This document shows, one piece after another, positions 1 to 64,000 of a stretch of DNA of 64,000 bases. The first letter of the stretch is position 1; each line of letters begins with the position of its first letter. Source of the stretch: Nitrospinaceae bacterium (GTDB taxonomy: Bacteria > Nitrospinota > Nitrospinia > Nitrospinales > Nitrospinaceae); assembly GCA_965223665.1 (NCBI GenBank), contig OZ245011.1, positions 2,528,001 to 2,592,000 on the forward strand, written 5' to 3'. The notes beneath the pieces are model-generated. The model did no database searches, was not told where the DNA came from, and saw nothing but the letters and a program-made list of their open reading frames with translations. The translations under genes were made by a program, and so were the position numbers.

Positions 1-822
1 AACTTTGATGGTGAGCAGAAACTGGGGCAACCCATGATCAATTTTTCCATCGCACGAGATTGGGGGACTGTTGATTTTTTTATTTTACCTTATTTTCGAG
101 AACGTACCTTTCCCGGTCAAAAAGGACGACTCCGGTTCTCTCTACCAGTCGACACAGATCGCGCAATATATGAAAGTGGTGCTGAAGAATGGCACACTGA
201 CTTTGCTTTGCGTTACAGTCATACTTTTGGTGATTGGGATGTAGGCATTTACCATTTTGTCGGAACCAGCCGCGATCCCACTTTCCTGTTTAGAACCGAT
301 GGTTCTGGTAACCCCATAATTGTTCCTTTATATCAACAGATTAACCAGACCGGCCTAGATGTTTCCTACGTAATCGGCAACTGGCTATGGAAACTGGAGG
401 CGATTTACCGTATAGGACAAGGTGATTTACGGGGAGCAGCCACAAACAATTATTTTGCAGGAACGGGAGGTTTTGAGTATACCTTCACTGGAATATTTGG
501 AACACGTATGGACCTTGGAGTCATAGGCGAATATTTGTACGATGATCGGCAAAGCTTTGCAATAACCCCCTTTCAAAATGATGTGGCCCTGGGTTTTCGC
601 TTAGCCCTCAACGATGCAGCAAGTTCAGAAATTTTGTTTGGGTGGGTTCAAGATGTAAACTCGGACACACGATTTATTTTTGTAGAAGCCACCCGTCGTT
701 TCGGGGACCATGTAACGGTTGATTTAGAGGTAAGGACTTTCCTCAGCCAACCCCCCACCGACTTTCTCTTCGCCCTCCGTGATGACGATCTGGTCCAATT
801 GACTTTAAATTACTTTTTCTGA
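1..822 (+). CDS. Outer-membrane beta-barrel protein, C-terminal part (5' end outside window)
   Basis: Frame is open from base 1 (NFDGEQKLGQPM...). Alternating aromatic/polar beta-strand pattern and a C-terminal LTLNYFF BAM-type signal. Confidence 0.7.
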   Translation, partial: NFDGEQKLGQPMINFSIARDWGTVDFFILPYFRERTFPGQKGRLRFSLPVDTDRAIYESGAEEWHTDFALRYSHTFGDWDVGIYHFVGTSRDPTFLFRTDGSGNPIIVPLYQQINQTGLDVSYVIGNWLWKLEAIYRIGQGDLRGAATNNYFAGTGGFEYTFTGIFGTRMDLGVIGEYLYDDRQSFAITPFQNDVALGFRLALNDAASSEILFGWVQDVNSDTRFIFVEATRRFGDHVTVDLEVRTFLSQPPTDFLFALRDDDLVQLTLNYFF

Positions 823-1040
823 TTTTCTCAGTTTGTTTATTCCGGTTTGAAGTTTGAAGAAATTATTTTGAAAAGAGCTTTACAAACAATTTCTTTTTAA
901 GGAAGAGTGTTGAGTAAAAAAGAGAATATAATTCAAAAGGAGACCGAGTCTTTTCCAATAGATGATCAAGGCGTCAGAAAATAACTCTAGAGGCAAGGAG
1001 AACATAGTTCTTTAAAGGATTAATATATTTTTGTCTTTTT

Positions 1041-1901
1041 TTAAGCCCATTGTTTCTCCATCGAACACCACTCTGAGATAAAATCAATACCTCCAATTTT
1101 TTCTCCCGTATCGGCTAGAATCACATCCTTACCTATTTCTACCTGCTCGAATGTTGCTAGGTAAGCCGGCAATTTAAACTGTTTTCCTAAATGGCTTCCT
1201 TCAAGGTTCACCACAAAGCTTTGGTTTGAAATGCTTTGAATTCTTCCGTACATTTGGGTAGACTTACCTTCTTCCAAGTTTTCGGAAATATAGGTAATAT
1301 CTATCAGTATTTTTTTCCCTATCAAACTTTCAAAATTACCAATATTCTCTATTGTAATAAAATCAATTTCATCATAATAATTTTCCAGACAAAAATATGA
1401 AATCCAAAAACAATTCATGAGTTGCCCTAGACCGTCCAGATATTCTGAAAAGGATATTGAATTACCATTTTTCAAAATCAGTTTGAGACCATTCCCCGTT
1501 ATCTCTGGGTTCTCGATTTCATCCCATTGAATTAGAGTGGAAAATTTACTAAATGTTTTTTTTATCCATATACCTTCTGAGTCAAAGGATATTTCACGAA
1601 AATATAAAAAATAATAAAAATAAATTACAATTCCTGTAATCATCAGGTTCACAAAATAAGCACCAATTTCCTGTCCTTTATTGGATTGAGAAATTGCATA
1701 TTGGACACAAATGGCCCCAATCATAAATCCAAAAAAAATGACAAAAGCCTTTTTTCCTGGTTTTAAAGTAAACCAACCCAATTCACCTTGAATAGTAGAA
1801 GCTTTGATAAATCCACTTACTATCATCAAAAGGAGACTAAGACCAAGAAATACAAAAAAAATTAAACTATCAAATGGCATTGCTAGAATTTTATTTAACA
1901 C
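1041..1901 (-). CDS. Hypothetical membrane protein (3 N-terminal TM helices plus soluble C-terminal region)
   Basis: 286-aa ORF with three hydrophobic segments. Confidence 0.65.
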   Translation of the reverse strand: MLNKILAMPFDSLIFFVFLGLSLLLMIVSGFIKASTIQGELGWFTLKPGKKAFVIFFGFMIGAICVQYAISQSNKGQEIGAYFVNLMITGIVIYFYYFLYFREISFDSEGIWIKKTFSKFSTLIQWDEIENPEITGNGLKLILKNGNSISFSEYLDGLGQLMNCFWISYFCLENYYDEIDFITIENIGNFESLIGKKILIDITYISENLEEGKSTQMYGRIQSISNQSFVVNLEGSHLGKQFKLPAYLATFEQVEIGKDVILADTGEKIGGIDFISEWCSMEKQWA

Positions 1902-2015
1902 TTTTTCCTTAAATTATTATCCCATTAAATTTTCAATTACTCGGAGCATTCCATTGGGGGAAAAAAAATTTATCCCTTATTTTTTTGCGCTCAGGATTGG
2001 ATATTTAATTAACAG

Positions 2016-2055
2016 AATAAAAGGGGCTTGGCATATTTGCCAAGCCCCTTTTATT
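2016..2055 (-). terminator. Intrinsic (probably bidirectional) terminator downstream of tRNA-Leu
   Basis: Inverted repeat AATAAAAGGGGCTTGGCA-tatt-TGCCAAGCCCCTTTTATT flanked by A/T tracts, directly after the tRNA 3' end. Confidence 0.85.
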
Positions 2056-2059
2056 TTTA

Positions 2060-2146
2060 TGGTGCGAGGGGCGGGAATCGAACCCGCACGAGGTTGCCCT
2101 CACAGGATTTTAAGTCCTGGGCGTCTACCAGTTCCGCCACCCTCGC
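2060..2146 (-). tRNA. tRNA-Leu(TAA)
   Basis: Reverse complement reads GCGAGGGTGGCGGAACTGGTAGACGCCCAGGACTTAAAATCCTGTGAGGGCAACCTCGTGCGGGTTCGATTCCCGCCCCTCGCACCA: anticodon TAA, long variable arm, encoded CCA. Confidence 0.97.
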
Positions 2147-2469
2147 TCAATCAGCGATATTCACTTTGGTAAGAAGTATAGCTTCCCCGAATGAGGTCCG
2201 GGGATTTTTTTACTGCTTTTAAGCACTGAAAATCCATTACAATTATCATTAGATTCTCAAGTTAGGCTGGAAATGTATCAGTTTTTGTGAAATATTCAAC
2301 CCTTGTTTGACATCGAATTGAATCTTGCCCTCCAACCCTGCATCTAAAGAGGTACTTGATTTTCAATTTTACCTCAATCCTTCAAAATTTCTACAATTGA
2401 GGTTCAAAGAATATACAAAAAAGTATAAACCATCTGTTCAAAACAGAATAATTTACGAGAATATATATT

Positions 2470-3078
2470 ATGAATACAACCCGTCGTTTTACAGTAGTCG
2501 CTACTGAGCCCACTCCTAATCCTGCTGCCTATAAATTTAACGTAAATGGCACCATCATTGCGGAGGGATCTAAAGCTTATAATAATGAATCGGAAGCCGA
2601 GGGTGATCCGTTTGCCGAGCAAATTTTTTCTTTTGGTGTGGTCGACTTTATCTTTATTCAGGGCCGTTTTGTTTCGGTAACTCTCACCTCTGCGGAGGAA
2701 TGGGAATTGTTAATGGATCCCATGATCGAAGCCATTGAAGAAAACCTTATCCCCTATAATACTGGTTCTGAGAGGGAATCTAAAAAACCTTCTATTTTAG
2801 AAAAAGTGGACCTGGACAAGTTTGATGAATACCCTGATGATGAAAAAGCGGACATCATTGATGCCTATATGGATGAAACCGTTCGGCCAGCATTAGCGGG
2901 CGACGGGGGCGGGTTAATCGTAATGGGTGTGGAAGACAATGTCGTTAAAATACGATACCAGGGAGCTTGCGGCAGTTGCTCTAAATCCCAAACCAGCACC
3001 TTAGGTGCAATTCAAAGTATTCTAAAAAATAAACTCAGTGATAAATTATCCGTTGTCATCGGGGGTTTTATGGATTAA
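2470..3078 (+). CDS. Nfu/NifU-family Fe-S carrier (Nfu N-terminal domain plus NifU C-terminal CxxC domain)
   Basis: N-terminal EPTPNPAAYKF; C-terminal VRPALAGDGG...YQGACGSC. Confidence 0.88.
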   Translation: MNTTRRFTVVATEPTPNPAAYKFNVNGTIIAEGSKAYNNESEAEGDPFAEQIFSFGVVDFIFIQGRFVSVTLTSAEEWELLMDPMIEAIEENLIPYNTGSERESKKPSILEKVDLDKFDEYPDDEKADIIDAYMDETVRPALAGDGGGLIVMGVEDNVVKIRYQGACGSCSKSQTSTLGAIQSILKNKLSDKLSVVIGGFMD

Positions 3079-3159
3079 AAATCTAAAATCCATAATTTCC
3101 ATAAACTAAAAGAATCTGTTCACAATTCAATTGGTATACGGTACCACCTTGAAATTCTT

Positions 3160-3999
3160 ATGAGAGATCCAAAGCGAATTTTGCAAAAGATTTTTGGGAA
3201 ATCCGTAGATTTACAACCCTTTGAAAAATCAGGAGAACCTTTAGACCTTTTAGTTGAAACTTTGCGCGAGGTCCAGCGTTGCCGAAAGTTTAAACAATGG
3301 CTTAAAGACCATACTGGAATAGAAGCTGCCCTACCTCCCAAGTCTTTTCAAGAGCTTTTAAAAATTCCCGAAATTAATTTCTCAGAAACAGCGGACAGAA
3401 ATTTAGATATCCATCAAACCTCTCTATTAGAAACAAGAAACCCTGAAGATCCCGTTTCCATCGCTAACCTAAACACTTTCTTGAGAGAATTATTTAAAGA
3501 TCTAAACAATTTAAATGAATTAAAAACAAAAGAGCATTCGCAATTAAGATTAGTAGAAACTATGTCAGGGGATTTGGTAGAACGAGTAACATTTTATATT
3601 CAAAAATTGCAGCAATTGGATTTAAGAGGCGTGGGTTATTTGCTAACCGGATTCAGTGCTAAAAAAATTGAAAACCAGTTTCAAAAACTATTTCCAGATG
3701 CTAGCGGAGTACATCCCCTAAGAAAACATATAAGTAAGGTGCAACTTGAATTAGGATTTTATCACTTATGCTTAGAACTAAATATTAAATGGGCGGTCAC
3801 AGGTATGGATTTGTTTTCTATTTTAAGAAAAAATATACTCCATCAGGTTATTCAAAATACTGGAGAATTGGGTAACAGTATTTGGAACCTGGTTTATAAC
3901 GGAATGAAGTTACCCATTTGCCTTGAAATAGTGGGCATCAAGTTCGATGACGCACAAACCATATTTGATGAACAACAGGTTCCACTTACCAATGCCTGA
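3160..3999 (+). CDS. Hypothetical protein
   Basis: 279-aa ORF with no recognised motif. Confidence 0.6.
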   Translation: MRDPKRILQKIFGKSVDLQPFEKSGEPLDLLVETLREVQRCRKFKQWLKDHTGIEAALPPKSFQELLKIPEINFSETADRNLDIHQTSLLETRNPEDPVSIANLNTFLRELFKDLNNLNELKTKEHSQLRLVETMSGDLVERVTFYIQKLQQLDLRGVGYLLTGFSAKKIENQFQKLFPDASGVHPLRKHISKVQLELGFYHLCLELNIKWAVTGMDLFSILRKNILHQVIQNTGELGNSIWNLVYNGMKLPICLEIVGIKFDDAQTIFDEQQVPLTNA

Positions 4000-4036
4000 C
4001 TGCAAAGTTTAACAACCCCACAGCAGGCTACCTTTT

Positions 4037-4597
4037 TTAAAGATGCCCGCTGGTTTTAACTTGAAATCCTTCCACTTTATCCATTAACAACTGTTTGATG
4101 TTTGTCAGTTTCTTTGCTTCCAATAAAGCATTTTTACCTTCATCTTTTATTTTATTGAGACGAACATCCAATCGGACCAAATTTGTAAATAACGGAAGAA
4201 ATTTAGCGAGCATTTTTGCTCCCTCATCACCAAAATTATTGTCGGACAGTGTTAAATTTTGCAGACTCAAAAGATTATCAGAGACTGCCAGAAATTTTAT
4301 TCCGTCATTTCCCAAATTGTTGTAAAACAGATTGAGAGAAGTCAGGTTCACTAAATATTTTGATTGGGTCAGACTTTTCATTCCTTTCGGACCTATCAAA
4401 TTGGTACCCAATTCCAGTGTTCTTAAATCTTTCAAAAACTCCATGTTGGCAATATCTTTAGCACCATATTCTTTTAAATAGGCCGCCGTGAGGTCAAGGG
4501 TTTTGCCATCACTACTCAATTCGGATTTAACTAAATCCACCGTTTCTTGGAAGGCACGGTTTTGTCCCTTTGCTTCCCGATTCAGTGAAGTATCCAT
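4037..4597 (-). CDS. Leucine-rich repeat protein (RI-like/GALA-type, about 28-aa repeats)
   Basis: Repeats NLIGPKGMKSL, NNLGNDGIKFL, NNFGDEGAKML, NKIKDEGKNAL; GGAGG RBS upstream. Confidence 0.85.
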   Translation of the reverse strand: MDTSLNREAKGQNRAFQETVDLVKSELSSDGKTLDLTAAYLKEYGAKDIANMEFLKDLRTLELGTNLIGPKGMKSLTQSKYLVNLTSLNLFYNNLGNDGIKFLAVSDNLLSLQNLTLSDNNFGDEGAKMLAKFLPLFTNLVRLDVRLNKIKDEGKNALLEAKKLTNIKQLLMDKVEGFQVKTSGHL

Positions 4598-4788
4598 AAA
4601 AAACTACCTCCTAAAATACATTTATTTTTGGCCTATGGCCCTGTCAACCAACTGTAATAATTGAGACCTTCCGTTTCTCTATTTCTTTATAAATAGAGGG
4701 TTGTAAGGCTCCCATTTGTTCACCAAGGGCTCCAAAAAAGAAAAACTTAAGGTTTGGAACCGTTTTCTTGGTTTTCTCCCTCAAACTT

Positions 4789-4797
4789 TGCTATGAT
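4789..4797 (+). promoter_or_regulatory. Putative extended -10 promoter (TGcTATGAT) for nuoB
   Basis: TGnTATGAT about 50 nt upstream of the ATG at 4848. Confidence 0.45.
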
Positions 4798-4847
4798 ACG
4801 GCTTGCTATTTTAACCCGAACTATAGGATTTGAGGAGACTTTTTCTG

Positions 4848-5381
4848 ATGTCTAACTTAAGCCAGTCCGAACTGGAAGTCAGTCTCGGGAACAATGTTAT
4901 TGTGACCCAGATGACCCAAGCCGTCAACTGGGCTCGAAAATATTCTTTCTTTATTTATCCATTTATTACTGCTTGTTGCGGGATGGAATTTATGTCTGTA
5001 GCTGGCCCACGCTATGATTTAGATCGATTTGGGGCCGCTTTTCCGCGGTTTTCACCCCGGCAGGCCGATTTATTGATGGTAGTGGGTACCATCAGCCATA
5101 AACAAGCTCCTATTTTGGTTAAAGTTTACAATCAAATGACTGAACCGAAATGGGTTGTAGCTTATGGCGTATGTACCGTATCTGGCGGATTTTACGATAA
5201 TTATTCCACTGTAATGGGAATAGACACCTTAATTCCGGTGGATGTTTATATTCCGGGGTGTCCTCCAAGACCGGAAATGGTCATCGATGCACTCATTAAA
5301 CTGCAGGATAAAGTTCAACAAGAAACTTTGGCAGACCATGTAAAAGGTCCTGCTTTAGTCACTCCCCCTGAGCGTTTATAG
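4848..5381 (+). CDS. nuoB: NADH-quinone oxidoreductase subunit B (stand-alone)
   Basis: Motifs TACCGME, SPRQAD, EPKWVVAYGVC, VDVYIPGCPPRPE. ATG at 4848 follows a GAGGAG RBS. Confidence 0.93.
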   Translation: MSNLSQSELEVSLGNNVIVTQMTQAVNWARKYSFFIYPFITACCGMEFMSVAGPRYDLDRFGAAFPRFSPRQADLLMVVGTISHKQAPILVKVYNQMTEPKWVVAYGVCTVSGGFYDNYSTVMGIDTLIPVDVYIPGCPPRPEMVIDALIKLQDKVQQETLADHVKGPALVTPPERL

Positions 5382-5409
5382 GTAAGGAGTTATTTCCTCC
5401 AAACAGCGT

Positions 5410-6708
5410 TTACTCCCGATCCAAATGGATCGGGAGTTTTTTTATAGTTTGAATAAATTTTTCCGCCGCTTGTTTTTCTAAAACTGAAAAATTGGGATTC
5501 AGGCTCATTTTTTCCACCCCTTTCAATTTACGCTTCAAATATTCCTGAAAATCATTCTGAGCCGACTCCGGAATCGATAAGTTTACCTTTCCATTAGGAT
5601 AAATAAACATTTCTCTTAAAAAATTAAAATAGAGAACTCTTCTTTTTTTTCGATTTAAAATTTTTAAACCATGCCGCAAATGCATCATGAATTCATTTTT
5701 TCTATCGATTCGGTAAGCTAATCTTGTGTTATCATCTTTCTCCATTTGACCGAAATATAAGGATTTTGCTTGTTTCAATTTTTCTGAATTTAAATCCACT
5801 GTAGGGACGGGGAGCAATTTAACAGCCGCAATATCTAATAGTAAAGAAGCAATTCCCGTGCGCCTGGTCCAGTAAGCGGCTTCCAACGGTTGACTTCGAT
5901 ATAGTCGACTGACTTCTTTTAATAGAGGTTCTAATTTATGGATCGCCTTGGTTAAGGATTCAATTTCAGGGGAGTGGTTTTTTCTAATAAACCATTGCAC
6001 CTCACGCGGCACCTTAGATTGCTCCCTATAAGGTTGGGCAAAATAATCATCCAATATTTGATCCAATTCCGAAACCCAAAATGCCTGGACAACATCCACA
6101 AAATACGGAAAATTTAATATTAAAAATTGTGGATTCGCTTTGAGGTTTAACCCATAAGCTTCAAGTTCATTAACTGCGCCGAGGAAAGGCTGAGACAGGT
6201 GCAACAACTCATGCAAATGAGTGGCCTCCCCATAAACTTTAGAGTCAATAATAATACTGGAAGGAAACACTCTGATGGTTTCAAAGGTAGCATGCGCCAA
6301 TTGACCAGGTCGCAATAGCTGGTTTCCATACGGTTGGATAATATATTGTTTGAGGGAAAGGGATTTTACTTCTTCAGGAAAAAACTTTTTTAATCGTTTG
6401 AGTACCCTGTGTATCCTTTGTTCCGCACTTTTTGCCAATTCTTCTGCTTTATGACATCGAGAACACTTATAGTCATAAAAACCAGGAATCAAAACCGTCG
6501 ATTCCAGGTCATCTCGAAGTGGAAAAGAATAATTATAGGTTTCTAATTTCTCTCCCGTATTCTGAGGGTCCCGATGAGGAGAATGAATTTCTAATAAGGA
6601 ATTTAACTCTCCAATCCCTATAGCAATTTCCTGCGCAAATGCGACGGAACAAACACTTCCGCAAAAAAATAAAATACACAAAAAAGAAATTCTAAATGTT
6701 GCTCGCAA
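5410..6708 (-). CDS. Exported hypothetical protein with a CxxCH haem-binding motif and an HExxH motif
   Basis: Signal peptide (VAFA-QE), YKCSRCHK, HLHELLH...NELEAY. Start abuts the stop of the upstream cytochrome gene. Confidence 0.7.
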   Translation of the reverse strand: MRATFRISFLCILFFCGSVCSVAFAQEIAIGIGELNSLLEIHSPHRDPQNTGEKLETYNYSFPLRDDLESTVLIPGFYDYKCSRCHKAEELAKSAEQRIHRVLKRLKKFFPEEVKSLSLKQYIIQPYGNQLLRPGQLAHATFETIRVFPSSIIIDSKVYGEATHLHELLHLSQPFLGAVNELEAYGLNLKANPQFLILNFPYFVDVVQAFWVSELDQILDDYFAQPYREQSKVPREVQWFIRKNHSPEIESLTKAIHKLEPLLKEVSRLYRSQPLEAAYWTRRTGIASLLLDIAAVKLLPVPTVDLNSEKLKQAKSLYFGQMEKDDNTRLAYRIDRKNEFMMHLRHGLKILNRKKRRVLYFNFLREMFIYPNGKVNLSIPESAQNDFQEYLKRKLKGVEKMSLNPNFSVLEKQAAEKFIQTIKKLPIHLDRE

Positions 6709-8523
6709 TTAACCGCCCTGCCCCTTCGGGGTGGGAGTTTCTGATTTTACGTTTAAGCGTTGCCATACGCTCACTACCTTACGTCCATTACGATCTTCTT
6801 TTACGCCATCCCATACAGCCAAAGCTACTAAGATAGGTTCTTTTTTAACAAAATTTGCATCCCACTTATTTGCGCTGGCCATATCTCTGAGAAATACTAC
6901 CGTCCATTCACCATCCTTCCAAGTTCCATAACCTTCAACATTTTGAAGCTCGGGTCTTTGGGGCGTGATGGTTCCAAATCCCTCAGCATTTAATTCTTCA
7001 ACTGAATTTTGAGAAGTAGAATTTAATTTAGAAATTGGATTGGACATAACCCCTCCAAAAATCAGAGCATCCATATCCACCCCACCGGTTGAATATTCTG
7101 AGTCTTCAGTTGCTTCCAAAGTTTCCTCCAATCCAGCCTTCCAATGCCATATGTTAACTGGCTTACCGCGATTGCCCATTCCAAAAAAAGGTTCATTATG
7201 ACCATGTGTATGCAATGTCACATCACCTAAAGCAAATTGAACAGCGACTCCATCGCGGAAAATATCTCCTCGATTTTCAATAAAGCCATCCTTAGTGGGA
7301 TCTTTCCATTTAAGACGTATAGCTAATTGCTCTCCATTATTAACAGAAGAAAAGTTAACAATTTCTACCGCACCCCTTCTAGCAGACAGAGGTCGCAAAA
7401 CTAAATTTACTGACTTTATGTCTTTCCAGACCGGGCTTTCCGGATTAGTATCCAATTCATAGGGTACATATTGAGAGTAAACATCAGATTCAAATTCTCC
7501 CTTAGAAAACCCTTTAACAAACCGTGACCGAATATAATGAACCAAAGCCCAACGGTCTTCCTCAGATAAATTCGAGTAAGAGTTCATGGGGGTGCCATCT
7601 AATCCGGTAGAAATGGTTTTAAAAATGGCTTTGGGATCATGACCCGCTTTAAAATAATTGGGATTGGTAATGTCATGAACAAACACTGCATGTTTCCAGG
7701 CGTCCATCAATGAATCCGCCAATCGACCATCTCCTTTACCACCGTCGCCATGACAATCATTACATTTGTTTTTAAAATAGAGCTTTTTACCCTTTGTAAT
7801 CATTTCATCTGATGAAGGAATAGGATTTATTTTAATAGAATCTCCAGGGGGATCACTGCGAAATCGATCTGAAAAGCTTTTAATTAAATTGACTAAAGCC
7901 CAAGTATCTTCAGGAGACAATGCCTCACCCCACGCGGGCATAGAAGTATTTGGTACTCCATTAACAATAGTACGATATAAATCTTCATCTCTTGGTAATG
8001 TCCCAGTAGGTGTAGATCTAAATTTAAATATACCTTTGCGAAAATCGCGCGGCCATGGATATAAATAGTCAGTGGCCGTACCGCCACCATTTCCATCTCT
8101 TCCATGACAATACACACACATGTGTAAATATATGTTGCGCCCACGAGCCAAGAGAGCTTGCGCTTTGGTTTTGGGTTTTTGTATTTTTTCTAAATCATGA
8201 GCCCCGCGCGTTCGAAAAGGATCATTACCTTTCATACTCATACCGCCATGATCCATGCTGCCATGGTCCATATGACCGCCGTGGTCCATGGGCTCAGGCG
8301 CTTCTTCAACATATTCCGAACCGGGTTCAGTTTTTTTATCCTCTCCAAACCCAATCATACCCTCAGGTTTTGGAGCTAATTTTTCTAAATCATGCTTATG
8401 CTTCTCTTCTCCATGGGAAAACACAATGTTTGGAAAACATAAAAAAAGCCCTGCAATCCATAAAACCAGCAGGGCAATACTTTTGCCAAAACCCATTCCG
8501 GGTAAAATTTTTATCATAACCAC
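6709..8523 (-). CDS. Dihaem c-type cytochrome fused to an ethylbenzene-dehydrogenase-gamma/DOMON-like haem b domain (NxrC-like candidate)
   Basis: CVYCH and CNDCH motifs, PWPRDF..G.FKFRSTP, and a C-terminal domain with LAIRLKWKD, FRDGVAVQF, FGMG..GKPVNIWHWKA, AVWDG..EDRNG.K. Confidence 0.85.
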   Translation of the reverse strand: MVMIKILPGMGFGKSIALLVLWIAGLFLCFPNIVFSHGEEKHKHDLEKLAPKPEGMIGFGEDKKTEPGSEYVEEAPEPMDHGGHMDHGSMDHGGMSMKGNDPFRTRGAHDLEKIQKPKTKAQALLARGRNIYLHMCVYCHGRDGNGGGTATDYLYPWPRDFRKGIFKFRSTPTGTLPRDEDLYRTIVNGVPNTSMPAWGEALSPEDTWALVNLIKSFSDRFRSDPPGDSIKINPIPSSDEMITKGKKLYFKNKCNDCHGDGGKGDGRLADSLMDAWKHAVFVHDITNPNYFKAGHDPKAIFKTISTGLDGTPMNSYSNLSEEDRWALVHYIRSRFVKGFSKGEFESDVYSQYVPYELDTNPESPVWKDIKSVNLVLRPLSARRGAVEIVNFSSVNNGEQLAIRLKWKDPTKDGFIENRGDIFRDGVAVQFALGDVTLHTHGHNEPFFGMGNRGKPVNIWHWKAGLEETLEATEDSEYSTGGVDMDALIFGGVMSNPISKLNSTSQNSVEELNAEGFGTITPQRPELQNVEGYGTWKDGEWTVVFLRDMASANKWDANFVKKEPILVALAVWDGVKEDRNGRKVVSVWQRLNVKSETPTPKGQGG

Positions 8524-8557
8524 GACCTCTTGATTTGAGGAAAATTTGTTTTATCAA

Positions 8558-9061
8558 TTATTTGTCAGAACGAACCATAATGACGCCCTGATCCAAATCA
8601 GCTAAATCTTTCAAATTAAAATAATCTTCTTGTTGGCCCAACCCAAAATACCAGGCATTATCTAAATTTCTTTCATCGCCAGACCATACATAATAGCTTC
8701 CACCCTTAGAAAATACCTTGGGAAGCCCAATAGGTTCATTGTCTTTACTAAAATTTGGAACCTGTGGATCCCATATTTCCCTAAGTTCTTTCATTGAAGG
8801 AAGCCTCCAATTACTATGACCTGCAAACTTTTCAGAATTTTTCTTATCTACATATTCCAATGCATCATACCAATTCATACCCTTTTTTACTTCATGGTAA
8901 GAATCTGCTTTTTGCCATATAAGTCCAGTTTTAGTATCCAATATTGTTCCTTTTCCATTTTCTTTAAACCGAGGTGAATCCGCAAAAGAAAAGGAAGCCA
9001 TTACAAGAAGTAAAACAAGGAGGGAAGTCCAACCGAGAATTCCATTGTAAAATCTTTTCAT
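8558..9061 (-). CDS. DUF1566 (Lcl C-terminal-like) domain exported protein
   Basis: Signal peptide; GTILDTKTGLIWQ, MNWYDA..Y, FAGHSNWRLPSMKEL. Confidence 0.85.
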   Translation of the reverse strand: MKRFYNGILGWTSLLVLLLVMASFSFADSPRFKENGKGTILDTKTGLIWQKADSYHEVKKGMNWYDALEYVDKKNSEKFAGHSNWRLPSMKELREIWDPQVPNFSKDNEPIGLPKVFSKGGSYYVWSGDERNLDNAWYFGLGQQEDYFNLKDLADLDQGVIMVRSDK

Positions 9062-9163
9062 AATAGAGAAATAATTTAATTAATAGGTTAAATTTCTTTT
9101 ATTATACTAATCGGCCACGACCAAACAAACCCTTTTTATTTCCAAAAATTCAAGGGAAAATCT

Positions 9164-9916
9164 ATGAAAATTACAATCCTTGGTTCAGGAACAGCTTTCC
9201 CCGATTTAAATCGTAATTCGGCAGGAGTCCTCATTGAAAATGAAGGGATTTATTCATTAGTGGATTTCGGATATGGAAATGTTCATCAACTTTTAAGACT
9301 GGGCATTTCTTATCGCAATCTGGATCAAATCTTTTTTACACATCATCACCCTGATCATATGTGCGATTTGATTTATTTCCTTTTTGGTAGCAAATACCCC
9401 TTAGACCCAAGAATCAAGGATTTAAAAATCATTGCAGGACCTGGATTTAATTCTTATTTTAACAATTTGATGGAAGCGTTTAACGGGTGGCTAACTCCAG
9501 ATTCATATAATATTGAAATTATTGAACATGATCAGGGAACCCAAAAGTTTAATAACCTTTTAGTAACTGCGGGAGAAGTATCACATATTGAAATGAGTCG
9601 AGCTTTTCGATTTGAAGACACCACGGGAAAAAGTTGCGTCATTTCAGGTGATACTGATTACAGCCAAGATTTGGTAAAACTTTCAGAAAAGGTCGACTTA
9701 TTGATTCTGGAATGCTCTACACCGGATTCCATGAAAATACCTAAACATCTCACTCCTAAGTTATGTGGCCAAATTGCAAGAGAATCACAATGCAGGAAGT
9801 TACTCCTCACCCATTTCTACCCCTCCCATAATATAGAAGATGTAGAACAAGCCTGTAGAACGGAATACAATGGAGATATTATTATTTCTGAAGATTTGAC
9901 CGTAGCTGAGATTTAA
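9164..9916 (+). CDS. MBL-fold metallo-hydrolase (RNase Z/BN-like)
   Basis: ILGSG, VDFG, THHHPDHMCD (HxHxDH), ISGDT, LILEC, KHLTP, LLTHFYP. Confidence 0.88.
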   Translation: MKITILGSGTAFPDLNRNSAGVLIENEGIYSLVDFGYGNVHQLLRLGISYRNLDQIFFTHHHPDHMCDLIYFLFGSKYPLDPRIKDLKIIAGPGFNSYFNNLMEAFNGWLTPDSYNIEIIEHDQGTQKFNNLLVTAGEVSHIEMSRAFRFEDTTGKSCVISGDTDYSQDLVKLSEKVDLLILECSTPDSMKIPKHLTPKLCGQIARESQCRKLLLTHFYPSHNIEDVEQACRTEYNGDIIISEDLTVAEI

Positions 9917-10131
9917 GTTTTTCCTCACCTCTTTTAGCGTAAATAACGACACAATTTGTCACCCGAAGCTTCTAAAAGGCCTTGTCAGACAATAATTGTC
10001 GTTAATTCTCAACCAAAAAGTTCCATTAAATTTACATTTAAATTTTTTTGAAATTTTTTCATGCCTCAAAGGGATTAGAATTTGGTAATTAACAAACAAT
10101 CCTCATGCGGTTCCAATAAAATCTATAAATT

Positions 10132-10147
10132 TGGAACAGGGCTTGCT
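10132..10147 (+). promoter_or_regulatory. Sigma54 (-24/-12) promoter
   Basis: TGGAACAGGGCTTGCT: GG at 10133-34, exactly 10 nt, then GC at 10145-46; close to consensus TGGCAC-N5-TTGCW. Confidence 0.75.
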
Positions 10148-10193
10148 TTTTAACAGATCAAACACTCAATTTAGTTTTGAGAGAGGTATTAAA

Positions 10194-10535
10194 ATGAAAC
10201 GTTGGTTAAAAATAATTCCAGTCAGTATGTTAGCGGGTTTAATAGCAGTATCAGTTTTTGCAAACAAATGTCACTGCAGCTTTCATGGTTACTTCGGGGT
10301 GGGACAAAATTTAGCGCAACTATTCACATTAGCAATCTTGATCATTTTAAGTTCCTGCATATTCCTGGTAAAAGTTTATTCTGAATATTCTTATCAGAAT
10401 TTGGAACCTGCAAGATTCTCAAACTGTGAGGACACCTCTAGGAATATATATAAACAAATTGGCATTGGTAATAACTTTTGTGGCTGGAGTGCCATGAGAC
10501 GATCATCTGTTTCGCAGAAAATGTATACCTCGTAA
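10194..10535 (+). CDS. Small hypothetical membrane protein
   Basis: ATG at 10194 after a GAGAGG RBS; two hydrophobic segments and a CHCSFH motif; lies downstream of a sigma54 promoter. Confidence 0.5.
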   Translation: MKRWLKIIPVSMLAGLIAVSVFANKCHCSFHGYFGVGQNLAQLFTLAILIILSSCIFLVKVYSEYSYQNLEPARFSNCEDTSRNIYKQIGIGNNFCGWSAMRRSSVSQKMYTS

Positions 10536-11525
10536 GATTCTCCCCCCGACCAGCTTCTCGGGTATGCGGAAAGGAGCAGCCGCACTTACCGAGAAGCTGG
10601 CCTACCATTTTCCAGCAAACTTTTTTTCACCATAACTTTTTAAAACAAATGTAATGAGTTCAAAACTCACTCTTGGATATTTTTTTCTAAGGTTTGAACG
10701 AAGAGAAAAAATTTCAACTTCGATTTAGGGTTTGTATTCAATAGAAAAATAATTGTCAGGGTTATCTAAATTATTTGGAAAGTTTAAAGTCATCGAAAGG
10801 AAACTTTTTTGCTTTGTAAAAAAGTAAGGCAAATCCCAAAAAATTTAATAGGGCTGGGTTTCAAAGTCCAATTCCTAAGAAAATTAATTGCTAATGATAT
10901 GTGAAAGATTAATTGAGAAAACTGAAAGGGCTATTCAAGTGAAATTTTTTGATACTTAAGAAGTTGCCTCTAATTATCTACCTCTTATAAGAATTACATC
11001 CTGGATTACTCTATTTTTAAATTAAAACTTTATATTTAAAAACCTCATTTCAGAGATAATCACCGAAATATAGTGCTTAAAGTAAATAATATAATTGCAT
11101 GACCAAAGAGCCCTATAGGGGGTATTAAGTTAATGTAAATTTTTTTAAAAAAACACTTCCAAGAAAAACCTTAATTTCCCTCAAAGACTTTTTAGGAACA
11201 ATTTGAAAAATTCCCGAAAGAGAAGACTTTAGAATCTTGGAACTCTCAAATTTCTTTTAAAAGTCTAAAGAAAATGCATAAACGCACTAAAATCAATTAT
11301 TTTTAAGATTGCCGCTGCCAAATATAAACTAGTGCAATGGACCAATTTTGGCAAACAGCAGTGACAAAAAAAGTAATTTTCCAAAATCCGTAATTTCCAA
11401 ATTATTAGATTTCCTAAATTTTAATTTTTTTTTCCACCCACCCCCAATTTAATCAATTTATTTTCAATGAAAGCCAAAAATAAAACCTTTACAACTAATG
11501 TAAATAATTAAAAAACAAGGGTTTT

Positions 11526-11541
11526 AGGCATCCATATTGCT
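11526..11541 (+). promoter_or_regulatory. Sigma54 (-24/-12) promoter
   Basis: AGGCATCCATATTGCT: GG at 11527-28, N10, GC at 11539-40. Confidence 0.7.
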
Positions 11542-11587
11542 CTATTTATAGCATAAAATTTATACCTCATTAAGGGCAGAGTATGTT

Positions 11588-11803
11588 ATGATGGAAATTG
11601 ATTGGAAAAACTTAATAGCAGTATTAATGATTGGTTTAGGAACATTGGGAATTTTTGTGAGTTCAATATTATGGATTTCAAAATCTAAAAAAGAAAAATC
11701 CAGAGGCATGCCTTCATGGGTTGTAGAAAACCCCTTTGCAGCTGAAGACGTTTTAGGGCATCCAGATTTAGATAAAATTGTTGAACTTAAAAAAAGAGTT
11801 TAA
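11588..11803 (+). CDS. Small single-TM hypothetical protein
   Basis: 71 aa with one TM helix followed by a basic stretch; sigma54 promoter upstream and hairpins downstream. Confidence 0.6.
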   Translation: MMEIDWKNLIAVLMIGLGTLGIFVSSILWISKSKKEKSRGMPSWVVENPFAAEDVLGHPDLDKIVELKKRV

Positions 11804-11882
11804 ACCGCGATCTCCTCTGGGAATTTTCTCTCCCAAAAGTCTTTGGACTTTTTAGCACGGAGAGCATTGTATGGGAGGGTAA

Positions 11883-11915
11883 TAATATTGGGGCTCAGGA
11901 AGAGCCCCAATATTA
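11883..11915. terminator. Hairpin/terminator
   Basis: TAATATTGGGGCTC-aggaa-GAGCCCCAATATTA followed by an A tract. Confidence 0.6.
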
Positions 11916-12285
11916 AAAAAAATTTAAAGAAGAATACAAATGATTTGTCCAACTGTTCAGTATTAGTAATCCCCTAACCCTTATCCTTCTTCGCTTTGCT
12001 GGGCAGTTGGACATTTTTTATAATTTAAAAACGATTCAAAAAAAATTAAGCGAATTAACTTTCTTTTTTCCTTTTCTTAAAAAAATCAAAAACAATTGTC
12101 AAAATTTTAAAAACCCCTAAAGCAATAAAAATTCCAACAATTAATTGCAATAAAGGGGGAAGTTTATTAAGAAACTCTTCAAACCAAATGTAAATATCTT
12201 TAAACATTTATTTAAATAAATTTGATTAGAAATTCAATTAAGAAAGACCGTTATTATTCCCTAAAAGATTAATATTTCGTTCAAT

Positions 12286-13749
12286 TCAATTGACAAAAAT
12301 CGTCGTTTTTTCCGAATCCAAATCAATTTTTAAAATCCGATGATTATTGGTATCTGATACGTAAAGAATTTTATCCAAGCAAAGAACTCCCGCCGGTTCC
12401 CATAAACGAGAACATTGTTCATCGCAAATTAATTCAGCAGAAGCCTCTACAGTATGCACTTCTTCAGTTTTTAAATCGAGGGCTTTGATTTTATGGTTAT
12501 AAGAGTCGGCAATGAATAAGCAACCCTCAACATAGTGTACTCCTAAGGGATGTTGTAACTCTGCCTCTTTTCCTATCCCATCTTTGTCTCCAAAATCGAA
12601 CAGCCCCCTACCAACATAAGTTTTGGTAAATCCATGATCATCCAAGTTAATAGATCGTATGGCACTGGTTTCACTATCTGCAAGAAAAAGTTTGCCCTCA
12701 CCAATAGATAGTCCACTTGGTTGGGCAAAAGGTACCATTAACCTGGGTCCATCTTGAATTGCTTCCGCTCCCGTTCCCGCAAATTGCTCGACTGTATTGT
12801 CACCAATTTTATAAGCGCCAATTTGATGAGTTCCTGCGTTGGCAAAATACAAAGTATCACCTTCTATAGAAAGGTCCCATGGAGAACTAATCCCCACCTC
12901 TTTGGCTTTACCCTTACCTTTCAAAAATGCACCTTGTAGTCCTGTTCCGGCAACTGTAATGACTTTTTCATTATCTAATTCAATTTTTCTAATCAAATGA
13001 TTTTCTGTATCTGCCACCCATATTACACCCTGGTGATAACACAATCCTTGTGGACGAAAAAATTCAGCTTCCCAAAAACTTCCATCCTTTTGGCCAGCTC
13101 TTCCTGATCCAATTCTTCGGGTTATTTTCCCTGAAGGATTTACAGTCACAATTTGATTATGGTTGGAGTCGGCAATTGCAAATTCTTTTTCATTTAAACT
13201 GTAAGCAATTTTTCCTGGAAAAGATAAAGTAGCCTCTGAGTCATTCGGGGAGGGGTGTATCAAGTCTGTGGCTTTTCCCTTTAATATACCTTTTTCCTTA
13301 CATTCATTAATAACATTTTCTAGAGTTTGCTCCAAAAGCTCTGGGTTAGGTTCACCGGGTAACTGACCTAAAACATAGCCATCCGGTCCAATAAAAACCA
13401 ACGTAGGCCAAGCGCGTACCGCATATCTTTGCCAAATTTGGAAATCCTTGTCATGAACAATAGGATGAATAATTTCGTAACGGCTAATAGCCTTCTCCAA
13501 ATTTTCTGTTAATTTTTCCCCGGGAAATTTTGGGCTATGTACCCCAATCACAACAAGTGAATCTGCAAACATTTCTTCTATTCGCTTCAATGTAGGGATT
13601 ATGTGGATGCAGTTGATACAACAATATGTCCAAAAATCTAGGATGGTAATTTTACCTAATAGATCCGGAATATCCAGTGGTCGGGCTACATTAAACCAGG
13701 GTAAATCACTTGCATTTAATGCGGGAGCTCGCACCAGCCGCTCATTCAT
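12286..13749 (-). CDS. Thioredoxin-like plus NHL-repeat protein (NHLRC2-like)
   Basis: LDFWTYCCINC, GVHSPKF, AWPT, and NHL repeats (FRPQGL, VADTENH, ADSETS, QHPLGV, ADSYNH). Confidence 0.92.
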   Translation of the reverse strand: MNERLVRAPALNASDLPWFNVARPLDIPDLLGKITILDFWTYCCINCIHIIPTLKRIEEMFADSLVVIGVHSPKFPGEKLTENLEKAISRYEIIHPIVHDKDFQIWQRYAVRAWPTLVFIGPDGYVLGQLPGEPNPELLEQTLENVINECKEKGILKGKATDLIHPSPNDSEATLSFPGKIAYSLNEKEFAIADSNHNQIVTVNPSGKITRRIGSGRAGQKDGSFWEAEFFRPQGLCYHQGVIWVADTENHLIRKIELDNEKVITVAGTGLQGAFLKGKGKAKEVGISSPWDLSIEGDTLYFANAGTHQIGAYKIGDNTVEQFAGTGAEAIQDGPRLMVPFAQPSGLSIGEGKLFLADSETSAIRSINLDDHGFTKTYVGRGLFDFGDKDGIGKEAELQHPLGVHYVEGCLFIADSYNHKIKALDLKTEEVHTVEASAELICDEQCSRLWEPAGVLCLDKILYVSDTNNHRILKIDLDSEKTTIFVN

Positions 13750-14011
13750 ACGCCCCCTGAATAGCGTCCACTGCAGCCGGTTGAATGGTCTCCCAGTTGG
13801 CGGTAGGTTGTTTGGTCACAGTTATAAAGTCAGCCATCAAGAAAACACTGGCAACTCCTTCAATTTGAAATAATGCCTTTGCGACCGATGATTCCTCGGC
13901 TGCCTCAGGATTCGAGTATGTCTTATGCCCTGATTCAATGGCAGGCTGATTAATTGAAAATTTCAATGCATTTTCATTTGGAGTAGTTTCAATATTTACT
14001 GATACAGCCAT
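13742..14011 (-). CDS. Stand-alone Nfu/NifU N-terminal domain protein
   Basis: ETTPNENALKF...LFQIEGVASVF..DFITVTK...W. Confidence 0.85.
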   Translation of the reverse strand: MAVSVNIETTPNENALKFSINQPAIESGHKTYSNPEAAEESSVAKALFQIEGVASVFLMADFITVTKQPTANWETIQPAAVDAIQGAYE

Positions 14012-14049
14012 TATTATTTTTTCACCTCAATTTGATTTCTTAAATTTTT

Positions 14050-15243
14050 TTATTGATGAGCATCAACACTACGAAAAATACCAAAGGAACTTGTATAGCC
14101 ATGCAAAAAGGTGGTTTTCCCAATAGGACCAATTTCCCCGTTACAGAAAAACCCGCCAAGTGGAACATTTCCCAGTACCTTTCGAAACATTTCAGAATCG
14201 TGATTGGGCTCCCCATATAAATATTCACCCCGACCCAGGCAAGAAAAAAGTAGTGCACCACTGGCATCACTGGAATTTGATTTAGATTGATAACGCGTCA
14301 ACATTTCATTCAAATCTTCTGAAGACATCGCTTTATCCCGTAAATGAAATTGAACTAGTTGTCCTTCCCTTAATAAAGCACCAATGGACAACGCTCCTGT
14401 ATCACGATCCACACCAATTAAATTCCTTATGAGAAAATCCCCCTGCCCTGGGTTTTCATTAAAAGGATCCATTTCAATTCCTAAAAACAAAGATGTTTGA
14501 ATCAACTTGCGATCATTTTCATTCATTTCCTCCACCATCTCTTCTAAAACTTGTAGAGGAGGTTTGCCATCCACAGTCTCTAATAGGGTTTGATTACACT
14601 TCGTAATATTCATCGGTTTTCCAATGGGTCGACAGCCTTGCGCAACTATAGTGTCTAAAGTAACATTTCCGCTAAGCGCTACACCCACCATGCCAGAATC
14701 TAATATTTTATCTCCCAGGTAGAGCACATTTCCTCCGTGGGATTGAGCACCACTAGCTAAACCACCAACCTTAGCGGATTGAGGATAAGCATAATCTAAC
14801 CCAGATAAGAATTCTTCTCCGCGAAATGAAAAAGGGTCCGCTAAAATAATAAATTGGGGATTTTTTTCGTTTTTTACACCAATCCAATCTCTCCAAACCG
14901 AAGGAGACGTCTCACCCTCAGGTAAGCTCAATGTATCCGAGGAAATTGGTGTGATATCCACATTTGGCAAATACCCAGCCGTTAAACTGAATGCAGTTTG
15001 GTGTTCAATTTCATAACCTCCTCCAATAATACCTCCACCCGAACACCCTAATATTAAACCGGGCGAAAAATTTTCTCTGAGTAGAGCAGGTATTAAATCA
15101 AATTTACTTTTATGATGAGGAGAAACAAAAATTACGGATAGATTAGCTTCTTTGTCACCTAATTGGTGCTTAACCGATTTAACCGTTTCTTCAATGCATC
15201 TTTCTATAGACTCGTGGGTAGATATACTTGAAGCCCATTTCAT
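14050..15243 (-). CDS. FIST N/C domain protein
   Basis: GCSGGG, ADPFSF, GGLAS, QGCRPIG, FLIRNLIG, LLFSCLGRG, GFFCNGEIGP...HGYT. Confidence 0.92.
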   Translation of the reverse strand: MKWASSISTHESIERCIEETVKSVKHQLGDKEANLSVIFVSPHHKSKFDLIPALLRENFSPGLILGCSGGGIIGGGYEIEHQTAFSLTAGYLPNVDITPISSDTLSLPEGETSPSVWRDWIGVKNEKNPQFIILADPFSFRGEEFLSGLDYAYPQSAKVGGLASGAQSHGGNVLYLGDKILDSGMVGVALSGNVTLDTIVAQGCRPIGKPMNITKCNQTLLETVDGKPPLQVLEEMVEEMNENDRKLIQTSLFLGIEMDPFNENPGQGDFLIRNLIGVDRDTGALSIGALLREGQLVQFHLRDKAMSSEDLNEMLTRYQSKSNSSDASGALLFSCLGRGEYLYGEPNHDSEMFRKVLGNVPLGGFFCNGEIGPIGKTTFLHGYTSSFGIFRSVDAHQ

Positions 15244-15296
15244 TCTCTAACTCCCTTATATCAATTTATTCAACACGGACACCATCAGGTTTCCTG

Positions 15297-16718
15297 TTAA
15301 ATTGAGTTTATATAATCCAAAACCTTTTCAGCTACTTTTGTACCATTTAAAATACAATCAGGAACACCTGTCCCTTCATAGGCACTTCCCGAAAGATAAA
15401 GACCTGGAAATTTTTCCAGTTCCTGATAAATAGAACCTACAAGTTTTTGATGACCTACCATGTATTGAGCATTCCCTTTTTTATACTGAAATACATCACA
15501 AAACAAGGGATTTCCTGAAATTCCCATTATGTCTTTCAATTCTTTGAGGACCATATCCTTTATAGTATCTTCATTCTGTTCTGCTAAATCCTCCTGTAAC
15601 GCTCCACCCACAAATGAACGCAACAACACGTGTCCTTCAGGAACACGCCCAGCAAACTTTGATGACACCCAGGTACATGCAGTTATTTTACGTTTCTCAG
15701 TACTCGGAACAATAAATCCAAATCCATTCAGAGGATGCCCCATTTCCTCTTTTCGAAATCCCATTACTACAGCAGCAGTAGAAACATATTTTATATCTGA
15801 TAATCCATTTGCCAATAAGGGAGCGGTATCCTGAAGTAATTTGGAAGATATATTAGCAGGAGTCGAAACAATAACCGAATCGGCAATTAATATATCACCT
15901 GAATCCAAAGTCAAATGCCATTTACCTTCACGCTGTTGAATCTGCTTAACACAAACATTTTTCTTAAAATTAATATTGGGAGATTTTTTTATAGTACGAT
16001 CTACAATTTCACTTAATCCATTTTTTAAACTTACAAATAAAGTAAAGGGGGTGTAATTAGACTTTTTGGGGGGAGCTGCCGCCCGTTGCTTTTTCTGTAT
16101 CAGCATACCAAGGATTAAAGATCGATATTTTTTCTCAATTTGCGCAAACATTGGAAATGTACTGTGTAAACTCATTTCTTCGGGATCGCTCGCATATATA
16201 CCCGCTAACATCGGTTGCGCCAATCTTTGGACCGCTTCTTCTCCCAGTCTTCGACGAACAAATGAAGCTAAGCTCTCATCTGTTTTTTTTCGCCGCTTAG
16301 GAATAATCAAATCCAAACCCATTCGAATTTTTCCTGGCCAAGAAAATAACCTTGTAGTGATGAACGGCAAAAACTTCGTTGGTACCATGAGACTCAAACC
16401 ATCAGGAAGGGTAACCATTTTTTTATTGAGATAAACATAGGTTTTAGTGTTTTCTGGTCTCGTTCCAATGAGATGGTCTGCTAAACCGATTTTTTTGCAA
16501 TGCTCAATTGCCCAGGGTTTTTGGGAAATAAAAGAATCAGGTCCTTTCTCCAAGAGAAAACCATCTCTAAGTTCAGTACAAATTTTACCCCCAAAACGGT
16601 CAGTACTTTCTAGAACGGTACATTCTAATTGGGATTGGCCAGAGTCCATTGCCTCCTGAATCCGGTAGGCTGCAGAAAGCCCTGCAATTCCTCCTCCAAT
16701 AATCACAATACGTTTCAT
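15297..16718 (-). CDS. hemY: Protoporphyrinogen/coproporphyrinogen oxidase (HemY family)
   Basis: IIGGGIAGLSAA, EKGPDSF, DESLASFVRRRLG, GIYA, TWVSSKF, GVPDCI. Confidence 0.92.
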   Translation of the reverse strand: MKRIVIIGGGIAGLSAAYRIQEAMDSGQSQLECTVLESTDRFGGKICTELRDGFLLEKGPDSFISQKPWAIEHCKKIGLADHLIGTRPENTKTYVYLNKKMVTLPDGLSLMVPTKFLPFITTRLFSWPGKIRMGLDLIIPKRRKKTDESLASFVRRRLGEEAVQRLAQPMLAGIYASDPEEMSLHSTFPMFAQIEKKYRSLILGMLIQKKQRAAAPPKKSNYTPFTLFVSLKNGLSEIVDRTIKKSPNINFKKNVCVKQIQQREGKWHLTLDSGDILIADSVIVSTPANISSKLLQDTAPLLANGLSDIKYVSTAAVVMGFRKEEMGHPLNGFGFIVPSTEKRKITACTWVSSKFAGRVPEGHVLLRSFVGGALQEDLAEQNEDTIKDMVLKELKDIMGISGNPLFCDVFQYKKGNAQYMVGHQKLVGSIYQELEKFPGLYLSGSAYEGTGVPDCILNGTKVAEKVLDYINSI

Positions 16719-17042
16719 GGCTGCGTATTATGACAGGTTTAGCCTAACCGAGCAATTCAAGAAACAAATGCAATTTTTGATAAATAAGGAAAGATTTATT
16801 TCCAATTCAATACAGATGATTTTAGAAATGTTTTAATCTAAGGCTAATTCAAGATATTTAATTTACTGCCCTGATCCCATTCCTCCCCAAAAAAATGACA
16901 ACAAAAAGTAGTCATTTCAATAAAAATTTTGTAGACTAGCTTCCCCATTTTCCGAATATATTGGAAATCTGATTTTTTTCTGAAAAGAAAAACTTTGATT
17001 TCCCTGTAGCACTGTTTAACTGTATAATTAATTAAATTAATT

Positions 17043-17120
17043 CGGGGTGTAGCGCAGCCTGGCTAGCGCATCTGCTTTGGGAGCAGAGGGTCGGAGGTTC
17101 AAATCCTCTCACCCCGACCA
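17043..17120 (+). tRNA. tRNA-Pro(TGG)
   Basis: CGGGGTGTAGCGCAGCCTGGCTAGCGCATCTGCTTTGGGAGCAGAGGGTCGGAGGTTCAAATCCTCTCACCCCGACCA. Confidence 0.97.
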
Positions 17121-17552
17121 TTTTTTTGTAATATGCGGTTTTTCAATATAAAACTCCTACCTTAGCCAAATCTATAAAACCTGCTCAAGAACAAAATATT
17201 TCCAAGTATGAAGCAATAAATATCTCCAAATTTCCTCTTTGCTAATTGCTTTATTATCTTCCCTTAATTCGTTCGCACATTGTTTTAAATGTTGATATAA
17301 TTTGCTCACAAATAAATTTTGGCGTTAGCCGTTTAAGTATATTACATTCACTTAAAGCGCACGGGTTTCTGTCAAAACTGGGCAACTGGGAACTTTTTTG
17401 ATTCTAGAAAACCGTGAGGGTTTAAAATTTCTCTTTTCTCCTCCCTTCCTTTTTCTTTTTCATTCCCTAATGTCAGCAAAAAATAAATGAGCTTATTCTT
17501 TAATCGCAAGGCCTATCCTTGCCAAATTTCAATCTTTTGATAAGGTTCCGTT

Positions 17553-18047
17553 ATGAATAAATATACAAAGTATAGCGTCAAAGTTTTGTTTTTGTTATTT
17601 GGAATTATTTTATCTATGAATCCTTTATCCGCTGATGAACGGGTAGCTAAAGACGGAGATACCGTATCCATAAATTACACAGGAAAATTAGAAGACAATA
17701 CTGTTTTTGATGCTTCCAAGGGAAGAGGGCCATTAAAGTTTAAAGTAGGAACAGAACAAATTATTCCCGGAATGAATAATGCAGTTCGTGGCATGAAAGT
17801 TGGCGAGAAAAAAACTGTAAGCATTCCACCCACAGAAGCTTATGGAAACAGAAACGAGAAATTAATTTTTGATATTCCCCTCAAGCAACTTCCTCAGGGA
17901 GTTAAGCCAGGTTCTAAACTCATGAATCCTCAAGGTCATCCCGTAACCGTCAAAGAAATCAATGGAGAAAATGCGGTTTTGGATGCAAATCATTTTTTAG
18001 CAGGAAAAACTTTGATTTTTGATATTGAAATGGTTTCTATTGATTAA
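17553..18047 (+). CDS. FKBP-type peptidyl-prolyl isomerase (SlyD/FkpB-like) with signal peptide
   Basis: GDTVSINYTGKLED..FDAS, IIPG, AYG, LDANHFLAGKTLIFDIE. Confidence 0.9.
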   Translation: MNKYTKYSVKVLFLLFGIILSMNPLSADERVAKDGDTVSINYTGKLEDNTVFDASKGRGPLKFKVGTEQIIPGMNNAVRGMKVGEKKTVSIPPTEAYGNRNEKLIFDIPLKQLPQGVKPGSKLMNPQGHPVTVKEINGENAVLDANHFLAGKTLIFDIEMVSID

Positions 18048-18121
18048 AGACTAAATTTATTCGGCAATTGACTTACTTGAGGGGTAACGCCAAGAATTTA
18101 AAAAAATACCTAAATTAAAAA

Positions 18122-19045
18122 TTAATTTCTCTGGAGGTAGGGGATAAAAATCAAACCTAATAATATTTCAAATGCAATGAATATTAATATCCAATCACCC
18201 GGATGGTAGTTTGATTCTTTAGGTAGAATTTCCCATACTACCCAACAAACTATAACTAAACCCGGGGCATGAAACTTGACAAAACGAATTCCCCATTGAT
18301 CTCCAATCCACCAAAACACCATTCCCAGTAGGGGAATGGCAACAAGGATGAACAATATCCCTTCAACGGGTTCAAAGTTTCGGATTCGGTCCCAAGTCGC
18401 TTTACGGGTTCTATTAATTAAATCACTGAGAAAATTTAGTGCTTCACAACTTGGCTTTCCTTGAATACGATCCCGATTGCAGTCGTAGTCATAAAGTTGT
18501 TCAGCAAAATCCCAATCATGTATTCGTTCAAAACCCTTACCCAAATGGTAGCAGGGTCCATAGTCATCAGAATCGGGGGGTCTATAACCAGATCGACAAA
18601 GGGGTTCCAAATGCTTTTTCGCCAATTCAATATGATTCACCTTCAAATATTCTTTTCCTAAATAGAAACAGGTGATTTTTTTTCCTTCAGCGCAAATTCT
18701 TTCTAATGGCAAAGCTTCTTCCTTTAAACGTCCCATATCTTTTGCTAGCGAAAGCAAGGGAGCGCATGCTCTTAGATGACCTAAGGTAGGATGATTGTTA
18801 CAAGCAAGACGAAAATATTCGAGAGCTTTTTCTTGATTGCCTGATTGTTCTTCAGCAATTCCGATCGCAAGGCAAAAAACTGTAGCTCCTTTAATACATT
18901 CTTCCCTGGCATTTTCAGTATCCAAATTTTTTTCATCCGCCCTTACCACACCCAAGTTTAATTGAGCCAACATGAGGAAAATCCCAAAAATAATAAGAAA
19001 GGGAAGCTTAAAAGCCTTGATTTTAATCTTTTCAACGATAACCAT
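18122..19045 (-). CDS. Sel1/Hcp-like Cys-pair repeat protein with C-terminal TM helices (start uncertain, could extend to 19123)
   Basis: Repeated paired Cys (CIKGATVFC, CAEGKKITC) in helical repeats, an N-terminal signal and three C-terminal TM segments. Confidence 0.65.
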   Translation of the reverse strand: MVIVEKIKIKAFKLPFLIIFGIFLMLAQLNLGVVRADEKNLDTENAREECIKGATVFCLAIGIAEEQSGNQEKALEYFRLACNNHPTLGHLRACAPLLSLAKDMGRLKEEALPLERICAEGKKITCFYLGKEYLKVNHIELAKKHLEPLCRSGYRPPDSDDYGPCYHLGKGFERIHDWDFAEQLYDYDCNRDRIQGKPSCEALNFLSDLINRTRKATWDRIRNFEPVEGILFILVAIPLLGMVFWWIGDQWGIRFVKFHAPGLVIVCWVVWEILPKESNYHPGDWILIFIAFEILLGLIFIPYLQRN

Positions 19046-19513
19046 TATAAAATTTCTAAATGAGCTGCTCGAAAAACAGCCATTCTCATTGGACACCTTC
19101 GCAGAATGTATTAACAATCCCATCCCAAGCAGAAATTTAAATAAATATGGAATTTAACCCTTCAAGTAATTTTTAAATAATTATTTAATAAAAACCCTGC
19201 TTAGTGCATCATTTTACCTATTTCTGAAAATAATCCTTAATATTACTTCTGATTCAGAAGAAACGGTTAAATTGAGCCAAATTGGAACTATCCATTTTTT
19301 TTAAAATCCCTAACAAATTAAATGAAAGATTTATCAATCCATTTGAAGGCTAAATATTTTTAAAATTCAATTATTTTATAAATCCGGGCTTATCAAAATT
19401 TACCCTATTTTGACTTTTTCCTAGCTTTTACAAAAAAAAACCATATTTTAATGGTATCCTTTATTCAATATTTTTACTCATAATTGATAATTGATTTAAA
19501 CTTTTTCTTTAGT

Positions 19514-21034
19514 ATGGAAACAGAATATCGACATTTAAAAAATGTATTTAAAAATTTTAAGGAACCTGTCCTAATCTGTGACCCTGTCCATAAAAATATT
19601 TATTACGCCAACCCTTCAACCAGCAAACTCTTTGGATTTTCTGAAAAAAAATTCTCAACAAAAAAATTAACGGATGTCTTTAATATTGAATCCAAAGAGA
19701 TAAACGACTTCTTAAAATCCGTAAGTAATAAAAAAACAGATTTTTCTAAAACCCTGCAATTAAAAACAAAGTCAGGAAAACCGGTTTCATGTAATGTTTC
19801 GGGTTGCTTAATAGAAAACAGCCAAAATGAACTAATTCTTTTGTCTTTAAATAAAATTGAAAGCGGATTGGAAATTGAAATTACCGAAAATTATCTCCCG
19901 GTGAAAAAGCTTGAAGAAGGTCGCAAAGTTTTTTTTGATATGTTAGAAAATTTACCCATCGCATTTCATTTACAAGCACCTGATCATTCGGTTCCGTTTG
20001 CAAATAAAATGTTTCGTGATCGATTTGGGTCCCCAGGAAATAAACATTGCTTTGAATTGATGCATAACCGAAATGAACCTTGTCAATTTTGTCCGACTTT
20101 TCGAGTATTTGACTCTCATAAAAATGAAGTCTCTAAGTGGTCCGCAATGGATGGTCGTACTTATTTAACTGTCTGCACTCCCTTTAAAGATGAAAAAGGT
20201 AATCCCCTGGTAATGGAAATGGCCATGGATATTACCGAACAAGAAAATGCTAAAAAAGAGGCTTTAATTGAAAAACGAAAAGCAGAACAAGCTAATAATA
20301 TTAAAGCGGATTTTCTTGCAAGAATGAGTCATGAGCTTAGGACACCTTTAAACGCTATTTTAGGTTTTGGTCAGCTTTTAGAAATAGAAACAGATAATTT
20401 GACAACTCAGCAACATAATTTTATTACGCACATTTTAAAATCAGGACGACATCTTTTAAGACTAATTAACAATATATTAGAATTAACTTTAATCGATGCT
20501 GGAAATTTAGAATTGTCACCAACACATTTTTCATTTGATAAACTCATTGATGAAATTATTTCAGAAATAAAGGAATTATCTGGTGGAAATAAAGTTTCAT
20601 TCACACTCTCAGAGAATAAAAACGATATTAAACTTTTTGCAGATAGATATCGATTGAAGCAAATTCTTCTTAATGCTTTAAGAAACGCAATTAAGATAAT
20701 GGAAGGTGACGCCCATATCAAAATAAGTTGCGAACCTCATAAAAACAAATGGATAAAGATAGTAATTCAGGATATGCGCGGTAATACCTTGATAGAAAAG
20801 CTAGAAAAACATTTTCAACCTTTAAATCAATTAGGGTTTACTTCCAATGGAAGTTTTGGATTGGACGCAGAAATGACAGTTTGTCTACACCTTATAGAGT
20901 TAATGGGTGGTTCCATTTATTTTGAAAAAAGAAACGATCCTAGCAACGCCTTGATCCTTCAAATTTTAAAAGAGAACAGTATGATTCCTGAAAATATTGT
21001 TCGAAACAAGAATCGAAAATTTAAAAAAGTCTAA
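19514..21034 (+). CDS. PAS-domain sensor histidine kinase with a degenerate ATPase domain
   Basis: Two PAS-like regions (one with C-x10-CxxCP), H-box MSHELRTPLNAILGF, N-box QILLNALRNAIK; G boxes altered. Confidence 0.85.
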   Translation: METEYRHLKNVFKNFKEPVLICDPVHKNIYYANPSTSKLFGFSEKKFSTKKLTDVFNIESKEINDFLKSVSNKKTDFSKTLQLKTKSGKPVSCNVSGCLIENSQNELILLSLNKIESGLEIEITENYLPVKKLEEGRKVFFDMLENLPIAFHLQAPDHSVPFANKMFRDRFGSPGNKHCFELMHNRNEPCQFCPTFRVFDSHKNEVSKWSAMDGRTYLTVCTPFKDEKGNPLVMEMAMDITEQENAKKEALIEKRKAEQANNIKADFLARMSHELRTPLNAILGFGQLLEIETDNLTTQQHNFITHILKSGRHLLRLINNILELTLIDAGNLELSPTHFSFDKLIDEIISEIKELSGGNKVSFTLSENKNDIKLFADRYRLKQILLNALRNAIKIMEGDAHIKISCEPHKNKWIKIVIQDMRGNTLIEKLEKHFQPLNQLGFTSNGSFGLDAEMTVCLHLIELMGGSIYFEKRNDPSNALILQILKENSMIPENIVRNKNRKFKKV

Positions 21035-21161
21035 ATAAAACCCACAAAAAGTAAAATTTCCATCCCCCATCCTATCTAATTTGAAGAAATTAACTTTTTA
21101 AAAAATATTTCTCAGTCGAATTCTTAAATTATCCAAAATTGATCAAAGTATAATGATTAGA

Positions 21162-22577
21162 TTAGCTTTTAAATAATTCCATTGCTCTTTTGCGCTGCAT
21201 GGAATGAACAACTATAGGGTTAGGGTAATCATCGCCTAAAATACAATTTGCTTCTTTTTGTTCTTTCAATTTGGAATTATGAGGCCAATGGATAAGTTTG
21301 TTAGAGAATCGTGCAATTTCGGGGAGAAATTTTCTGATAAATTTTCCTTCAGGATCAAATTTCTTAGACTGAGTCACCGGATTAAAAATTCGAAACCAGG
21401 GTTGAGCATCACATCCTGTTGAAGCACACCATTGCCATCCCCCGTTATTGGCAGCAAGATCAAAATCCAATAGATTTTTTGCAAAATATTTCTCCCCTTT
21501 TCTCCAGTCTACCAGCAAGTCCTTAGTTAAAAAGGAAGCAACAATCATTCGAAGACGATTGTGCATCCAACCGGTTTGATTAAATCTGCGCATCGCAGCA
21601 TCAACAATCGGAAACCCGGTTTTTCCATCACACCATGCTTTAAAATTTTTTGTCGTTCCTGGCCATTGAATTCGATCGTACTCTCTTTTAAAACATCCAT
21701 TAACTACATAAGGGAATTTGTCAATTATCATTTGGTAAAACTCTCGCCAGATTAATTCTGACAACCAAGTCTGTGCACCCAGGTTCGAGTCTCCATAAAC
21801 TTTTCGAACTAAAGAACGAATAGATAAAGTTCCAAATCGCAAATGAACCGATAGCTCGGAAGTACTGTTGGGAAGTGAAGGATAATCACGGTAATTGTGA
21901 TAATTATTTATCTGTGGCAAATATTTTTTTAATTTTTTTTGACCCGCGTCTTCGCCAGGAACCAGCCATAAAGCCACTTTATCAAAACCTAATTTTTCTA
22001 AAGACCAGTTTCCAAAAAAACTACTTAAATCTTTTTCAGGAATTAATCCATCCAGTCTAGGTTTGAATTCAATAAACTGGGAAGGATCAATAAAATTGAG
22101 CCAGGCATTTTTATAAGGAGTAAATACTTTATATGGATTCCCAGATTTTGAAACCAACTCATCTCCCTCAAAAATGACCTGATCTTTAAAATCAAAAAAC
22201 TCAATTCCTATTGAATTACATGATGCCTGAACTGCTTTATCCCGTTGTTTAGCGTAGGGTTCATAGTCCCTATTTGTAAATATCGCCTGAGCTTTAATTT
22301 GATTGGCAAACTCTGGAACTTTAATTACAGGATCACCATGAAGAACCACTAAAGCCGAACCTCTACTTTGAAGTTTCTGATTGATTTCCTTTAAGCATTT
22401 AAAAATAAATGTCATTCGCCGGTCATTTTTATTTAATTTCTTTAAGATTGTAGTATCAAATACAAAAACTACCGCTATCTTTTTAGATTGTCGTGAAGCC
22501 TGATAAAGAGCCACATGATCTTTTAATCTGAGATCTCTACGAATCCAACAAATGGATTTTTCATATTTTATGGCCAT
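21162..22577 (-). CDS. phrB: Deoxyribodipyrimidine photolyase
   Basis: WIRRDLRL.DH, TSELSVHLRFG, ELIWREFY, TGFPIVDAAMR, GWMHNRLRM, NNGGWQW. Confidence 0.95.
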   Translation of the reverse strand: MAIKYEKSICWIRRDLRLKDHVALYQASRQSKKIAVVFVFDTTILKKLNKNDRRMTFIFKCLKEINQKLQSRGSALVVLHGDPVIKVPEFANQIKAQAIFTNRDYEPYAKQRDKAVQASCNSIGIEFFDFKDQVIFEGDELVSKSGNPYKVFTPYKNAWLNFIDPSQFIEFKPRLDGLIPEKDLSSFFGNWSLEKLGFDKVALWLVPGEDAGQKKLKKYLPQINNYHNYRDYPSLPNSTSELSVHLRFGTLSIRSLVRKVYGDSNLGAQTWLSELIWREFYQMIIDKFPYVVNGCFKREYDRIQWPGTTKNFKAWCDGKTGFPIVDAAMRRFNQTGWMHNRLRMIVASFLTKDLLVDWRKGEKYFAKNLLDFDLAANNGGWQWCASTGCDAQPWFRIFNPVTQSKKFDPEGKFIRKFLPEIARFSNKLIHWPHNSKLKEQKEANCILGDDYPNPIVVHSMQRKRAMELFKS

Positions 22578-22604
22578 GATTTTTTTGCAAACAATATTTT
22601 TAAT

Positions 22605-22991
22605 TTAATAATAAGTGTAAAAGGCTTTTTTCAATATTAAGAAAAAAGGAACCCACCAGATTAAATCGTTAAATATAATATGAATCCCAAAAATTAATGG
22701 AAGTTCTCCGGTGATAAGTGCTCCTATAAACCCTAAAGGTCCCAGAACCTTTCCCAGGAATCCTACCAAGACAATGCGCCAATGAAGAACGGGATTACTG
22801 GCAGCCAGCCAATAGGCAACACCATAAACGCCAACAATCATTCCTATACATTGCCATAGTGGCGGGTACAAAGGGGCGGCCATATCTAAAGCTATAAAAC
22901 TCTCTTTAGGAAATACAATAGCAATGGCACCCCAAAGAAAATTATAAATAGCCGCAGAATATAAAATGATTTGCATTGTTTTGTGTGACAT
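22605..22991 (-). CDS. Small four-TM membrane protein
   Basis: AAIYNFLWG, WQCIGMIVGVYG, GKVLGP, NDLIWWVPF; same strand and between blc and phrB. Confidence 0.7.
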   Translation of the reverse strand: MSHKTMQIILYSAAIYNFLWGAIAIVFPKESFIALDMAAPLYPPLWQCIGMIVGVYGVAYWLAASNPVLHWRIVLVGFLGKVLGPLGFIGALITGELPLIFGIHIIFNDLIWWVPFFLILKKAFYTYY

Positions 22992-23055
22992 GAGGTCATT
23001 ACCGAAAAAAATGAATAGACAATATATGGAAGAAAATTTGGATAGGCACTTTCAT

Positions 23056-23610
23056 TTACAATTGAGGTGTCAAAATTAAATAGGACAAGTCGAACCCTTG
23101 CTTCCGGAGGTTTGCTTTCAATTCTTCCAGAGTTTTTGACGACATTTTGGGAGAACGGCTTAGAATCCATAAATATTGTCGGTTAGGTTCGCTAACAACA
23201 GCATATTGATAGTCCTCATCCAACTCAATAATCCAATAATTACCTTTAAATGGCCAAAAAAACTGAACTTGCAGCTTAGCCTTAGTTAATTTGTCGGCTA
23301 CCGTGGCTCGTCCCACGGCATCAATTAATTTTCCATCAAAACTGTTCTTTCGGCATTTATTAGTTACTTTGATACTCTCCGCATCAATTTTTTCGTAAAA
23401 GGCCGTGGCTGCATAACAGCCTTTTTCAAATGAATGAGGATACCTGGCAATCTCATACCACTTCCCTAAGTACCTTTCGAGATCCACAAAAGAAACTACT
23501 TGTAATTCGGGAGAACTATTTCGAGGAACAGTCGAGCACCCCATCCAAAATAACAGGAGAACAGTAATCAACGCCAGAACTCTGAGTCGATTTTTATTTT
23601 TCTGGATCAT
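23056..23610 (-). CDS. blc: Outer-membrane lipocalin lipoprotein
   Basis: Lipobox-like WMGC, VDLERYLGKWYEIAR, FFWPFKGNYW, YLWILSR. ATG at 23610 follows GGAG. Confidence 0.9.
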   Translation of the reverse strand: MIQKNKNRLRVLALITVLLLFWMGCSTVPRNSSPELQVVSFVDLERYLGKWYEIARYPHSFEKGCYAATAFYEKIDAESIKVTNKCRKNSFDGKLIDAVGRATVADKLTKAKLQVQFFWPFKGNYWIIELDEDYQYAVVSEPNRQYLWILSRSPKMSSKTLEELKANLRKQGFDLSYLILTPQL

Positions 23611-23978
23611 AAGACTCCAATCCTTCAGTGGTTGCTTTTGGCGCAAATCATAATCATCCACAAAATTTTATTATATTATTTAAATAAAATAACATTATTT
23701 TCATTTTCTGGTTTAACTTCGGTTTTGTTATTAATTGGCTTATTTGACTTTGCCAAGCTCCTTATACACGCTTGCACCCGCTATTTGGATGGATGCACAA
23801 CCTATTTACAGCCATATTAAAAGTAAACGGGTTAATACCATTTAAAATTTTAGGGAAAAAAGTAAACCAGGGCCAATATTAGTCCTTAAAAAAACAGAAA
23901 GATAAAGGAAAAATTTAAAAATACCCTTCATAATGAGGGTGAAACTGGAGGAATTATGAGACCAACTTATTTATTGTT

Positions 23979-24491
23979 TTATTTACCGCAACATTTTTTG
24001 AATTTTTTATTGCTTCCACAAGGACAAGGATCGTTACGGCCTACTTTGCTTTCTTTTCGAACAAAAGGTTTTTTAGGAAGGGTTGAGGAGGAGGATACAA
24101 CTTTAGGTTTTGATTGCTTACCATAATAATACCACCGACCATTTTCTTTTAAGAATTTTGAAGTTTCTTCGAGGATTTGTTCTTCGTTATCTTTTTCGTA
24201 ATAAGCAGCAAAGGTTACCTCGCCAGCCTTATCTTCTGATGATCCATTTTTAGAATCAAATATTTCTAACTTTTTCCAATGCACCCCTTCATTGGCAGCA
24301 TCTAAATCTTTAATATTGTTTCTTTCTTCAGGGTGGGTAGTTTGTTTAATGTAATCCCATTCTTGCATAACATAAGCGGAGTAACGTGAACGCATCAGGT
24401 CTTCCGCGGTATCTGCAACCGTTGCTCCTCGAATCAGTGGCCCACAGCAGTCTGTATAAGGAAATACCGATCCACAAGGACATTCTTTCAT
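23979..24491 (-). CDS. YchJ-family protein with SEC-C motifs
   Basis: CPCGS...[16 protein letters not shown]-terminal [18 protein letters not shown]. Confidence 0.9.
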
Positions 24492-24677
24492 AAATTCCCC
24501 CTATTCATGAATCAAAGAATATCCGCTTCAAAGATCAATTAAAAGATTTTTTTTGTTTTATATGAAAAAGTGTTTAAATAAATTAACTATTTGGAAAAAT
24601 CTATCAAATTGAAAAATCTCCTATTAACAAACTCATTTATTGAAAGTGATTCTAAAATAAATAAAGGTCAATTTCAT

Positions 24678-27600
24678 TTATGGCAAAGTATAAATGATAG
24701 TCAGTTTAGGCCTCCATGTTGAAGCTTCCCGGGAATCAAAAATCATTCCATTGACAGATCCATCACTCCGTATAACAAATCCATTATTATTTATGCCACC
24801 ATCAATCCAACCCTGCACTAAATCTATTCCGTCTTGATTAAGATCAATAGTAGTTTCATTGAGGGCATCCATAGCTACCGTCCCCAAAACCGTTGCGCCA
24901 ATTGTGGAAGAGTCACTAAATGTATTCCAATTCACTGTGCCTTCACTCCAGCCTGTTTGAGCCTCATAAAAAAAGCTTTCTCCTGAACTACTGTTAAAAA
25001 TATCTATTGTAATACTTACGGATTGGACAACTGCATTGGTAGGAATTGAAGAAATATCCCAGGAAATAACCGAAAATAATTCTCCAAATGCTCGAGTTTC
25101 CGTGTTACGTTCTCGTCCATCTGACCACAGCTCTACATCTGCGCCCTTATTGGCAGTTGGATCGGCTTCATCAAGGTAAGAATCTTCCGTTCCTGCATAT
25201 CCTGAATCCGGTTCTACACCATCTTGAAAGCTTACAGTTACAGGACCGCCGGACGATTCTTCAACCGTCACACTCTGGGTATCCGTTCCTGTATTCCCCG
25301 CCGCATCCGTCGCACTCCAGGTCACCACAGTCGTGCCTAACGGAAAGGTCGCTGGCGCATCATTCGTCGGAGTGATCGAACCATCTACCAGGTCAGTTGC
25401 TGTCCCTGTACCCAAATTCGGAGTCGTATCCGTTGTCGTGATATCTGCAGGGGCTGTCACTGTCGGCGGAGTCGTGTCTGTCACCGTCACGTTCTGGGTA
25501 TCCGTTCCCGTATTGCCGGAACTATCCGTGGCACTCCAGGTCACAATCGTCGTCCCTACAGAAAATCCACCCGCAGGTGCATCGTTCGTTGGAGTCAATG
25601 AACCATCCACATCGTCATTCGCGGTACCCGTGCCTAAATCTACTGTGGTTGTCGGCCCCGTCGCTTCCATCGTCACATCTGCAGGCGCCGTCACTACCGG
25701 TGGTGTGGTATCTCCACCCGTAGAAACCGTGTAAGTAATTGTCAACTTGGGCCGGGTTGTCGCTGTCGTTGCTTCACTGGAATAAGCCCCCACACCATTA
25801 TTACTTCCTGCAGTTTTGAGAACCAAACCATTGTTAGAGATGCTTCCATCAATCCAACCCTGAACTAAACTCAGACCCTCAGCCGTTAAACTCACTTCGG
25901 TTTCATTGAAGGAAAACCCAGGTACCGTGGCGATAGTATTGGTACCTACATTGGTAGAACCTCCACCAAAGCCGTCCCAGGTTACTGTATTTTCATCCCA
26001 GGAAGTGAGCGCTTCAAAGAAATTATAATCACCAGAACTGGCGTCAAAAAAATCCATGATAATGCTCGCCGATTGGACCGTAGCATTGGTTGGAATACTG
26101 GAGACATCCCAAACCACAACCGTCATCACTTCTCCAAACAACCCATTATCCGGATCCTGCGCCACTCCATCAGAAAGCAATTGGGAATTAGAACCTTCAT
26201 TAACGTTCGGAGATGTTTCACGTAAATAACTGTCTTCCGTTTCTGCATATCCGGAATCCGGTTCTACACCATCTTGAAAGCTTACAGTTACAGGACCGCC
26301 GGACGATTCTTCAACCGTCACACTCTGGGTATCCGTTCCTGTATTCCCCGCCGCATCCGTCGCACTCCAGGTCACCACAGTCGTGCCTAACGGAAAGGTC
26401 GCTGGCGCATCATTCGTCGGAGTGATCGAACCATCTACCAGGTCAGTTGCTGTCCCTGTACCCAAATTCGGAGTCGTATCCGTTGTCGTGATATCTGCAG
26501 GGGCTGTCACTGTCGGCGGAGTCGTGTCTGTCACCGTCACGTTCTGGGTATCCGTTCCCGTATTGCCGGAACTATCCGTGGCACTCCAGGTCACAATCGT
26601 CGTCCCTACAGAAAATCCACCCGCAGGTGCATCGTTCGTTGGAGTCAATGAACCATCCACATCGTCATTTGCGGTACCCGTGCCTAAATCTACTGTGGTT
26701 GTCGGCCCCGTCGCTTCCATCGTCACATCTGCAGGCGCCGTCACTACCGGTGGTGTGGTATCTCCACCCGTAGAAACCGTGTAAGTAATTGTCAACTTGG
26801 GCCGGGTTGTCGCTGTCGTTGCTTCACTGGAGTACACTCCCATACCGTTATTGCTACCTGAAGTTTGAACAATAATACCGTTATTCGAAATACTCCCATC
26901 TATCCAGCCCTGAACAAGATCAATGCCGGTTTGATTTAAAGTGACAATGTTTTCATTAAATATTAATGGTGGTATCGATCCCAAAATCGTACTGCCAATA
27001 GTAGTGGAATGATTTATTATATTCCAGGTAACTTCCGGTTCCGTCCAATTCGCATCCACAGAATATAAGTCATGAGCCACCGGAGAATCATTAAACACAT
27101 TAAACGAAACATCTACTGAACTGATCACGGCATTAGGTGGTATAGCCGAAAGATCCCATTTCGTGACAAATGTTAACTCACCATACCGACCTGTATCCGG
27201 ATCCTGTGATACCCCATCTCCCCAAAGTTCAGTATCGTCTCCTAGGTTTTTATGAGGAGAAGTTTCAGTTAAAGTAGAATCCTCCGTCCCAAAATAAAAG
27301 GCACTTGGCTCCACCCCATCCTGGAAACTAATGGTGTTTGGGCTGGTAGCAGTGGGAACTCTTACTGTTACATTTTGCGAATCGGTTCCCGTATTACCTG
27401 CCGCGTCCGTTGCGGTCCAAATTACTATAGTGGTTCCCAAAGGAAACCCACCTGCCGGTGCGTCATTGGTTATGGAAGCTACACCAATATCATCCACTGC
27501 AGCAGCGGTTCCTAGAGACACAGAAGTTTGATCCCCAGTAGAATCCACCACTACATCCGGTGGAGCAATGATTGATGGAGAAATACTGTCTGCACCGGTT

Positions 27601-29852
27601 GGCAACGTATAAGTCACAGACAACCGCGGACGGGTGTCCGTTTGCCTGGAAAAAAACCGAATGGCGTTCCACCAGTCAGGATGCTCGCCTGGACCAGCAT
27701 TCTGCACCGCCAATCCATTATTGGTAATGCTGCCATCCACCCAACCCTGAATTACACTAATTCCTGCAGCATTCAATGGAATTGTGTTCAATGCAAACTT
27801 CTGGGGTGTGATGGTTCCCATGATCGTGGAACTTACATTGGTGGTTCCGCCTAATGAATTCCAGGTCGCTCCTGTTTCTGTCCATGAAGTCAATATTTCA
27901 TGCAGATGATAGGAAGTTTCACTACGGTTAAATAAATCAAAATACACGGTCGCCGATTGAATCGTCGCATTCGATGGAATGGAGGATAAATCCCAGGACA
28001 CCAACACCAGAGCATCACCTTCTATCGTATTTTCAAAAGGTCCGTGTGCAATCAGTTCTGCTTTCCCACCATAATTCGTATCAGGCGCCCCTTCAAAAAT
28101 ATAAGTATCCCGGGTTCCATTGTATCCGGAGTGGGGGTACGTCCCATCCTGAAAGTGTGCTGAATACACAGGCGGATCTACAAAACTCGGAGTAAAACTG
28201 AACTGACTCCCAGGGGCTGGGATCGCTGTATTACTTTCATGATCCTGAACGTTGATCACTGTAAGGTTATACGTCGTTGTGTTACTCAATTCTGAAGTCA
28301 GTAACCTCACGGTTCGATAATCATCCAACAGTTCTGCAGCCGTAATGGTAGCTCCGTTATCTAATACATAGTTAGCAGAATTCTCGGCACTTACTTTTTC
28401 CAGAGGCTCCGAAAACTGTACTTCTAATGTCAACGGATTCGGCGCATACACCGAAAACAACTCCGGAGGAAAGGTATTCAAATCATGAGTAATCGTAAAC
28501 TGGTCTTCGATTTTACCCAGGGAATCGATAAAGATCGCTTCCAGACGATTCTCATACACATCCAATACCATTGAACCTAATTTGTTTAATGAAAGGTACA
28601 TAGCTGGATGATTCAGTAATCCTCCAGAAATTTTGCCTGAACTTCCGGCCACGGCATAAACAGCGCCGTCATTTCCTGCCTTGGTCCCATTTGGATTTAA
28701 TGTTTTAGAATATGCTCCATCTGACATATGCAGCGGTTCGGATTTACCATTCCCACTGTCTAAGGCATGAGTGCCCAGATTAAAAGTCGTCTGATCTCCA
28801 TAATGTCCATTCAGAAAATAAGACCGCTCATAAGAATGACTGTGACCCGACAACACTAAATCCACTCCATTGCTTTCCAGAATAGGAACAATGTTCTCAC
28901 GCATTTCGATTAAAATCTGCTCTGCATTAGAGTTATGAGAACCACGGGTATAAGGAGGATGGTGCCAATACGCAATGATCCATTCCTTATCATTGGCCGC
29001 TAAATCACTTTGCAACCAGGTGATCATTGAGGAAGGCGCTACTCGAGGATGACCAAACGAATCCAAGACAATAAAGTGAATATTGCCGTAATCAAACGAA
29101 TAATACGCCTCAGTTCCCGAGGCCACTCCACCGGCTTCTGCCGCTCGAGGGAGTTGCCAGATGTCAAAATAGGTCCCGGTTTCATTTCCAGACGTTGCAC
29201 TTCGTGCATCATGATTTCCAAACGTTGGCCACACCGATACATTCCTTAAGAATTCCGGATACATTAAAAACACACCATCATGGTGATTACGGTCATTACC
29301 ATCATCATAGGCATTGTCTCCCAGCATCAACCAGATATCCGGATCACGGTCTTTTGTATAATTCTTAAATCGTTCACCCACCACTAGCGCACGAGTGTCT
29401 CCGGTACCAGAATCTCCAACAACCCAGATTCGAGTCGGCTTTGCCGTTCCAGCATTTGGTGGAGTTAAAAAAGTTCCATTATGCTTTGATTCTGTGGAAG
29501 GAGTGGTTGATGTTCCAACTGCATAATAATAACGGGTATCGGCAGTCAAGCTGGTGAGCGTCACTTCATATTCCCTCCAACTTTCAGGACAATAACCGCA
29601 TGACTTGGTCACTGCTGTTGTGTCGGTTTCTATAGTGGTTAAACTTCCCGGAGAGGTTCCAAAATGAATACTGTTATTGAAATCCTCGGAAGCGGGAACA
29701 CGCCATTTTACAATAACGCTGTTTGGAGTAAGAGTTTGAAGGAAGGGACCCCAGTCATTTAAATCTGCTGACGCAGTTTTTCCAAAAATCAAAAAACATA
29801 GGGACATTATTAATGTCCAATGTCGATTTTTTGTTAATTTCAAAAAGGTCAT
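24678..29852 (-). CDS. Secreted purple-acid-phosphatase-like metallophosphoesterase with Ig-like, 4 DNRLRE-like and 5 HYR domains (paralog A)
   Basis: Signal peptide; all five PAP motifs (GDSG, GDNAY, GNHD, HHPPY, GHSH); SFQDG...W.E..TW...NG...PKL modules; DTTPP.VTAPAD...FP.GTT.VTWSATD HYR units. AGGAGG RBS before ATG 29852. Confidence 0.85.
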   Translation of the reverse strand: MTFLKLTKNRHWTLIMSLCFLIFGKTASADLNDWGPFLQTLTPNSVIVKWRVPASEDFNNSIHFGTSPGSLTTIETDTTAVTKSCGYCPESWREYEVTLTSLTADTRYYYAVGTSTTPSTESKHNGTFLTPPNAGTAKPTRIWVVGDSGTGDTRALVVGERFKNYTKDRDPDIWLMLGDNAYDDGNDRNHHDGVFLMYPEFLRNVSVWPTFGNHDARSATSGNETGTYFDIWQLPRAAEAGGVASGTEAYYSFDYGNIHFIVLDSFGHPRVAPSSMITWLQSDLAANDKEWIIAYWHHPPYTRGSHNSNAEQILIEMRENIVPILESNGVDLVLSGHSHSYERSYFLNGHYGDQTTFNLGTHALDSGNGKSEPLHMSDGAYSKTLNPNGTKAGNDGAVYAVAGSSGKISGGLLNHPAMYLSLNKLGSMVLDVYENRLEAIFIDSLGKIEDQFTITHDLNTFPPELFSVYAPNPLTLEVQFSEPLEKVSAENSANYVLDNGATITAAELLDDYRTVRLLTSELSNTTTYNLTVINVQDHESNTAIPAPGSQFSFTPSFVDPPVYSAHFQDGTYPHSGYNGTRDTYIFEGAPDTNYGGKAELIAHGPFENTIEGDALVLVSWDLSSIPSNATIQSATVYFDLFNRSETSYHLHEILTSWTETGATWNSLGGTTNVSSTIMGTITPQKFALNTIPLNAAGISVIQGWVDGSITNNGLAVQNAGPGEHPDWWNAIRFFSRQTDTRPRLSVTYTLPTGADSISPSIIAPPDVVVDSTGDQTSVSLGTAAAVDDIGVASITNDAPAGGFPLGTTIVIWTATDAAGNTGTDSQNVTVRVPTATSPNTISFQDGVEPSAFYFGTEDSTLTETSPHKNLGDDTELWGDGVSQDPDTGRYGELTFVTKWDLSAIPPNAVISSVDVSFNVFNDSPVAHDLYSVDANWTEPEVTWNIINHSTTIGSTILGSIPPLIFNENIVTLNQTGIDLVQGWIDGSISNNGIIVQTSGSNNGMGVYSSEATTATTRPKLTITYTVSTGGDTTPPVVTAPADVTMEATGPTTTVDLGTGTANDDVDGSLTPTNDAPAGGFSVGTTIVTWSATDSSGNTGTDTQNVTVTDTTPPTVTAPADITTTDTTPNLGTGTATDLVDGSITPTNDAPATFPLGTTVVTWSATDAAGNTGTDTQSVTVEESSGGPVTVSFQDGVEPDSGYAETEDSYLRETSPNVNEGSNSQLLSDGVAQDPDNGLFGEVMTVVVWDVSSIPTNATVQSASIIMDFFDASSGDYNFFEALTSWDENTVTWDGFGGGSTNVGTNTIATVPGFSFNETEVSLTAEGLSLVQGWIDGSISNNGLVLKTAGSNNGVGAYSSEATTATTRPKLTITYTVSTGGDTTPPVVTAPADVTMEATGPTTTVDLGTGTANDDVDGSLTPTNDAPAGGFSVGTTIVTWSATDSSGNTGTDTQNVTVTDTTPPTVTAPADITTTDTTPNLGTGTATDLVDGSITPTNDAPATFPLGTTVVTWSATDAAGNTGTDTQSVTVEESSGGPVTVSFQDGVEPDSGYAGTEDSYLDEADPTANKGADVELWSDGRERNTETRAFGELFSVISWDISSIPTNAVVQSVSITIDIFNSSSGESFFYEAQTGWSEGTVNWNTFSDSSTIGATVLGTVAMDALNETTIDLNQDGIDLVQGWIDGGINNNGFVIRSDGSVNGMIFDSREASTWRPKLTIIYTLP
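25204..26831. repeat. Internal direct repeat, about 578 bp x2 (25204-25781 and 26254-26831, offset 1050)
   Basis: Line-by-line comparison; one mismatch noticed (25620 C vs 26670 T). Confidence 0.9.
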
Positions 29853-29941
29853 TATTTTTTCCTCCTTATTCTTAATCCACACATTTCCAACAATTTCCCT
29901 CTTTTTTCGGAAAAGAAATATATTTCAATTTTTTTTAAAAC

Positions 29942-29957
29942 CTACCTTATCAGGTAG
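29942..29957. promoter_or_regulatory. Palindromic putative operator CTACCT-TATC-AGGTAG
   Basis: Perfect 6-4-6 palindrome. ACCT-N4-AGGT recurs upstream of paralogs B and C. Confidence 0.55.
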
Positions 29958-30352
29958 CATAATAATTTCCAACAAAAATACACCTATTTTAGAGTAAAAT
30001 ATGCAAAAATTACCTACTCGAAACATATTCTCAACATATCGGAAAGTTGATAATTTTTTCATGTTTTTCATCTGAACTTTTAGTTGGGAATTGCAATAAA
30101 GAGGAAAAAATCTTGGAGAAGATACGAAGAGGAAATTAAAGCCTAACTTATATTGATAAGGCAGACCTGCTTAAACTTTTTCAATAATTTTTGATTCTAT
30201 CTTAGAATTAAAATCTTCCAATGCTTTTGGAGGGTAATGAGAAAGGGAAAGATTTTTCAGAATAGTTTGTTATTCAAAATTCAAATTTATTATCCACACC
30301 TGAGATGTTTGGTGAATTTTGATATATTCTTGTTAAAGTAAGAATCCTATAG

Positions 30353-33300
30353 TTACGGCAATGTATAATTAATAGTCAACTTGGGCATTCCGGTTGCAGC
30401 TTCACTTGAGTCGAAAATCATCCCATTAATGGTACCATCCCCTCGTATTACGATTCCTTCATTACTAATACTTCCATCAATCCAACCTTGCACTAAATCA
30501 ATTCCATCTTGATTCAAGTCAATAACATTTTCCCCCAAAGCATCAATTGGAACCGTACCTAATACATCCGTTCCTATGGCGGAGCCACCTGTAAAGGTAT
30601 TCCAGTTGACTGTTCCTTCGGTCCAGGAAGTTTGAGATTGATAAATAAAACTTTGTCCTGGACTGCTATTAAATATATCTATAGTAATACTAACCGATTG
30701 AACAATTGCATTGGTTGGAACCGATGATATATCCCAAGAAATAACTGAGAATAATTCTCCAAATGTCCGAGTTACAGGGTCACGCTCACGGCCATCAGAC
30801 CACAATTCTACATCTGTACCGTTATTGACAGTTGGAGCCGTTTCTTCAAGATAAGCATCTTGAGTTCCAGAATATCCGGGATCCGGTTCAACTCCATCCT
30901 GAAAACTTATAAAAAAGCCAACCACTTCAATCGTCACATTCTGCGTATCCGTTCCCGTATTGCCCGCAGTATCCGTCGCACTCCACGTCACGACAGTTGT
31001 GCCCACCGGAAACGTCGCAGGCGCATCATTCGTCGGTGTGATCGAACCATCGACTAAATCATTGGCCGTGCCGGTCCCTAAGTTTGGAGTCGTATTCGTT
31101 GTCGTGATATCCGCAGGCGCTGTCACTGTCGGCGGAGTCGTGTCTGTCACCGTTACGTTCTGTGTATCCGTTCCTGTATTGCCTGAACTGTCCGTTGCGC
31201 TCCAGGTCACCACCGTCAACCCGACCGGGAACCCACCCGCAGGTGCATCATTCGTCGGGACCAACGACCCATCCACATCGTCATTCGCCGTACCCGTGCC
31301 CAACGCCACTGTCGTCGTCGGGCCTGTCGCTTCCGTCGTCACATCTGCAGGCGCTGTCACTACGGGAGGCGTCGTGTCTTCTGTGATCGTTACGTTCTGC
31401 GTATCCGTTCCCGTATTGCCCGCAGTATCCGTCGCACTCCACGTCACGACAGTTGTGCCCACCGGAAACGTCGCAGGCGCATCATTCGTCGGTGTGATCG
31501 AACCATCGACTAAATCATTGGCCGTGCCGGTCCCTAAGTTTGGAGTCGTATTCGTTGTCGTGATATCCGCAGGCGCTGTCACTGTCGGCGGAGTCGTGTC
31601 TGTCACCGTTACGTTCTGTGTATCCGTTCCTGTATTGCCTGAACTGTCCGTTGCGCTCCAGGTCACCACCGTCAACCCGACCGGGAACCCACCCGCAGGT
31701 GCATCATTCGTCGGGACCAACGACCCATCCACATCGTCATTCGCCGTACCCGTGCCCAACGCCACTGTCGTCGTCGGGCCTGTCGCTTCCGTCGTCACAT
31801 CTGCAGGCGCTGTCACTACGGGAGGCGTCGTGTCTTCTGTGATCGTTACGTTCTGCGTATCCGTTCCCGTATTGCCCGCAGTATCCGTCGCACTCCACGT
31901 CACGACGGTCGTGCCCACCGGGAACGTGCCCGGGGAATCATTCGTCGGTGTGATCGAACCATCGACTAAATCATTGGCCGTGCCGGTCCCTAAGTTTGGA
32001 GTCGTATTCGTTGTCGTGATATCCGCAGGCGCTGTCACAGTCGGCGGAGTCGTGTCCGTCACCGTTACGTTCTGTGTATCCGTTCCTGTATTACCTGAAC
32101 TGTCCGTTGCACTCCAGGTCACCACCGTCAATCCGACCGGGAATCCTGCTGGAGGTGCATCATTCGTCGGGACCAACGGCCCATCCACATCGTCATTCGC
32201 CGTACCCGTGCCCAACGCCACTGTCGTCGTCGGGCCTGTCGCTTCCGTCGTCACATCTGCAGGCGCCGTCACTACCGGCGGCGTCGTGTCTTCTGTGATC
32301 GTTACGTTCTGCGTATCCGTTCCCGTATTGCCCGCAGTATCCGTCGCACTCCACGTCACGACGGTCGTGCCCACCGGGAACGTGCCCGGGGAATCATTCG
32401 TCGGTGTGATCGAACCGTCCACCAGGTCTGTCGCGGTTCCTGTACCTAACGCGGGAGTCGTATTCGTTGTCGTGATATCCGCAGGCGCTGTCACTGTCGG
32501 CGGAGTCGTGTCCGTCACCGTTACGTTCTGTGTATCCGTTCCTGTATTGCCTGAACTGTCCGTTGCACTCCAGGTCACCACCGTCAATCCGACCGGGAAT
32601 CCTGCTGGAGGTGCATCATTCGTCGGGACCAACGGTCCATCCACATCGTCATTCGCCGTACCCGTGCCCAACGCCACTGTCGTCGTCGGGCCTGTCGCTT
32701 CCGTCGTCACATCTGCAGGCGCTGTCACTACGGGAGGCGTCGTGTCTTCTGTGATCGTTACGTTCTGCGTATCCGTTCCCGTATTGCCCGCAGTATCCGT
32801 CGCACTCCACGTCACGACAGTTGTGCCCACCGGAAACGTGCCCGGGGAATCATTCGTCGGTGTGATCGAACCATCGACTAAATCATTGGCCGTGCCGGTC
32901 CCTAAGTTTGGAGTCGTATCCGTCGTCGTGATATCCGCAGGCGCTGTCACAGTCGGCGGAGTCGTGTCCGTCACCGTTACGTTCTGTGTATCCGTTCCCG
33001 TATTACCTGAACTGTCCGTTGCACTCCAGGTCACCACCGTCAATCCGACCGGGAATCCTGCTGGAGGTGCATCATTCGTCGGGACCAACGGCCCATCCAC
33101 ATCGTCATTCGCCGTACCCGTGCCCAACGCCACTGTCGTCGTCGGGCCTGTCGCTTCCGTCGTCACATCTGCAGGCGCTGTCACTACGGGAGGCGTCGTG
33201 TCTTCTGTGATCGTTACGTTCTGCGTATCCGTTCCCGTATTGCCCGCAGTATCCGTCGCACTCCACGTCACGACGGTCGTGCCCACCGGGAACGTGCCCG

Positions 33301-36300
33301 GGGAATCATTCGTCGGTGTGATCGAACCGTCCACCAGGTCTGTCGCGGTTCCTGTACCTAACGCGGGAGTCGTATTCGTTGTCGTGATATCCGCAGGCGC
33401 TGTCACTGTCGGCGGAGTCGTGTCCGTCACCGTTACGTTCTGTGTATCCGTTCCTGTATTACCTGAACTGTCCGTTGCACTCCAGGTCACCACCGTCAAT
33501 CCGACCGGGAATCCTGCTGGAGGTGCATCATTCGTCGGGACCAACGGTCCATCCACATCGTCATTCGCCGTACCCGTGCCCAACGCCACTGTCGTCGTCG
33601 GGCCTGTCGCTTCCGTCGTCACATCTGCAGGCGCCGTCACTACCGGCGGGGTCGTGTCGCCTGAACTGGTAATATCATAGGTAACGGTAAGTTTTGGTCT
33701 TCCCGTTGTAGCTTCACTTGAGTCGAAACCGATTCCATTGTTAGTACCTGCGCTTCTTACCACAATCCCATTATTGGGAATGGTACCGTCTATCCAACCT
33801 TGGACCAAATTGACACCATCAACTCCTAAACTAAATTCTTGCTCATTAAATAAGAAAGGACCGATAGTACCCAAAACCGTAGTTCCCATTGAACCGGTGC
33901 CTCCAAAATTACCCCAAGTCACCGTGTCTTCAGTCCATGTTGAGTTCGCTTGAAGAAAATCGTGATTTCCTGAAGAATCATTAAAGAAATCTAATGTAAT
34001 ACTTACAGCGGTTACGGTAGCATTAGAAGGTATAGATGTAACATCCCATGAGATTACAGAGACAACCTCACCGAATAATCCATTTACAGGGTCAGGCGCT
34101 ACTCCATCCGCCCACAATTCCGATGTATTGTCATTTACATCAGGAGAAGTTTCTCTAAGCAAAGCGTCTTGCGTGCCTAAATAAAGAATATCCGGTTCAA
34201 CCTCATTTTGGAAACTTGTCGTATTGCTACCTTCTACAGTGGGTACTTGAACAATAACTTGTTGCGTTGCTGTTCCTGCATTTGCAGCTGCATCGAGTGC
34301 TGTCCAGGTAACAATTGTGGTGCCTAAAGGATACCCCCCCGCAGGAGCATCGTTGGTCAATGAAACCACTCCAATATTATCTGTTGCAGTAGCAGTACCA
34401 ATGTTAACAGGGGTTAAACTACCCGTGGAAACAGCTGTCACATCGGGAGGTGGTGTCACTACTGGGGGTTCAGTATCTCCAGTGACCGGAGTCGTATAGG
34501 TTACAGTTAATTTTGGTTTTCCCGTTGCCGCTTCACTGGAATTAATAAAAATTCCGTCGTTATTATTATTTACTTGTTTGACTACAATACCATTATTATT
34601 AATGGAACCATCTATCCAACCTTGTAATAGATTGAGACCATCCGCATTGAGGGTAATAACATTTTCTCCAAAAATTCCTGGACTGATTGTTCCAATGGCT
34701 GTTGTCCCAACATTGGTTGAAGATCCACCTAAAATATTCCACGTCACAGTGGCCTCATTCCAAGAAGTCAATACTTCGAATAAATCATAATTGCCTCCAC
34801 TTACATTGGTCAGTTCTAAAGAAATACTGGCAGAGTCAACTGTCGCATCAATAGGAATAGAGGAAATATCCCAAGAAATTACCGAAATCACTTCGCCGAA
34901 TGTTCCATTTGTTGGGTCAGGTTGTACTAAATCTGCACTTAGGGAGGTTTCATCTCCTCGAGGTGTATCCGGAGAAGATTGACGAAGTAAAGAATCCTGG
35001 GTTCCAGCATAACTCGAATCCGGTTCAACCCCATCTTGGAAACTTACAGTAGTGGGTCCACCCGATCCAGCTGCTTGTACGGCGATAACTTGAGTATCCG
35101 TTCCAATATTTCCAGCGGCATCGTCTGCCGTCCAGGTAACAATCGTCGTTCCCTGGGGAAATCCATCCTCAGGTGCATCATTGGTCAAAGAAGTCACTCC
35201 AACGGCATCAGTGGCTGTAGCGGTACCAATATCAACCGGTGTTAACGGACCCGTTTCCGTAACTGTAATGTCTGCCGGAGCAGTTACTACCGGAGCCGTT
35301 GTATCTTCAATAGTTACATTTTGTGTATCCGTATTTATGTTTCCTGAAGTGTCTGTAACAGTCCAGGTAACTAGAGTGAGGCCTACCGGAAAACCACCTG
35401 CAGGTGCATCATTAGTGACTGAAGCAACCCCAACGTTATCTGATGTCGTTGGTGTCCCTAAAGAAACCGGAGTAGCGGGAGCCGTCGCTTCCATTGTGAT
35501 ATCTGCCGGTGCAGTGATGGTAGGTAATACATCATCTACTACTGTTATCGTTTGAGTATCAGTACCAATATTCCCCGCCGCATCCATGGCCGTCCAGGTT
35601 ACGATGGTTGCCCCTGCTGGGAACCCACCTGGAGGTGCATTATTTGTAAGTGATGTCACTCCTACATTGTCCGTTGCTGTGGCTGTGCCAATATCAACAG
35701 GTGTTAAGGGACCCGTAGCAGGAGTTGTAATATCTGCCGGAGCTGTCACAACAGGTGGTTCTGTATCTGTTCCTGCGGGAATAGTATAAGAAATTGCAAT
35801 TTTAGGACGACTTGTTGCTGTTGCCGCTTCACTGGAATGCACGCCCATTCCGTTATTACTACCCGAGGTTTGAATTAAAAATCCATTATTGGGAATTGTT
35901 CCATCGATCCACCCCTGAACTAAATCAATTCCGGCTTGATTTAAGGACACAATGTTCTCATTAAACGTAAGAGGAGGAATTGATCCAAATATCGTACTCC
36001 CCACTGTAGTATTATGACTGATTATACTCCAGGAAACTTCATCCTCTGTCCAACCCGCTTCTACTTCCACTATGTCATGGGCCACCGGTGAATCATTAAA
36101 AACATTAAATGAAACATCTACTGAACTGACCACGGCATTAGGTGGTATAGCCGAAAGATCCCATTTTGTAACAAAAGTTAATTCTCCAAATAATCCTGTA
36201 TCCGGGTCCTGTGATACCCCATCTCCCCAAAGTTCGGTATCGTCTCCTAAATTTTTATGTCGCGAAGTTTCAGTTAAAGTTGAATCCTCTGTCCCAAAAT

Positions 36301-38854
36301 AAAAGGCACTTGGCTCCACCCCATCCTGGAAACTAATGGTGTTTGGGCTGGTAGCAGTGGGAACTCTTACTGTTACATTTTGCGAATCGGTTCCCGTATT
36401 ACCTGCCGCGTCCGTTGCGGTCCAAATTACTATAGTGGTTCCCAAAGGAAACCCACCTGCCGGTGCGTCATTGGTTATGGAAGCTACACCAATATCATCC
36501 ACTGCAGCAGCGGTTCCTAGAGACACAGAAGTTTGGTCCCCAGTAGAATCCACCACTACATCCGGTGGAGCAATGATTGATGGAGAAATACTGTCTGCAC
36601 CGGTTGGCAACGTATAAGTCACAGACAACCGCGGACGGGTGTCCGTTTGCCTGGAAAAAAACCGAATGGCGTTCCACCAGTCAGGATGCTCGCCTGGACC
36701 AGCATTCTGCACCGCCAATCCATTATTGGTAATGCTGCCATCCACCCAACCCTGAATTACACTAATTCCTGCAGCATTCAATGGAATTGTGTTCAATGCA
36801 AACTTCTGGGGTGTGATGGTTCCCATGATCGTGGAACTTACATTGGTGGTTCCGCCTAATGAATTCCAGGTCGCTCCTGTTTCTGTCCATGAAGTCAGTA
36901 TTTCATGCAGATGATAGGAAGTTTCACTACGGTTAAATAAATCAAAATACACGGTGGCCGATTGAATCGTTGCATTCGATGGAATCGATGATAAATCCCA
37001 GGACACCAACACCAGAGCATCACCTTCTATCGTATTTTCGAATCGCCCATGTGCGATCAATTCAGCTTTGGTTCCGTAATTCGTATCCGGTGCCCCTTCA
37101 AAAATATAAGTATCCCGGGTTCCATTGTATCCGGAGTGGGGGTACGTCCCATCCTGAAAGTGTGCTGAGTAAACAGGTGGATCTACAAAACTCGGAGTAA
37201 AACTGAACTGGCTCCCAGGGGCTGGAATCGCCGTATTGGATTCGTGATCCTGAACGTTGGTCACTGTAAGGTTGTACGTCGTTGTGTTACTCAATTCTGA
37301 AGTCAGTAACCTCACGGTTCGATAATCATCCAACAGTTCTGCAGCCGTAATGGTAGCTCCGTTATCTAATACATAGTTAGCAGAATTCTCGGCACTTACT
37401 TTTTCCAAAGGCTCCGAAAACTGTACTTCTAATGTCAACGGATTCGGCGCATAGACAGAAAACATCTCCGGAGGAAACGTATTCAAATCATGAGTAATCG
37501 TAAACTGGTCTTCGATTTTACCCAGGGAATCAATAAAGATCGCTTCCAGACGATTCTCATACACATCCAATACCATGGAACCTAATTTGTTTAATGGAAT
37601 ATACATTGCCGGATGACGGATCAATACCGAAGACAATTGCCCCGAACTTCCGGCCACGGCATAAACAGCGCCGTCATCCCCTACTTTCGTACCATCCGGA
37701 TTTAAGGCTTTGGTATAGGCCCCATCCGCCATATGCAGCGGTTCGGATTTACCATTCCCACTGTCTAAGGCATGAGTGCCCAGATTAAAAGTCGTCTGAT
37801 CCCCATAATGTCCATTCAGAAAATAAGACCGCTCATAAGAATGACTGTGACCCGACAACACTAAATCCACTCCATTGCTTTCCAGAATAGGAACAATGTT
37901 CTCACGCATTTCAATTAATATTTGCTCTAAATTGGAGTTATGAGAACCTCTTGAATAAGGAGGATGGTGCCAATACGCAATGATCCATTCCTTATCATTG
38001 GCCGCTAAATCACTCTGCAACCAGGTGATCATTGAGGAAGGTGCAACTCGGGGATGACCAAACGAATCCAAGACAATAAAGTGAATATTGCCGTAATCAA
38101 ACGAATAATACGCCTCAGTTCCCGAGGCCACTCCACCGGCTTCTGCCGCTCGTGGTAACTGCCAGATATCAAAATAGGTCCCGGTTTCACTTCCCGAAGT
38201 GGCACTGCCAGCATCATGATTCCCAAACGTTGGCCACACTGATACATTCCTTAAAAATTCCGGATACATCAGGAAAACGCCATCGTGGTGGTCGCGATCG
38301 TCACCATCTTCATAGGCATTGTCTCCCAGCATCAACCAGATATCCGGATCACGGTCTTTTGTATAATTCTTAAATCGTTCACCCACCACTAAGGCACGGA
38401 TGTCCCCAGTCCCGGAATCTCCTACCGCCCAAATCCGAATCGGCTTTGCTGTCCCAGGGGTTGGGGGAGTTTTAAAGCTTCCATTGAGTTTGGTTTCTGT
38501 GGAAGGTGTGGTCGATGTTCCGACTGCATAATAGTAACGGGTATCGGCCGTCAAACTGAGAGTCACTTCATATTCTCGCCAGTCCTCAGGACAATAACTA
38601 CAAGACTTGGTCACTGCTGTCGCATCGGTTACTACGGTGGTTAAACTTCCCGGAGACGTCCCAAAATGAATGCTGTCATTGAAATCCTCGGAAGCGGGAA
38701 CGCGCCACTTCACAATTACGCTATTGGGGGTAAGAGTTTGGAGGAAAGGACCCCAATCATTTATATCCGCAAAAGCTGTTTTCCCAAAAAACAAAAAACA
38801 TAGAGTTATTGCAAAAAACCATTTATGGTTTTTTGTAGTAACAAAACCGGCCAT
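30353..38854 (-). CDS. Giant secreted PAP-like metallophosphoesterase with 5 DNRLRE-like and 17 HYR domains (paralog B)
   Basis: Same PAP motifs as paralog A; GGAGG RBS before ATG 38854; includes a 12-HYR tandem stalk. Confidence 0.85.
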   Translation of the reverse strand: MAGFVTTKNHKWFFAITLCFLFFGKTAFADINDWGPFLQTLTPNSVIVKWRVPASEDFNDSIHFGTSPGSLTTVVTDATAVTKSCSYCPEDWREYEVTLSLTADTRYYYAVGTSTTPSTETKLNGSFKTPPTPGTAKPIRIWAVGDSGTGDIRALVVGERFKNYTKDRDPDIWLMLGDNAYEDGDDRDHHDGVFLMYPEFLRNVSVWPTFGNHDAGSATSGSETGTYFDIWQLPRAAEAGGVASGTEAYYSFDYGNIHFIVLDSFGHPRVAPSSMITWLQSDLAANDKEWIIAYWHHPPYSRGSHNSNLEQILIEMRENIVPILESNGVDLVLSGHSHSYERSYFLNGHYGDQTTFNLGTHALDSGNGKSEPLHMADGAYTKALNPDGTKVGDDGAVYAVAGSSGQLSSVLIRHPAMYIPLNKLGSMVLDVYENRLEAIFIDSLGKIEDQFTITHDLNTFPPEMFSVYAPNPLTLEVQFSEPLEKVSAENSANYVLDNGATITAAELLDDYRTVRLLTSELSNTTTYNLTVTNVQDHESNTAIPAPGSQFSFTPSFVDPPVYSAHFQDGTYPHSGYNGTRDTYIFEGAPDTNYGTKAELIAHGRFENTIEGDALVLVSWDLSSIPSNATIQSATVYFDLFNRSETSYHLHEILTSWTETGATWNSLGGTTNVSSTIMGTITPQKFALNTIPLNAAGISVIQGWVDGSITNNGLAVQNAGPGEHPDWWNAIRFFSRQTDTRPRLSVTYTLPTGADSISPSIIAPPDVVVDSTGDQTSVSLGTAAAVDDIGVASITNDAPAGGFPLGTTIVIWTATDAAGNTGTDSQNVTVRVPTATSPNTISFQDGVEPSAFYFGTEDSTLTETSRHKNLGDDTELWGDGVSQDPDTGLFGELTFVTKWDLSAIPPNAVVSSVDVSFNVFNDSPVAHDIVEVEAGWTEDEVSWSIISHNTTVGSTIFGSIPPLTFNENIVSLNQAGIDLVQGWIDGTIPNNGFLIQTSGSNNGMGVHSSEAATATSRPKIAISYTIPAGTDTEPPVVTAPADITTPATGPLTPVDIGTATATDNVGVTSLTNNAPPGGFPAGATIVTWTAMDAAGNIGTDTQTITVVDDVLPTITAPADITMEATAPATPVSLGTPTTSDNVGVASVTNDAPAGGFPVGLTLVTWTVTDTSGNINTDTQNVTIEDTTAPVVTAPADITVTETGPLTPVDIGTATATDAVGVTSLTNDAPEDGFPQGTTIVTWTADDAAGNIGTDTQVIAVQAAGSGGPTTVSFQDGVEPDSSYAGTQDSLLRQSSPDTPRGDETSLSADLVQPDPTNGTFGEVISVISWDISSIPIDATVDSASISLELTNVSGGNYDLFEVLTSWNEATVTWNILGGSSTNVGTTAIGTISPGIFGENVITLNADGLNLLQGWIDGSINNNGIVVKQVNNNNDGIFINSSEAATGKPKLTVTYTTPVTGDTEPPVVTPPPDVTAVSTGSLTPVNIGTATATDNIGVVSLTNDAPAGGYPLGTTIVTWTALDAAANAGTATQQVIVQVPTVEGSNTTSFQNEVEPDILYLGTQDALLRETSPDVNDNTSELWADGVAPDPVNGLFGEVVSVISWDVTSIPSNATVTAVSITLDFFNDSSGNHDFLQANSTWTEDTVTWGNFGGTGSMGTTVLGTIGPFLFNEQEFSLGVDGVNLVQGWIDGTIPNNGIVVRSAGTNNGIGFDSSEATTGRPKLTVTYDITSSGDTTPPVVTAPADVTTEATGPTTTVALGTGTANDDVDGPLVPTNDAPPAGFPVGLTVVTWSATDSSGNTGTDTQNVTVTDTTPPTVTAPADITTTNTTPALGTGTATDLVDGSITPTNDSPGTFPVGTTVVTWSATDTAGNTGTDTQNVTITEDTTPPVVTAPADVTTEATGPTTTVALGTGTANDDVDGPLVPTNDAPPAGFPVGLTVVTWSATDSSGNTGTDTQNVTVTDTTPPTVTAPADITTTDTTPNLGTGTANDLVDGSITPTNDSPGTFPVGTTVVTWSATDTAGNTGTDTQNVTITEDTTPPVVTAPADVTTEATGPTTTVALGTGTANDDVDGPLVPTNDAPPAGFPVGLTVVTWSATDSSGNTGTDTQNVTVTDTTPPTVTAPADITTTNTTPALGTGTATDLVDGSITPTNDSPGTFPVGTTVVTWSATDTAGNTGTDTQNVTITEDTTPPVVTAPADVTTEATGPTTTVALGTGTANDDVDGPLVPTNDAPPAGFPVGLTVVTWSATDSSGNTGTDTQNVTVTDTTPPTVTAPADITTTNTTPNLGTGTANDLVDGSITPTNDSPGTFPVGTTVVTWSATDTAGNTGTDTQNVTITEDTTPPVVTAPADVTTEATGPTTTVALGTGTANDDVDGSLVPTNDAPAGGFPVGLTVVTWSATDSSGNTGTDTQNVTVTDTTPPTVTAPADITTTNTTPNLGTGTANDLVDGSITPTNDAPATFPVGTTVVTWSATDTAGNTGTDTQNVTITEDTTPPVVTAPADVTTEATGPTTTVALGTGTANDDVDGSLVPTNDAPAGGFPVGLTVVTWSATDSSGNTGTDTQNVTVTDTTPPTVTAPADITTTNTTPNLGTGTANDLVDGSITPTNDAPATFPVGTTVVTWSATDTAGNTGTDTQNVTIEVVGFFISFQDGVEPDPGYSGTQDAYLEETAPTVNNGTDVELWSDGRERDPVTRTFGELFSVISWDISSVPTNAIVQSVSITIDIFNSSPGQSFIYQSQTSWTEGTVNWNTFTGGSAIGTDVLGTVPIDALGENVIDLNQDGIDLVQGWIDGSISNEGIVIRGDGTINGMIFDSSEAATGMPKLTINYTLP
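30930..33657. repeat. Tandem repeat of 456 bp x6 (each unit encodes 2 HYR domains)
   Basis: Shadow ORFs recur at 31162, 31618, 32074, 32530, 32986 and 33442, a period of 456. Confidence 0.95.
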
Positions 38855-39029
38855 TTTCCCCTCCAAATATACTTTCGCTCCTTAAAAGTATCTATAACCT
38901 TTTCAGGTAGTTAAATAGTAATGTGTGTGACCATACCTTATCAGGTTGGGTAGATATTGCAAAAATAAATTCGCCTGTTTGGCGGTTAAATTTAAAAGTT
39001 TCAATACCGTAACAAATCAGCAATATTTC
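37074..39029. repeat. About 1.96-kb direct repeat, copy 1 (5' part and upstream region of paralog B)
   Basis: Appears identical to 43150-45105 (offset 6076); shadow ORFs are identical in both copies. Confidence 0.9.
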
Positions 39030-39155
39030 GGAAAGTTGATAAAAATATATTTTTTGATTGGATTAAATAAACTTTCGCTTGACGGAATGCAATTCCAGCA
39101 ATCAATTATGAGAAAGGACTAAATTTGCCACTTGTAGCAGCCAAAAACTAAATTT

Positions 39156-42100
39156 TTATGGCATCGTGTAATTGACAGTCAATTTAGGTCTACCAGTAAC
39201 CTCTTCACTAGAGTTCCATCCTATACCATCATTGGTTCCTGCACTACGAACCACAATTCCATTATTGGAAATCGATCCATCAATCCAACCCTGAACCAAA
39301 TTGGTTCCATCTATATTTAAAACAATTTCTTGCTCATTAAATAGGAAAGGATCGATAGTTCCCAGAACTATTGCACCAATGGAATCTGTTCCACCAAAAC
39401 TGTTCCAGGTAACAGAATCTTCTGACCAACTGGCGTTTGCTTGAAGAAAGTCATGAATGCCTGATGAACTATTGAAAAGATCTATAGTAATACTAACGGA
39501 TGTAACCACTGCATTTGTTGGAATTGGAGAAACATCCCAAGAAATAACTGATACCACCTCGCCAAATAAACCATTATTCGGATCCGGTGATACACCATCC
39601 GCCCATAATTCTAAATCATTGTCATTAATATCTGGAGAACTCTCTCTTAGTAGCGCATCTTGAGTTCCTAAATAAACAATACTCGGTGATACTTCATCCT
39701 GAAAACTTGTAGTATTACTTCCTGAAACGGTTGGAACCTGTATGGTTACTAATTGAATATCTGTACCGGTATTCCCCGAAGAGTCGGTAGCTGACCAGGT
39801 CACAACCGTTGTACCTACTGGGAACCCTCCGGCCGGGGCATCATTGGTCGGTACTAATGGACCATCCACATTATCGTTAGCGGTACCGGTACCTAAACTA
39901 ACCGGAGTCAGATCCCCTGTAGACACCGTCACAATATCCGCCGGTGCAGTTACTACTGGAGGAATCGTATCTCCTCCACCACTTGGTGTTGAGAAAGTAA
40001 TATTAAGTTTAGGTCTGTTAGTGGTTGCCTCACTGGAGTTAGCCCCGACGCCGTTGTTAGTGCCTGAAGTTTTAAGAACCAATCCGTTATTAGGAATACT
40101 GCCATCAATCCAACCCTGAACCAGACTGATTCCCTGCGCCGTTAAGTTGACCTCGGTTTCATCGAAGGAAAATCCAGGAATCGTGGCTATAATATCGGTG
40201 CCCACATTCGCAGACCCACCCCCAAAACTGTTCCAGGTTACCGTTCCCTCATTCCACGGGGTCAACGCCTGCAGGAAATTATACGGACCTGAACTCGCAT
40301 CAAAGAAATCCATCGTTATGCTCACCGATTGTACCGTCGCATTCGTTGGGATTCCCGACACATCCCAATTCACTACAGTCATCACTTCTCCAAACAAACC
40401 GTTACTCGGATCTGGAGCAACTGCATCAGACAACAGTTGCACATCCGTTCCCACATTTTGATCCGGAGAGGTCTGTCTTAAATAACTGTCCTGCACTCCC
40501 ACATAAGCCGGGTTCGGTTCCACTCCCTCCTGGAAACTCACCGCTTCCACTCCTCCAGATACCGGTATTTGTACCGTTACATTTTGCGTATCTGTACCCG
40601 TATTCCCTGAAGAGTCTGTAGCTGACCAGGTCACAACCGTTGTACCCACCGGGAATCCGCCTGCCGGGGCATCATTGGTCGGCACTAATGGACCATCCAC
40701 ATTATCGTTCGCGGTACCGGTACCTAAACTCACCGGAGTCAGATCTCCTGTAGACACCGTCACAATATCTGCCGGGGCTGTCACCACAGGGGGTTCCGTA
40801 TCACCACCGGTAGGTATCGAATAAGTGATCGTGATCTTAGGTCGATTCGTGGTCGCTTCACTCGAATTCGCTCCAACTCCATTATTGCTTCCACCGGTTT
40901 TCAGAACCAATCCATTATTGGCAATACTTCCATCAATCCAACCCTGAACTAAACTCAGACCCTCGGCCGTTAAATTCACCTCGGTTTCATTGAAGGAAAA
41001 TCCAGGAATCGTGGCTATAATATCGGTGCCCACATTCGCAGACCCACCCCCAAAACTGTTCCACGTTACGGTTCCCTCATTCCACGGGGTCAACGCCTGC
41101 AGGAAATTATACGGACCTGAACTCGCATCAAAGAAATCCATCGTTATGCTGGCGGAGGACACCACAGCCGTATTAGGAACTGAGGTTAAATCCCAGGACA
41201 CCACCGACATCACTTCCCCAAATAAACCGTTACTCGGATCCGGAGCAACCGCATCAGACAACAGTTGCACATCGGTTCCGAAATTTTGATCCGGAGACGT
41301 TTGTCTTAACAAACTATCCTGTGTTCCTGCATAGCCCGCATCCGGTAACACTCCTTCCTGGAAACTCACCGTTACCGGACCACCAGGGGCTTCCTGAACT
41401 GTGACCGATTGGGTGTCCGTTCCAGTATTCCCTGCTGCGTCCGTAGCGCTCCAGGTCACTATCGTGGTTCCCAGCGGAAACGTCCCAGGGGAATCGTTCG
41501 TGGGGGTAATAGCTCCGTCAACTAAATCATTGGCAGTTCCAGTCCCAATGTTCGGGGTCGTTTCAGTGGTCGTCAAATCAGACGGTGCCGTAACCGTTGG
41601 GGCTGTAGTATCTACAACCGTCACATCCTGAGTATCGGTTCCACTATTACCAGCCGCATCCATTGCGGTCCAGGTCACAGTCGTAGTACCCAGAGGAAAT
41701 TCTGCCGGGGCATCGTTAGTTAAAGAAGTAACACCTACATTATCTGTTGCGGTAGCTGTGCCAATATCCACTGGCGTTGTTGGACCGGTTGCTTCAAAGC
41801 CCACTATATCTGCAGGAGCCGTCACCACAGGAGGTTCCGTATCCGGACCCGTCAAAAGTGTGTAAGAAATAGTAATTTTAGGCCTGGTAGTTGCAGTGGT
41901 TGCCTCACTGGAATGCACGCCCATTCCATTATTACTTCCCGCAGTCTGGATATAAAAGCCACCATTTGGTATGGTGCCATCTACCCAGCCCTGCACAAGA
42001 TCAATACCTGCCTGATTTAAAGTGACAACATTCTCATTAAACGTAAGAGGAGGAATTGATCCAAATATCGTACTCCCCACCGTCGTGTTATGGCTGATAA

Positions 42101-44930
42101 TTTCCCACGAAACTTCGTTTTCTGTCCATTCCGCTTCCACTTCCAATATGTCATGGGCCACCGGAGAGTCATTAAACACATTAAATGAAACGTCCACAGC
42201 GGTTACAATAGCACCTGAAGGAATGGCCGATACATCCCATTTGGTAACAAATGTGAGTTCACCAAATTGGCCTGTATCTGGATCAACAGATACACCATCT
42301 CCCCAAAGTTCAGTATCGTCTCCTAAATTTTTATGTCGCGAAGTTTCAGTTAAAGTTGAATCCTCTGTCCCAAAATAAAAGGCACTTGGCTCCACCCCAT
42401 CCTGGAAACTGATCGTATTCACCAGAATGCTTTCCGGAACTTTAACCGTAACTTTTTGAGTGTCTGTTCCAGTATTGCCTGCCGCGTCCGTTGCGGTCCA
42501 GGTTACTATAGTCATTCCCAAAGGAAACCCACCTGCTGGCGCATCGTTACTGACTGTTGGAGATCCATTATCATCGACTGCAACTGCGGAACCAAGAGTC
42601 ACCGAAGTTTGATCCCCAGTAGCATCCACAATTACATCCTCCGGGGCAATGATTGATGGAGATATACTGTCCGCCCCAGTAGGTAATGTATAAGTCACCG
42701 ATATTCGAGGGCGTATATCGGTCTGTCTGGAAAAAAAGCGGATTGCATTCCACCAGTCGGGATGTTCGCCCGGTCCACCATTCTGCACTGCCAATCCGTT
42801 ATTTGTGATGGTCCCGTCCACCCAACCCTGAACTACACTGATGCCTGCGGCATTTAGCGGAACCGTGTTCAAAACAAACTTCTGTGGTGTGATGGTTCCC
42901 ATGATTGTGCCGCTTACATTGGTCAATCCGCCAAAGCTATTCCAGGTAGTTCCCATTTCCGTCCAGGAAGTTAAAATCTGGCGTAAATGATAAGACGTCT
43001 CACTGCGGTTAAATAAATCAAAATACACGGTGGCCGATTGAATCGTCGCATTCGATGGAATGGAGGATAAATCCCAGGAAACTAAAACAATTGCATCTCC
43101 CTGAATGGCGTTTTCAAAGAGACCATGAGAAACGAGTTCTCCCTTCGTCCCGTAATTCGTATCCGGTGCCCCTTCAAAAATATAAGTATCCCGGGTTCCA
43201 TTGTATCCGGAGTGGGGGTACGTCCCATCCTGAAAGTGTGCTGAGTAAACAGGTGGATCTACAAAACTCGGAGTAAAACTGAACTGGCTCCCAGGGGCTG
43301 GAATCGCCGTATTGGATTCGTGATCCTGAACGTTGGTCACTGTAAGGTTGTACGTCGTTGTGTTACTCAATTCTGAAGTCAGTAACCTCACGGTTCGATA
43401 ATCATCCAACAGTTCTGCAGCCGTAATGGTAGCTCCGTTATCTAATACATAGTTAGCAGAATTCTCGGCACTTACTTTTTCCAAAGGCTCCGAAAACTGT
43501 ACTTCTAATGTCAACGGATTCGGCGCATAGACAGAAAACATCTCCGGAGGAAACGTATTCAAATCATGAGTAATCGTAAACTGGTCTTCGATTTTACCCA
43601 GGGAATCAATAAAGATCGCTTCCAGACGATTCTCATACACATCCAATACCATGGAACCTAATTTGTTTAATGGAATATACATTGCCGGATGACGGATCAA
43701 TACCGAAGACAATTGCCCCGAACTTCCGGCCACGGCATAAACAGCGCCGTCATCCCCTACTTTCGTACCATCCGGATTTAAGGCTTTGGTATAGGCCCCA
43801 TCCGCCATATGCAGCGGTTCGGATTTACCATTCCCACTGTCTAAGGCATGAGTGCCCAGATTAAAAGTCGTCTGATCCCCATAATGTCCATTCAGAAAAT
43901 AAGACCGCTCATAAGAATGACTGTGACCCGACAACACTAAATCCACTCCATTGCTTTCCAGAATAGGAACAATGTTCTCACGCATTTCAATTAATATTTG
44001 CTCTAAATTGGAGTTATGAGAACCTCTTGAATAAGGAGGATGGTGCCAATACGCAATGATCCATTCCTTATCATTGGCCGCTAAATCACTCTGCAACCAG
44101 GTGATCATTGAGGAAGGTGCAACTCGGGGATGACCAAACGAATCCAAGACAATAAAGTGAATATTGCCGTAATCAAACGAATAATACGCCTCAGTTCCCG
44201 AGGCCACTCCACCGGCTTCTGCCGCTCGTGGTAACTGCCAGATATCAAAATAGGTCCCGGTTTCACTTCCCGAAGTGGCACTGCCAGCATCATGATTCCC
44301 AAACGTTGGCCACACTGATACATTCCTTAAAAATTCCGGATACATCAGGAAAACGCCATCGTGGTGGTCGCGATCGTCACCATCTTCATAGGCATTGTCT
44401 CCCAGCATCAACCAGATATCCGGATCACGGTCTTTTGTATAATTCTTAAATCGTTCACCCACCACTAAGGCACGGATGTCCCCAGTCCCGGAATCTCCTA
44501 CCGCCCAAATCCGAATCGGCTTTGCTGTCCCAGGGGTTGGGGGAGTTTTAAAGCTTCCATTGAGTTTGGTTTCTGTGGAAGGTGTGGTCGATGTTCCGAC
44601 TGCATAATAGTAACGGGTATCGGCCGTCAAACTGAGAGTCACTTCATATTCTCGCCAGTCCTCAGGACAATAACTACAAGACTTGGTCACTGCTGTCGCA
44701 TCGGTTACTACGGTGGTTAAACTTCCCGGAGACGTCCCAAAATGAATGCTGTCATTGAAATCCTCGGAAGCGGGAACGCGCCACTTCACAATTACGCTAT
44801 TGGGGGTAAGAGTTTGGAGGAAAGGACCCCAATCATTTATATCCGCAAAAGCTGTTTTCCCAAAAAACAAAAAACATAGAGTTATTGCAAAAAACCATTT
44901 ATGGTTTTTTGTAGTAACAAAACCGGCCAT
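39156..44930 (-). CDS. Secreted PAP-like metallophosphoesterase with 5 DNRLRE-like and 5 HYR domains (paralog C)
   Basis: N-terminal ~590 aa identical to paralog B; different C-terminal module order. Confidence 0.85.
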   Translation of the reverse strand: MAGFVTTKNHKWFFAITLCFLFFGKTAFADINDWGPFLQTLTPNSVIVKWRVPASEDFNDSIHFGTSPGSLTTVVTDATAVTKSCSYCPEDWREYEVTLSLTADTRYYYAVGTSTTPSTETKLNGSFKTPPTPGTAKPIRIWAVGDSGTGDIRALVVGERFKNYTKDRDPDIWLMLGDNAYEDGDDRDHHDGVFLMYPEFLRNVSVWPTFGNHDAGSATSGSETGTYFDIWQLPRAAEAGGVASGTEAYYSFDYGNIHFIVLDSFGHPRVAPSSMITWLQSDLAANDKEWIIAYWHHPPYSRGSHNSNLEQILIEMRENIVPILESNGVDLVLSGHSHSYERSYFLNGHYGDQTTFNLGTHALDSGNGKSEPLHMADGAYTKALNPDGTKVGDDGAVYAVAGSSGQLSSVLIRHPAMYIPLNKLGSMVLDVYENRLEAIFIDSLGKIEDQFTITHDLNTFPPEMFSVYAPNPLTLEVQFSEPLEKVSAENSANYVLDNGATITAAELLDDYRTVRLLTSELSNTTTYNLTVTNVQDHESNTAIPAPGSQFSFTPSFVDPPVYSAHFQDGTYPHSGYNGTRDTYIFEGAPDTNYGTKGELVSHGLFENAIQGDAIVLVSWDLSSIPSNATIQSATVYFDLFNRSETSYHLRQILTSWTEMGTTWNSFGGLTNVSGTIMGTITPQKFVLNTVPLNAAGISVVQGWVDGTITNNGLAVQNGGPGEHPDWWNAIRFFSRQTDIRPRISVTYTLPTGADSISPSIIAPEDVIVDATGDQTSVTLGSAVAVDDNGSPTVSNDAPAGGFPLGMTIVTWTATDAAGNTGTDTQKVTVKVPESILVNTISFQDGVEPSAFYFGTEDSTLTETSRHKNLGDDTELWGDGVSVDPDTGQFGELTFVTKWDVSAIPSGAIVTAVDVSFNVFNDSPVAHDILEVEAEWTENEVSWEIISHNTTVGSTIFGSIPPLTFNENVVTLNQAGIDLVQGWVDGTIPNGGFYIQTAGSNNGMGVHSSEATTATTRPKITISYTLLTGPDTEPPVVTAPADIVGFEATGPTTPVDIGTATATDNVGVTSLTNDAPAEFPLGTTTVTWTAMDAAGNSGTDTQDVTVVDTTAPTVTAPSDLTTTETTPNIGTGTANDLVDGAITPTNDSPGTFPLGTTIVTWSATDAAGNTGTDTQSVTVQEAPGGPVTVSFQEGVLPDAGYAGTQDSLLRQTSPDQNFGTDVQLLSDAVAPDPSNGLFGEVMSVVSWDLTSVPNTAVVSSASITMDFFDASSGPYNFLQALTPWNEGTVTWNSFGGGSANVGTDIIATIPGFSFNETEVNLTAEGLSLVQGWIDGSIANNGLVLKTGGSNNGVGANSSEATTNRPKITITYSIPTGGDTEPPVVTAPADIVTVSTGDLTPVSLGTGTANDNVDGPLVPTNDAPAGGFPVGTTVVTWSATDSSGNTGTDTQNVTVQIPVSGGVEAVSFQEGVEPNPAYVGVQDSYLRQTSPDQNVGTDVQLLSDAVAPDPSNGLFGEVMTVVNWDVSGIPTNATVQSVSITMDFFDASSGPYNFLQALTPWNEGTVTWNSFGGGSANVGTDIIATIPGFSFDETEVNLTAQGISLVQGWIDGSIPNNGLVLKTSGTNNGVGANSSEATTNRPKLNITFSTPSGGGDTIPPVVTAPADIVTVSTGDLTPVSLGTGTANDNVDGPLVPTNDAPAGGFPVGTTVVTWSATDSSGNTGTDIQLVTIQVPTVSGSNTTSFQDEVSPSIVYLGTQDALLRESSPDINDNDLELWADGVSPDPNNGLFGEVVSVISWDVSPIPTNAVVTSVSITIDLFNSSSGIHDFLQANASWSEDSVTWNSFGGTDSIGAIVLGTIDPFLFNEQEIVLNIDGTNLVQGWIDGSISNNGIVVRSAGTNDGIGWNSSEEVTGRPKLTVNYTMP

Positions 44931-45105
44931 TTTCCCCTCCAAATATACTTTCGCTCCTTAAAAGTATCTATAACCTTTTCAGGTAGTTAAATAGTAATGT
45001 GTGTGACCATACCTTATCAGGTTGGGTAGATATTGCAAAAATAAATTCGCCTGTTTGGCGGTTAAATTTAAAAGTTTCAATACCGTAACAAATCAGCAAT
45101 ATTTC
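43150..45105. repeat. About 1.96-kb direct repeat, copy 2
   Basis: Matches 37074-39029. Confidence 0.9.
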
Positions 45106-45360
45106 AAATTAAGAAAAAATAGATAATTAAATAGATTTAATAATTTAGGAAAATACGGTTGTTCCCAAAAAATCCCTTGATCCAACATTCTTAACTTTAA
45201 ACGTTAAACCAGAACCACCAATTTAGCTAAGGCCAAAAGGCTGAATTTATTAGTATGATAGAAATTTAAGTTCTTAAATAAGCTCTGACTTACTTAGAAA
45301 TAACCGAGTTGTGTGGTTGCTTTACAAAAAGCTTGAAACTGGAATCTGTATGATAGATCT

Positions 45361-45510
45361 ATGAAACAAAATTTCCAAGAACGCTTCAGCCTGGATGATA
45401 CTTCCGGCATTCTCTTTTATGATAACGAAAAGGAGAGGTTAGCCCTGGAAGAGGAAAATTATATAAATCCCGATTTCAAAGATTTTAGGACGTCACAGAT
45501 GTTTTTATGA
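45361..45510 (+). CDS. Possible 49-aa acidic small protein (MKQNFQERFSLDD...)
   Basis: Open frame ATG 45361 to TGA 45510; TATGAT lies 6 nt upstream, which would suit a leaderless mRNA. Confidence 0.3.
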   Translation: MKQNFQERFSLDDTSGILFYDNEKERLALEEENYINPDFKDFRTSQMFL

Positions 45511-45675
45511 AAAACTTATTTTTAAAGGCCATTAAAGAATTGGAGACCTTATTGTAGGATTAAAACAAATCTCCCTTTATACAAAGGGTAAAAAAAGGAG
45601 AATATTTTCTAGATAATTTTCTAATCTGAGATTAAGGAAATAAACTTTTTATATAGAATTGTTTTATTTTCTAAA

Positions 45676-45720
45676 GGCACGCCTGGCAGGACTCGAACCT
45701 GCGACCTACGGATTAGAAGT
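45676..45720 (-). mobile_element. att site: 3' fragment of tRNA-Arg(TCT)
   Basis: Reverse complement ACTTCTAATCCGTAGGTCGCAGGTTCGAGTCCTGCCAGGCGTGCC covers anticodon loop to acceptor stem. The 5' half of the tRNA is absent and an integrase is adjacent. Confidence 0.9.
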
Positions 45721-45892
45721 ACATCGAATACTTTAATTTCCTTTCCTTCCTTGATCTTCCCATAAGTTCCCAATATAATAATTTCAGCTATTTATAAACC
45801 TTATCGAGAAAATTGTTTTTCTTCGAAAGTAGAGATGGGAAGTATTGGGAATGCAAAAATGTGATAAAAATGTGATAAAAGTAGACCCGCGG

Positions 45893-47098
45893 ATGAATAA
45901 CAAATCGGTCCACTGGGTTGGGACTAAATATCCCGGGGTGCAATTCAGGGAACATGAGACTCGCAAATTTAAAAGGCGATTAGACCGCTCTATCATCATT
46001 CGCTATCGAAAACACGGAAAATTAGTGAATGAAACTGTTGGTTGGGAAACTGATGGTGCCACTTTAGAAGAAGCGGCGAAACTACGTGGACAAATCATTC
46101 AAAATATTCGCTTAGGTTCTGGATTTCAATCTTTAAAAGAAAAGCGAGAGTTGGAGCAAACCAAACGAAAGAAGAAAATCGAAGAAAAGAAATCTAAAGA
46201 AATAGAAAATATATCTTTCGAACAATTAGCTCAAAATTATCTAGACTGGGCCAGGTCCCATAAAAAAAGTTGGCGTGATGACTACTCCCGCTACCAATAT
46301 CATTTGGGTCCATCTTTAGGGAAACTAGTTGCGAAAAAGATTAAAGTTTTAGAATTAGAACGATTCAAGAAAAAATTGAATCACAAAGGTCTTGCTCCAG
46401 GAACCATTCGTCATTGTTTAGTCTTAATCCGGCAAATCTACAACCGTGCCTCGCGGATAGGATTATTTGATGGTCCAAATCCGATTAAGGAAACCTCTCA
46501 AATTGATCGCCATTTTTTAAAAACACCTGATAACCGACGCTTACGGTTTTTGAGTCGAGATGAAGCAGATTCCTTACTTACGGAACTGAAGCAAAGAAGT
46601 CCGCAAGTGTATAACATGACCTTACTTTCGTTGCATACGGGTATGCGAGCCGGTGAAATATTTGCGCTTACTTGGCAAGATATAGACTTGGCCCATAAAA
46701 TTATCACTATTCGAAATCCTAAGAACAATGAAAGTCGGCAAGCGTATATGACACCGCAGGTTTTTGAAATATTGGGGCAATTAAAAAATGCTAACTCTAA
46801 AAGACAACATCTGATCTTTAGTAATCGCAAGGGAAACCAAATTAAAGAGATTTCGAATGTGTTTTCAAAGATTGTGCAACAGCTTGGGTTAAATGACGGG
46901 GTAACAGATTTAAGAAGCAAACTGGTATTTCATTCGATCCGGCACACGTTTGCAAGCTGGTTGGCTCTTCAAGGAGAAACCTTATTAACGATAAAGGAAT
47001 TAATGGGTCATAAAGATATAAACATGACAATGCGTTATGCTCATTTAATTCCAGATCAAAAAAGAAATGCAGTAATTAAACTGGGGATAGGAGAATAG
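45893..47098 (+). CDS. int: Tyrosine integrase
   Basis: Catalytic residues in TGMRAGE, NPKN, FHSIRHTFAS, LMGH, TMRYAH. Start uncertain (45845, 45851 or 45893). Confidence 0.95.
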   Translation: MNNKSVHWVGTKYPGVQFREHETRKFKRRLDRSIIIRYRKHGKLVNETVGWETDGATLEEAAKLRGQIIQNIRLGSGFQSLKEKRELEQTKRKKKIEEKKSKEIENISFEQLAQNYLDWARSHKKSWRDDYSRYQYHLGPSLGKLVAKKIKVLELERFKKKLNHKGLAPGTIRHCLVLIRQIYNRASRIGLFDGPNPIKETSQIDRHFLKTPDNRRLRFLSRDEADSLLTELKQRSPQVYNMTLLSLHTGMRAGEIFALTWQDIDLAHKIITIRNPKNNESRQAYMTPQVFEILGQLKNANSKRQHLIFSNRKGNQIKEISNVFSKIVQQLGLNDGVTDLRSKLVFHSIRHTFASWLALQGETLLTIKELMGHKDINMTMRYAHLIPDQKRNAVIKLGIGE

Positions 47099-47105
47099 GA
47101 ATAAA

Positions 47106-48071
47106 ATGAATGAATTAATAAAGTATTTAGAAATTCATCCTTCCTTTAACCAAAATACAAAACCTGAGCAATTAGAGAAAATTTTGAGAGGTCCATGGTG
47201 TCCATTACTTGGAAGAATTCCAAAACTCGGGCTGCCATTAAATTCACCCGAAAACAGGTGTTTGTTTATAATAATTGAATCAAGAAAATTATGGGGGATC
47301 GACTTTGAGCCAACTTTTAATAGATGTGGAAAAAATCCCGACTGGCCGAAAAAGAATAGTATAAATTCTTACCCCGAAAAGGAATTTGCGGAGATTGTTT
47401 TAAAGACGGCGCGTGAAATTGATCGGTTGTCACCGTCGATAATGTTGAATTCTGAAATTCGAGATCCCAAGAAAGATTATCTTTTAATGGAAGATGGATC
47501 TTACGCTATTTCTAAGGGTATTGATCAGGTTCCAATTCATGAAATACGAATTGTTGCGAATTCTTTGTTACGTCCAAGCTATCAAAAATTTAAAGATCAA
47601 CAACTTTTGGCAAGTCTAGCTATTTACAGTGCTTGGCATGTTTTTGAATTTTTGATAAGAAAATTTTCAGATGTAGATATAACTGAAATACTTCCCAGGT
47701 TATACCGGGCGGAAGGTTTATTAAGAACAGCAAAAATAATAGAGGGTAATGAAAAAGCCGAAGATTCAATAAAGTTAGGATTCCAAAAAGGACAAAAAGA
47801 AGGAATCTCAGTCCAAAATAGATTAAATGCCAAGAAACCCAGAAGGCCTGATCCGTTAAATGAATTTATTTTAAATATCCTTAAAAAAAATAAAGGCAAT
47901 CTAAATTCAAATCAAATGTGGCAGATTATTAAAGCAAATGTAGGCGAAGACTGTATAGTGACTGTGACCGATTCGGTTATTGAGTATGAAGATAAAAATT
48001 CCAGGATAAACTCGTTAAAGAAAAAATCTTTCCCTCCTCGATTCCATAGAATAAAAAAATTGCTCTTTTAA
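47106..48071 (+). CDS. Hypothetical island protein
   Basis: 321-aa ORF 7 nt after int with an AGGA RBS; basic C-terminus. Confidence 0.65.
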   Translation: MNELIKYLEIHPSFNQNTKPEQLEKILRGPWCPLLGRIPKLGLPLNSPENRCLFIIIESRKLWGIDFEPTFNRCGKNPDWPKKNSINSYPEKEFAEIVLKTAREIDRLSPSIMLNSEIRDPKKDYLLMEDGSYAISKGIDQVPIHEIRIVANSLLRPSYQKFKDQQLLASLAIYSAWHVFEFLIRKFSDVDITEILPRLYRAEGLLRTAKIIEGNEKAEDSIKLGFQKGQKEGISVQNRLNAKKPRRPDPLNEFILNILKKNKGNLNSNQMWQIIKANVGEDCIVTVTDSVIEYEDKNSRINSLKKKSFPPRFHRIKKLLF

Positions 48072-48170
48072 AATTTCAAAAGCGCGCTTTTGAAATTTTA
48101 CCAATGTAAATTAACTATCAATTATTAACCCAATGGAAAAGTTGGGAACTTTACATTGGAAAGGAGAATT

Positions 48171-48383
48171 ATGAATAAAGAAATCAACCCTAAAATGATA
48201 GCCCGCACAAATGTTCACGAGTTATTCCCTGGTCTTTCCTCTAAATACTTAGCCAATTTGAAATCACTGGGGAAAGGTCCTCAACCTTATAAAGTGGGAC
48301 GAAGAATTTTCTACCTTGTATCCGACATTGAAGGGTTTATGAAGAAAAATCCTCTTCCTTTAAAAGCTGGAAACCCTATTTAA
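48171..48383 (+). CDS. AlpA/excisionase-like HTH DNA-binding protein
   Basis: GLSSKYLANLKSLGKGPQPYKVGRRIFYLVSDI matches the MerR-like HTH pattern of Xis/AlpA proteins; AGGAG RBS. Confidence 0.8.
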   Translation: MNKEINPKMIARTNVHELFPGLSSKYLANLKSLGKGPQPYKVGRRIFYLVSDIEGFMKKNPLPLKAGNPI

Positions 48384-48501
48384 ATTCTCAAATTGTTAAT
48401 TTAAGTCAATGCAGCAAATATTGAAAAATTTATTTTTTTACATAATTTTATACTGCCGTGAGAATAATACTTTCCAAAGGATTTAAAATCAAAGGTGAAT
48501 T

Positions 48502-49596
48502 ATGAAATGGTTTAAACATATGACCGATGCTCAAGATGATGAATTTATTGCCGAATTGGAATCTCAGTATCGTGGATTTGATGGTCCTGGTCGATGGTGG
48601 AGATTGTTAGAAATCATTGGCAAGCATGTGGACCAAACAGGGAAGTGTGAAGCCATCTATTCTGTTTCGCAATGGTGTCAAAAGTTAAAAGTGACGCGTT
48701 CAGGTCTGCTTAAGTTTACAAACTTGGTGGTAATTTGGGGCAAAGTGGAAACCAAAACTATTGATACAAGAATGCTAATAAGATGCCCTAAGTTACTAGA
48801 AATAAGAGATGAATATACAAGGAAATCCGGACAATCTCCTGATAAACTCCAACCAGAAACAGAAGCAAAAACAAATTTAAGAAATAATAAAAAAGAAAAG
48901 AGTGTAGAAAAGCCTTCACTCTCAATGACTGTGAAACAAAAATTTACAAATCTAAAGCAACTTGGTCCTCCCGCATCTTTAAATGGCAATGTATCTGATA
49001 TTGATAAATTCTTAAACCAAGCTCAACGTGTTCATACTAAGATCCGGGGACCAATGATCCTAAATCAAAAAAGGGACGTTAAGGTAGCGCATCGGTTAGT
49101 AAAGGAAATTCCAGACTTCAAACGGCTCAACCTACTCTGGACAATTTTTCTTAATCTAAATAATTCCTGGCTTAACACCAACCCTGGTAGGCGCTGTTTG
49201 AGCGTGTTCCCAAAGTTTTTAAATGATTGCCAAGCAGAAGTTAATCGTTTGTTTAAAGCCCGGGATTACCGAAAACAAAATAGCAGACGGGGAAACAAAA
49301 CAACGCCAAAATATGAACCCTTAACTAGAGATGATCAAATCACTTGGCAAACAGTTTTGAAAGAAGTTGAGTCTTCTAACTTGCCAGAGAATTACCAAAC
49401 CTGGTTTACCCCAATTTATCCCTTAGGCCGCAAGGGGAAAAAATTAATTATTGCAGTTCCTAACGAATATTTTTCACGTTGTTTATCTGAAAACTATTTA
49501 AAGAGGATTATGAAAATATTGAATGAACTGGATAGTACAATTGAAAATGTTGAATTTATGGCAAAACCTGAAGAAAACATGGGTGCATTCAATTAA
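48502..49596 (+). CDS. Phage-type replication initiator with a C-terminal DnaA domain I-like region
   Basis: N-terminal MKWFKH.TDA.DD...G.G.WW.LLE.I and PKLLEIRDEY (replisome-organiser-like); C-terminal WQTVL...YQTWFTP...LIIAVPNEY....SENY. Confidence 0.75.
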   Translation: MKWFKHMTDAQDDEFIAELESQYRGFDGPGRWWRLLEIIGKHVDQTGKCEAIYSVSQWCQKLKVTRSGLLKFTNLVVIWGKVETKTIDTRMLIRCPKLLEIRDEYTRKSGQSPDKLQPETEAKTNLRNNKKEKSVEKPSLSMTVKQKFTNLKQLGPPASLNGNVSDIDKFLNQAQRVHTKIRGPMILNQKRDVKVAHRLVKEIPDFKRLNLLWTIFLNLNNSWLNTNPGRRCLSVFPKFLNDCQAEVNRLFKARDYRKQNSRRGNKTTPKYEPLTRDDQITWQTVLKEVESSNLPENYQTWFTPIYPLGRKGKKLIIAVPNEYFSRCLSENYLKRIMKILNELDSTIENVEFMAKPEENMGAFN

Positions 49597-49632
49597 TGGT
49601 CAATTGATTTTTAGTTGATATCATTTTTATAG

Positions 49633-49730
49633 CTTACGGGTCCTTCCTAGGGGTCGTGCCTAACGGGTGCGCGGCAGCACTGGATATCGCTAGAGAACTG
49701 TCCAAAAAATGTTTTGACGTTTTGACGCTT
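49633..49730 (+). other. Lambda-like cos site (cosQ, cosN, possible cosB repeats)
   Basis: TTACGGGTCCT...AACG-GGTGCGCGGCAG-CACTGG-ATA-TCGCTA, then TTTTGACG x2; a GC-rich patch directly upstream of terS. Confidence 0.7.
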
Positions 49731-49806
49731 TAGAAAGTCTTTTAAACTGTTTTTGGATTCTCAAAACCTTTGTAACTCATTTCAAATAAAAGACTGAAAT
49801 ATTTTT

Positions 49807-50346
49807 ATGGAATTAGTTTCTCTTTATGAATATGAAAAAAGAACGGGAATCAAGCGTCAAAAAACTCACTACAATGTAAAAATTGGACGCCTCAAAACTT
49901 ATAAGGGAAAAATAAATGTAGATGAGGCCAATGAACTATTTGGCTTAATAGATAAGATTGAATCAAATCAAGAATCTTTTCATTCAAATAAATCCAATAA
50001 GAATGAAGAGGAATTCAATTACTATAAGGAACGAGCTATACATGAAAAGTTAAAAATACAACTCACACAATTAGAATTGGGAAGAAAGTCCGGTCAACTT
50101 GTGGAAATTGAATTAGTAGATCAGGAATTGAGTAAGTTAGTAACCGCAGTTCGCCAGAGGTTGTTGGCTTTACCTACCAAACTTACACCTCAACTAGTTA
50201 ATCAAAAATCTCCGGGGTTCATTAAAGAATTAATTACTGAAGCAATTTACGAAGCATTAAGTGAATTTCAACATTATAACCCGGAAAGCGGAAAAATTCT
50301 CTCCGAAAAACTCACATGCTCTCAAGGAGAAAGTGATAATTATTGA
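49807..50346 (+). CDS. terS: Terminase small subunit, lambda Nu1/Rpp-like
   Basis: N-terminal HTH; YYKERAIHEKLK.QL.QLE...SGQLV...V.......VRQRLLALP.KL.P coiled-coil pattern typical of Nu1-like TerS. Confidence 0.8.
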   Translation: MELVSLYEYEKRTGIKRQKTHYNVKIGRLKTYKGKINVDEANELFGLIDKIESNQESFHSNKSNKNEEEFNYYKERAIHEKLKIQLTQLELGRKSGQLVEIELVDQELSKLVTAVRQRLLALPTKLTPQLVNQKSPGFIKELITEAIYEALSEFQHYNPESGKILSEKLTCSQGESDNY

Positions 50347-50582
50347 CTCACTATCTTTTAACTTATATTATTTCTTTAAGAATTAAAGACAAAACTAATT
50401 TTTCAGGTTTCTCGAGAAGGGTTGAGGGTAAATTGTTCAAATCCTAAAAAAAGAAAATTCGATGTTATGCAATTTACATCTTCCTCAGCAAATTATTGAT
50501 ATTTTGAATTATTTTTTAAATTGGATAAAAAATTAATTTTTTTATTTAAATAAATTTAACTCCAATAGGTTCGTAGTTTTTT

Positions 50583-52277
50583 ATGAAAGCTGGTATTACT
50601 TTCCTAGGTATAATTTTAATAATAATTCCTCTTACTTTTTCTGATATTTTTGCAGATGGGGAGCGCGGTCTCAGAGTAATTTTGACTGACAAACCCAAAA
50701 ATAAAGTGTTCTATAAGGAAAGTCATGCATTAATAATCGGTGCAACCAATTATACGCAAGGTTGGCCTAGTTTTCCTAACATCGAAAACGAAATTAACAA
50801 GATAAAAGAAATTCTTTCAAAAATTGGATTTGATGTTGAAGTATTAATGGATCCCACAAAAAGCCAAATGGTTTCGTATATATCAGATTTTGCAGACCAC
50901 TTCGGTCAAGAGATTGATTCTCGCATATTTCTTTATTTTATTGGTCACGGATATTCTCACAAAAATTTCTTTTCTCAGAAAACCGGATTCTTTGTACCGG
51001 TTGATGCACCGAAACCGAATAAAGATTTAGACGGATTTATAAAAAAAGCCTTTTCTTTAAATGAACTAGAGTCTATTACCAGTGGAATTAAAGCAAAACA
51101 TATTTTGTATCTATTTAATAGTTCCTTTACTAATGCCAATATGTCTTCCACTCCTTTTTCACAAAATGAAATAACTTTGGAAACCAACCAAGCTTCCAGG
51201 CAAATAATAATTGCTGATACTAATAGTTTATTGGTTGGGAAAAAACATGGGTTGGGGGAAATGTTTGTTAATGCTCTAAAAGGAATGGGAGACTTCAACA
51301 AAGATGGAAAAATAACCGGAAGTGAATTAGCTAAATACTTTCGTGATTCAATAAAAGAGTATTCAAATGAGAACTGGGATATACAGTTTGGAAACTTCCA
51401 AAGTTTGGAGAATGCAAAAGGGGATTTTGTTTTTTCAAAAATCTCCTCAGAGTTATCAGAAGATAAATCTATTCACTCTTATGAAAATTCAGAAAAAGAT
51501 GAAAACACGGACGATTTTAAAACCGAGACCTCTATTGATGAAAAGAAGCGTATTGCTGAGGAGGAGAGAAGGATAAAAGAGATAAAGGAAAAGCTGAAAT
51601 TATCAAGTTTGGAACCCCAAAAAAAGATTCCTTTTGTAACCCAATCTACTCCCCCTGAAGGAATGGTATTTGTTCTAGGTTCCGAATACCTAGCCGGTTC
51701 TGAGAAAACAGGAAGTGACTCTGTACCTTTACGAAAAGTATTTATTCAGAGTTTCTACATTGATAAAACAGAGGTAACCCAAGAGAAATATAAAAAAATC
51801 ATGGGAAGAAATCCCTCAAGGTTTAAAGGAGAAAATCTTCCTGTGGAAAGAGTTAGTTGGTCAAAAGCCCGAAAGTATTGCCAAAAAATAGGTAAACGAC
51901 TTCCTACAGAGGCAGAATGGGAATATGCTGCGAGGGGAGGAGCTGGAAATAATTCACTCGGAGATTATTGGTTCAATGGAAATACTCAACATAGTCAACC
52001 AGTTGGGAAGAAGGAACCCAATTCAATTGGATTATACGATATGCTTGGGAATGTGTGGGAATGGACCCAAGACTGGTATGACAAAAATTACTATGAAACC
52101 AGATTGGATAATAACCCTCTTGGCCCTAAAAAAGGAACTAAAAAAGTTTTACGTGGTGGAGCATGGAATTCATCCTTGGATATGATTCATCCCTCTTATC
52201 GAAGTTACTACGATCCCAGATACAAGAGTGCGACTTTTGGTTTTCGATGTGCGAAAAGCTTAAAAAATAACCAGTGA
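50583..52277 (+). CDS. Secreted caspase-like (peptidase C14 fold, catalytic Cys absent) plus FGE/SUMF1-domain protein
   Basis: SHALIIG..NY, FIGHG, but LFNSSF in place of DxC. C-terminal FYIDKTEVT, PVERVSW, RLPTEAEWEYAARG, DMLGNVWEW, FGFRC. Confidence 0.85.
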   Translation: MKAGITFLGIILIIIPLTFSDIFADGERGLRVILTDKPKNKVFYKESHALIIGATNYTQGWPSFPNIENEINKIKEILSKIGFDVEVLMDPTKSQMVSYISDFADHFGQEIDSRIFLYFIGHGYSHKNFFSQKTGFFVPVDAPKPNKDLDGFIKKAFSLNELESITSGIKAKHILYLFNSSFTNANMSSTPFSQNEITLETNQASRQIIIADTNSLLVGKKHGLGEMFVNALKGMGDFNKDGKITGSELAKYFRDSIKEYSNENWDIQFGNFQSLENAKGDFVFSKISSELSEDKSIHSYENSEKDENTDDFKTETSIDEKKRIAEEERRIKEIKEKLKLSSLEPQKKIPFVTQSTPPEGMVFVLGSEYLAGSEKTGSDSVPLRKVFIQSFYIDKTEVTQEKYKKIMGRNPSRFKGENLPVERVSWSKARKYCQKIGKRLPTEAEWEYAARGGAGNNSLGDYWFNGNTQHSQPVGKKEPNSIGLYDMLGNVWEWTQDWYDKNYYETRLDNNPLGPKKGTKKVLRGGAWNSSLDMIHPSYRSYYDPRYKSATFGFRCAKSLKNNQ

Positions 52278-52280
52278 TTT

Positions 52281-55200
52281 CTATTTAACCGCAATCACAA
52301 GGTTCCTCATTCCTGTGGGTATTACTGCGAAAGGATGCTGCGTACTGTCCAGTTCTGAATTTGGAATGGATTTCAATAAAATTCCTCGACTTTGCATAGC
52401 AGATAATACTTCAATATTTCGCTTAGGAACTTCTTTGTCTACATAATTTCTTAATGAAGTAAAAAATAATTTTCCATCTTTAAATCGAGCCTTACCTTTT
52501 ATCCCATCTATGATTGCCCGGGTGAAAACGCCGCCCTTTTCCGTTTCTAATCCAAGTTCCTGACGAGATGTTCCTGTATAAATAATAGAATTCACATCAT
52601 GAATATCTTTAGCTAATTTCTGAAGGTCTTTCGAGTTTTCACTAATCACTTCCCCAGCTTCGCAAGTATCAATAATTACCATGCGTCTGCCAAGGGTTTG
52701 ATCTAAGATTTTATGCAATTTTACCCAATCAAAGCTAGTCCCCGAAGTAGACACTTTTAACTGACTATTGGATTTTTTGATTTCAGAATCTGCTGTCAAA
52801 AAATGATAATTTCCCTTTTCGTCAGTTATCCCGTGACCCGCAAAAAAATAGATCGTAGTATCATTTGGTCCAATATTTTGTATCTGGTTCAATAAAAAGG
52901 TATCAATGTCTGAGGCTTTTATTAATTTCCCATCTTGATCAGTCAAAATATTCACAACAACATTTTTAAAAAGTTTTTTTCCTTTAATTTTAAAAAGTTG
53001 AGCCATATTGAAAGCATCCAGAGGAGGGGAATACAATTGTTGCTTCTCAGGTAAATTGGGATATTGACCTATCCCAATAGCATTAACATGCAAGGTACCT
53101 TCATTGTTTTCGTTTTTATCTTTTTTGTTATTTTTTACCCATCTTTGATCACCATTTTCTGCCCACAAATTTTCAACCAGAACCTTTATGTGGTTATTAC
53201 TTCTTGGAAGAAAAGTTTGAAAATGTAAAGTATCCCCAGGATTGACTCCAGAAAGATTTCTTTGCTCTTGGGGAAGGATTTGGAAACCATTTACATAAAT
53301 GGTTATCCGTTCGGGTACCGTAATCTTATTTTTCCCCAGTTTGATGTTTATATCTGTTTTCCCTGATTTGTCGGTCTGGATGGATGCAATTTTTACATTT
53401 ACCGGAGCTCGTTTGATTAACTCATCAACCGAAATTTTTTCCAGGCCGGCCTTTTTAATTGCCCGCGTTGAGGAACTTAAAGCAAGAGTATCTCTAATAA
53501 TATCAGGACGATAAAGAAATCGGCGAAATTGGGAAGCAGTGTAATAATCGGCTGGCTTATCATATCCTCTATTTACCCGCCAACCCACATAACGATCTCC
53601 TTTGGGAGAAGCATCATAAAACCCCTCAGGTGTCCAAGCAACCCACTCATCATCAAATCCATGAAAAATACTGAGAAGCAGGCTACCTGAAGATATATCC
53701 CAAATCTTTATTGTTTGATCCGCGGAGCCTGAAAATAGCCAGCGGTTATCAGGCGAAACCGATAAAGCCCAAACATCAGACGTATGACCAATAAAGTCAT
53801 TCACTTTTTTGCCATTTTCAATGTTGTAAGAAGTTAAAACACCGTGAGCACCCCCACTAATAATTAATTTCCCGTTGTGAGTTATGGTAACACTTCGGTG
53901 GTCAGAACCCGTAAACTGGTCTTTCTTTATCCTTTTATGAAAGACTCCCTTTTTATAAATGTTAAGAGTAGGATGAATATTTTTATTAGGTGTATCTATT
54001 GACCAGTTTTCTATTTTCTTAAAAGCCTGAAAATAATTTTTATCGTCTTGTATTAAAGAACCGACACCAAGATTAAAATCACCAGAGGGTTCCTGCAAAA
54101 TAAAACTTTTTAAGAGAGGAACATTGAACTTAAGGCAACTTTTTCCAGGACAAATTCTTTTTTTTCTCCAAGCAAGTCTCTTTCCCTCTTTTGAAATACC
54201 AATACCAAAAATTCCTTTTCCTTTTCCAACCAATTTTTTTATAACTTCTCCAGTAGATATGTCCCATAAATAAAATTCATGGTTTACTCCTCCACCTGTG
54301 AGAGCGATTTTTCCATTTGGAGAAATAGCTGTCGCTAATGTAATATTGTCATGTTTGCTAAAAAAAGATAGACGCTTCCCAGTTGGAATTTCAAAAACAT
54401 TGTTTATTGAGGTATCACCAGCAGCTCCAGTTAAAACTTTTTTCCCATCCGGAGAAATGGAAATATTTGCTACATCGGAACCCTGCACTCCTAAGATTTT
54501 TAAATATTTTCCAGTTAGGCCGTTCCATATTCGAATACTATTGTCCCGGCTTCCCGAAAGTATGTACTCCCCATTCGGAGTAAAAGCAACTGTATCAACA
54601 AAATCTATATGTCCTCTTAAGTTGGAAATTAGGTTGCCAGATGAAACATCCCATAGTTTTAACGTATTATCATGACTCCCTGTTACAACCATTGAGTCAT
54701 CCGGTGAAAAAGCGACTGCCGCAACTTTTCCTTTATGACCTTTCAATATATGTTTTGTTTTTCCAGTTTTTAGATTCCAAATTCTAGCAATATTATCAAA
54801 GCCTCCTGAGATCAAAAATTTACCACTATTTGAAAAAGCTAAGTCTAGAATAACGTTTGTATGCCCCTTTAATAATTTGATTATTTCACCAGTATGGAAA
54901 TCTATAATTCGAATATTTCCACATTGGCCGGGGCATTCATTGTGAAACCACCCTCCCAAAGCTAACAGATTATTATTGGGAGAAAGAGCCGCAGCGTATA
55001 TCATTCCTTCTGTTGCATTTCCAATTTGTCCCCTGAAAACTTTTGTGGTAATTCCTCTTTCAATATCTATCACACGGGCAGTTTTATCGTCAGAGATTGT
55101 AACCAAACTTTTACCATCTTTAGTAAAAAATGCATCTCTAATAATGGATGTATGACCTCCTGAATTAATTTCAAGAATAGGCTTTTCAAATGAATTTTTA

Positions 55201-55397
55201 GTATTACTAACCTTATTGAATGAAATATTAGTTCTATAGAATAATGGGGAGGTTAAGGATACGTTTTGAGGGGCAGCGTTTAACTTACTAGTGAAATGAG
55301 AAAAAAAAATAAAACAAATAGAAGTAATTATACTTAATATCAAATGCAATTTAGAAAGAGACCTGACAGGAAGGCCTATTTTGCATGTTTTTGACAT
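52281..55397 (-). CDS. WD40-repeat plus caspase (peptidase C14) protein, probably exported
   Basis: Many GH...WD repeats, EWVAWTPEGFYDAS linker, intact FFAGHG and IIDTCEAG dyad, N-terminal hydrophobic signal. Confidence 0.9.
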   Translation of the reverse strand: MSKTCKIGLPVRSLSKLHLILSIITSICFIFFSHFTSKLNAAPQNVSLTSPLFYRTNISFNKVSNTKNSFEKPILEINSGGHTSIIRDAFFTKDGKSLVTISDDKTARVIDIERGITTKVFRGQIGNATEGMIYAAALSPNNNLLALGGWFHNECPGQCGNIRIIDFHTGEIIKLLKGHTNVILDLAFSNSGKFLISGGFDNIARIWNLKTGKTKHILKGHKGKVAAVAFSPDDSMVVTGSHDNTLKLWDVSSGNLISNLRGHIDFVDTVAFTPNGEYILSGSRDNSIRIWNGLTGKYLKILGVQGSDVANISISPDGKKVLTGAAGDTSINNVFEIPTGKRLSFFSKHDNITLATAISPNGKIALTGGGVNHEFYLWDISTGEVIKKLVGKGKGIFGIGISKEGKRLAWRKKRICPGKSCLKFNVPLLKSFILQEPSGDFNLGVGSLIQDDKNYFQAFKKIENWSIDTPNKNIHPTLNIYKKGVFHKRIKKDQFTGSDHRSVTITHNGKLIISGGAHGVLTSYNIENGKKVNDFIGHTSDVWALSVSPDNRWLFSGSADQTIKIWDISSGSLLLSIFHGFDDEWVAWTPEGFYDASPKGDRYVGWRVNRGYDKPADYYTASQFRRFLYRPDIIRDTLALSSSTRAIKKAGLEKISVDELIKRAPVNVKIASIQTDKSGKTDINIKLGKNKITVPERITIYVNGFQILPQEQRNLSGVNPGDTLHFQTFLPRSNNHIKVLVENLWAENGDQRWVKNNKKDKNENNEGTLHVNAIGIGQYPNLPEKQQLYSPPLDAFNMAQLFKIKGKKLFKNVVVNILTDQDGKLIKASDIDTFLLNQIQNIGPNDTTIYFFAGHGITDEKGNYHFLTADSEIKKSNSQLKVSTSGTSFDWVKLHKILDQTLGRRMVIIDTCEAGEVISENSKDLQKLAKDIHDVNSIIYTGTSRQELGLETEKGGVFTRAIIDGIKGKARFKDGKLFFTSLRNYVDKEVPKRNIEVLSAMQSRGILLKSIPNSELDSTQHPFAVIPTGMRNLVIAVK

Positions 55398-55486
55398 TTT
55401 TAGATCTTGTATTGACTAAAAAAATATTAATTTTTTTTTAAAAAGAAATACTTCGTATTCTAAATAATTATACAATGAAATTAAAT

Positions 55487-57670
55487 TTATTGATCACCTT
55501 GACAGGCTTGGTCTCCTTCAATACAGCCTCCGGCATCTAACTCCTCTGTTTCTTGTTCAAGTAGGACTATCATATCTGCCGGGTCAGTTTTCTCAGGTTG
55601 TCTTTCTTCACTTTTAGTTTTAGTAATTTGGCGAGTAGATTGAACCGCCTGTTCAGCGGGTTCATTAGTTGTCTGGCTGTCCACTCGGGCTTGGCATGCT
55701 GGTCCGCTGCAATTTCTACCTCCCCCTCCGGGATCCCGTTTATATCCTCTTGGTTGTCCTAAAAGCACAAGCTGACCGCCCTCTATCGAACGGTCTGGAC
55801 CCCTTGTATCCAAGGTAATATTGTCTAAAAAGGAAAGATCCCGAAATTTCCAATCTAACACTTGCCCTTCGGTAACGGAATTTTCATCTTCATCTACCAC
55901 AGTATCTAAATTTGATATTAGAATCCCAATATTCCCTCCTCTGGTTGTAATTCTATTGTTTGTTTCTTCAAATATAATTTCATTTGTTTCAAAAAGTACA
56001 GAGGGGGTTGGGTATTTCTGGTCCCCAGGCGTAATTCCTCCGTCAATACCGTCTATTAAAAATTTTTCACCATCTTTACGTAAGGTTTGTTTAAGATCCA
56101 AGATATTATCTGAAAGCCTTTCTAAAATTATTGCTTCATCTGCAATTAAATGAATGAATGTATCTTTTCCTATTCTTTCCAAGGCTTCCTCCGAAACAAC
56201 CTCTGTTCCTAGTTCCGCATTATCTCTACTGTCTGGAACCGGATCTGTTTGAAAACCACTAAGATCATTTTCGATGGATCCTCCATCAAATTCAGTTCTA
56301 CTATCTGAAAATATCGAGATTTCACCAATAGGTTTTTCCAAGAGTGGTCTTCCAAATTCCTCATCAGTGATTCTCAATATTCTTGGATCTAACAATAGAG
56401 CTCCAGCTGAGCCATTTGTAGAACCTGCATCTACAAATCCAGCAAAAGTGAGGTTTTCTTTTCCTGATACTTCTACCAATCCACCGTCGCCCGAAACTGA
56501 ACCACCTCGTGAATCAATATTTCCAAAATAACGTGTCGTTCCATCCGCCCAAAGAATGACCTTGCCACCGTCTCCGTTTTCCAAAGCAGATGCATCAATT
56601 ATTGTATTGGGCCCTACATAAGTTTGAGTAGCATTCGGTACCTCTCCCTTACCCTGGAAATCTCCTCCGACTAATGCAGTTCCTCCTCCAGATACTCCCG
56701 AAACATTTATAAATGCATATTGAAATAACCCTACCTTATCTCCCAACACATGAACCGTACCACCCATATCCCCTGATTCATTGCCAGATGCATCCAATTC
56801 GCCGGTTACAGCAGTAATTCCATTCTCTCCACCCATCAGCCAGATTTCCCCATTTTTCTCCTGGAGAGTATTTGCCCGGATTCGACCTGAATGATTCACC
56901 GTATTACGAATTACGGAACCTGCATCCAACGCTGAAAGTATTACTCTTCCACCATCTGCTTCAATTATTCCGGTATTTAATACTCTATTTTCAAGAATGT
57001 TACCTTGATCATCAAGAACATCCCCTTCCACTGCTTCAGATATTGCGAAGTTAATCAAACCATCACCCGCAAAATCAAGAGTAACCTCAGTACCTGAAGC
57101 CAAGGCCACAGACCCAAGGTTTGCCGTTATGGTCCCTTTGTTGTATACCGCCGGAGCAAGTAATCCTATTGTGGTTCCCTCAATATGCCCTTCATTAATA
57201 ATTGCAGACAAGGGATTATTTGGATCTTGAGAAAACAAATAATTTTGATTCAAAAAATCCTGGTCTGAAATATTCAATGTAGTTGCTACTAAGCCTCCGA
57301 CATTAATACGGGCATCTTGACCAAAAATAATTCCTGAGCGGTTCGTAAGAAAAACTTTTCCATTCGAGGATAAACTTCCCAAAATAGCACTGGGATTAGC
57401 CCCTACCACTCGATTGAGCGCAACAGCATTTGAATTGGGTTGAGAAAAATGAACAGACTCAGCTTTTCCAATACTGAAGGAATTCCAATTGGTTATCAGT
57501 TGTTGGGAGGATTGGTTAATCACCATACTCTTCGGATCAGGTTGGTGAATATTTCCTTGACCAGATGTGATTTGACCTCCTTGGGGAAGTGCAAAGGAAG
57601 AAAGAGGATTAGCAAAATAAAGGATAATTAGAAAGCTGAGAAAACTTTTCTTGAAAAATATTTTATTCAT
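55487..57670 (-). CDS. TpsA / filamentous-haemagglutinin N-terminal (TPS) domain exoprotein
   Basis: Signal peptide then ALPQGGQITSG, NWNSFSIG, LNRV.G..PS.I.G.L.SNG.VFL.N, and GG.VEVSG...LLLDP beta-helix repeats. Confidence 0.9.
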   Translation of the reverse strand: MNKIFFKKSFLSFLIILYFANPLSSFALPQGGQITSGQGNIHQPDPKSMVINQSSQQLITNWNSFSIGKAESVHFSQPNSNAVALNRVVGANPSAILGSLSSNGKVFLTNRSGIIFGQDARINVGGLVATTLNISDQDFLNQNYLFSQDPNNPLSAIINEGHIEGTTIGLLAPAVYNKGTITANLGSVALASGTEVTLDFAGDGLINFAISEAVEGDVLDDQGNILENRVLNTGIIEADGGRVILSALDAGSVIRNTVNHSGRIRANTLQEKNGEIWLMGGENGITAVTGELDASGNESGDMGGTVHVLGDKVGLFQYAFINVSGVSGGGTALVGGDFQGKGEVPNATQTYVGPNTIIDASALENGDGGKVILWADGTTRYFGNIDSRGGSVSGDGGLVEVSGKENLTFAGFVDAGSTNGSAGALLLDPRILRITDEEFGRPLLEKPIGEISIFSDSRTEFDGGSIENDLSGFQTDPVPDSRDNAELGTEVVSEEALERIGKDTFIHLIADEAIILERLSDNILDLKQTLRKDGEKFLIDGIDGGITPGDQKYPTPSVLFETNEIIFEETNNRITTRGGNIGILISNLDTVVDEDENSVTEGQVLDWKFRDLSFLDNITLDTRGPDRSIEGGQLVLLGQPRGYKRDPGGGGRNCSGPACQARVDSQTTNEPAEQAVQSTRQITKTKSEERQPEKTDPADMIVLLEQETEELDAGGCIEGDQACQGDQ

Positions 57671-57713
57671 GACTCCCCCAAGTATAAAAATATCAAAAAA
57701 ATATCCTTTGAAA

Positions 57714-59477
57714 TTAAAAAGTCAAAATTCCATTTACAAGCCAAGTATGATCACTCCCATCAGAGGGCCTTGGTCCTGACAGAGGCTTACTGTAACTTAC
57801 GGCAAATGAAAAAGCCGGGATCCAAAACTCAGCTTTTAATTTTGGAATATTGATTTGCAAACCAAACCCATATCCAGAGATATATTCATCATTAGATTCC
57901 CCCGGCAAAGCATCAATAACAAAAACACCCCCGTAATCAATAAATCCAATAAAAGAAAAAATATCCTTTAATGACAAACCATTGATGCCCAAAGGTATAT
58001 CTACAGGGAACGGTAAAACATATTCAGCAGAAACTGCAAATCCATGGTCTCCTGAAAACTCTGCCAAGGGATACCCTCGAACTGTACCTACACCCCCAAT
58101 GGCAAATAAGTCCGGGGCCAGAACCCTAGAGCTTGCTATTTGCCCTGACCCTTTTAATATGAAATAACTATTTAATACATTTATATTTTGATACCGAGTT
58201 ATTACTGCATACCCAATGGTCGCATCATCATTTCCTCCTCGGTCTAAAGGAAGAAGATTACTCTCGTCAAAAACCGTTTGCTGACCTCTTAAATCAAAAA
58301 ACGTCCACCCTAAAAAATTATCTCGTATATTTCCCCTAATCGCTATAAAAGCATCCCCAATATCATCATCACTGGTTTTGATAGTATCAAACTGGAAGTT
58401 ATTATAAATTCTGTATTCAAATCCTCCGAATAAACCAATTTGAATTGATCGAGATCTGAATACAGGGATTCCCAATTCAATGTTAAATAAATTTGCATCC
58501 CCTCCTCCTCTTAATGCCGAAAGAGATTGTCCCAGTGTAAAATCTGAATAAGTGTAAGAAAACTTTAAAGAAAACCCGAGGCTATTAAAAAAATATAAAT
58601 AAGAGGCATTGATATAATTTAAATCCTCGTCGGTTTTGATTCCTCTAAAATAAATTTGATCTCCAAGACTCAAAAGGTTCGCAACTAAAGCCGACACACC
58701 AAATCTGTTTCCGCCTGTAAAACGGGATCCAAAATTATCACCGTCAATAGAAATAGAATAATTTTGGGTTTCAGTAATTTGAAGGACCAGATCGGAAGTG
58801 CCTGGAAGTTCTCCTGGACGTAAAGTGGATCGAACAGTAACGCCCATAAGATCATTTAATTGCAAAAGCAAACTTTCAAGATTTTGTTCCCTTAAAGGAG
58901 CTCCTCCCGTAAGTTTTTTTAGTCGGGCTCTGATATCATTAGAATCAATCTTGTTGTTACCCAATATTTCAATTTGATCTACCCTACCTTCTGCAATTAT
59001 AATTTTTACTAGACCATCTAATATTTTCTGTTGTGGAATATAGGCTTCAGATAGAATAAAACCTTCTTCACCATAGAAAGAAGTTATCTTATTCGCAATT
59101 TGATTCAATTCCTCTACAGTCATTTTCTTATTTGGAGAAACTTCTATAATCTCAGATAATTTTTGGTCACTAAAAACCGTATTGCCTTCAAAAATAATTT
59201 GTTTTACCAATACCGATGGACCTTTTAACCTTTCCGGTGCTTTGACTTTTGGTCCTTTCGTACCTGTATCCGGTATTGAAATTTCTGGTTGTTTTTTTTC
59301 GGGAGGTCGAACCGTGGGTTGAGATTTTCGAAGGGATCTATCAATAACACCTGATTTACCAGCATCAGGAACTTGGGAAAGGGAAAAGTCTACAAAACCT
59401 AGAATTATTACAAAAGAAAGAAAAAACCCAACAAAAACAGGTCGAACAGTTAGAATTAGCATAGTGAAGATCACCAA
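57714..59477 (-). CDS. TpsB (ShlB/FhaC/HecB) outer-membrane transporter
   Basis: POTRA motifs (FEGNTVFS, ITSFY...GFILS..YIPQQ, EGRV), DNFGSRFTG, IGGVGTVRGY (VRGY loop), C-terminal F. Confidence 0.92.
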   Translation of the reverse strand: MVIFTMLILTVRPVFVGFFLSFVIILGFVDFSLSQVPDAGKSGVIDRSLRKSQPTVRPPEKKQPEISIPDTGTKGPKVKAPERLKGPSVLVKQIIFEGNTVFSDQKLSEIIEVSPNKKMTVEELNQIANKITSFYGEEGFILSEAYIPQQKILDGLVKIIIAEGRVDQIEILGNNKIDSNDIRARLKKLTGGAPLREQNLESLLLQLNDLMGVTVRSTLRPGELPGTSDLVLQITETQNYSISIDGDNFGSRFTGGNRFGVSALVANLLSLGDQIYFRGIKTDEDLNYINASYLYFFNSLGFSLKFSYTYSDFTLGQSLSALRGGGDANLFNIELGIPVFRSRSIQIGLFGGFEYRIYNNFQFDTIKTSDDDIGDAFIAIRGNIRDNFLGWTFFDLRGQQTVFDESNLLPLDRGGNDDATIGYAVITRYQNINVLNSYFILKGSGQIASSRVLAPDLFAIGGVGTVRGYPLAEFSGDHGFAVSAEYVLPFPVDIPLGINGLSLKDIFSFIGFIDYGGVFVIDALPGESNDEYISGYGFGLQINIPKLKAEFWIPAFSFAVSYSKPLSGPRPSDGSDHTWLVNGILTF

Positions 59478-59773
59478 GAAGAATTCAGGTTAAGCGCATT
59501 GTTACTTTGATATTTTAATTGCTGTTTTTTAGGGTGATCTTGCTATTTCATGTCTAAAAAGTCAACTGTTTTTTTTCCGAAAATGATTGGTTAGTTTACA
59601 AAATATTCTTAAAGCAGGTGGGCGAGAAAAAGGAAAGAAAATGAGAGTAAATATAATCAATTTACAAAAATCCAAGCAAATTAATTAAACTAAAGTTAAA
59701 ATAAACCCTATATTTTCCAAAATTTACTTTACATCCAACTATGACTGCAAAAACTACAAAAATTGGTTATTTT

Positions 59774-60817
59774 TTAAGGAACGGTTTCGAATCTCCAGCT
59801 ACTTTTATAAAATTCAACGGGTTGTGACGAATCAGAACCAAGCAGTTTAACACCACGAGAAACCAGTTTGTCATATTTGACTTTTGTTCCTTTGAATTGA
59901 TTTAATCCAGAACCTATTGGAATTAAATCTGTCGTCCCTAATTGAGTTTCACTGGCAAATACGGTTACCGTGTCAATTCCAAAAGGTGGAGAAGATTCTA
60001 TTTCAAACTTATCTCCCTTGAGTTTGTCGGGTATCTCGTAAATCTGCCCTCTCTTAAAAAAATTATTGGTTCTTGCCTTATTAGGAAGCAGTTGAATAAC
60101 ATTACCATCTAAATCTGTATCAATTATATTTGCGAAAAAATCATGATTGCCCTGTAAATAAATAATTATCTTCTCCCCTTCTTTATATTGTTTCTTTTCG
60201 GTCCATACCCTCACGGTGAGAGGAGACCCCTTTTCTTTTAATAAATTTGATAAACTTTTGGGTTGAAAAGTCTGCACTTTTTTAACATTTGAACCAACTT
60301 TTCCTTTATCAAATTGCTCCTGATTATTGGCAAGATAGTTTTTCTCGGAAGCATTAATTTTAGAACTGGAGTTTGAGAGTTCAAGAATATATTCAATTTT
60401 TGCATTTATTCGGACATGGTATTTTGAGGTCTTTTTATCAAAACCATCATCAATCCGCTCTAATAAAGTTACATAGTTTCCATCTTTATTTTTGACAAGG
60501 TGAAAATCAAAGTATTTATTTTTTAATTTTGTCTTTGACATGATTATATTCTTTGAATTCTCAACAGCTTTAAGTTTAGCATCTTGTAATGCCTTTTCCC
60601 TAGCTACTTCCAAAGATTCATTTGGGCCTACATAATAATAACCATTGCTTTGCCGAATTACTGAGCGGGTTTCTTCCTGTGGGACAATTTCTAATCCACG
60701 AAATTGCTGTGACGATGCATTAGATGCGTTAACCATGCAAAGAATATAAATAGCAATCATAAATTTGCCCATAGCTAACAAAAAATGATTTTGAAACATG
60801 TTTTCCTCAATATTCAT
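59774..60817 (-). CDS. Exported DUF4384-domain protein with an N-terminal LPP20/FlgT-like region
   Basis: AREKALQDAKLKAVE; LTVRVWTEKKQYKEGE...GNVIQLLPN...YEIP...PPFG.DTV.VFAS. Confidence 0.8.
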   Translation of the reverse strand: MNIEENMFQNHFLLAMGKFMIAIYILCMVNASNASSQQFRGLEIVPQEETRSVIRQSNGYYYVGPNESLEVAREKALQDAKLKAVENSKNIIMSKTKLKNKYFDFHLVKNKDGNYVTLLERIDDGFDKKTSKYHVRINAKIEYILELSNSSSKINASEKNYLANNQEQFDKGKVGSNVKKVQTFQPKSLSNLLKEKGSPLTVRVWTEKKQYKEGEKIIIYLQGNHDFFANIIDTDLDGNVIQLLPNKARTNNFFKRGQIYEIPDKLKGDKFEIESSPPFGIDTVTVFASETQLGTTDLIPIGSGLNQFKGTKVKYDKLVSRGVKLLGSDSSQPVEFYKSSWRFETVP

Positions 60818-61014
60818 AACAACCTCTAAATGAAAAAAATCTTATCGAGAAAGTTTAAACTAAAATGAATTTTTATCTGTTTCAGGAAGGAAAAACGAGT
60901 GAAAAAAATATTTAAATAAAAGAAAGTATTAAATTTCTTTTCCCAATTTTAAAAATAAACAAATTTTAAAATGAAACTTTCCAAAATAAAATAATTTGGG
61001 GATCTGGAATTTCT

Positions 61015-61758
61015 TTAGTTTTCCTGGGCAACCGAAAAATCATCCTCTTGAGCTCCCTGCCCCTCTACTTCAAGGACCCCCTCTTCACCAATCACCTTTT
61101 CTCCCAGCATGTTTGAGACCTCAGAAATATTAAGTGACATTTTTACATATGCATCACCAGATTCATTCCAGCCAAAGTCAGAAACATCTGCTAAATAACA
61201 CGTCGCAAGAACTTTTACTTTCACCTCATCTGAGGTCAGAATGTAATTATTAATAGTAGTATGGCTTTCCAGAGTGAATCCCACAATCCGCTTAGCCAAC
61301 TGTTTATAAGCATCTACTTCTGCAGCACGCAACGCTTTTAAAGGCCCTGCCAATGAAGGGGTAGATGTTGAAAAAGCAACTCGTTTAAAAACTTTATTAC
61401 CCAAATTTACCGTCTTACCATCTATATTAGTAATGCTTTCAAGTCTTACGGAGGCAGTGACTTTCGCCAAATCCTTTTCAGGATCATATAAAACCTCCTC
61501 AAATTTGATCCCCTTCATAAACGCTTTTGCTTTTGTCTCTGTTTTGCCAACAAATTTTGCTGCAACCATATTTTCCACCTCTTCGGTACTTCGTACTTTC
61601 ATGCCATAAACTGATTCGATTAAACCTCTTTCAGCTAAAACTTTTGCAGCCGTTATAGTCATAATTCTTTTATTTCCAGCACTAGCGCTAACCACGGAAA
61701 TTAAAAAGACAACAGCAAGCAAAATAAAAAAGCTAATGGTTTTATTAATTCTTACCAT
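61015..61758 (-). CDS. Exported hypothetical protein (LPP20-like)
   Basis: Signal peptide; duplicated AAKVLAERGLIESVYG / AAEVDAYKQLAKRIVG pattern. Confidence 0.65.
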   Translation of the reverse strand: MVRINKTISFFILLAVVFLISVVSASAGNKRIMTITAAKVLAERGLIESVYGMKVRSTEEVENMVAAKFVGKTETKAKAFMKGIKFEEVLYDPEKDLAKVTASVRLESITNIDGKTVNLGNKVFKRVAFSTSTPSLAGPLKALRAAEVDAYKQLAKRIVGFTLESHTTINNYILTSDEVKVKVLATCYLADVSDFGWNESGDAYVKMSLNISEVSNMLGEKVIGEEGVLEVEGQGAQEDDFSVAQEN

Positions 61759-62083
61759 CCGCCTCTCCTTCTAAAGATGGTTGGTCTTTATGTTTTTTAT
61801 TTAACTGAATTTTCCCCTCCTTTATAAGAGAAGATTTTTTGTCATAGGTCTTAAATAAAATCTTGGTAGTTTTTCTCTCATTAATAAATACTTTTGCTTC
61901 AACGCGTCCATTTTTAGGTAAATCCGGCAAAGAGCCAACAACACTTTTATTCAATTGATCCATCTGGTCAATTCTCTTTTCTATAAGCTCAGAATTCCCC
62001 CCCCATGCAAGCCCTACGAAAAATATACAAAGAATTTTTATAAAAAATAAAATATTCAAACATATGATCTTAGAATTCTTCAT
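61745..62083 (-). CDS. Small exported hypothetical protein
   Basis: ATG at 62083 overlaps the upstream stop; hydrophobic signal ending LAWG. Confidence 0.55.
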   Translation of the reverse strand: MKNSKIICLNILFFIKILCIFFVGLAWGGNSELIEKRIDQMDQLNKSVVGSLPDLPKNGRVEAKVFINERKTTKILFKTYDKKSSLIKEGKIQLNKKHKDQPSLEGEADGKN

Positions 62084-63428
62084 CACTAAGGATCCTTCCA
62101 ATTCCTGGAACACTTTTCTTTTGAGAATTAGGTTGCTTTTCTTTTTCTGGGGGATTGGAAGCTTGAGCATTGTGGCTTTGGACTGGCGCAGGATTCGATT
62201 GCACCCCTTCTGAATCCAAAATTTCTGGGGTTTCCTCTTTAGCAACTTCCGTAACAACACTCTTAGGAGCTTCTTCTAAATTATTTTGATTAATCTTGGT
62301 CAAAATCATTCGCCGCCCTAACGATTCTTTGTTAATGGGTATAGAAAAATAAATTTTTTTAAATAATTCTACATTTACTTTAGTGTTAGAAACCCCAAAA
62401 CTAGAGTCCACTTCTTTCAAAGCAGAAATCGTTGCCGGATCCAATGTACCATTTAAAGTAACATCATAACCGTATAAAAATAGCCATTCCTGAATTTTTA
62501 AAATAACTTCTGACTCGTTTAATGAAAAATAATAATTCTCTATCCCATCCACCACAACTATTCCAGGTTTAGCATCATCACCTAGAAGTCTCCAGTAAGG
62601 TAGGATAAAGTACTTTCCAATTATCTGAATCATACTCATTTCAACAAGAAGTCGGATTGCCGCATGCCTTCCCTGGACTTTTTTACTTGTTCCCTTAAGA
62701 CCGAAGTTAATTCCAAATAGACCAATCCCAAGCTCTTTACCTGCCACGGCCTTATGAACCTCCATGGTGGTAACCGTATTATTTCTTTGAATACCAACCA
62801 TAGTTTCAAAATTTAACAAATTGAAGTCCAGGGTTATACGAGCAAGCCCTTGCTTATTTCCAATACCACCTCTCAAAGACAAATCACCAGAAGACAAAAT
62901 ACTTGTTGGAGAACCCGGTATGGAAGCAGACCCATCAATATCCGTATTTTCTCCCTTTGTACTCAACCCTCTATCAAATTCTGTGATTCCACCACTTAAA
63001 ACCACCTCTGGGATAATTTTTTTCTCAAACCTTGAATATTCAGTATTTATCTGATTGGCCATAAAGTTTGGGTCGTATGGTATATATAATACGTTTCCAC
63101 CAATCGAGTTGAGCGAACTTTTAATCATTTCCGTAATATCTCTTGGTATTTCTCCTCCTGTCGAACCAGAGGTCCCGGTCAAATCGCTAATAGGTTTGCT
63201 TAGAATTTTCAAAATTGCCGTATCATAAATTTCGGTCATTAAACCTAAATCTCTTAATGCCTTTGTAAATGTAGTGGTTTTTACAGCGGGGGGAGTCGCT
63301 TTTAATTTTGCATCAACTTTTCTTGGGTCATTCGCGCAAGAAGAAACCAGGAAAAAAATAAGTAAGAAGGCCAACAAATAACTTGTCTGAAATATAAAAG
63401 ATTTACTTTTTAATCTATCTTCAAACAT
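62070..63428 (-). CDS. CsgG/HfaB-like lipoprotein with a peptidoglycan-binding-like C-terminal region
   Basis: Lipobox LVSSC; I.D.TG...EIPRDITEM, LSGGITEFDR, ITLDFNL; C-terminal QEWL...GY....G.LD.AT. Confidence 0.65.
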   Translation of the reverse strand: MFEDRLKSKSFIFQTSYLLAFLLIFFLVSSCANDPRKVDAKLKATPPAVKTTTFTKALRDLGLMTEIYDTAILKILSKPISDLTGTSGSTGGEIPRDITEMIKSSLNSIGGNVLYIPYDPNFMANQINTEYSRFEKKIIPEVVLSGGITEFDRGLSTKGENTDIDGSASIPGSPTSILSSGDLSLRGGIGNKQGLARITLDFNLLNFETMVGIQRNNTVTTMEVHKAVAGKELGIGLFGINFGLKGTSKKVQGRHAAIRLLVEMSMIQIIGKYFILPYWRLLGDDAKPGIVVVDGIENYYFSLNESEVILKIQEWLFLYGYDVTLNGTLDPATISALKEVDSSFGVSNTKVNVELFKKIYFSIPINKESLGRRMILTKINQNNLEEAPKSVVTEVAKEETPEILDSEGVQSNPAPVQSHNAQASNPPEKEKQPNSQKKSVPGIGRILSDEEF

Positions 63429-63735
63429 TGAAACCTTTGCATTTAAGAATATTTTTCTAAATAAGTAAATTATCCAAACTTCATCTATCACGCGAACAAT
63501 TGAAACTCAAGAAAATACAAATTCAATAGTTTTAAATCTAACCGGAAAAAAAATTCAGTTTTGGGGTAGGAGGTGACTAAACTCAGAAAAACCTTAAAGA
63601 GAAGATGGAGAAAAATTATCATACTAACCCTTCGCATAGAAAAATTTCCCTTGAGAGACAGTGACAGCTTTAAAGTACAAATCGATTTAGCAAAACAAAT
63701 AAACCTTTTGGGAAACTTACGAAATAGTATAAAAA

Positions 63736-64000
63736 TTACTTTTTGTCTGAAACAATATTAATTACTTCTTTTACATTTGATCCCGGTCCAATTACAATAC
63801 TGTTTTCATTATTGTCACCGTTATTGCACTTCGAGTTTTTTGAACAATTCTTAGCTTTGGATTTTGCTTTAACAATAATATAACTTATATTAGTATCGGT
63901 TTTACCTGCTTTGTCATTTTTGGCAATGCTATCATCAGTATATTTAGAAATACCATCGTCTAAATCTCCTCCTGCCATACTATTATCTAGAGGAAATGCC
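63736..64000 (-). CDS. Small hypothetical protein, 5' end outside window
   Basis: Frame stays open to the window edge (AFPLDNS-MAGGDLDDGISKYTDD...). Confidence 0.6.
   Translation of the reverse strand, partial: AFPLDNSMAGGDLDDGISKYTDDSIAKNDKAGKTDTNISYIIVKAKSKAKNCSKNSKCNNGDNNENSIVIGPGSNVKEVINIVSDKK

Follow-up and report, generated by a model that had tools for sequence, protein, structure and literature searches.

Does a short Arg-Gly-hydrophobic motif that recurs in three predicted exported proteins of one bacterial locus mark a site of proteolytic processing, a docking peptide, or a coincidence of folding? The question is raised by a 64,000-nucleotide stretch of a Nitrospinaceae bacterium genome (GenBank assembly GCA_965223665.1, contig OZ245011.1, positions 2,528,001 to 2,592,000), here called the window, in which a pseudocaspase, a WD40-caspase and a DUF4384 protein together contain four copies (Table 1). 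Based on the comparison of homologous proteins, we propose that exported Arg-specific caspase-like proteases (orthocaspases) most likely use [T/S/D/E/Q/N]-R-[G/A/S]-hydrophobic-x-hydrophobic, the general form of the motif, as a dedicated processing site.

The locus and its four motifs

All three motif genes are enclosed by an integrase-bearing island that is flanked by a 45-bp direct repeat. The TpsA-like and TpsB-like genes that lie between them gave zero matches to RG[LIV]x[LIV] in a pattern scan. Among the 15 window proteins searched with Pfam no cas or TIR genes and likewise no SAVED or STAND sensor genes were recognised, the other half of the island being judged from translations. A 473-aa neighbor considered as CsgG-like could not be confirmed as such, with no Pfam match and a BLASTP E of 0.075 to P0158. 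In run X1, which may be the source of the window DNA, a single contig covers positions 50400 to 60900 with zero letter differences. No RNA run was listed among the sequencing runs that contain this DNA.

Table 1. Features of the locus, in window coordinates
Feature	Position	Strand	Basis or remark
45-bp direct repeat, left copy	45676..45720	.	right copy ~38.7 kb downstream (window-equivalent 84331-84375)
Pseudocaspase-FGE-sulfatase-domain protein, predicted exported, 564 aa	50583..52277	+	ORF; Pfam Peptidase_C14 and FGE-sulfatase
Motif 1, ERGLRV (R28-G-L-R-V), a few residues past predicted signal peptide of pseudocaspase-FGE protein	50664..50678	+	sequence
WD40 - Ig-like - caspase protein, predicted exported, 1038 aa	52281..55397	-	ORF; Pfam WD40 and Peptidase_C14
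Motif 2, SRGILL (R1004-G-I-L-L), WD40-caspase	52374..52388	-	sequence
Catalytic His855 (52833-52835) to Cys912 (52662-52664)	52662..52835	-	alignment of WD40-caspases
TpsA-like (TPS domain) and TpsB-like (POTRA/ShlB) genes	55487..59477	-	ORF; Pfam
DUF4384 protein, predicted exported, 347 aa	59774..60817	-	ORF; Pfam
Motif 3, SRGVKL (R321-G-V-K-L), DUF4384 protein	59843..59857	-	sequence
Motif 4, FRGLEI (R40-G-L-E-I), past predicted signal peptide of DUF4384 protein	60686..60700	-	sequence

The four Arg-Gly motifs listed by the initial annotation are all present. Across the host genome RG[LIV]x[LIV] occurs 227 times in the 1,283,930 residues of mechanically called ORFs, such that 0.34 copies are expected in the 1,949 residues of the three proteins where four are seen (Poisson P = 4.5e-4, a post hoc value; the independent tests are those on homologues). 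The motifs had also been placed in likely exposed terminal segments. R28 and R40 follow predicted signal peptides (called by a hydrophobicity rule and by eye), while R1004 and R321 are not on free tails and in AlphaFold2 models lie in loops inserted just ahead of the last strands of folded domains.

Distribution of the motif

In homologues the motif is both enriched and conserved, one of the points on which the initial annotation had staked its proposal. The counts that follow come from related sequences, so that independence is overstated, and the expressions were broadened after inspection of the data (RG[ILVF]x[ILVM] and R[GAS]). Per 10,000 aa the strict motif occurs 6.7 times in caspase proteins and 22.1 times in DUF4384 proteins, with 2.1 in other neighbors and 1.5 in other exported neighbors. 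It lies within 20 aa of the signal h-region in 7 of 23 N-type exported caspases versus none of 396 other exported neighbors, and around the caspase domain in 26 of 54 exported versus 1 of 16 non-exported representatives (5.0 and 1.6 in shuffles; 5 of 75 representatives, open at the 5' end, were dropped). A general cargo tag is ruled out, as there is no enrichment in 1,715 other neighbors or in the 396 exported ones.

The motif takes at least five positions: past the signal peptide, in an Ig loop 50-60 aa before the caspase domain, in the linker after the catalytic Cys, in a C-terminal insert, and just past the domain. Across 52 diverse caspase domains the consensus is DxCxSG..RG, with both S1 Asp residues invariant. 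Beyond the island in the window, the motif is found throughout the family, at shifting positions, in exported caspases and DUF4384 domains.

Exported caspase-like proteins were found by Pfam in 65 of 78 genome rows, the genomes having been picked for DUF4384. Since some caspases escape PF00656 (those of G029, G049, and G051 among them), absences were rechecked with a caspase alignment in 34 genomes, among which were all 13 that Pfam had scored as negative. A caspase is present in 53 of 55 genomes with a canonical DUF4384 loop versus 9 of 17 with a degenerate loop, a co-occurrence that rests on two or three clades and excludes two paralogous proteins lacking the DUF loop. In the family of the host, 6 of 21 genomes have DUF4384 and all six have caspases, which occur in 7 of the 21. 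Counting against processing, the DUF4384 Arg is kept in eight genomes without a detected caspase, mostly small and probably incomplete assemblies.

The WD40-caspase

The WD40-caspase matches PF00656 with E 2e-10 (41.2 bits, cut-off 21.4), and its His-Cys dyad (H855 and C912) and S1 residues (D794 and D910) are each invariant in 18 of 18 close homologues. From their sequence position, D794 and D910 would be the equivalents of D95 and D211 reported for TbMC2 (PMC8283722), and the protein is predicted to be active with an Arg/Lys-type S1 pocket. At the R1004 site the same 18 relatives all have Arg, then G, S or A, then an aliphatic residue. In the AlphaFold2 model R1004 terminates a helix (979-1003), residues 1003-1019 are at pLDDT below 50, and the motif opens a variable, disordered insert that precedes the final strands of the caspase domain. 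Motifs of this type occur in tandem in some relatives, with three copies in P0038 and two in P0045.

R713 of the Ig domain is likewise invariant in 18 of 18, followed by varied residues, and was left out of the motif count. A structure-based search (Foldseek) with the full model was filled by beta-propellers, a comparison of the caspase-domain sequence with solved structures returned chance nanobody matches only, and a metagenome scan with the WD40-caspase alignment found only 12 loci. When the caspase domain (residues 762-1038) and the DUF4384 domain (residues 195-347) were modeled together, the predicted complex scored 0.01, which is evidence neither way.

The pseudocaspase-FGE protein

The caspase-FGE protein is a pseudo-enzyme as judged from its residues: His122 is retained, the catalytic Cys is replaced by Ser181 and the S1 Asp residues by Asn179 and Glu70, and it reads FNSSFT versus FDSCFS in relatives, with D and C in 9 of 10 alignment rows. 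In the ESM Atlas it falls in ordinary Peptidase_C14 clusters. In its subfamily (38 rows kept, 8 of 46 dropped as another subfamily) R[GAS]-hydrophobic is found past the predicted signal peptide in 30 of 38 members, the window protein included. The linker after the catalytic Cys contains Arg in 36 of 38 and Lys in one, leaving the dead enzyme of the window as the only member with neither.

Some members count against processing. L044 (SWGLRV) and L077 keep the hydrophobic strand with the Arg gone, and in L314 and L299 the motif is lost altogether. In favor of a functional new N-terminus (see below), in two Arg-less lineages, judged by eye, the signal-peptidase site seems to yield the same end (AHA↓GIVIK and VSA↓GIVIK in one, LEG↓AITVK and PEG↓AITVK in the other).

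The DUF4384 protein

The DUF4384 protein matches PF14326 with E 9.5e-21 (74.1 bits, cut-off 27) and has a FlgT_N-like N-terminal domain, for which 9 of 29 family members give a weak Pfam match. All 29 aligned proteins share R321, and the equivalent Arg is found in 76 of 77 DUF4384 locus proteins (5 of 80 loci were dropped because the ORF caller shadowed the gene), followed by G in 54 and preceded by T in 54. RG-hydrophobic-x-hydrophobic occupies this loop in 70 of 139 domains versus 8 of 271 control windows from the same proteins, the domains being representatives of clusters at 50% identity after removal of 11 without an anchor and 5 truncated ones. In the AlphaFold2 model R321 closes a helix (312-321) and is followed by a low-confidence loop (326-328 below 50) and a strand (334-346). 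R40, by comparison, is optional: RG is present in 4 of 28 homologues of the window protein, and R40-type motifs occur in 9 of 80 locus proteins by the strict and 23 of 80 by the broad definition.

The beta-sandwich of the domain resembles a macroglobulin (MG) domain. The ten best of 48,161 chains (VIA-align) are alpha-2-macroglobulin or complement proteins with Z of 7.7-8.5, the best superposition aligning 88 residues at an rmsd of 1.9 Å, and Foldseek gave an MG-type match at E 4e-3. No MG match was found by Pfam in the 29 family members. A multi-domain cage with a thioester domain is the defining feature of alpha-2-macroglobulin inhibitors, and the 347-aa, two-domain protein does not have this architecture. 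DUF4384 is also found fused to kinases, TIR, CsgG, OmpA, SH3, and caspases, and an ESM Atlas search with the domain returned no match at or above 0.9 when PF14326 was left out.

Proposed mechanism and alternatives

The motif is enriched, conserved, and located where a caspase of Arg specificity could cleave it, and the WD40-caspase has an intact dyad and S1 pocket while the FGE protein is degenerate, hence self and partner processing, as the initial annotation had suggested, is the best reading of the conservation, the placement, and the intact dyad and S1 residues. We consider it somewhat more probable than otherwise that the Arg serves as a P1 residue and that the R↓G bond is cleaved both in cis and in trans; cleavage could bare a G/A-hydrophobic N-terminus with a function of its own. 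Specifically, a WD40-caspase in the periplasm, triggered perhaps by a ligand on its propellers or by clustering, would cut itself at R1004, a site that in its clade would replace the usual Arg just past the catalytic Cys. It would also cut the DUF4384 protein at R321 (and R40) and the dead caspase-FGE protein at R28, the latter necessarily in trans as that protein is degenerate. PsCaspase of type IV Thoeris is reported to be strict for Arg at P1 and to require nothing more (10.1101/2024.10.24.620036), so cutting only would leave a five-residue motif unexplained. We suggest, with less than even confidence, that what matters functionally is the freshly exposed G/A-hydrophobic-x-hydrophobic N-terminus, which as a tethered beta-strand would dock on a caspase or DUF4384 domain and either switch it on or build a complex. 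In that case the module would act as a proteolytic signaling switch of the envelope rather than as a degradative protease. Two properties of the motif itself count against processing: the R321 and R1004 copies sit right after a predicted helix, where R-G-hydrophobic may be capping, and conservation is higher C-terminal than N-terminal of the Arg.

Hydrophobic residues alternating on the prime side would also fit an uncleaved strand. Docked on an exosite of a caspase, on the WD40 propeller or on a DUF4384 domain, it would hold an envelope complex together, the Arg being an anchor rather than P1. The retention of the motif by the dead enzyme and of the strand by variants without Arg fit this reading, as does the adaptor-like range of DUF4384 fusions. 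It is nevertheless unlikely, in that the Arg varies least at every site and matches the invariant acidic S1 pocket, the post-Cys linker is among the motif sites, and the motif is confined to exported caspase systems.

The MG resemblance of DUF4384 leads to a reactive-loop inhibitor or bait, in which R321 is bound or cut and the caspase is then blocked, the motifs within caspases being auto-inhibitory pseudo-substrates. The helix and loop on a beta-sandwich are reminiscent of baculovirus p35. PCaspase of type III-B CRISPR, reportedly activated by cleavage, is accompanied by a cleavable inhibitor, PCi (10.1101/2023.06.23.546230). However, a Z of ~8 may mean a shared sandwich only, the presence of DUF4384 on kinases and TIR proteins fits a sensor role better, and a caspase gene lies within the fetched flank of only 25 of 80 DUF4384 loci, which makes an inhibitor distinctly unlikely.

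Transpeptidation is very unlikely. By analogy with asparaginyl ligases (AEPs), which like PorU and GPI transamidase belong to the caspase clan, an Arg-specific caspase could cut R↓G-hydrophobic, transfer the acyl group to an N-terminal G/A-hydrophobic in its substrate's own or a second chain, and generate cyclic or chained envelope proteins. Plant asparaginyl ligases are reported to use GL-Xn-NGL or GI-Xn-NHV and to select a hydrophobic P2'/P2'' (PMC8209628), a layout with which the motifs at both ends of the DUF4384 protein are compatible, and the ends apparently generated by signal peptidase alone in two lineages would suit such a nucleophile. Against this, the N-terminal copy is optional in DUF4384 proteins (9 of 80), the literature searched gave no example of a C14 caspase-like enzyme with ligase activity, and a tethered strand explains the same facts. 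It is similarly a long shot that the exported Arg caspases of this family work by transpeptidation, or as switches in which strand exchange includes a covalent step, cutting R↓G-hydrophobic sites and joining the freed Arg to the G/A-hydrophobic N-terminus of another module. Were this so, DUF4384 proteins, pseudo-caspase receptors, and caspases would be cyclised or chained into covalent envelope assemblies, an Arg-directed bacterial counterpart of plant asparaginyl ligases across many phyla, and a ligating enzyme would be a new tool for protein engineering.

Least probable of all is that, with no shared function, helix caps and fold-internal strands of unrelated domains converge on R-G-hydrophobic, helped by chance. 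In its favor, helix ends are predicted at two of the four sites, the N-terminal motif often begins an apparent beta-hairpin, and the post hoc pattern is present in 205 of 3,743 host ORFs. Against it, both models show the motif segments as loops of low confidence, and the motif shifts position and is found in Gly-rich linkers, at a free N-terminus and in tandem, whereas non-exported caspases and other neighbors have no more of it than background.

Significance and comparison with known systems

Sediment and marine bacteria commonly encode exported caspase-like proteins. In the literature searched, mostly outside subscription journals, figure panels, and supplements, we found no description of the motif in exported caspases and DUF4384 proteins, and no natural substrate or activation step was named for exported caspase-like proteins. 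A conserved, mobile site in proteases, their dead copies, and DUF4384 pinpoints exact bonds as candidate substrates. It would also suggest a first function for DUF4384, which on kinases, TIR proteins, CsgG-like proteins, and caspases might act as a switch or bait susceptible to cleavage. If processing is correct, the caspase family would gain a role in envelope signaling instead of cell death.

Several characterized proteases have elements of the processing that we propose. MaOC1 of Microcystis aeruginosa is reported to self-activate at Arg219 (PMC7475262) and is, like the WD40-caspase, a prokaryotic C14 protease, Arg-specific and self-cleaving at Arg (both predictions for the WD40-caspase), but as described it has neither accessory domains nor a known natural substrate (PMC7475262, PMC5756287). 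MALT1 cleaves after Ser-Arg with LVSR as the reported optimum (PMC3304489), and active MALT1 cuts a dead MALT1 mutant in trans (PMC4126661). It shares with the proposed system Arg at P1, Ser at P2, a caspase domain adjoining Ig domains, auto-cleavage, and site-specific signaling. The DUF4384 site reads LVSR↓G, an exact match that is luck because P4-P3 vary across the family: in the 77 proteins P1 is R in 76 and P2 is T or S in 57, while P4 is variable (V 12, K 11, A 9, I 9). MALT1 is moreover eukaryotic and cytosolic, its sites are reported to be most conserved at P4-P1' (PMC9463181) whereas conservation here spans P1-P4', and the window caspase has no death domain.

The bacterial systems of phage defense differ in another way. 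PCaspase and PsCaspase are caspase-like proteases but are described as promiscuous executioners, and the protease of CRISPR, Thoeris, and Avs modules is cytoplasmic, whereas the three window proteins look exported. Csx30 of type III-E CRISPR has a C-terminal DUF4384 domain, and DUF4384 is reported to be often fused to protease domains (10.1101/2022.08.17.504292). DUF4384 again lies on the (proposed) substrate of a caspase-like protease, but the cut in Csx30 is described as crossing a linker and freeing the N-terminal part, and the accessible text makes no mention of a motif inside DUF4384. Butelase 1 and OaAEP1 share the order P1, small, hydrophobic, a G-hydrophobic N-terminal nucleophile, and a motif at both substrate ends (PMC8209628), but they are of family C13 with Asn/Asp at P1.

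Cutting at R↓G by a bacterial caspase is already known. LcCaspase of Lysobacter capsici is reported to cut LcHydrolase at two putative sites, both conserved as R↓G, with exact new ends needed for function and a cut helix end that is modeled to refold as a strand (10.1101/2025.11.14.688446). A bacterial caspase-like protease with a co-encoded partner and R↓G sites is common to both cases. However, LcCaspase is described as a defense-associated death effector with an alpha/beta-hydrolase as substrate. In the window, by contrast, a signal peptide is predicted for every partner, DUF4384 or a second caspase takes the place of the hydrolase, and the proteases themselves contain the motif, which reaches to P4'.

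An Arg-Gly motif shared by proteins of one island

All of the motif genes lie inside an integrase-bearing island of 38.7 kb with a 45-bp direct repeat at its borders, and a signal peptide is predicted at the N-terminus of all three motif proteins by a hydrophobicity rule and by eye. The initial annotation had placed an R-G-hydrophobic-x-hydrophobic peptide at four sites in them, and these are borne out: R28 of the pseudocaspase (FGE protein), R1004 of the WD40-caspase, and R40 and R321 of the DUF4384 protein. The strict form, RG[LIV]x[LIV], occurs 227 times in the 1.284 million residues of the ORFs of this genome, and the three proteins hold four matches against 0.34 expected (P = 4.5e-4, post hoc). 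Two unrelated exported-looking proteins have an RG-hydrophobic-x-hydrophobic match directly after the signal peptide (ERGIYI, NRGIAV), which may be chance or mark additional substrates. In AlphaFold2 models, R1004 and R321 each end a helix and open a low-confidence loop ahead of the last strands of the domain.

Genes and sites discussed (window positions unless a genome or contig is named; G000:C1 or C1 is the contig of the window)
Feature	Position	Strand	Remarks
Three very large paralogous exported proteins in tandem (1734, 2837, 1928 aa)	24678-44942	-	metallophosphoesterase domain, HYR repeats, disaggregatase-related domains
Integrase, ORF with DnaA_N, one further small ORF	45676-50346		left end of island
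Caspase-like + FGE-sulfatase-domain gene	50583-52277	+	inside island
WD40 + caspase gene	52281-55397	-	inside island
R713 of WD40-caspase	53259-53261	-	Ig-like domain loop
TpsA/TpsB-like gene pair			inside island, listed between WD40-caspase and DUF4384 genes
DUF4384 gene	59774-60817	-	inside island
DUF4384 predicted fold	59777-60235	-	
Lipoprotein-like ORF, 473 aa	62070-63491	-	upstream of DUF4384 gene
Two exported proteins of 36-aa repeats	G000:C1:2592303-2595058		beyond window
Second DUF4384 gene, 387 aa	G000:C1:2596595-2597758	+	inside island, ~4.6 kb past window end
Third caspase, 564 aa	C1:2057052-2058746		
Run of exported TPR proteins	G000:C1:2048238-2060854		contains third caspase
Unrelated proteins with ERGIYI, NRGIAV	G000:C1:3598478-3599089; C1:1457133-1458590		
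Caspase arrays L155, L156, L157	G020:C122:1-19000; G018:C123; G019:C17		other genomes

The second DUF4384 protein, whose gene adjoins that of an LPP20-like exported protein, has YGRGIIIE near its C-terminus (RGIII at R350), the fifth motif copy of the island. The 473-aa ORF looks CsgG-like by eye, a likeness that neither Pfam nor BLASTP confirmed, and no strict motif occurs in it or in the two 36-aa-repeat proteins.

Conservation and confinement of the motif

Sequence alignments place the motif at the R321, R1004 and post-signal-peptide sites of relatives, in keeping with the shared signal that had been proposed. In the close WD40-caspase clade the Arg at R1004 is invariant (18/18). The residue after it is G in 11 members, A in 4 and S in 3, the next one is aliphatic in all 18, and P4' is aliphatic in 15/18; the insert that bears the motif varies in length and holds three motif copies in homologue P0038 and two in P0045. 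In the pseudocaspase subfamily, 30 of the 38 members, the window protein counted, have R[GAS]-hydrophobic after the signal peptide. The motif is mobile: in 159 caspase proteins of DUF4384-bearing genomes its positions include the stretch behind the signal peptide, a loop of the Ig domain that precedes the caspase domain by 50-60 residues, the linker that follows the catalytic Cys, a C-terminal insert, and the segment directly behind the caspase domain. The caspase-domain consensus is DxCxSG..RG (52 domains, 17-34% identity to the first), and in the window's WD40 clade, which has no Arg directly after the Cys, the C-terminal insert takes its place. A second invariant Arg of that clade, R713 (18/18), lies close to the position of a full motif in other WD40-Ig-caspases and is here followed by varied residues. 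The third caspase of the genome has an intact dyad; its signal peptide is followed by QARGNQ and its Cys by AKGVNSV. Elsewhere, three single loci each carry 3-6 paralogous exported caspases in tandem, and genome G020 has 24 caspase matches.

Among DUF4384 relatives, all 29 aligned sequences (27-44% identity) have Arg at the R321 position. Of the 77 DUF4384 locus proteins, drawn from 75 of 80 fetched loci, 76 keep this Arg; the residue after it is G in 54 proteins, the P2 residue is T in 54, and P2' and P4' are mostly aliphatic. With representatives clustered at 50% identity, the loop carries RG-hydrophobic-x-hydrophobic in 70/139 scorable domains vs 8/271 control windows. The N-terminal copy at R40 is optional, with RG in 4/28 homologues and, in the locus proteins, the strict motif in 9/80 and the broad one in 23/80. 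Among the 34 longer proteins scanned, some join DUF4384 to caspases (5), kinases (3), SH3 (3), TIR (2), CsgG (1) and OmpA (1). Fusions with TIR, Ser/Thr kinase and CsgG domains (P0157, P0237, P0139, P0153, P0235, P0158), of which P0139, P0158 and P0237 keep the loop motif while P0153 and P0235 do not, are candidate protease-sensing receptors.

The enrichment among relatives that a shared signal implies is also present. Strict motifs per 10,000 residues number 22.1 in DUF4384 proteins and 6.7 in caspase proteins, and a general tag of island cargo is ruled out by the 2.1 of other neighbours and 1.5 of other exported neighbours. Around the caspase domain, among representatives clustered at 60% identity, the motif occurs in 26/54 exported vs 1/16 non-exported proteins (shuffles 5.0 and 1.6; Fisher p = 0.003), although such p-values overstate, since the sequences are related and the search patterns were broadened once initial results had been seen. 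From these differences we conclude that the motif is confined to exported caspases and DUF4384 proteins.

A caspase gene lies inside 25/80 DUF4384 loci, or 13/31 of those with full flanks. Caspases are present genome-wide in 53/55 genomes with a canonical DUF4384 loop vs 9/17 with a degenerate one, a weak association because the caspase-negative genomes, most of them small assemblies, belong to two or three clades and still keep the DUF4384 Arg. In the host's family, DUF4384 occurs in 6/21 genomes, all six with caspases, and caspases in 7/21; in the five relatives the two domain matches are 1.6-6.8 kb apart, and the DUF4384 loop is TRDIS or degenerate, with an RG-type copy in the C-terminal tail instead. 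The same-genus genome has neither, as expected of island cargo.

Proposed mechanism

We propose that the WD40-caspase would process itself at R|G and would cut both the dead FGE protein and the DUF4384 protein in trans, and that this regulated processing would act as a signalling switch in the envelope, a reading that we consider somewhat better than even. The sequences themselves show the conservation, mobility and specificity of the motif and the catalytic residues; export, cleavage, the sequence of events, the trigger and the output are inferred. With more assurance, we regard it as probable that these enzymes read the Arg as P1 in some form, be it processing, bait or ligation. The catalytic H855/C912 and aspartates D794/D910 are invariant (18/18), and by position the latter match the acidic S1 residues D95/D211 that confer Arg specificity on TbMC2 (PMC8283722). 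Hence the interpretation in the initial annotation is partly supported, and of the cleavage and docking roles that it offered, cleavage appears most likely right, given a motif that is conserved and enriched and a WD40-caspase with intact catalytic residues.

The pseudocaspase has N179 for D, S181 for C and E70 for the other D, yet keeps R28. In the linker behind the Cys position it is the only one of 38 subfamily members without a basic residue (Arg in 36, Lys in 1), and this loss of the linker Arg along with catalysis, a single case, would fit a cis site there. Retention of R28, likewise a single case, fits trans cutting or a docking or structural role. That the motif is a docking strand, left uncleaved, we consider unlikely. 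The predicted DUF4384 fold is macroglobulin-like with a middling score (best Z 8.5, rmsd 1.9, 88 aligned), and alpha-2-macroglobulin/complement MG domains rank first among 48,161 chains, so that an MG-type fold is possible; a bait or inhibitor loop is quite unlikely.

Conservation is chiefly on the prime side. Two lineages have no Arg (AHA|GIVIK, VSA|GIVIK; LEG|AITVK, PEG|AITVK), and there the signal-peptidase site seems to leave the N-terminus that cleavage at R|G would give, with counter-cases in locus L044, which has W at P1, and in L314 and L299, where the motif is lost. This gives modest support to a functional freed G/A-hydrophobic-x-hydrophobic end, as tethered strand or as nucleophile; transpeptidation itself is very unlikely. 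Least probable of all is that the motif reflects chance or convergent structural caps.

Comparison with known systems

Caspase-WD40, caspase-FGE and caspase-DUF4384 architectures are already catalogued, with probable signal peptides and pseudo-variants (PMC3501461, PMC8283722, PMC6426788). Arg at P1 and self-activation are described for MaOC1 (reviews PMC7475262, PMC5756287), PsCaspase and MALT1 (PMC9463181). Among bacterial caspases, LcCaspase sets a precedent for cleavage at R|G, its sites being putative (10.1101/2025.11.14.688446). The literature searched, DUF4384 papers included and subscription journals, figures and supplements outside its scope, holds no description of a shared exported caspase/DUF4384 motif. 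With this precedent and no prior description of the motif, we therefore regard the window system as one of a known kind, a protease with a co-encoded substrate bearing an R|G site, which differs from its known counterparts in location, in partners and in its extended prime-side motif.
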